From assembly GCA_964016885.1 (NCBI GenBank), contig OZ024743.1:187054001-187118000 (forward strand): a stretch of 64,000 bases of DNA, read 5' to 3'. Within the stretch, counting starts at the first letter, position 1. Each line of letters begins with the position of its first letter. Position numbers and translations under genes: made by a program. Under the pieces are notes generated by a model, which made no database searches, was not told the origin of the DNA, and saw nothing but the letters and a program-made list of their open reading frames with translations. The stretch comes from Eledone cirrhosa (Eukaryota). Positions 1-64,000 of this stretch are shown piece after piece.

Positions 1-25746: not shown

Positions 25747-28646
25747 CATCATCATCATCAAGGTTTAGCGTCCGTGTTCCACGCTTGCATGGGTTTGGAC
25801 GGGGGTTTTCCCACTTGAGGCAAGAGTGGTTGTCTTGCTCGCATAGGACTGTCTGGCGGGTTTTCTACAGCTGGATGCCCTTCCTAACACCAACCACATT
25901 TACAGTGTGGGTCTGGGAGGTTTTTACCGTGTTGCCTGCACGGCCACATTTACAGCGTGGACTGTGTGTTTTTTTTTCTCGTGACACCTACACGATCTCA
26001 TTTGTCTCGGCCTGGATGTTGTGGCACCAACATAACTTTACATTGAAAGGGGCGGTGTGGATGAGGTGGGGGTGGTGGGACGGGGGTGTGTTTTGATAGA
26101 GATGCCTACTGACTGTAGTAGGTTTTACTTTGTATTTAGGTAAGGCAGGTCTTCTCTATTACTGAGTACCACCAAAGGTCTCGGTCCAGTGACATTGTCT
26201 TGGAGAGGTGTAAGCGTGTGAGGTCGGAATTTATCATGTCATCCCAGGTTTTTCTGGGTCTGCCTACTCCGTGGCTACCGTCTATCTTTATTGCCCTGCA
26301 CTTTGTTATACAGCTGTCGTCTTTCATGCGCATCACGTGACCATACCAACGTAGCCTTCTCTCGAGTAAACAACAACTGATCCCTCTTATTTCTAATTTT
26401 TTCCTTAGTTCGTTTATGCTTAGCCGTTCACGTATATTACTATTGCACATCCAGCGGAGCATGCAAGCTTCGTTCCTCTCTAGTCTGCGTATATCCTCTG
26501 CATACAATGCCCAGGTCTCACTGCCATGCAGCATTGCTGTTCGTATGTAGGCATCATACAACCTGCCTTTCATTTTTAGGGAGAACCCTTTAGCGGCTAA
26601 TAGTGGTATAAGCTCTCTGAACTTTTTCCATCCAGTTCTGACTCTAGCTACTGTACTTTCGGAGCACCCTCCCCCACTGCTGATTTTGTCACCCAGGTAA
26701 CGGAAGCTGTCCACTATTTCTATAGAACCCCCTGCGCAATTGAAAGAGCTAGTATTTTGTGGGCACTTGCTGCTACTTATTGCACCAGAGCACACGCCAC
26801 ATGTAAAATCTATGTTCTTACTTAGTTTACCTGTGATCCCACTACATCTTTTATGCACACATACTTTGCATTTGGGACATAAAATGGAGTTTCTACCTAC
26901 GCCTTTCCTACACACTGAGCATGGCCATTTCCCGGAAGGGACCGCCGCCTTATTTTCTTTCCTACAAACTAGAACTTTAGTCTTAGCCAGGTTAATTTTA
27001 AGGCCTTTTGATTCTAGGCCGTGCTTCCATGTTTGGAATTTCTTCTCTAGTTCGGTCATTGATTCAGCTATGAGCGTTAGATCATCTGCGTATAGGAGTT
27101 CCCATGGGCAGCCGGTCTTGAACTCCTCTGTTATAGCCTGAAGGGCAATAATAAATAGTAGGGGGCTAAGAACAGAGCCCTGATGGACACCAACTTTTAC
27201 GCTAAACTCTTCACTATATTCGTTGTTAATTCTAACCTTGCTGACTGTTTCTTTATACATGGCTTGTATAGCTCTCACAAGCCATTCGTCAACACCTAGT
27301 TTTCTAAGAGCCCACCAGATAATGGAACGGGGGACTCTGTCGAAGGCTTTCTCCAGGTCGACAAAAGCTAAGTATAGGGGTTTACTTTTAGCTAGGTACT
27401 TCTCCTGTAGTTGTCGTACAATGAAAAGAGCGTCTGTTGTACTTTTGCCTGACACAAACCCGAACTGCATTTCATCTAGATCAATTCTCTCTCTGATTAG
27501 TTGCGCTAATACTTTTTCCGTGACCTTCATGACCTAGTCGATTAATTTAATGCCTCTATAGTTACACCTATCTAGGGCATCTCCTTTACCCTTGTAACAG
27601 TTAATGATGATGCTGCTATGCCAGTCCTTCGGAACAACCCCATTCTGTATGACTTGGTTTACTATCCGGGTGACCATGGTGTGTCCCACCGTTCCAGAGG
27701 CTTTCAGCATCTCAGCAACTATTTCCGAAGGCCCAGCCACCTTACCCATCTTCATATCTTTGATTGCCTTACTTATTATACTATCTTCGACTAACACTGC
27801 TGGTCCCTCTATTGGGTCGATGTGGGGGAAACTGTCTTTCTCCCATTTGTTCTCCTCATTTAGAAGCCTTTCGTAGTGACACTTCCAAGCTACCTTCTTA
27901 TCAACGTCAGTGATGGCAAGTATGCCACCATCATTAAGTACACACTTCTCCCCGACAATATCACGGTTTTCCTTGACACATTGCCTAGCAATCCTGAACA
28001 CCTCACGTTTTTGGTCCTCACATTGTAGAACATGCTTGAACTTTCTTTCCTCTGCTTCCCTTCTTGCGAAGTACACTTGTCTCCTAGCTTCCCTCCTGGC
28101 CACTTGATAGTCTTCTCTACTTCCCCCATCCCGCCATACTTTCCAAGCCTGCTTTTTGGCCTTAATTGACTCCTCCACCTTACTGTTCCACCACCATGTT
28201 ACTCTCCTCCTACCTACAGGCCTGCTCCAGCCACAGACATCGTCTGCCGCCGTCAGCAGGTTTGCTTTCAGGAATTCCCACTGTTCCTCTATATTATACG
28301 ACTCTAATTGCTCTTCCTTACTGTCGAAAGCATCAAGTAATATGCTTTGAAATTTATTTCTGGCCATGGGGTCCTTTAGCTTCCATATTTTTCTCCTGAG
28401 GATAGTCCTCTTCTGCTGTCTAGTACGTCTCGTCCTGACTATGAGGTCGCTAATTATCAGTCTATGTTGGGAGGTGCATTCTTCATGGGGGGGGGGGGAT
28501 TTAGTGTTAACAACAGACACTCTGTCACGTCTTCTGGTAAGGATATAATCTACCTGGCTTGTGTGTTCCCCCGATCTATAGGTGATCAAGTGATTGTCTC
28601 GTTTTTTGAAGTTAGTGTTACAGATAGTTAGGTTATTTGCGTCACG
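25747..28646 (-). mobile_element. RTE-clade LINE, near-intact, truncated within the APE endonuclease
   Basis: APE end (TYRS..QVDYIL..SQHRLI), RT motifs YRGIKL, QFGF, DLEKAFD, GVHQGSVLSP, YADD, FRYLG; (GAT)n tail. Confidence 0.95.
26136..28646 (-). pseudogene. RTE endonuclease-reverse transcriptase ORF broken by one in-frame stop
   Basis: ORFs 27534-28646 and 26136-27530 share a frame, separated by TAG in LID*VMKV. Confidence 0.9.
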
Positions 28647-30200
<1,554 letters not shown>

Positions 30201-30367
30201 AGATAGGTAAATATACACGGGTGTGTATGATTGTGTATAGAAGATTATATTAATAAGAGGAATTCCAACTTTGTCTGATTTACTCGTTTTATTTACAACC
30301 TTTTAAAATATATATAATGGTATTATAATGAAATAGTATGATAGAATATTAAATTCTAAGTGTTAAT

Positions 30368-30406
30368 TGAACAAGTACTTTCATGCTTTCGCAATCTTCA
30401 GGTTCA
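30368..30406 (-). ncRNA. Minimal type-I hammerhead ribozyme in pLTR (sense to the ORF)
   Basis: Reverse complement of 31619-31657. Confidence 0.8.
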
Positions 30407-30589
30407 TGATATGTGGTGACAGTCGAGTTTGCAATTTTCAACTGTAATGAGATGGGTAAATTTCCTACTTTTTATACATTTTATACAGAGAAAAGTGGCT
30501 CCAGAATGCAAAGCCATGTAAACTGTATTTCGACCAATCAGTGTGTATTAATCATTTTCCTATTAATCATCACCACCAACATCACTTTA

Positions 30590-30682
<93 letters not shown>

Positions 30683-30712
30683 GGTGGTCGTGGTCATAGT
30701 GGTCAGGCGTTA

Positions 30713-31192
30713 TTATTGTTCATTTAGCTTGGGTTTGAATTTATCAATAAAATTCTTTTCTTTGATTTTTCTCTTGATTTCACTTGGGCTGTGTAATTTG
30801 TAGAATGGGAATATTATAAATATTCCCTGACCACATGTTGCCAGGTGGCCGCTTAGGGGTATCTGACGGACATTTGGGTCTCTGATTTGTTGACGGTGTA
30901 CACGTGCACGTTCCGATAGTGCATTTCCAGTTTGACCGACATATAGTTCTTCACAATTCAGGCATTTAATGCAGTAAATTAGATTTCTGCTTTTGCAGTT
31001 CATATTTGCATTTGGGAATATTTTTCCAGTTTTTGTTTTCATATATTGACCGGCGTGTATGGATTGACATGTGCCGCATCGATTATCATTGCATTTAGAT
31101 ACAGTGAATGATTGGTCTTTGTTGTTAAGGTCAAACTTTGCTTTTGTTAGCAATTGCTTCAAATTTTTTGGCTGTCTTTTACTAAGAGTCAA
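30713..31192 (-). CDS. PLE GIY-YIG endonuclease domain (C-terminal fragment of the RT-EN polyprotein), Neptune-like
   Basis: CNDNRCGTC linker, NLIYCIKC..CEELYVGQT....ER...H, HLATC, KEKNFI. Confidence 0.88.
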   Translation of the reverse strand: MTLSKRQPKNLKQLLTKAKFDLNNKDQSFTVSKCNDNRCGTCQSIHAGQYMKTKTGKIFPNANMNCKSRNLIYCIKCLNCEELYVGQTGNALSERARVHRQQIRDPNVRQIPLSGHLATCGQGIFIIFPFYKLHSPSEIKRKIKEKNFIDKFKPKLNEQ

Positions 31193-31618
31193 AGATCGAT
31201 CTGTGATTTATTGATAAATTCAAACACAAGCTAAATGAACAATAATAACGCCTAGGGGTATTACTTCTACTACCACTATGACCACGACCACTAACAACAA
31301 CAACAACAACAATAATAATAATAATAAAAGTGATGTTGATGGTGATGATTAATAGAAAATGCTATTTTCATCATTTCAAAAAGCAAAACAATTGATACGT
31401 TGGATATGACTATTGGTCGTTAACATGATCAACCAGCCGTGACGCTTAAACCAATCAGCTGTAGTAATTCAGTGAAACTACACACTGATTGGTCTAAATA
31501 CAGTTTACAGGGCTTTGAATTCTGGAGCCACTTTTCTCTGTATAAAATGTATAAAGGTAGGAAATTTACCCATCTCATTACAGTTGAAAATTGCAAACTC
31601 GACTGTCACCACATATCA

Positions 31619-31657
31619 TGAACCTGAAGATTGCGAAAGCATGAAAGTACTTGTTCA
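31619..31657 (+). ncRNA. Minimal type-I hammerhead ribozyme in inverted pLTR
   Basis: tgaac CTGAAGA t-tgc-gaaa-gca-t GAAA GTAC TT gttca: 5-bp stem I, GAAA-tetraloop stem II, palindromic AGTACT stem III. Confidence 0.8.
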
Positions 31658-32200
31658 ATTAACACTTAGAATTTAATATTCTATCATACTATTTCATTAT
31701 AATACCATTATATATATTTTAAAGGATTGTAAATAAAACGAGTAAATTGGGATACAACAAGTAAATATTTTTATAACTGATATAATTTCATATAATTTGT
31801 TAACTCAACTTAATATGACATGACGTAAAATTTTCGTTATCTCCCCTTCTCTCTATATATTATTTCTCTCTCTTGAGTCTCTCTATCTGTCTGATGATTT
31901 GATCTATCTGTTGCTTTCCTCTGTTTTTCTTATTTATTCCTTTTTTTCTTCTTTCTTTCTTTCCTCCTGTCTTTATTTAGCTCTTCCTTTTTTTCTCCAC
32001 GCATTTGTCTCTCTCCGATATTTCTCCACGCTTTTTTTCTTTTTCTTTTTTCTTTCTCTCCGTCTTTTCTAATTGTCCGTAACGCTAAGACTTATTAAAA
32101 TAATATAAACAATTCACTATCCAGATGGCCTCCAAAAATAATGGTCGCATTTTAAAAGTGTACGTCAAAGCTTATTTGTAAAACTGTTATATATTGTATT

Positions 32201-32256
32201 TTGTCTGATGAAGGCATACCATAATTTAATTTGGTATCCCTGAAATATGTATAATG
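32201..32256 (+). ncRNA. Hammerhead-like motif; inverted copy at ~34568-34622
   Basis: CTGATGA aggcatacca/tggtatccct (9 of 10 pairs) GAAA tatg TA; stem I pairing is poor. Confidence 0.5.
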
Positions 32257-32302
32257 AAATAAATATGATTTTATAAATATAGTTTCCATTTACTAATATC
32301 GT

Positions 32303-34520
<2,218 letters not shown>

Positions 34521-34816
34521 CGATATTAGTAAATGGAAACTATATTTATAAAAATCATATTTATTTCATTATACATATTTCAGGGATACCAAATTAAATT
34601 ATGGTATGCCTTCATCAGACAAAATACAATATATAACAGGTTTTACAAATAAGCTTTGACGTACACTTTTAAAATGCGATATGAAATTATATCAGTTATA
34701 AAAATATTTACTTGTTGTATCCCAATTTACTCATTTTATTTACAATCCTTTAAAATATATATAATGGTATATATATATATACATATATATAGATATATAT
34801 ATAGATATATATATAC

Positions 34817-34885
<69 letters not shown>

Positions 34886-34900
34886 CATATATATATATAC

Positions 34901-35013
<113 letters not shown>

Positions 35014-35061
35014 CATATATATTTACATATATATATATATATATACATATATATTTACATA

Positions 35062-35097
<36 letters not shown>

Positions 35098-35124
35098 CAT
35101 ATACTTATATATATATATATACTT

Positions 35125-35158
<34 letters not shown>

Positions 35159-35184
35159 ATATACATATACATATATATATATAC

Positions 35185-35234
<50 letters not shown>

Positions 35235-35270
35235 AATATATATATACATATATATATATATATATTATAC

Positions 35271-35349
<79 letters not shown>

Positions 35350-35374
35350 CATATATATATACATATATATATAC

Positions 35375-35465
<91 letters not shown>

Positions 35466-35466
35466 C

Positions 35467-35533
<67 letters not shown>

Positions 35534-35535
<2 letters not shown>

Positions 35536-37909
35536 ACTTTGAATAACTTTGAAATGTTTTGGCCAGTATTGGCCCAGGCCATGTCTAACTTAATAGCACC
35601 ACCTGGCGAAGTCTTTCAATTCAAGCTTTGGGCACCATGGCCCATTCGAGAAGAGAATTACTGTTTGCGGAGACATATCCGGGTGTGGGTGGTTTGTCCG
35701 GGATTACTTGGAGGAATTTGTCCAAAGACTTCTTGAATTTTGAGTGGTCAGTTTCTGTTTGACGTGTCCTGGTGTGATGTTGAAGAGAGCAAGGGCCGAT
35801 TGAGGTGAAATAATTGTGCCGTATTGTTGTTATGAGTTGCGATTTAGATTTTGAATGGACGGATAGCACGGGGCCCAAGCCTTGGGTGTATCTTGAAGGC
35901 GATGCCAACATCATTTGGGCAGTGATGATGGAACATTTTCCACATCATGCAGATAATATAACGCTCACGGCGACGTTGGAGTGAGTAAAGTTTCAGGTTT
36001 TCCAATCGACCCCAGTAGTCAAGGTCTGACATGCCATCTATCTTTTTCGTGATTGCCCTTTGAGGAGCTTCAAGTTTCATGATACTTTGTCTCGTGTGGG
36101 GAGACCACAGTGGACAACAGTATTCAAGGTGTGGTCGGGCGAAAGTAGAGAAGAGAAGGATAATGGTGCGGGAATCTCTCGACTGGAAGGTTCTGAGGAT
36201 CCAGGAACACATTCTGCGGGCCATGTCAACTTTGCTGCTTATATGCGTGGTCCAGCTTATGTTGCTGTCCACGGTTACTCCCAAGTCTCTGATGTTGTTA
36301 GATGCCACGAGAGTTTCCCCGGAGGGAAGGGAGTACGGGAGTTTCAGAGCATCCTCTTTTCCAAAGTGGATCAGTTCGAATTTGTCCTCGTTCAGTAACA
36401 TGTTGTTCTTTTCTGCCCATTGGGTAACAGCCAGTAGGTCTGACTGAAGGCTTATCCGGTCATCCACGCCATTGATGACCTTTTGGAGCTTGGAATCATC
36501 AGCGAAAATTTTAATGTTGCTGTGTTTGATGATGTCAGTGATGTCATTAATATAGATGATGAAGAGAAGTGGGCCCAACACAGTGCCTTGTGGGACTCCA
36601 CTACTGACTTTGGCTGGGCTTGATTTGACTCCCTCAACTACAACATGTTGGGTTCTGTTTGACAGGAAGCTCTTGATCCACTGCAGCAGCTTTCCAGTGA
36701 CACCAATATTGGACAGCTTTCTCAGTAGAATTTTATGATCAACCCTGTCAAAGGCCTTGCTGAAATCAAGGTAGATAACATCAGTGTTGGAACCCTCTCC
36801 AAGGCTCTCAAAATGTCATCAAAGTGATGCAGTAGTTGCGTCAGGCAATCCCTTCCATTATGGAATCCATGCTGGTTGGAGTTCAGCATATTGTTACTCT
36901 CAAGGAAGTGGGTCATTCGCGATCTCACCACTCGCTCAAATACCTTAATGATATGAGAGGTGAGTGAGATTGGACGGTAATTCACGGCAAGGGATTTGTT
37001 TCCCTTTTTGAAAACTGGGACAACAGACTGGGATAGAAGGTTTTCTGGCACATATCCAGCATCCAGTGAGTTCTGCCACAGATTGGCAAGAGGAGAAGCA
37101 AGTTGGTGTTGACACGCCTTCAGGACACAAGCAGGGAACCTATCGGGACCTACTGCTGAATTATGCTTGATTTCCTTTATTGCCGCCAAGACATCAGGGG
37201 CGCCAAACGTTATGTCCGATAAGGTGTAATGGGGAGTAACATCGCCTATACAGCCCAGATCGGCCATATCAGGATTGCTGAAAACAGAGCAGTATTGTTT
37301 CTGCAGTATCTCACCCATGGTTTTAGCATTGTCTTGAAGAGTGCCATTTTCATCAATTAGAGGGCCAACAGTAGAGCCAGTGATTTTGTGTTTTTTTGCA
37401 AATGAAAAGAACACTTTGGGATTGAGTTTGATCTTCTCAATGGCACAGGCCTCTTCAGCTCTTCTCTGATTGTTGATGAGGGACATTATGTTGTTTTGGA
37501 GGTTATGTTTTTTAATCTCTAGTGATGAAATGGCAGTCAAGTTGATGTGTTGCTGCTGACAGTATTTCAGCTTGTTGATTTTTTTGTTCGTTGTCTTAAT
37601 TTTTCTGATGAGCGTTTTTCTATTTCTAGGGATTCTGCTCTTAGATTTGTTTATAGTTCTTAATGGGGCGTGTTTAGCACATATGTTTGTAACAGTGTCC
37701 ACAAATGTCTGCCAGGACTTTTTGATGTTAGTGGGTGTATGAGTGTGCGTGAAGGACCAGTTGACATGTGCAAGATCATGACTGATCGCTTCCCAGTTTG
37801 CATTGTGGAAATCCATAGCGTCAAACGGATGGACAGGAGAGATGACATTGCGTTTGTATATTGGACGGTGGAATCTCAGATCACAGAGAACCATGTCATG
37901 ATCAGAGAG
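35534..37909 (-). mobile_element. CR1-group LINE ORF2, 5'-truncated and frameshifted
   Basis: [62 protein letters not shown]; frameshifts near 36795 and 35850; both ends in (TA)n. Confidence 0.9.
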
Positions 37910-39457
<1,548 letters not shown>

Positions 39458-39459
<2 letters not shown>

Positions 39460-39760
39460 AGGCACATGGCTTAGTGGTTAGAGCATTGGCCTTGGGCTGT
39501 GAGTTCAATCCTCAGACCGCGTGATGTGTTGTTTCCTTGAGCAAGACACTTTATTTCACATTGCTCCAGTTTACTGGAGTCCCTATCATTCCACTGCAAA
39601 GTGGTCATGGAGGCGCCACGGCAAAAAAAAGCACCCAGCACTCACTGTAAATGAGGTTGGTGTTAGGAAGGGCATCCAGCTGTAGAAATCAAGCCAGAAT
39701 CAGTTCCCATCCCACCCTTGCAAGCAGGGAAATGAAATGCGGTCGTAAAATGATGATGAT
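39458..39760 (+). mobile_element. CORE-type SINE with RTE-like tail
   Basis: GGAGGCACATGGCTTAGTGG head, B box GAGTTCAATCC, (TGA)n tail. Confidence 0.85.
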
Positions 39761-39801
39761 ATATACATATATGTATATATACACATATACATACATATGC
39801 T

Positions 39802-39852
<51 letters not shown>

Positions 39853-39940
39853 CTTCTGTGTGTCTGTTTTTATACATATATGTATACGTATGTATGTATC
39901 TCTCTCTCTATATATATATATCATCATCATTATGTATTAT

Positions 39941-40134
39941 TGGATTGGCAGTATCGGTAGAGGGTCGGACGCCATGCTTTCCAGCATAGTTACGTCCCTT
40001 TACGATCTGAGTTCAAATCCCGCCGAGGTTGACTTTGCCTTTCATCCTTACGAGCTCGATAAAATAAAGTACCAGAAGTACCAGTAATGTACTGGGTAAT
40101 TGCTGGCCTTGTGCCAAAAAGTAGAAACAATTAT
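39941..40134 (+). mobile_element. tRNA SINE family 2
   Basis: Near-identical to 10574-10760. Confidence 0.85.
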
Positions 40135-40674
40135 GTATTATTCTATGTACTATAGATACACCTTTGACGAGTTGTAGTGCACCTGAGCACTTTACACAAT
40201 AATTTCATTATTATTTATTATTATTATCATTTAATAAACATACTCCAAAAAAGTTGGGACCCTTTGAATGAGTAGAAAATAATAAATCTCTACATCCCCA
40301 CATGCACTGATATAAGCAGTGCAAACACTGTGTTCAATTTATTAGTACAAACAGTGTGAAAAGTGGAAGGGCAGAGCATTTAACATTGATATGCACATGT
40401 ACAATCATAAATAGGTATTGAATAAAGTAGAACATTCTTTCATGATGATAGAACTCTTGTAGGAGTCATAGGACTGTCGCCGCTTATGTCTGTCTGCAGC
40501 TATGCATCTCTTTCACTTTTGCTCTCATTCAATCTCTCTTTCACTTCTCCTCTCACACATTCTCCTGTTTGTTCTCATGCACACCCACACATATATACAC
40601 AAATATACACAGATTGAATTTATGCCTATATTCAAATAAATATATATATATATGTATGTGTGTGTGTGTGTGTG

Positions 40675-40867
40675 ACAAAGAAAGTGTGGTAAGGAACCAG
40701 GTGGACCATAATGCACCAGAGTAATCGATACTTTGGGTAGTAGAGTGGGTAATAGGAAAAGAATCAGGACCCCGACGGATGAGCTCCGGCAGTTTCATCA
40801 GCTAGATCCGAACTATCTGTCGAAATGGCTGGAGCTCAGCTGTCGGGGGTCTTGACTCTTTTCCTAT
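40675..40867 (-). mobile_element. Hairpin element, older copy
   Basis: Diverged arms 40752-40867 and tail homologous to the 13908 copy. Confidence 0.7.
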
Positions 40868-40870
40868 ATA

Positions 40871-40902
<32 letters not shown>

Positions 40903-40955
40903 AGTCTGGAAGGAGCTATCGAAATGACATGAGCTCAGCTCTGTGTCCCTGGCTC

Positions 40956-40999
<44 letters not shown>

Positions 41000-41048
41000 G
41001 AGCCAGGGATCAAGGGCTGAGCTCATATATATATATGTATATACACAT

Positions 41049-41123
<75 letters not shown>

Positions 41124-41224
41124 TATATATATATATAGTAATAATAATAAATTTGAAGACTAAAATCCAAAGAGGGCTCGATAAGGATAAATATATATCA
41201 AATATATATATATATATATATATA

Positions 41225-41255
<31 letters not shown>

Positions 41256-41297
41256 TTATATATATATATAAATATATATATATAAATATAAATATAT

Positions 41298-41867
41298 ATC
41301 ATCATCATCATCATCATCAACGTTTAACGTCCGTGTTCCACGCTTGCATGGGTTTGGACGGGGGTAGTCCCACTTGAGGCAAGAGTGATTGTCTTGCTCG
41401 CATAGGACTGTCTGGCAGGTTTTCTACAGTTGGATGCCCTTCCTAACACCAACCACATTTACAGTGTGGGTCTGGGAGGTTTTTACCGTGTTGCCTACAC
41501 GGCCACATTACAGCGTGGACTGTGTGTTTTTTTGTCGTGACACCTACACGATCTCATTTGTTTCGGCCTGGATGGCGCGGCACCAACATAACTTTACATA
41601 GAACGGGGTGGTGTGGATGGGGTGGGGGTGGTGGCGGGACGGGGTGTAGTTTGTTAGAGATGCCTACTGGCAAGGCGGGTCTTCTCTGTTACTGAGTACC
41701 GCCAAAGGTCACGGTCCAGTGACATTGTCTTGGAGAGGTGTAAGTGTGTGAGGTCGGAGTTTATCAGCTCATCCCATGTTTTTCTAGGTCTGCCTATTCC
41801 GTGGCTACCGTCTATCTTTATTGCCCTGCACTTTGTAATACAGCTATCGACTTTCATGCGCATCACG
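41298..41867 (-). mobile_element. RTE LINE 3' fragment
   Basis: Matches 24229-24841, with a ~28-bp deletion at the stop codon. Confidence 0.9.
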
Positions 41868-41899
41868 TATAAATATATATATATAAATATATATATATA

Positions 41900-41930
<31 letters not shown>

Positions 41931-42071
41931 TTATATATATATATAAATATATATATATAAATATAAATATATATATAAATATATATATATAAATATATAT
42001 ATATAAATATATATATATATTTATATATATATATAAATAAATATAAATATATATATAAATATATATATATA

Positions 42072-42541
<470 letters not shown>

Positions 42542-42635
42542 TATATATATATATATATATATACATTATGAAGAGAGAAGAAACATTTAGATATAATTAG
42601 TAATAAAATGTATCATACCTAAACTGTTCCTAAAT

Positions 42636-42723
42636 TCCTCGACTACGTAGTTTCGTGGCATAAACAAAAACAATATATCAAAGATATAGAGTCCTTGCGA
42701 GGTCTGCCGACTTATCAAGAGGA
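42636..42723 (-). ncRNA. Variant type-I hammerhead, inverted copy with G10.1-C11.1 pair
   Basis: Reverse complement reads tcctc TTGATAA gtcggca..tgccac GAAA CTACGTAG TC gagga. Confidence 0.72.
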
Positions 42724-42883
42724 TACCTCATTTTACTAGTCTCAAGAACGCGTCTACACGACGTGAGAAAGAGGCTTAGCTCTGTTTCTCGACCGTTATA
42801 TCGCGTGACAATCTCCCCCTCCGCCTTTTGGGATTCTTTCTCACGTCGTGTAGACGCGTTCTTGAGACTAGTAAAATGAGGTA

Positions 42884-42971
42884 TCCTCTTGATAAGTCGG
42901 CAGACCTCGCAAGGACTCTATATCTTTGATATATTGTTTTTGTTTATGCCATGAAACTACGTAGTCGAGGA
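42884..42971 (+). ncRNA. Variant type-I hammerhead (U3:A8 core, extended stem II)
   Basis: tcctc TTGATAA gtcggca..tgccat GAAA CTACGTAG TC gagga. Confidence 0.7.
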
Positions 42972-43244
42972 ATTTAGGAACAGTTTAGGTATGATACATT
43001 TTATTACTAATTATATCTAAATGTTTCTTCTCTCTTCATAATGTATTTTTAACTCTGATACTGGTTCAGTCTAGTTCAAACTGAATTGGTCTGTCCCAGT
43101 CATTCATTGAGCAACATCGGTGAAGTTGGCACCCTTAACTCACAGTTGGGTGCGGATGCGTTCATGTATATATGTGTGCGTCCGCATGTATCTGTGTGTT
43201 TCTAAATATATATATATACACACATTATATATATATATATACAC

Positions 43245-43725
<481 letters not shown>

Positions 43726-43811
43726 ATATATATATATATATACACATTTTATATATATACACATTTTATATATATATATATATATATACACATTATATAT
43801 ATATATATATA

Positions 43812-44002
43812 TAATTGTTTCTACTTTAGGCACAAGGCCAGCAAATTACCCAGTACATTACTGGTACTTTATTTTATCGACCCCGTAAGGATGAAAGGCA
43901 AAGTTAACCTCGGCGGGATTTGAACTCAGACTGTAAAGGGACGTAACTATGCTAGAAAGCATGGCGTCCAACCCTCTACCGATACTGCCAATTCACCGCC
44001 CT
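43812..44002 (-). mobile_element. tRNA SINE family 2, full length, tail-to-tail with 43535
   Basis: Reverse complement of the same consensus. Confidence 0.88.
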
Positions 44003-45480
44003 ATATATATATAATAAGAGAGAGAGAGAGTAGGGAGAGAGATAGTTAGATAGATCGACAGAGAGAGAGAGAGAGAGAAATCATCAACACAACACCAGGT
44101 CTATGTGTGTGTGTATTTTTATGCGTGAAAAAAAAGAAAAGAATAATTAGCTAGAAAGATAGACAGGTTGAAATGGAAATATAATAGAGCACACACACAC
44201 ACACACGCCGTGTGTGTAAGCCAATGATGAACATAGTATTTTGTCTGTCATTAATATGCTCGTGTGTTTGGGCCATTTACTTCAGTGTTTACAACAAACG
44301 CCTGCTCAATATACTGCATCAAATACATGACTGTTTTACATTTTAGGCTCACTCTTTCCCTCACTTCATCTCTTACTCTCTCTTTCCTTCTCTCTATCTC
44401 CTCTCACTCTCTGTCTATATCTTTATCTTCCCTCATTTTCCACTCATTCTTATTCCCTCTCTCTTAATTCACTCTCTCTCTCTACTTCTTTTATATACTT
44501 ACTCTTTATCTCTTTCATTTCATCATTTACTCACTATTTCTCTCTCTCTTTCTCTGTCTATTCCCTTCATTTTACACTCATTCTTTGTCTCTTTTACTTC
44601 ATCACTTACTCTTTTCATCTCTCTCTCTTTCAGTCTATCTCCCCCCTTTTTACACTTACTGATTTTTCTTTTTCTCTCACTACATCTCTTACTTCCCCTC
44701 CCTTTCCTTCTATCATCCTCTCTGTCTATATCCCATCTTTCTCACTATCTCCTTTCTTTTTATCTCTATCTCCCTTCTTTCTTCTTTTCTTTCTATCTCC
44801 CTTCTCGCTCGCTCTTTCCCAATCTACCCTCTTCTCTCTCTTTCACTCCCTATCTATTTCCTTATGCACCCCAGTAAATTTACTGAAAGGTGGGTGAATG
44901 AAGCAAAAATGGCCCGAGTGATTGGGCCTTCTCTGTTTTTGTGTCTGTAGGTTGAGGAATAAAGCAAAAGGAAGAAAGGAGCACTTGCACAACACGCTCC
45001 TGGAGTTGAGGGTTGTTCTATCGACAACCCATTTGTGGCGCCTCCCCCCTATTGGGGATTTTGATTGTTGTAATTGTTTGTTTTTATATTTTTTACACGA
45101 CTGTATGTAAAATCCCTGGCATGTCTTTGTATTGTCCCCTTTTCTTGTGCGCCCTTGTGGCTAATAAAGAAATATATCTATTTCCTTCTTTCTCTCAATA
45201 AGTATCTCTCCCTTTTTTCGTTTTTCACCCTTTCTTTATTTTACTGTCTTTCCTTCTTTTTCATTCATTTTCTTACTCTATCTCCCTTTCATTTTCATTT
45301 TCTGTCTGAGTTTTGTCTTTCTCATCATCTCCCACATAAGTGAATACACACATAAAAACATGCAAACATACAAATATGCATACATTTATATTCATACTTA
45401 CAAGCACACATATACACATTCACACACAGACCTATGTGTGTATGTATGTATGTGTGTATGTATGAATGTATGTCTTACTA

Positions 45481-46690
45481 CCATCATCATCATCATTTTA
45501 CATTTGTTTCCCATGTTGGCATGGGTTGGAAGGGCTGTCACAATCAAAGGTTAGACCTATGGGGAGATCTCATTTTCTCATATGCTATATACTTGTCAGG
45601 GCTTCTATTGCTGGATGCCCTTACAAGCCAATCAATCTACAGAGTGTATCAGGGGCATTTTATCATAGCACCAGCACTATCACTTTAGTGAGTGTTCTGG
45701 TATATTTCATTGTAGTACCCAAACTAGAGAAGTTTTCAAGTAATGTACAGGGCCAGAGGTTTCTTCTCTACTCTTTGATGTTTCAGTTAGTTTACTCATC
45801 ACTTTAAATGATCGGTGGGATTACCAAGTGTGTTCTATTGAGATACCAGAATTTGTCACTTCTACTGGAGCCTCAAAGAACCTCTCCATATACTTTTAAT
45901 GTCATTGCTTGTACTGGTGAATGAGTCTTTTTTAGTAAGGCAAATTGCCAGTTAACTTGATTCTGTGTCATTTCCTTCATCCCATGTTTTCCTTTGCCTT
46001 CTACCACAGGTCCCATCACCTCAAGCATTTGGGTCTTTTTTAAAAATATAAATCTTTCTCTTCTTATGCAGCACATGACTCTACAGGTGCAGTTGTCTCT
46101 TTTGCACACCTCATTCAGTTCTTCATATACTCAATTTTCTCTCAGTTCACCTGTGCTCTCACTTGTACATCTAGTGAAGTGGACACACCACATTTCTTTT
46201 AGCCTCCAAAAATATTCTGCATTTAAGGGCCATAGCTCACTGCCATATAGTGTGGCTGTTTGAATACAAGTGTTATAAGTCTGTCCATCACACTGAGAGA
46301 GAAGCATTTTATTGTAACTGTTCTCTCTGGCTATAACATACTTAGTACATCTATCACTACTGCGAATGAGGTCACCTAAATAGGAAAAGCTTTCTACTAC
46401 TTCTAGGGATCCATTTGATATGAGGTAGTTTATCTCTTGAGTACTCTTACTAATTATTAGACACATACAAAGTTTACTTGTGCTGACAGCCTACACACAA
46501 AACCATTACGTCTCCTGTGCATGCACTGTCCACTCTAGTTACACAACATGGAGTTTCTACCAAACGTTTTTCTGTATTATGCACACAGCTATTTTCAAAA
46601 TAGCCGCAAAATTATTTCCTCATTCCTACATACCTAAACGTTAGTCTTTGGTGTGTTTATTTGAAGGCCCTTTGATTCTAGATATTCTAC
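45481..46690 (-). pseudogene. Old decayed RTE LINE
   Basis: GSLEVVESFSYLGDLI, ATLYGSELW remnants; (GAT)n tail near 45481. Confidence 0.75.
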
Positions 46691-46860
46691 AATGTTTGTT
46701 ATGTGGGCAGCTGACCAGCATACAGGGTTTCCTCGGACAGCCTGTTTTGAATTTTTCTGTGTATATGTGAAAGGTTAACAGTGAAAAACAACAGGAGAAT
46801 GATACAGCACAATGATGATATACAGTATATTAGTTTAACATTTGCTATAGTTGGAAAAGA

Positions 46861-46898
46861 ATCTTCATTCTTTGGACATTACTCCTTCATCAGAAGAT
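46861..46898 (-). ncRNA. Degenerate hammerhead-like relic
   Basis: Minus strand atctt CTGATGA agga-gtaatg-tcc AAA gaat G aagat; G12 missing. Confidence 0.3.
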
Positions 46899-48589
46899 AG
46901 AATGGGAGATGAAATAAGAAATAGAAAAATAGATGAAAGTAAGAAGAGGAAAAGATGGAAAAAAATGTTTTTGTGTGAGGAAAGTAGGTGTGTGTTTAGT
47001 CAGTCATTTTGGGGAAGTGCATGTCAGAATGTATCTCAGATATAAGAGAGTTTTAAAAAGAAGGTAATCAAAGTATATTTTGAGTTAACATGTGTATGTG
47101 TGTGTGATTGTCTGTACAAAGCTGTGAGAGTATGCAAGTCTGGTGTGCATCAGATTGTGGAAGGCTGGTGTAGTTTCTGGAACTGTTAGAGTATGCATGC
47201 AATGAAAAATGCAATGAATGATAAAGGGTACAGGTTGAGTAGGTGTGTAGGCATACAAGTGTGTATGTGTATATTCACATGCAATATATGTATGTATGTA
47301 TGCATGAATATATGCTCTGGTTTTATTATTTTGTAGTATTTTTATCAATAAAGAAAGCTGGTTTGTAACATAAAAACAAGACTCTTTCATTGGAATTTAG
47401 GTATAAACAAGGTAAATATGTACGTCTGTGTGTGTATGCAGGTATGGATATTATTGTATGTGTGAATCTGTATGTTTGAATTATATGTGCATATATTTCT
47501 GTATCTACACATGTGTATATGTAGTTATTACATGCTAAATTTCTGAAATGTTTTACACATTTCTACACATTTCTACAGTTCTGGACTATACTTGCAACTT
47601 CCTAACTAGCCATGCTCTTTCTGGTTCTGTGAAGTCCAGCTTCTCAAGATTTGTACTGAAGCATTAACATATCCAATAGCCCTAACGATCACGGGTAAAC
47701 TTCTAAACTTCAGGATGGAATATCTGCAGATTTCTTATTAGTTCAACATATGATTTCCTTTTTCTAATCTTTAGCATTATATTGACATCTACTTATTTCC
47801 ACAACTGCTATGTATGTATTTATGCATGCACGCATGTATGTACGTATGTATGTATGTGCATGTGTGTGTGTGTGTGAGTATAATGCAACAAATAGTAAAG
47901 ATATATTTTATTCTTAACATGTGTTTCTGCAAAAATGAAATAAAAGTAAAAAAGACCTTGTTTCAAGATTCATTAAAATGAATATATATTTAAGACTTTT
48001 ACATATTATAATCTGATCTTTCACTCAAGTATTTAATGATTATTTTTGTTTAATGTGATATCTGACCATTCTTTGAATTCTTAGTAATGCCTGTGAGAAG
48101 TTTAAGTTGAAAACTGCTTACACTAAACCATTACTCTTATTATGAAAACCAAAGACCAGCCGAAACAAGATATTTGTCTGTACAATATTACAAAGGTTGA
48201 ATGATTAAGAAGTTTCCTTCACAACCATTAAGTCTTGAATTCTATCACACTTCATAGTACCTTAGTCAAGTGTCCTTTACCATAGCCTCGGATCAACCCA
48301 TACCTTGTGAGTGAAACTGAGTAGATGGGAATTGTTTGGAATCTCATTGGATAGACTGTATCTGTAATTTAAATGGCCAGCCTTGTCACACTGTTATGCT
48401 GAATTTCCATGAGGATTACGTTAAGGAGACATATGTCTAAGGAACTTACATAATAATTTCATTAGCAAGCTGTTCTGTTAATCAAACAACTGGAACACTC
48501 ATTGTCATCCCCGACAAAGGTCTATTCTGCAATGTTACTAGGTTCTATATCAGAGTAAACCTAGTTCTATGCATTTTCTCATGGCATGT

Positions 48590-49272
48590 CAAAGATGCAC
48601 AGGGTTAATTGAGGAGAAGTGTGTTAGAGATATAAACATTTTCCAATTACATGAAGGATCCATCAAAGTGGTTGATAGCTTCTGCTATCTAAGTAACTGA
48701 CAGTGCTCCAAGAGCATAATAGCTAGAATAAGAATAGGATGGAAGAAGTTTAAAGAGCTACTCCCACTGTTTACAACAAAAGATTTCTTCCTGCATACAA
48801 AAGTATAGCTGTATGGTGCCTGTGTCCAAAGTGCAATGCTTCATGGTAGTGAAACATGGGCAGTACTGCAGAGGATATGCATAAGCTGGGGAGAAATGAA
48901 GTTACCATGCTTCATTGGATGTGCAATGTAAATGTGAAAGAAAGGCAGAGCTTTGATAAACTAAGGGAGAAACTGGGTTTAAGACGAATCCAAAGTGGTG
49001 TGCAGGAGAGAACACTGCATTGGTTTGGGTATGTCATGTACATCAATGATGATTGCTGGGGGAAGAAGTTCCAGGAAATCTCAGTGGTAGGAAGCCACAG
49101 TAGAGGTAGACCAAGGAAGACCAGGCGGAAGTGGTGAGAGCTGATCTCAAATTGCCAACACTTACAGAGAAGATGAAGAAGGAACACAACAAGAGGAGAG
49201 ATGCTGTGCTGAAAAGGACCTGGCCAACCCATGCAAGCATAGAAAATTTGATGAAAAACGATTATGATGATT
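48590..49272 (+). pseudogene. Old decayed RTE LINE 3' part
   Basis: [29 protein letters not shown]; tail AACCCATGCAAGCATAGAA..GATGAT. Confidence 0.8.
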
Positions 49273-52200
49273 GGCAAAACTATGAATAACTCAGTGTTCA
49301 GAATAACTACTGTCAGAAATCAATAAGTATAATCACCCATTAATAGATACTGCTGATTGCAAAATATTAATCAGAAAATATAGACATTGAATATTTGACT
49401 ATGTATTCAGCTGTGAATGTAAAATAAATTATTTGTGTGTGAGTGCGTTTGAGTGTGTGTTTGTGTGTGTAGGGAGGTACTTCCTAGTCTGGCACACATA
49501 CTTTATAAAACTACTTGCAACGAGTTGATTATTTTTTAGTACCTTTCATATATTTCTCCATCAGCATTTCCCTAACTTTATTCTCTTTCCCTTCTTTCTT
49601 TTCTTTATGTTCCTTTTTACCTTTCTTCATCTTTTTCTCTTAAAATATCTTCAGTTGTAAGAATGGAGGTTTGGCAGAATTAGTGGAGTATCGGATAACA
49701 TGTGGTATTTGTTCCGACTCTTTACGTTCTGAATTCAAATTCCACCAAGGTCAATTTTTCCCTTTATCCTTCCCCATTTGATAAAATAAAGTAGCAGTGA
49801 AATCTCTCTCAAATCACACCTTTCAGCTTTATAAAATGACAAAATATATTTGAAAAATTGAATCTAGATATATCCCCTTCACTTCTCCCCAATAAAGAAA
49901 ACAAAATTATAATGGATCTAACACTCAATCATGAGTCTGCAGAGTCAGGACTGACTTGAGTAGAACAACAATAAACATCATGATCAACATCATCTTCATC
50001 ATCACTATCACCACCACCATAATGATGATCATGATTATCATCATCATCATCATGTTTATCATTACCATCACTATCACCATCTTCTTCCTGTTCCTCTTAC
50101 TCCTACTCATCATCATCGCCGTTGTCCTCATCATGAGGTCATTAACACTGCAATGGAAATATGTATTAGGTGTTGTAGAGGAACATCCATGGTGCTGGAA
50201 ATGATATCAGCATATTAGAAGGGTTCCAGGAGTTGTGACCGGTAGATAGTATCAACAATGGAAAGACCATTGTTTCCTTGGTCTAATTTGACGAGGTCCA
50301 CCCAGCTTGGCAAGCAGATGAGGTCTGAGAACTTGTTGATCGATCAGAGCTAGAAAGTTGCTGTACATAGTGGCAAGCAAATCTATATATTTTTATATAA
50401 TATAAGTATAATCTGAAATATGGACAGATTTTATAGAAGTTCAAAATTCCCACTCCTTGATTATAGCTACTGAGCTGAATGATTTACCATATATATTTGA
50501 ATATAAGCCAACTTCACTTGTCTGAGAAACAGGCAAAAATCCCAACCCCGTTTATAAGCTGAGGCAGGAGGTAATCAACACATTATATTTAGATGGTGCA
50601 GTGTTGAAATTCTCCTGAGTGGAGAACATATTTATGAAGTTTTAATATTTTGATATTTAAAATGTTTTAAGTGCCATATAGAGTATATTATTTGTTTCAC
50701 CACTCCATTACTTAATGATTTTTTACCAATTTCTGACTGTTTTGAAGGCCATATTCATTCAAAACATAAAAAATAACAATAGGAAATATGAATTTCATGT
50801 TGAAAATGAAATGAGTGTAATATTCACCTCAAAAGTGAAAATAATTTAGCACCTCATTTACATAGAATTTTGAAGCTGGTTAAAATCAGCAAGATATTGA
50901 CCTCAAATATAAGCTGACCCCACTCCCATTTTACCATCATTTTTTTTTTCACATATTTTTCGGCTTATATGCGAGTATATACAGTGAATAATGACTTAAT
51001 GTTAATGATTTACATAATAAACACACCCAGTAAACTCTATAAAATGGTTGGTAGTAGGAAGAGTATTAATTTATAGAAAATTTTCCAAACAAGGGGTGAG
51101 GAGGATTCTTCAGCTAACCTCTAAATTGTTGGTGATTTACAAGATAAACACACCCAGCACCCTCTGTAAAGTGGTTGGTGATATGAAGTGCATCAGCTTT
51201 GATTGAGCTGATCTATTATGAAAAGTATTATCCCTGACCATCCTACCAACTTTTCTTAATTACTGTCTATCCATGACAATTTTCTTAGATAGTAAGCTCT
51301 GATTTGGAAGATATTTGACTGCTATTTCTTGGAGGCCAAATGACCGTGTAGTAACTCTCTTCTTTTCTGAAGCAGTGTTTAATGTAAAAAATAGGTGTCA
51401 TGTACAACCAGTGGATCTTTCTTATCACCCTTTTTGTGATTCTTTTACTAAACCCCACATTAAGTATTAAATACAGTTCTTCCTTTGAGAGATTATTTCT
51501 CTTGTGTTCTTCGATACACTTATATCCACTTGCTTCAGTTATATGTAAACATACCTTATTTATGATCCTTAGATTATGGGCCATCTGACTTGTCTTCTTT
51601 CTTTCTATACAGTAATAATAAAACTAGACACCGTTTAACAGGCGATACAGATCTATCTCGTAACAGGTGATACAGATCTATCTTGTCAAGAATTATTTGT
51701 TGCTTGTATGTGCAGCCAGCCTTCTTATGTTGAAAGAAATCATGTTCAAGCATAATGTAACCTAGTCAATGATTTTATGTGACTCCAGGAAACAGTCATA
51801 TTCAAATTTCAGAGTAATGACATGATATTGATACAGACATTATTATTCTACTTAGATACTAGAAAAGTGATATCCAACATAGAACAATGAAGAATCAACA
51901 TAGTGTTAATGTTCGTGCTAGTGTTTTTAGAGTTGTTTTAATTTTCCTGTCATGCAGAAAGCATAGTCACGTGGAGATTTAGCATTATAGTTGTATTTTG
52001 GTGGTGTTTCACCGGTAATTTCACAGTTATAGCAATGTTGACTAACATCCTAACAACAGTTGATGTTCTTAGGAAAGGCCTGACATATATTTTTGTATGT
52101 TTTGTTATGTAAACAATATTATATTATCATTATAAATGGCAATGGAAATAAATATTGAGTTATTATAGGGAAATATGTCATTGGAAATGATAACAGTGAA

Positions 52201-53137
52201 TGGTAGAGAACAAATTTAGATGTTTTACATAATCTAATTTGATATAAACTTGTGATTCATGAGTTAATAGTCTGCTACTGTCTACACCTAATCATTTTAT
52301 GTCTACTCATATTGATAGCAACATAAAAACATATGTTTGTTATATATTATCTCATTGTCTTTCCATCTAATATTCCTGCTTTAGTGCCAAACTCTATAAG
52401 CAGTAATTGATTGGTAGCCAAGTCAAAAACTTTGCTTCGATTTTTGAGTGTGGATGTTTTCACTTTACATAAATTTCTAATTATAAAGGCACGAATGTCA
52501 CAACATCTCCTTACCATGCCAGCCCTACTATAAAGCTGAGTTCATTTTACAAAAAAGAGCTATGCATGACTAATTTTTATTAATCCATGAATTAATTTTA
52601 GTATCTTAGTCAGTGGTTTATTGAAGACTATGGTTGGGCGATTATTGATAATTTTGATGTAATAATGACCATAATAAAGAAGATAAATACAAATAAAAGA
52701 TAGGTCTAGCTTTCACAGTAGTATGCTATATTAATATATATAGCAGCAAAAATATGAAAAGGATCTAGATTTATAATATGATGGCAGCAAATCAAATGAA
52801 ACATTCATCATTTTTAAGTGGGGTTTTCCTGGCTACATTGTGCATATGTTGTTCAAACATGAAGGCCTTTAAGCATATACTCTCAAATTCAGTTTGTTAA
52901 AGGAGGTTTGAATATATTGAACAACTTCATAGAAATTCATTTATTGATTAATTGCTATCAAAGACTGATCACATTAGACATTAAATCTCCTGATAAAATT
53001 GTTTTGACTGTCTGTCACTAATCACTTGAATGGGAAGTTCTCTGATAAGAAGCCTTATTATAGCATATCCTGGCAAATGTACTTTTGATTTCTCCTTTAA
53101 CAATTCATTATGCTTCAGGGATTGGTCATCTCTACTA

Positions 53138-53329
53138 TGAGGGTTGGCTGAAAAGTTCATAGGCTGACCAAGATACATGGAATGACAAAATGAGTTTTAG
53201 ATTTCAAAATAGTCTGGAAAGAAACAATGCAGTTATTAATAAGAAGAATTGAAATTAATGCATGCAAGATTTCACAGCTCAAGCATCACTCCTTCATAAT
53301 CAGCTTATAAAATGTTTAGCTCACCCTCG
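53138..53329. mobile_element. Mariner-type MITE, decayed
   Basis: TA-TGAGGGTTGGCTGAAAAGTTCATAGGCTGA at left; TCAGCTTATAAAATGTTTAGCTCACCCTCG-TA at right. Confidence 0.6.
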
Positions 53330-54581
53330 TACATGCTGCCATCTCCAGGTGTACTTACTCTTCATATATTTACTCTTATTCCAGTATCTCTGACTTTGCA
53401 AATGTTTTGATCTCAACCAAACTTCAGTGTTACCTGCTATGTTTAAAGATTTGTTAATGTGCATTTTTGTGTATGTTATTCAGCAAACATGGAATGCCAC
53501 TCAAATATTTTCTAAAACATTTGTATATTTAAGTTATATCAAATACATTTGATGTATAATCCTCATTTGTGAGTGTCCGTGAGACATATACACATACACA
53601 AGGTCTAAATACAAAAGAACCAAACTCCCACTGTCACAGCCACCGTCTCTCTGGCTTTCCATATCTCTCACTATTATGAGCAAATGAGGGCCCATGTGCT
53701 GGCCTCCCTGCAGCCCCAGCAGACAGAATGGAGTTGTTTCCCTGGAGGATGGTGAGGGAGACATGCTATGCTGTCACCAGAATTAAGAGCACAGAAATAT
53801 CTAGAAATAGGTATTTGATAATTTTGCCTTTATCTGTACTATACAAACCCATCATCTCATAGAAACACATCGAAAATATTGAATTCAAACATGCCAACCA
53901 TTTTCAGTTAAACTAAAGCAATGCTACAATCTTTCCTCTACCTATTACTCCTATAAATTGTTTCCTAATCTGTACTAAATATTTTTGTTAGTTCTCTTCT
54001 TTACTTAGTGTTGTTTCTATCTGTTTAGAGAACTTTAATTATATCTGCACTTTTCCTTCCTCTACTGGGCCAGGTGAAAGGCATCCAGTTCACTTTGTAA
54101 TGTGGTTGGCAATGAAATGGAGGCTCTATAAATCACTCTATAAAGACTCTTCAGTTTGGCTGAGTGTATGACAACCTCTCTAGTGTTGATGCCACAATAA
54201 AATAAACCCAGTACACTTTGGTATTTCTAGTATCAGGTTAAAAAGCACCCATTACACCCTGTAAGGATGGGGTGGGTGGGGGCGTTAGGAAGGGCCTTCA
54301 GCCATAGAAACTATATGAAACATTGAGTGTATGAGAAAGATGAGGTTTTCTAACCTGCCTAGTCAGCCACCATGACCACCCATTGAACCATGCCAACATA
54401 GAAGGCTGATATAAAATTATGAGGATGATGATTATGATGATATAAACATTAGGGAATGAGATTTAGCATTGATGCACAGTTTGCTGTTGTTACTTAGCTC
54501 AGGTCAGTCATGACCAAACAGACCTATGATTGAATGTATTTCAGCCTTGACCAGCCATTATTTTTACGGGTATCTAGGATT

Positions 54582-54772
54582 GTGGATTGGCAGTATCAGT
54601 AGAGCATCAGTCACCATGCTTTGCAGTATAGAGTTACAGCCCTTTATGTTCTGAGTTTAAATCCCGCTGAGGTTAGTTTTGCCTTTCATCCTTACGGGGT
54701 TGATAAAATAAAGTACCAATTTTGCACTACCCCCAAAATTACTGGCCTTGTGCCTATAGTAGGAATTATTAT
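54582..54772 (+). mobile_element. tRNA SINE family 2, diverged
   Basis: Same head and body; further diverged copies at ~49668-49800, ~56728-56912, ~61198-61340. Confidence 0.75.
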
Positions 54773-54904
54773 TTAATTTGCCTTTCCTTTTTATAAAATG
54801 CTAGGGTAAGGTATAATTTGGGGAGAGATCTGCTTATTATTTCTAGTAGGTTAAGCCACCCCAAAGACGTTTCCTCAGCTTGTTAATAGATTGTTTTTAT
54901 TCAC

Positions 54905-56105
54905 ATCCTCATCATCATTTTACATCTATTTTTTTCACACTTGAATTAGTTGAATGGATTCTCTTCAGCATAGCCTCCCTTCACTAATAGCATTCTTTTA
55001 ACATCTCTTCTATGAGGTTCAGAATTTTGAAACCAACTCTTACCCCCTCTGCTCAGGTTTTCTCCCCTTTTCCTCTTTCCTCTTGAAAATTGTGGCATCT
55101 CTTCCTCCATATGCCTTATGTATCCATATTAATGCAATCTTCCTTCTTGAATACTACCTCTTATTCCTCTTATGCCCTTGTTTTCTCTCAGTTCATCCAT
55201 GCTTTGTCATTTATGCATACAAGCATTATGCACCCAGCCGACCACACACAACTTTCTCTCCAGCTTTTACATATCCCCCTGCATTAATTGCTTTTGTCTC
55301 ACTACCATGCATTATTGCACATCACATACAGGCATCATACAACATGCCTTATACTCAGAGAGAAAATTCCTTTGTTTTCAACAGAGGTAGTAGCTCTTAG
55401 AACTTTTTTCATCCTGTTCTAATTCTAGCTACTATTAATTTAGAATAACTTCCTCCATTGCAAATTCAAGCAACTCCCCCCATGCATCTACCAAATACAA
55501 AGCTTTCCTTTTCTGTTAGCCTGCCTAGTAACCCACCACATCTCTTGTGTACCCACATAATACATTGTGTATATCACAAGTTCATGTCCACTGCTTTTAT
55601 ACAAATCAAGCACTGCCATTTCCCAGATGGTATCAAAGTCTTTTCTTTCCTACTTACTAAAACTGTTCTTTTTAAAGATTACTCTGACCCCTTTTAATTC
55701 TAATTTTTGTTTTTACGATGAGAGCTTCTCAAGCTCTTCCATAGATTACGCTATAACAACAAGGTCATCAGCGTACAGATGTTCCCATGAGCAGTTGGAC
55801 TTAAACACCTTCGTAATGGCCTGGAGAACTATACTAAATAAAAATGGGCTATGAATAGACCTCTGATGAACACCCACATGCACATTGAATTCCTCAGTAA
55901 ACTCATCACCTACTTTTTCTTTAATGAAAGCACTTCTATACTTGGCTTGAACTGCTCTCACAAGAGACTCATCTATATCCAGTTTTCTTAAGGACCACAA
56001 GACAACATATTCTGGTTCTCTGTCAAAGGTCTTCTCCAGATAAATTAAAGCTAGGTATAGTAGCTTACACTGGCTAAGAACATCACTTTTAGTTCTCCCA
56101 CAAAA
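54905..56105 (-). pseudogene. Old decayed RTE LINE (RT region)
   Basis: WSLRKL, VGVHQRSIHSPFLF, LYADDL; colinear with 26136-27530. Confidence 0.8.
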
Positions 56106-57426
56106 AGAGGGTATTTGTGGTTACTGTTGTTGATTAAGCTCATATTAGCTCTGACCGCACAGATCTATAATCCAATGTGTTCTAACTATAGTCATTTTGT
56201 CTTTAATTTAGGCAATATATCATAAACTACATTATTCAATGTGTTCTTTATTGGTTTTAAGATAGGAGAGTATGATTTGAGTGAAATTTGACAACTATTT
56301 CGCTGGCTTATAGTAAACTGAGAAACTGTGTAGAATCAGATTGTCTCTGATCATCACATATTTAGTTCAAAGTAGTGTACTCTTTGGGCCTCCATCATTT
56401 TTGACAAATGCTCCAGGTGATTCAATCAACAGAACTGCCTGCTAAGGAAATTAACGTGTTAGTGGCTGAGCATTCCACATTTTTGTTACATATTGTGTCA
56501 TACTGAATCTCCCTGAGAACTGTGTTAATGGTGCAACACATTTTTGCTTGCTGAGTGGACTGGAGCAATATGAAATAAAGCATCTTGCTCAAGGACGCAA
56601 TGTGCCACCTAGTCCAGGAATCAAACTTATGATCTGATGATCATGAAATGAATACCCTAACCACTAAACCATGTAAGTTAGCAGTTCAATGTAGCATAGT
56701 TATTGTTAATATGTAGCAAAAAGAGCAAGTGGATTGGCAGTACTGGTACAGCATCAGACAACATGCTTTTTCAAATCCTGCCAAGTTTAGTTTTGCTTTT
56801 CATCCTTACAGGGGTCAATAAAATAGAGTACCAGTAATAGACAGGGTCCATTTAATCGACTTTCCCTTCCCCAAAAAATTATCAGCCTTGTGCCTAAATC
56901 AGAAACCGTTATTATGTAGCAAAGAAAAGGCAATGTGTAATAGAATAAGTAAAGTTAAATAGTAGCAACGGAATCTTGTAAACATCAAAATACTAAAAAC
57001 AATAAAATGTGTGAAGAATACACGTGCATGCATGCACACACAGTCGCATACCCACTGTACACACACTTATATTACACATACCCATAAATATTTACACACA
57101 AACAGAGAGATTATTAGAAATAAGATAACAATGTGGTTAAGATGATTGAAAGAAAAGAGCAGTCTCAACATAGAGAATGAAGGGAAGCAAAGAAAGAGAA
57201 CGAGAGAAAGTGAAGGGAAGCAAAGAGAGAGGGTGAAGGGAAGAAAAGAGAGAGAGAGATAGGAAGTTTCTGCAGTAGCAAGGAATAAAGGGGGGGATGA
57301 AAGAAAACAAATAAAATAAAATAATAGGATAGTGAACTTCAAGCCATGGTGTATGTCCTAAATAGAAAGCTAGTCATAGCTATGATAAAGTTAAATGAAA
57401 AAACAATGTTGTCTCTGATCAAGATG

Positions 57427-57510
<84 letters not shown>

Positions 57511-57512
<2 letters not shown>

Positions 57513-57830
57513 GCACATAGCTTAGTGTTTAGAGTGTTGGGCTTACAGTCATCAGGCTGTAAGTTCGATTCCCAGACTGGGCATTGTGTTGTTGCCTTGA
57601 GTAGGACATTTTAATTCACATTATTTCAGTTTACTCAGCTGTAGAAAAGAGTTGCAATGTCACTGGTGCCAAGCTGCATTGGCCTTTGCTTTTCCATTGA
57701 ACAACATGGAGAGGGATGCTGGTATGAATGGGTGATTGCTGGACATCCACAAAAAACATTGTCCTGACTTTGTGCGTTGGAGGGGAACTTTCTAGGTGCA
57801 AAGCCCATGGTCATTCATGACCAAAGTCTT
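57511..57830 (+). mobile_element. CORE-type SINE, alternative 3' body, after (GT)n
   Basis: Matches 22780-23059. Confidence 0.75.
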
Positions 57831-58529
57831 ATTAGTACTACACTTAGGAGGAAGTAGAGGTGGGTGATACTAATAAAACTTTGCATCTCTGTGTTTGTCT
57901 TGTCATTTTAAAACTATATATATGTGTATGTATGTATATATGTATGTGTGGATGTATGTATGTTTTTCTGGTTTCATATTTTTATAAACATTTTTGTACC
58001 AATATAGAGAGTTTGTTTTTAACATCGACGCAAGACTCTTTCATTTGAATTTAGACATCAACTAGGTAAATATATATGCATGTCTGCATGTGTGTGCATG
58101 TATGCATGTATGGATATTATTGTATGTGTAGATGTGCGTATGTTTTGTATCTGTTATTACATGCAGAATTTTTGGAATGCTTTACATATTTTTACAGTTC
58201 CATTAATGGATTGATTTATCTATGTATGTATTAGATCGATACTAATGTATTATGAGGATGAGTATGAAATTGGATGAAGTGGTGTTTGATTTTTGATATT
58301 GTGTATCTCTTTTTGTTTAAGCCTGTGTATGTGTGATTTAGTTATTGTATAGGTGCGTGTGTGTATTTGTATGAGTAATTTAATATTGTGTAATTTTAAG
58401 TTTTGTTTGAGTATGTGCATGCCTGTGTGTGTATGCATAGGTGTGTGTATGCATGTATGAGTGTGTGTATGCATGTATGAGTGTGTGTTAAATTTTATAA
58501 CTTGTAGTTTAATATACATTGTTATTGTT

Positions 58530-58912
58530 TTTGTTGTTTAGATGTATGTTGTGTTTATTATTGTGGTTTAGTGTTATTGTTTTCTAGATGTGTGTTGTTG
58601 TTTTCTAGATGTGTGTTGTTATTGTTTTCTAGAAGTGTGTTGTTGTTCTATAGATGTGTGTTATTGTTTTCTAGATGTGTGTTGTTGTTGTTCTATAGAT
58701 GTGTGTTATTGTTTTCTAGATGTGTGTTGTTATTGTTTTCTAGATGTGAGGTGTTATTGTAATGGTCTACATATATGTTGTTATTGTTATTGTCTAGGTG
58801 TCTGTTATTATTATTATCTAGATGTATGTTGTTGTTATCTTCATGTTTGTTGTTGTTGTCTAGATGTATGTCGTTGTTGTCTAGATGTGTGTTGTTATTT
58901 TTGTTGTCTAGA
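58530..58912. repeat. 21-24 bp minisatellite TCTAGATGTGTGTT(GTT)n
   Basis: Direct reading. Confidence 0.85.
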
Positions 58913-59229
58913 TCAACTATGATTGAAAAGTCATGATCAAAATCCTTCCAGTCATACCTATCTCCACATTTTAAGGGTATGTTTAGCATTAGATTGTCAT
59001 ATGTGATTCCTGATTATTTAAAACATTAGAGTGTAATATAAGAGAGACTGAGCTATTTTTTCTAGTTTCAATACCTGTGTAGTAGTTCTCTTATCAATTT
59101 TTTTGTGGATGTATGCGTGTATCTGTGTTTATGTTTCTGTGTGTGTTATTGGTTATTGTACAACCATGCATGTGTTGTTAGTGTGTGTGTATAAATATAG
59201 TGACAATCTCAAATCCTATTGTTGTTGTT

Positions 59230-60945
59230 TAGGCACTGATCTCATGGATTAAGCAAAGAATCCTATGTTCAAAGGCATTCGAACCATTATCATCCAGTTT
59301 ATCCTTATTTTTCTCTTTCAGATAGAATGTGTCCTTTAAACTTAATTTGGTGCCTGCAAGTGCCAAAGAGGAATGGGAGATGTTGGATGGGAATATAGTC
59401 CATAAATTGAATGTGCTCATAAGAACACAAATTGCACCCTGGAACACAAATTTGCCTCATTCTGCTAAGATGCCTATTGAGTAAGACAGTCCAAAACGAA
59501 AACACTGCCTCGGACATCCAGGCGTCAGGAAGAGATGGATCATATTCGGAGGAAAAAAAAGGGATCTCAAGAAACAGATGACGGTTGCCTCTGTCTTTCA
59601 GATCCAAGGGTTAGAAGAACTCTGGAGAGATCTCAAAACAAGACATGGTGCTCTCAGCAAAGCAGAAACAGCTAGGAAGAAAAAGGCACGAGATTGCTTC
59701 TTCAGAGGCTTTTTCCAGAAAACCAGGAAACTCTTCGAAACAATCAAGATGAAGGACACTGAAAACAGATAATTTTAGAGCTACATAATTGTGGCACCAC
59801 TTGCAATGCAGGGTCTAGTTTGACCAGCTCTGCCAGAGGAATTGTTAGCTCTGCCAGAGGAATTGTTCAATGATAGGCCACCAACACTGGGTAAAATATT
59901 TTAAGTGGTTAAGGAAGCCAGGGCAAAATTATCACCGGGGCTGAATGGAATACCCTATCTGTTATACTAGAAATGTCCCAGAGTCCTTGAGTGGCCCCAC
60001 AAAATGATAAAGTCAGCATGGAAGAACTTGAAAATCAATGACCAACAGATGAGAGCCAATGGCTATATATATCCTGAAAAAGCAGAATTCAAGTGACGTT
60101 TAAAGTAAGATTTTCTTCTGTTATGGTCACAAGGCTAACTAGATACCTAATAGAGAATAAATATCTGAATATATCAGTCCAGAAAGGAAGCATCCCTGGT
60201 TGTACAGAACATGCTTCAATGATTTGGGAAGCAATTCAAAGAGCTAAAGCTGAAAAGAGAGACCTTGATATGGTGTTGCTTGATCTGGCAAATGCCTACA
60301 TTTTGGTCACACACAAGATGATACACCTAGCTCTCAAGATATACCATGTTTCAAAGAACATCCATGAAATGTCGAAGATGTATTTTCGCAGTTTCTCCAT
60401 GTGGTTCTCCACCAAAGAGTACACAACAGTCTGGATCAGTTTCGAGGTTGGCATAGCAATGGGAGCCAAATCCAAGCACATGGCGGAAAAATGTCTGCAG
60501 ATCATAGATCAATGTGGCCCTCATGGCAAATATGAGGTGTGGTGCTTGCAATTCATGTTGATCCCATAGCTTCTCTGGCTTCTACTGATATACGATATCA
60601 GCTCTAGTATGGTGGAGGCCATGGAAGCCAAAATCAACAAATACACAAGGAAGTGGTTTGGTGTCCCAATAGATCTCATTGATGTTGCACACTACTACTG
60701 TCAGGCCAAGCTGATGCTACTTGTCAAATTCATCGGAGTACAAAGTCAGAGCTTAAGACAGGCAGAAAATGGAAAGTCCAGGAGGTGGTAAATGCAGCAA
60801 AAGAAAGTCTTAAGATCAGAGATATAATGGGACGCACCCAGGCTAATAGGCTAGGACTGGGCATAACAAAAATGGAATGATATTTAAAAGCCAAGTGAAG
60901 CTGAGAAGGGATCTGAATTTACAGGAGGTGAAGAAGGAAGAGTAT
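59230..60945 (+). pseudogene. Decayed Hero-like (R2-group) non-LTR retrotransposon
   Basis: PPTL..ARAK.SPG.NGIPY, QKG.IPGCTEH..IWEAIQRAK, LDLANAY, GIAMG, GKY..WCLQ..LLW, RKWFGVP, TGRKW, RLGLG; catalytic DD region deleted; many stops. Confidence 0.75.
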
Positions 60946-63800
60946 CCAGCCTTGGCACACATTATGTCATGCTGAATCTCCCTGAGAACTATGTTAAGGG
61001 TGTACATGTTTAAAGAATGATGTCTGCAATGTGTGTAGATATAAACTCATGGTTGTATTAGCTTTTTAGCTGGATTACATTAGCATCAATTGTTGTACAA
61101 TTGAGGTACTAGTATCTTTTTCATATACTTTTATAAAGGGACAGTCACATCCATATTTATTTGCAAGCATTTCTAAACCTGGAAATAAGGACGTCAAGGT
61201 GTGGCAGTGAACTGGCAGTCATTAAAACATCAGATAGCATGTTTGTAGTATTCTTTTGGCTCTCTGCTCTGACAGTTCAACTTTGCCTTCCATCCATTTG
61301 AACTCAATAAAAATTTACCAATCTAGTACTGGGGTCAATTCTTCCTCTATATTTCTTTCTCTCACTCCACTCGCTATCTTTCACTGGAAGAAACTTGCTG
61401 GAAGGTGAAGAAGGTGTTGTCTATGATAATGGGGCCATGAAAAATGCTTCCAGTCCATTCGGTAAAATGATATTTCTGATACTATGATAAAACATACCCA
61501 GTATATATTGTAAAGTGGTTGGTGTTAAGACGGGTATTCAGCTATAGAAACCATGCCAAAATGGAACATATGGCCAAAGTCTGGCCATCTGATCTGTGAA
61601 ATTTGTGATAATGATGAGGATTATATATATGTACATATAACCAAAAATGATGATATATCTAACTATGCTAGCGTGGAAGATGGACGTTAAACAAAGATGA
61701 TGATATGTGTGTGTGTGTGTGTGTGTGTTTGTGTACATGTATGTAAATATGTATATTTATGTTTGAATATATTTTTAATACTTTTCTTGATCCTCCTGAT
61801 TAAGTTGAGGCCATGCTGGGGGACTGCCTTAAATAGATTTAAGCAATCATATTAACCTCAGTACTTGTAATTTTCAAGTGTGGTATTTATTTTATCAATA
61901 TTCTTTATTAAGCCACTAAATTATGGGATATAAACACATACACAAACACAAATATAAACACAGACATGTATATGCCCACACAGATGTATGTCTCGATGGC
62001 CTTGTGATAGGTATGAGAGAACAATGGAAATCCTATTCTGGGGTTCAATCCTGGTGAGGAACTACACACAGGTGTCTTACTGAACTTTTCAAAATGGCAG
62101 TGCCGCAGTATGGACTCAGCCTGTTAGCTGGAACACATTAAAGAGTAAAAGGTTGTGTGTGTGTGTGCACACGCGCTTGTCTCTTATCTTTTCTTTGTGT
62201 ATTCAACATATGTTCCATGTAAAAAAAAGACCTTGCTGCCAAGTGTTTCAATGTGCAAAGATCCATACTTTACTTAAAAGAAACAATCAAGGGTTAGAAT
62301 CAGGAAAGGCATCTGGCTGTAGAATTCTGCCTCAAATAATCTCCTCTAAACTCATACCACCATGGGGAAAATGGATATAAAACTAATGATGAGGTTGTTG
62401 ATGATATTTATTTGTGACTTTCTCATTATCTTTATGCATGGACTGTTGTTTTCTTTAATGTATTAATTTCTTGTTGTCAGAGTCCTTCATGTATTTTTAT
62501 ATGTGTAGTACTTCAGTCAGCTTTCCTTACTCATTCCGTTTGTTATGCATCCTTCTATCAATCATTGTTTGTTCTCAATATAGACCTCATTCCACTTGAT
62601 TTAAAAAAAAAAAAAATGTTTCCATTCTTTATTTGTTTGCTGACAAGCAACTTCAGAAAAATATAGCAAAAATAATCTTATATGCATGTCTGATGTGATA
62701 GCATCTGGAATATCCCCAAAAATGTGAAATATTTCTCTTTTCCCCCTAATTCCTTTGGATTTTGAAGTATTTTCGTACAAAATATTAATGTTTTGTTTTT
62801 CTATACTTTTAATCTAGTTGAATCTCTTTCATAATTATTTTAATAACATTTGTTTATTTTTATATTAAAAGGTTTGCTGCGTTTTTAATAATTTTCTTCA
62901 TTTTGTTGGATTTCTGCTCCTTTTGGCATTTCTGTAAAACTTCATTTTGCTTTTATCTTTTGTTAGTCTCTTTGCTTCAATATTGTGTATGCTTGAATCA
63001 ATCATTTCCCATTCTTAAACACTGAAGATTCATTCTATTTGATACAGTGCAAATCTTTTTCCAATCTAATTTCTTTGTAGTTTAGCAACTGCAGGAAAAT
63101 ACAGCAAAATTGTTTTTTCACCTTTTGCAGATCTAACAAAATATGGAGTACCCCACAAAATGTCAGTTATTTTGCTTTGCTTTAATTCTCTTTGAATTTG
63201 GAGTATTTTTATGAAAAGTGAAAATTTTCTAAATTTTTCTTCAACTTAAAACATTTTTAGAAATATTTTAATATTTTTCTTGTGTTGTAATTTTGAATAA
63301 TTTTTCTCGCTTTTACCAGATTTTACTTTAATATTGTCTTTGTGCTGCTTGACATTTTGGCTTAACTGCCTGTTCCTTGTCTTTACTTGCAACTGTGTTG
63401 TTGGATATATCTTTTCATTACTAGTTTTTTTTGAAAGGTGGGATAGATTGCTAGACATTTAAGTTTTATATCAAATATTGAAATAAAATATAACTGCAAA
63501 CAATGCTAAATGGATCATTACATACTCAAAGATGTTTATACAATGTTACAAGATTGATAATTAGGATTTGATGATAAAAGTACCAATACAGCATTGTTAT
63601 TAAACATATTGTAATGATTTCTGTATATGTATTTATTCATAAACATAATGTGTTGGTGCATTTGTTCTTATGTATATAGAGAAGGAATCCTTGTTATCCC
63701 TTTAGCATTTAAACCGGCTGTATCCAGCCAGAATTATCTCACCGCTTTCTGTTCAAACAGAAAGCTGTGAGATAATTCAATTCTTAGGGTCTTAAAGCAG

Positions 63801-64000
63801 CATTCATTATTTTGGAAGTAACATTAGCAAGTTAAACAACTGAAATCTGACTAATCTACGAGATTATGAGAACAATACCTTAACATCAGTATGAGGGGTC
63901 GGCCCCTCATACTGATGTTAAGGTATTGTTCTCATAATCTCGTAGATTAGTCAGATTTCAGTTGTTTAACTTGCTAATGTTACTTCCAAAATAATGAATG
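63801..64000. repeat. Perfect palindrome centred at 63900, running off the window end
   Basis: 63801-63898 is the reverse complement of 63903-64000; centre TCGG. Confidence 0.95.

What the first reader, a model, noticed from the sequence alone, without database searches (positions are those of the whole stretch)
42561..43046. Recent 212-bp-arm fold-back with a non-canonical U3:A8 hammerhead and branched stem II
Seen: both arms carry stem I tcctc/gagga, UUGAUAA instead of CUGAUGA, GAAA, a 10-nt palindrome ACTACGTAGT and a GUC site. Stem II (gt-c-ggca/tgcc-ac) encloses two further hairpins (cct-cgca-agg; tatatc-ttt-gatata). Established: positions 3 and 8 form a Watson-Crick tertiary pair, so C3U plus G8A is compensatory. 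Inference: a functional, recently inserted ribozyme element that CUGANGA searches would miss; the extra domain may bind protein or stabilise folding, and either strand yields a ribozyme plus long dsRNA.
Basis: partly seen in the sequence, partly recalled or inferred. Interest (0 to 1): 0.82.

Follow-up and report, generated by a model that had tools for sequence, protein, structure and literature searches.

The report
Penelope-type retrozyme with two fixed ends
This inverted repeat is one insertion of a roughly 590-base non-coding repeat whose hammerhead motif occurs about 7,000 times in the genome; it is likely a self-cutting RNA spread by Penelope-type retrotransposon enzymes, and the two arms of such insertions end at two different fixed sites, which would mean two separate priming events per insertion.

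Summary
The 212-bp arms and the U3:A8 hammerhead motif are real, but the unit of interest is larger. The window holds one head-to-head insertion (42561-43211) of a 591-597-nt non-coding tandem unit; its full hammerhead motif occurs 7,142 times in the genome (control 0). The 62-nt 'spacer' and 165 nt beyond the right arm are element sequence. Copies sit in (TA)n, are 5'-truncated at random and end at two fixed 3' sites, E1 and E2. Of 50 fold-backs, 45 pair E1 with E2; none is E1+E1 or E2+E2; 22 of 49 have arms that are not nested. This fits a non-LTR retrozyme mobilised by a Penelope-like element (PLE). A young RT+GIY-YIG family in the genome has the same U3:A8 core, target and two-end rule, but no sequence homology, so the partner is unproven. 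U3:A8 cores and PLE fold-backs are published. Stem II is one long unbranched hairpin, not branched. In this locus the antisense arm comes first on both strands, so it is probably a poor ribozyme source. Cleavage and expression are untested. New: a 165-nt tail, the strict end-pairing rule and the long stem II.

The parts
42542..42560 (.). (TA)n target, left flank
   Evidence: sequence; same flank type in most insertions
42561..42772 (-). Left arm: unit positions 1-212, 5'-truncated copy ending at fixed end E1
42636..42723 (-). Type I hammerhead motif, U3:A8 core, G10.1-C11.1 intact; predicted cut between 42641 and 42640
42769..42772 (.). Head-to-head junction, 4-bp overlap shared by both arms
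42769..42834 (+). The 'spacer': unit positions 526-591, the 5'-truncated start of the right arm
42835..43211 (+). Right arm: unit positions 1-377, ending at fixed end E2
42884..42971 (+). Type I hammerhead motif, U3:A8 core; 11.1 is U (42952); predicted cut between 42966 and 42967
42910..42942 (+). Distal stem II: one unbranched interrupted hairpin (7-8 bp plus 6 bp)
42956..42965 (+). 10-nt palindromic stem III; predicted 10-bp dimer duplex -12.9 kcal/mol, no stable hairpin alone
42976..43028 (+). Predicted long hairpin between the cut site and E1; the old subfamily has matched single-base deletions on its two sides
43047..43211 (+). 165-nt 'tail' between E1 (43046) and E2 (43211), present on one arm only
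43212..43534 (.). (TA)n target, right flank
   Evidence: sequence

Best explanation
The fold-back is one head-to-head insertion of a 591-nt non-coding tandem repeat with a U3:A8 hammerhead motif, likely a non-LTR retrozyme that is copied into (TA)n by the reverse transcriptase and GIY-YIG endonuclease of a Penelope-like element. Shown: family size, tandem arrays, (TA)n targets, random 5' truncation, two fixed 3' ends 165 nt apart, one of each per fold-back. Inferred: tandem loci are transcribed; the hammerhead likely folds co-transcriptionally as a dimer through the palindromic stem III and would cut out 591-nt monomers that may circularise. The PLE protein would nick both strands of a TA run; one nick primes reverse transcription at E1 and the other at E2, on multimeric or circular RNA from one source lineage; the two truncated cDNAs would be joined head-to-head by microhomology. 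If one arm fails, a linear E1 or E2 copy is left. The window copy is likely a passive product, since its antisense arm precedes the ribozyme on either strand.
For: Tandem 591-597-nt units and fixed ends. 7,142 full motifs, control 0. 79 distinct complete insertions among 120 loci examined: 50 fold-backs, 45 E1+E2, 0 E1+E1, 0 E2+E2, 5 other; 29 linear (17 E1, 12 E2) (L086 and L089 look like one duplicated insertion). Ends share a few TA-type bases with the flank. Junctions: overlap in 29, blunt in 4, extra bases in 17 of 50 (counted). Arms not nested in 22 of 49 (18 after dropping three odd alignments and the duplicate). Arms share a 7-marker genotype in 24 of 28. Sense monomer folds far better than shuffles as a circle (z -7.6, 40 shuffles; antisense -125 vs sense -169 kcal/mol). 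Core almost invariant. A young full-length PLE (L121; RVT_1 and GIY-YIG; CxxxxCxxC linker; 150 of 150 scored hits at 98-100% identity) has U3:A8 hammerheads in both terminal repeats, ends in (TA)n, pairs E1 with E2 in 8 of 8 loci with two terminal ends, and has cut-to-E1 distance 82 nt against 80 nt here. Literature: head-to-head inverted copies with a tail at one end (PMC8557442, PMC3846280); two RT start sites that define the tail, both strands cut and extended, predicted protein dimer (PMC11167929); retrozymes as PLE derivatives (10.64898/2026.07.22.740005).
Against: No autonomous partner with homologous sequence was found: no match beyond simple repeats in 50 GIY-YIG loci (one nested copy, L116, set aside) and z at most 2.1 against five families' terminal regions. 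Only 150 of 10,596 GIY-YIG candidates were scored. No pair in the hammerhead alignment changes on both sides, and the column shuffles equal the observed scores; 2 of 174 pairs do so across 5 full units. Equilibrium folding gives stem I probability 0 even without the antisense arm, in a tandem transcript and in the right arm alone, so the active fold must be transient or assisted. 0 of 13 polymorphic core columns against 83 of 503 elsewhere is not significant alone, and 30 loci were picked by a core word. Published PLE-type hammerheads are often weak: low activity (PMC4209133), 8 of 9 Xenopus retrozyme dimers uncut (10.64898/2026.07.22.740005), cleavage not needed for insertion in vitro (PMC11167929). 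The same-genotype result is partly expected if subfamilies were active at different times.
Confidence: 0.75

Rival explanations
1. Same PLE-dependent family, but the second arm arises by copy-back: one cDNA folds on itself (or self-primes on an antisense template) and is extended until it reaches the other end site.
For: Self-priming was proposed for PLE inverted repeats (PMC3846280). 27 of 49 fold-backs are nested, arms share genotype in 24 of 28, and short overlaps mark 29 of 50 junctions. The window copy itself is nested.
Against: 22 of 49 fold-backs (18 after exclusions) have arms of which neither is contained in the other, one with no overlap at all (L160). These need a second template or loss of the loop after copying.
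Confidence: 0.2
2. The element is mobilised by PLE enzymes from long read-through RNA, and the hammerhead does not cut in vivo; it is kept as a protein-binding or folding element.
For: Stem I is not in the equilibrium fold of long transcripts; stem III is weak; hammerhead cleavage was dispensable for PAc insertion in vitro (PMC11167929).
Against: All catalytic positions are kept across subfamilies 82% identical; mismatch cores did not amplify; related retrozymes of mussel, coral and axolotl cut and give circles (PMC7229834).
Confidence: 0.25
3. The unit is the terminal repeat of an autonomous PLE family not yet found, and these copies are its 5'-truncated pieces.
For: Most PLE copies are truncated (PMC8557442). 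Only 50 GIY-YIG loci were compared.
Against: Arrays of three or more whole units with no coding sequence between them (L006, L008, L057-L059). Every internal E2 context seen continues into the next unit. Longest ORF is 75 codons and is frameshifted in L008.
Confidence: 0.1
4. The palindrome is an assembly or sequencing fold-back artefact, or a DNA-transposon (MITE/foldback) terminal repeat.
For: The junction was not confirmed in reads (one search gave no test).
Against: 50 fold-backs with different junctions but the same two ends, unequal arms, arm-specific substitutions and TA flanks on both sides; 29 linear copies without inverted ends.
Confidence: 0.02

Closest known systems
Non-LTR retrozymes of animals (PMC7229834; bioRxiv 10.64898/2026.07.22.740005)
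   Same: Non-coding tandem unit, one type I hammerhead per unit, GC below 50% (42%), thousands of copies, highly self-paired predicted circle, PLEs in the same genome.
   Different: Unit 591-597 nt (170-400 nt in the 2020 paper, within 51-972 nt in the preprint); U3:A8 core; domain II of 55-60 nt; fixed two-end, head-to-head insertion signature not described in the parts I read; expression and cleavage untested here.
Penelope-like elements with GIY-YIG endonuclease, Neptune/Nematis-type linker (PMC8557442, PMC3846280, PMC11167929)
   Same: Head-to-head 5'-truncated inverted copy, partial tandems, tail at one end, (TA)n targets, hammerhead upstream of the 3' ends.
   Different: No RT or endonuclease; tail 165 nt against 30-40 nt in print and 68 nt in this genome's family A; no homology to the five PLE terminal regions tested.
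U3-A8 minimal hammerheads of Schistosoma Cercyon PLEs (PMC4209133) and natural U3:A8 covariants (PMC3088659)
   Same: Same core covariation, palindromic stem III, 5-bp stem I, opposite-strand pairs 100-700 bp apart.
   Different: Stem II there is 7-8 bp; here about 19 bp in three segments, and the motif sits in a regular tandem unit.

Membership tests
Type I hammerhead ribozyme | Core YUGANRA, GAAA and NUH around three stems, with a Watson-Crick 3:8 pair | tested here: met
   U3:A8 accepted as a natural active covariant in PMC3088659
Type I hammerhead ribozyme | Compensatory covariation of stems within the family | tested here: inconclusive
   99.4% of cells paired but only one-sided changes, 0 two-sided; no C3:G8 copy in this family; a different homologous element pair in the genome does covary U3:A8/C3:G8
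Type I hammerhead ribozyme | Match to an Rfam hammerhead model | tested here: not met
   canonical PLE hammerheads in L124 were also missed, so this is weak
Type I hammerhead ribozyme | Loop 1-loop 2 tertiary contact | not tested
   no model built
Type I hammerhead ribozyme | Self-cleavage at NUH | not testable with these tools
   needs in vitro assay
Non-LTR retrozyme | Tandem repeats with a complete type I hammerhead in consecutive units | tested here: met
Non-LTR retrozyme | No protein coding capacity | tested here: met
   longest ORF 75 codons, not frame-conserved; no tRNA-like head
Non-LTR retrozyme | Strongly self-paired monomer | tested here: met
   z -7.6 as a circle, sense strand; prediction only
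Non-LTR retrozyme | Expressed as unit-length linear and circular RNA | not testable with these tools
   no suitable RNA reads could be laid
Non-LTR retrozyme | Target-site duplication | tested here: inconclusive
   flanks are (TA)n
Autonomous Penelope-like element | ORF with RT and GIY-YIG endonuclease | tested here: not met
PLE-mobilised non-autonomous element | Head-to-head inverted 5'-truncated copy with a tail at one end, microsatellite target | tested here: met
   45 of 50 fold-backs; tail longer than published
PLE-mobilised non-autonomous element | Sequence homology to the terminal repeat of an autonomous PLE | tested here: not met
   none in 50 GIY-YIG loci and five terminal regions; search incomplete
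MITE / foldback DNA transposon | Matching terminal inverted repeats at both ends | tested here: not met
   ends differ (E1 vs E2), junctions vary, 29 of 79 insertions are linear

The most novel reading that the evidence does not exclude
Every Penelope-type insertion is a paired event: a protein dimer nicks both strands of a TA run and primes one cDNA at E1 and the other at E2 on retrozyme RNA (one circle, or two RNAs held by the palindromic hammerhead helix), and tandem arrays are written at insertion by rolling round the circle. This 591-nt RNA would be a minimal natural substrate in which the two start sites have moved 165 nt apart.
Probability: 0.35. Interest if true: 0.7.

Novelty: new variant of a known kind. 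Interest (0 to 1): 0.42.

Why it matters
How PLEs make inverted repeats and tails, and whether animal retrozymes are really moved by PLE enzymes, are open: the 2026 preprint rests on co-occurrence and phylogeny and invokes unequal crossover for arrays, and the 2024 in vitro study saw no strand difference in start sites. Here thousands of young copies of a small non-coding element carry the PLE insertion signature directly, with a near-absolute one-of-each end rule and non-nested arms. With a young candidate enzyme family in the same genome, that makes two-primer versus copy-back models testable.

Tried and rejected
Rfam: no hammerhead family among listed matches; one search listed only the best 150 of 303, nearly all microsatellite look-alikes. 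Branched stem II: rejected. Short-stem-II relative that might mark the parent: 7 matches, all read as deletion or junction products of the same family; loci not studied further. Partner by homology: none; the 545-nt tandem element in L200 resembles the hammerhead but z is 1.9. C3:G8 subfamily: 0 copies. 75-codon ORF: not conserved. Sequencing runs: no RNA holder listed. Laying four runs: 0 reads from the raw Hi-C run, so no test; one 621-nt contig in X3 wraps round the unit (591+30, my reading: a cyclic assembly of a tandem or circle), library type not on record; no record spans the junction; the many coded organism labels were not used as evidence of spread. Tandem Repeats Finder missed the unit (period limit 500). 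One stem II index was mis-set and is not used. Earlier scan notes: three look-ups, nothing found. A possible intron overlapping the hammerhead or tail was seen by eye only and not tested.

Full report
1. Observation. The arms are 42561-42772 and 42835-43046, 212 bp with one mismatch at 42655/42952 and 62 nt between them. Each carries stem I (5 bp), UUGAUAA, GAAA, a 10-nt palindrome and GUC; predicted cuts are after 42966 (+) and 42641 (-). The one mismatch lies in the ribozyme: the right arm has U at 11.1, a CpG-type change common among copies. Rfam listed no hammerhead.

2. What it belongs to. The arm is part of a 591-597-nt unit that occurs in tandem arrays and fold-backs. In the window the left arm is unit 1-212 on minus; the right arm is unit 526-591 plus 1-377 on plus, with a 4-bp overlap at the junction. 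The insertion is therefore 42561-43211, between two TA runs. The 3.0-Gb genome has 8,149 exact copies of the GAAA-to-GUC word (control 7) and 7,142 full motifs (control 0). Subfamilies range from near-identical to 82%. The window copy is 97.6-98.6% identical to the L006 unit.

3. Insertion rule. Among 120 loci from four searches, 79 distinct complete insertions were found. 3' ends fall at unit position about 212 (E1) or 377-379 (E2) and run into (TA)n with a few shared bases; 5' ends are scattered. Of 50 fold-backs, 45 have one E1 and one E2 arm, none has two of a kind, and 5 are other or complex; L086 and L089 appear to be one duplicated insertion. The 29 linear copies are 17 E1 and 12 E2. 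The loci are top hits and first-listed matches, not a random sample. Junctions overlap in 29, are blunt in 4 and have extra bases in 17 of 50 (my count). In 22 of 49 fold-backs neither arm is contained in the other (L154 dropped out; 18 remain without L005, L079, L165 and the duplicate), which a simple copy-back cannot give. Arms share a 7-marker genotype in 24 of 28 (19% expected from a pooled draw, an underestimate because subfamilies differ in age).

4. The ribozyme. I aligned 29 of 90 distinct hammerhead sequences, chosen to cover recurring variants. No pair changes on both sides, so this is compatibility, not proven covariation. Stem III is weak alone and gives a -12.9 kcal/mol duplex as a dimer. 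Core columns have minor frequency 0.005 against 0.040 elsewhere (with the bias noted above). Genome-wide, C3:A8 occurs 6 times, U3:G8 8 times and C3:G8 never in this family. The monomer folds as a circle at -169 kcal/mol against -136 +/- 4 for 40 shuffles; its antisense gives -125. Five full units give 174 consensus pairs, 2 with two-sided change. Against activity: stem I has equilibrium probability 0 in the fold-back transcript but also in a tandem transcript and in the right arm alone. That the fold-back is a poor ribozyme source is thus an inference from order of synthesis (antisense first on both strands), not from these energies.

5. Candidate enzymes. GIY-YIG matches are abundant (150 scored of 10,596 candidates). 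L121 is a full-length PLE with RVT_1 (below the curated cut-off) and GIY-YIG, a CxxxxCxxC linker (Neptune/Nematis-type per PMC8557442, clade not tested by tree) and U3:A8 hammerheads in both terminal repeats. Its family is young (150 of 150 scored hits 98-100% identical), ends in (TA)n, and pairs E1 with E2 in 8 of 8 loci with two terminal ends (five were selected for E2). Cut-to-E1 is 82 nt against 80 nt here; cut-to-E2 is 150 against 245. By eye (output partly cut), three more PLE families have U3:A8-type cores and two have C3:G8. No homology to the 591-nt unit was found, so family A is a candidate by shared habits only. Other non-coding hammerhead elements lie in these loci, including a homologous pair with U3:A8 and C3:G8 (z 45) and a 545-nt tandem unit with a long unbranched stem II and canonical core. 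The finding is one of several such families in this genome.

6. Mechanism. Shown: sections 2-5. Inferred: dimeric self-cleavage and circularisation (by analogy with PMC7229834), nicking of both strands, priming at E1 and E2, microhomology joining. I put PLE-dependent mobilisation at about 0.85, cleavage by the family at about 0.7 and the two-primer model at about 0.55-0.6.

7. Literature seen. PMC4209133: parts 1-2 of 4; U3-A8 variant with about 1,300 hits, opposite-strand pairs, low activity. PMC3088659: passages; natural U3:A8 covariation, active in vitro. PMC11167929: parts 1-2 of 4. PMC8557442: passages. PMC3846280: passages. PMC7229834: parts 2-3 of 6 and passages. bioRxiv 10.64898/2026.07.22.740005: parts 1-3 of 5; its supplements are closed and list no mollusc in the text I read. 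PMC8490949 and PMC9901934: passages, not used. Lunse et al. 2017 (PMC5785218) was not held and may describe similar variants. Ten searches showed no description of this family, of a 165-nt tail or of a strict end-pairing count; the library lacks most subscription papers and repeat databases, and no supplement was read.

8. Verdict. A new variant of a known kind: a non-LTR retrozyme-like family with a clear PLE insertion signature. Interest 0.42.

Noticed in passing
window 30200-31800: A second, unrelated PLE fold-back: GIY-YIG ORF end with CxxxxCxxC linker (30713-31207, minus), terminal repeat with a canonical minimal hammerhead near 30400, and an inverted copy near 31630.
   Followed up: partly
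L121:3273-9315 (G000:C1:145.87 Mb): Full-length young PLE, about 5 kb, U3:A8 hammerheads in both terminal repeats, two ends 68 nt apart; many copies have a 775-aa open frame; an upstream reading frame and a possible intron starting in stem III were seen by eye.
   Followed up: partly
L200:1-730: Another tandem element, 545-nt period, canonical C3:G8 core, about 50-nt unbranched domain II, 10-nt palindromic stem III, ending in (TA)n.
   Followed up: partly
L121:230-720 and L203:1-720: Homologous small non-coding elements, one with U3:A8 and one with C3:G8 core; the L203 copy is itself a fold-back with two different ends.
   Followed up: partly
L110, L124, L126, L128, L134: Further hammerhead-like motifs with long domain II (25-50 nt) and canonical cores.
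   Followed up: no
L076:770-1066: A diverged fold-back (71-83% identity to the unit), suggesting an older relative of this family.
   Followed up: no
window 24640-29460, 35844-39511, 41200-42530: Fragments of LINE-like reverse transcriptase ORFs interrupted by TA runs, and an 889-nt direct duplication just left of the finding.
   Followed up: no
window 43534-44003: Another inverted repeat (160-nt arms, 95%) made of a short repeated element that also occurs near 40000.
   Followed up: no
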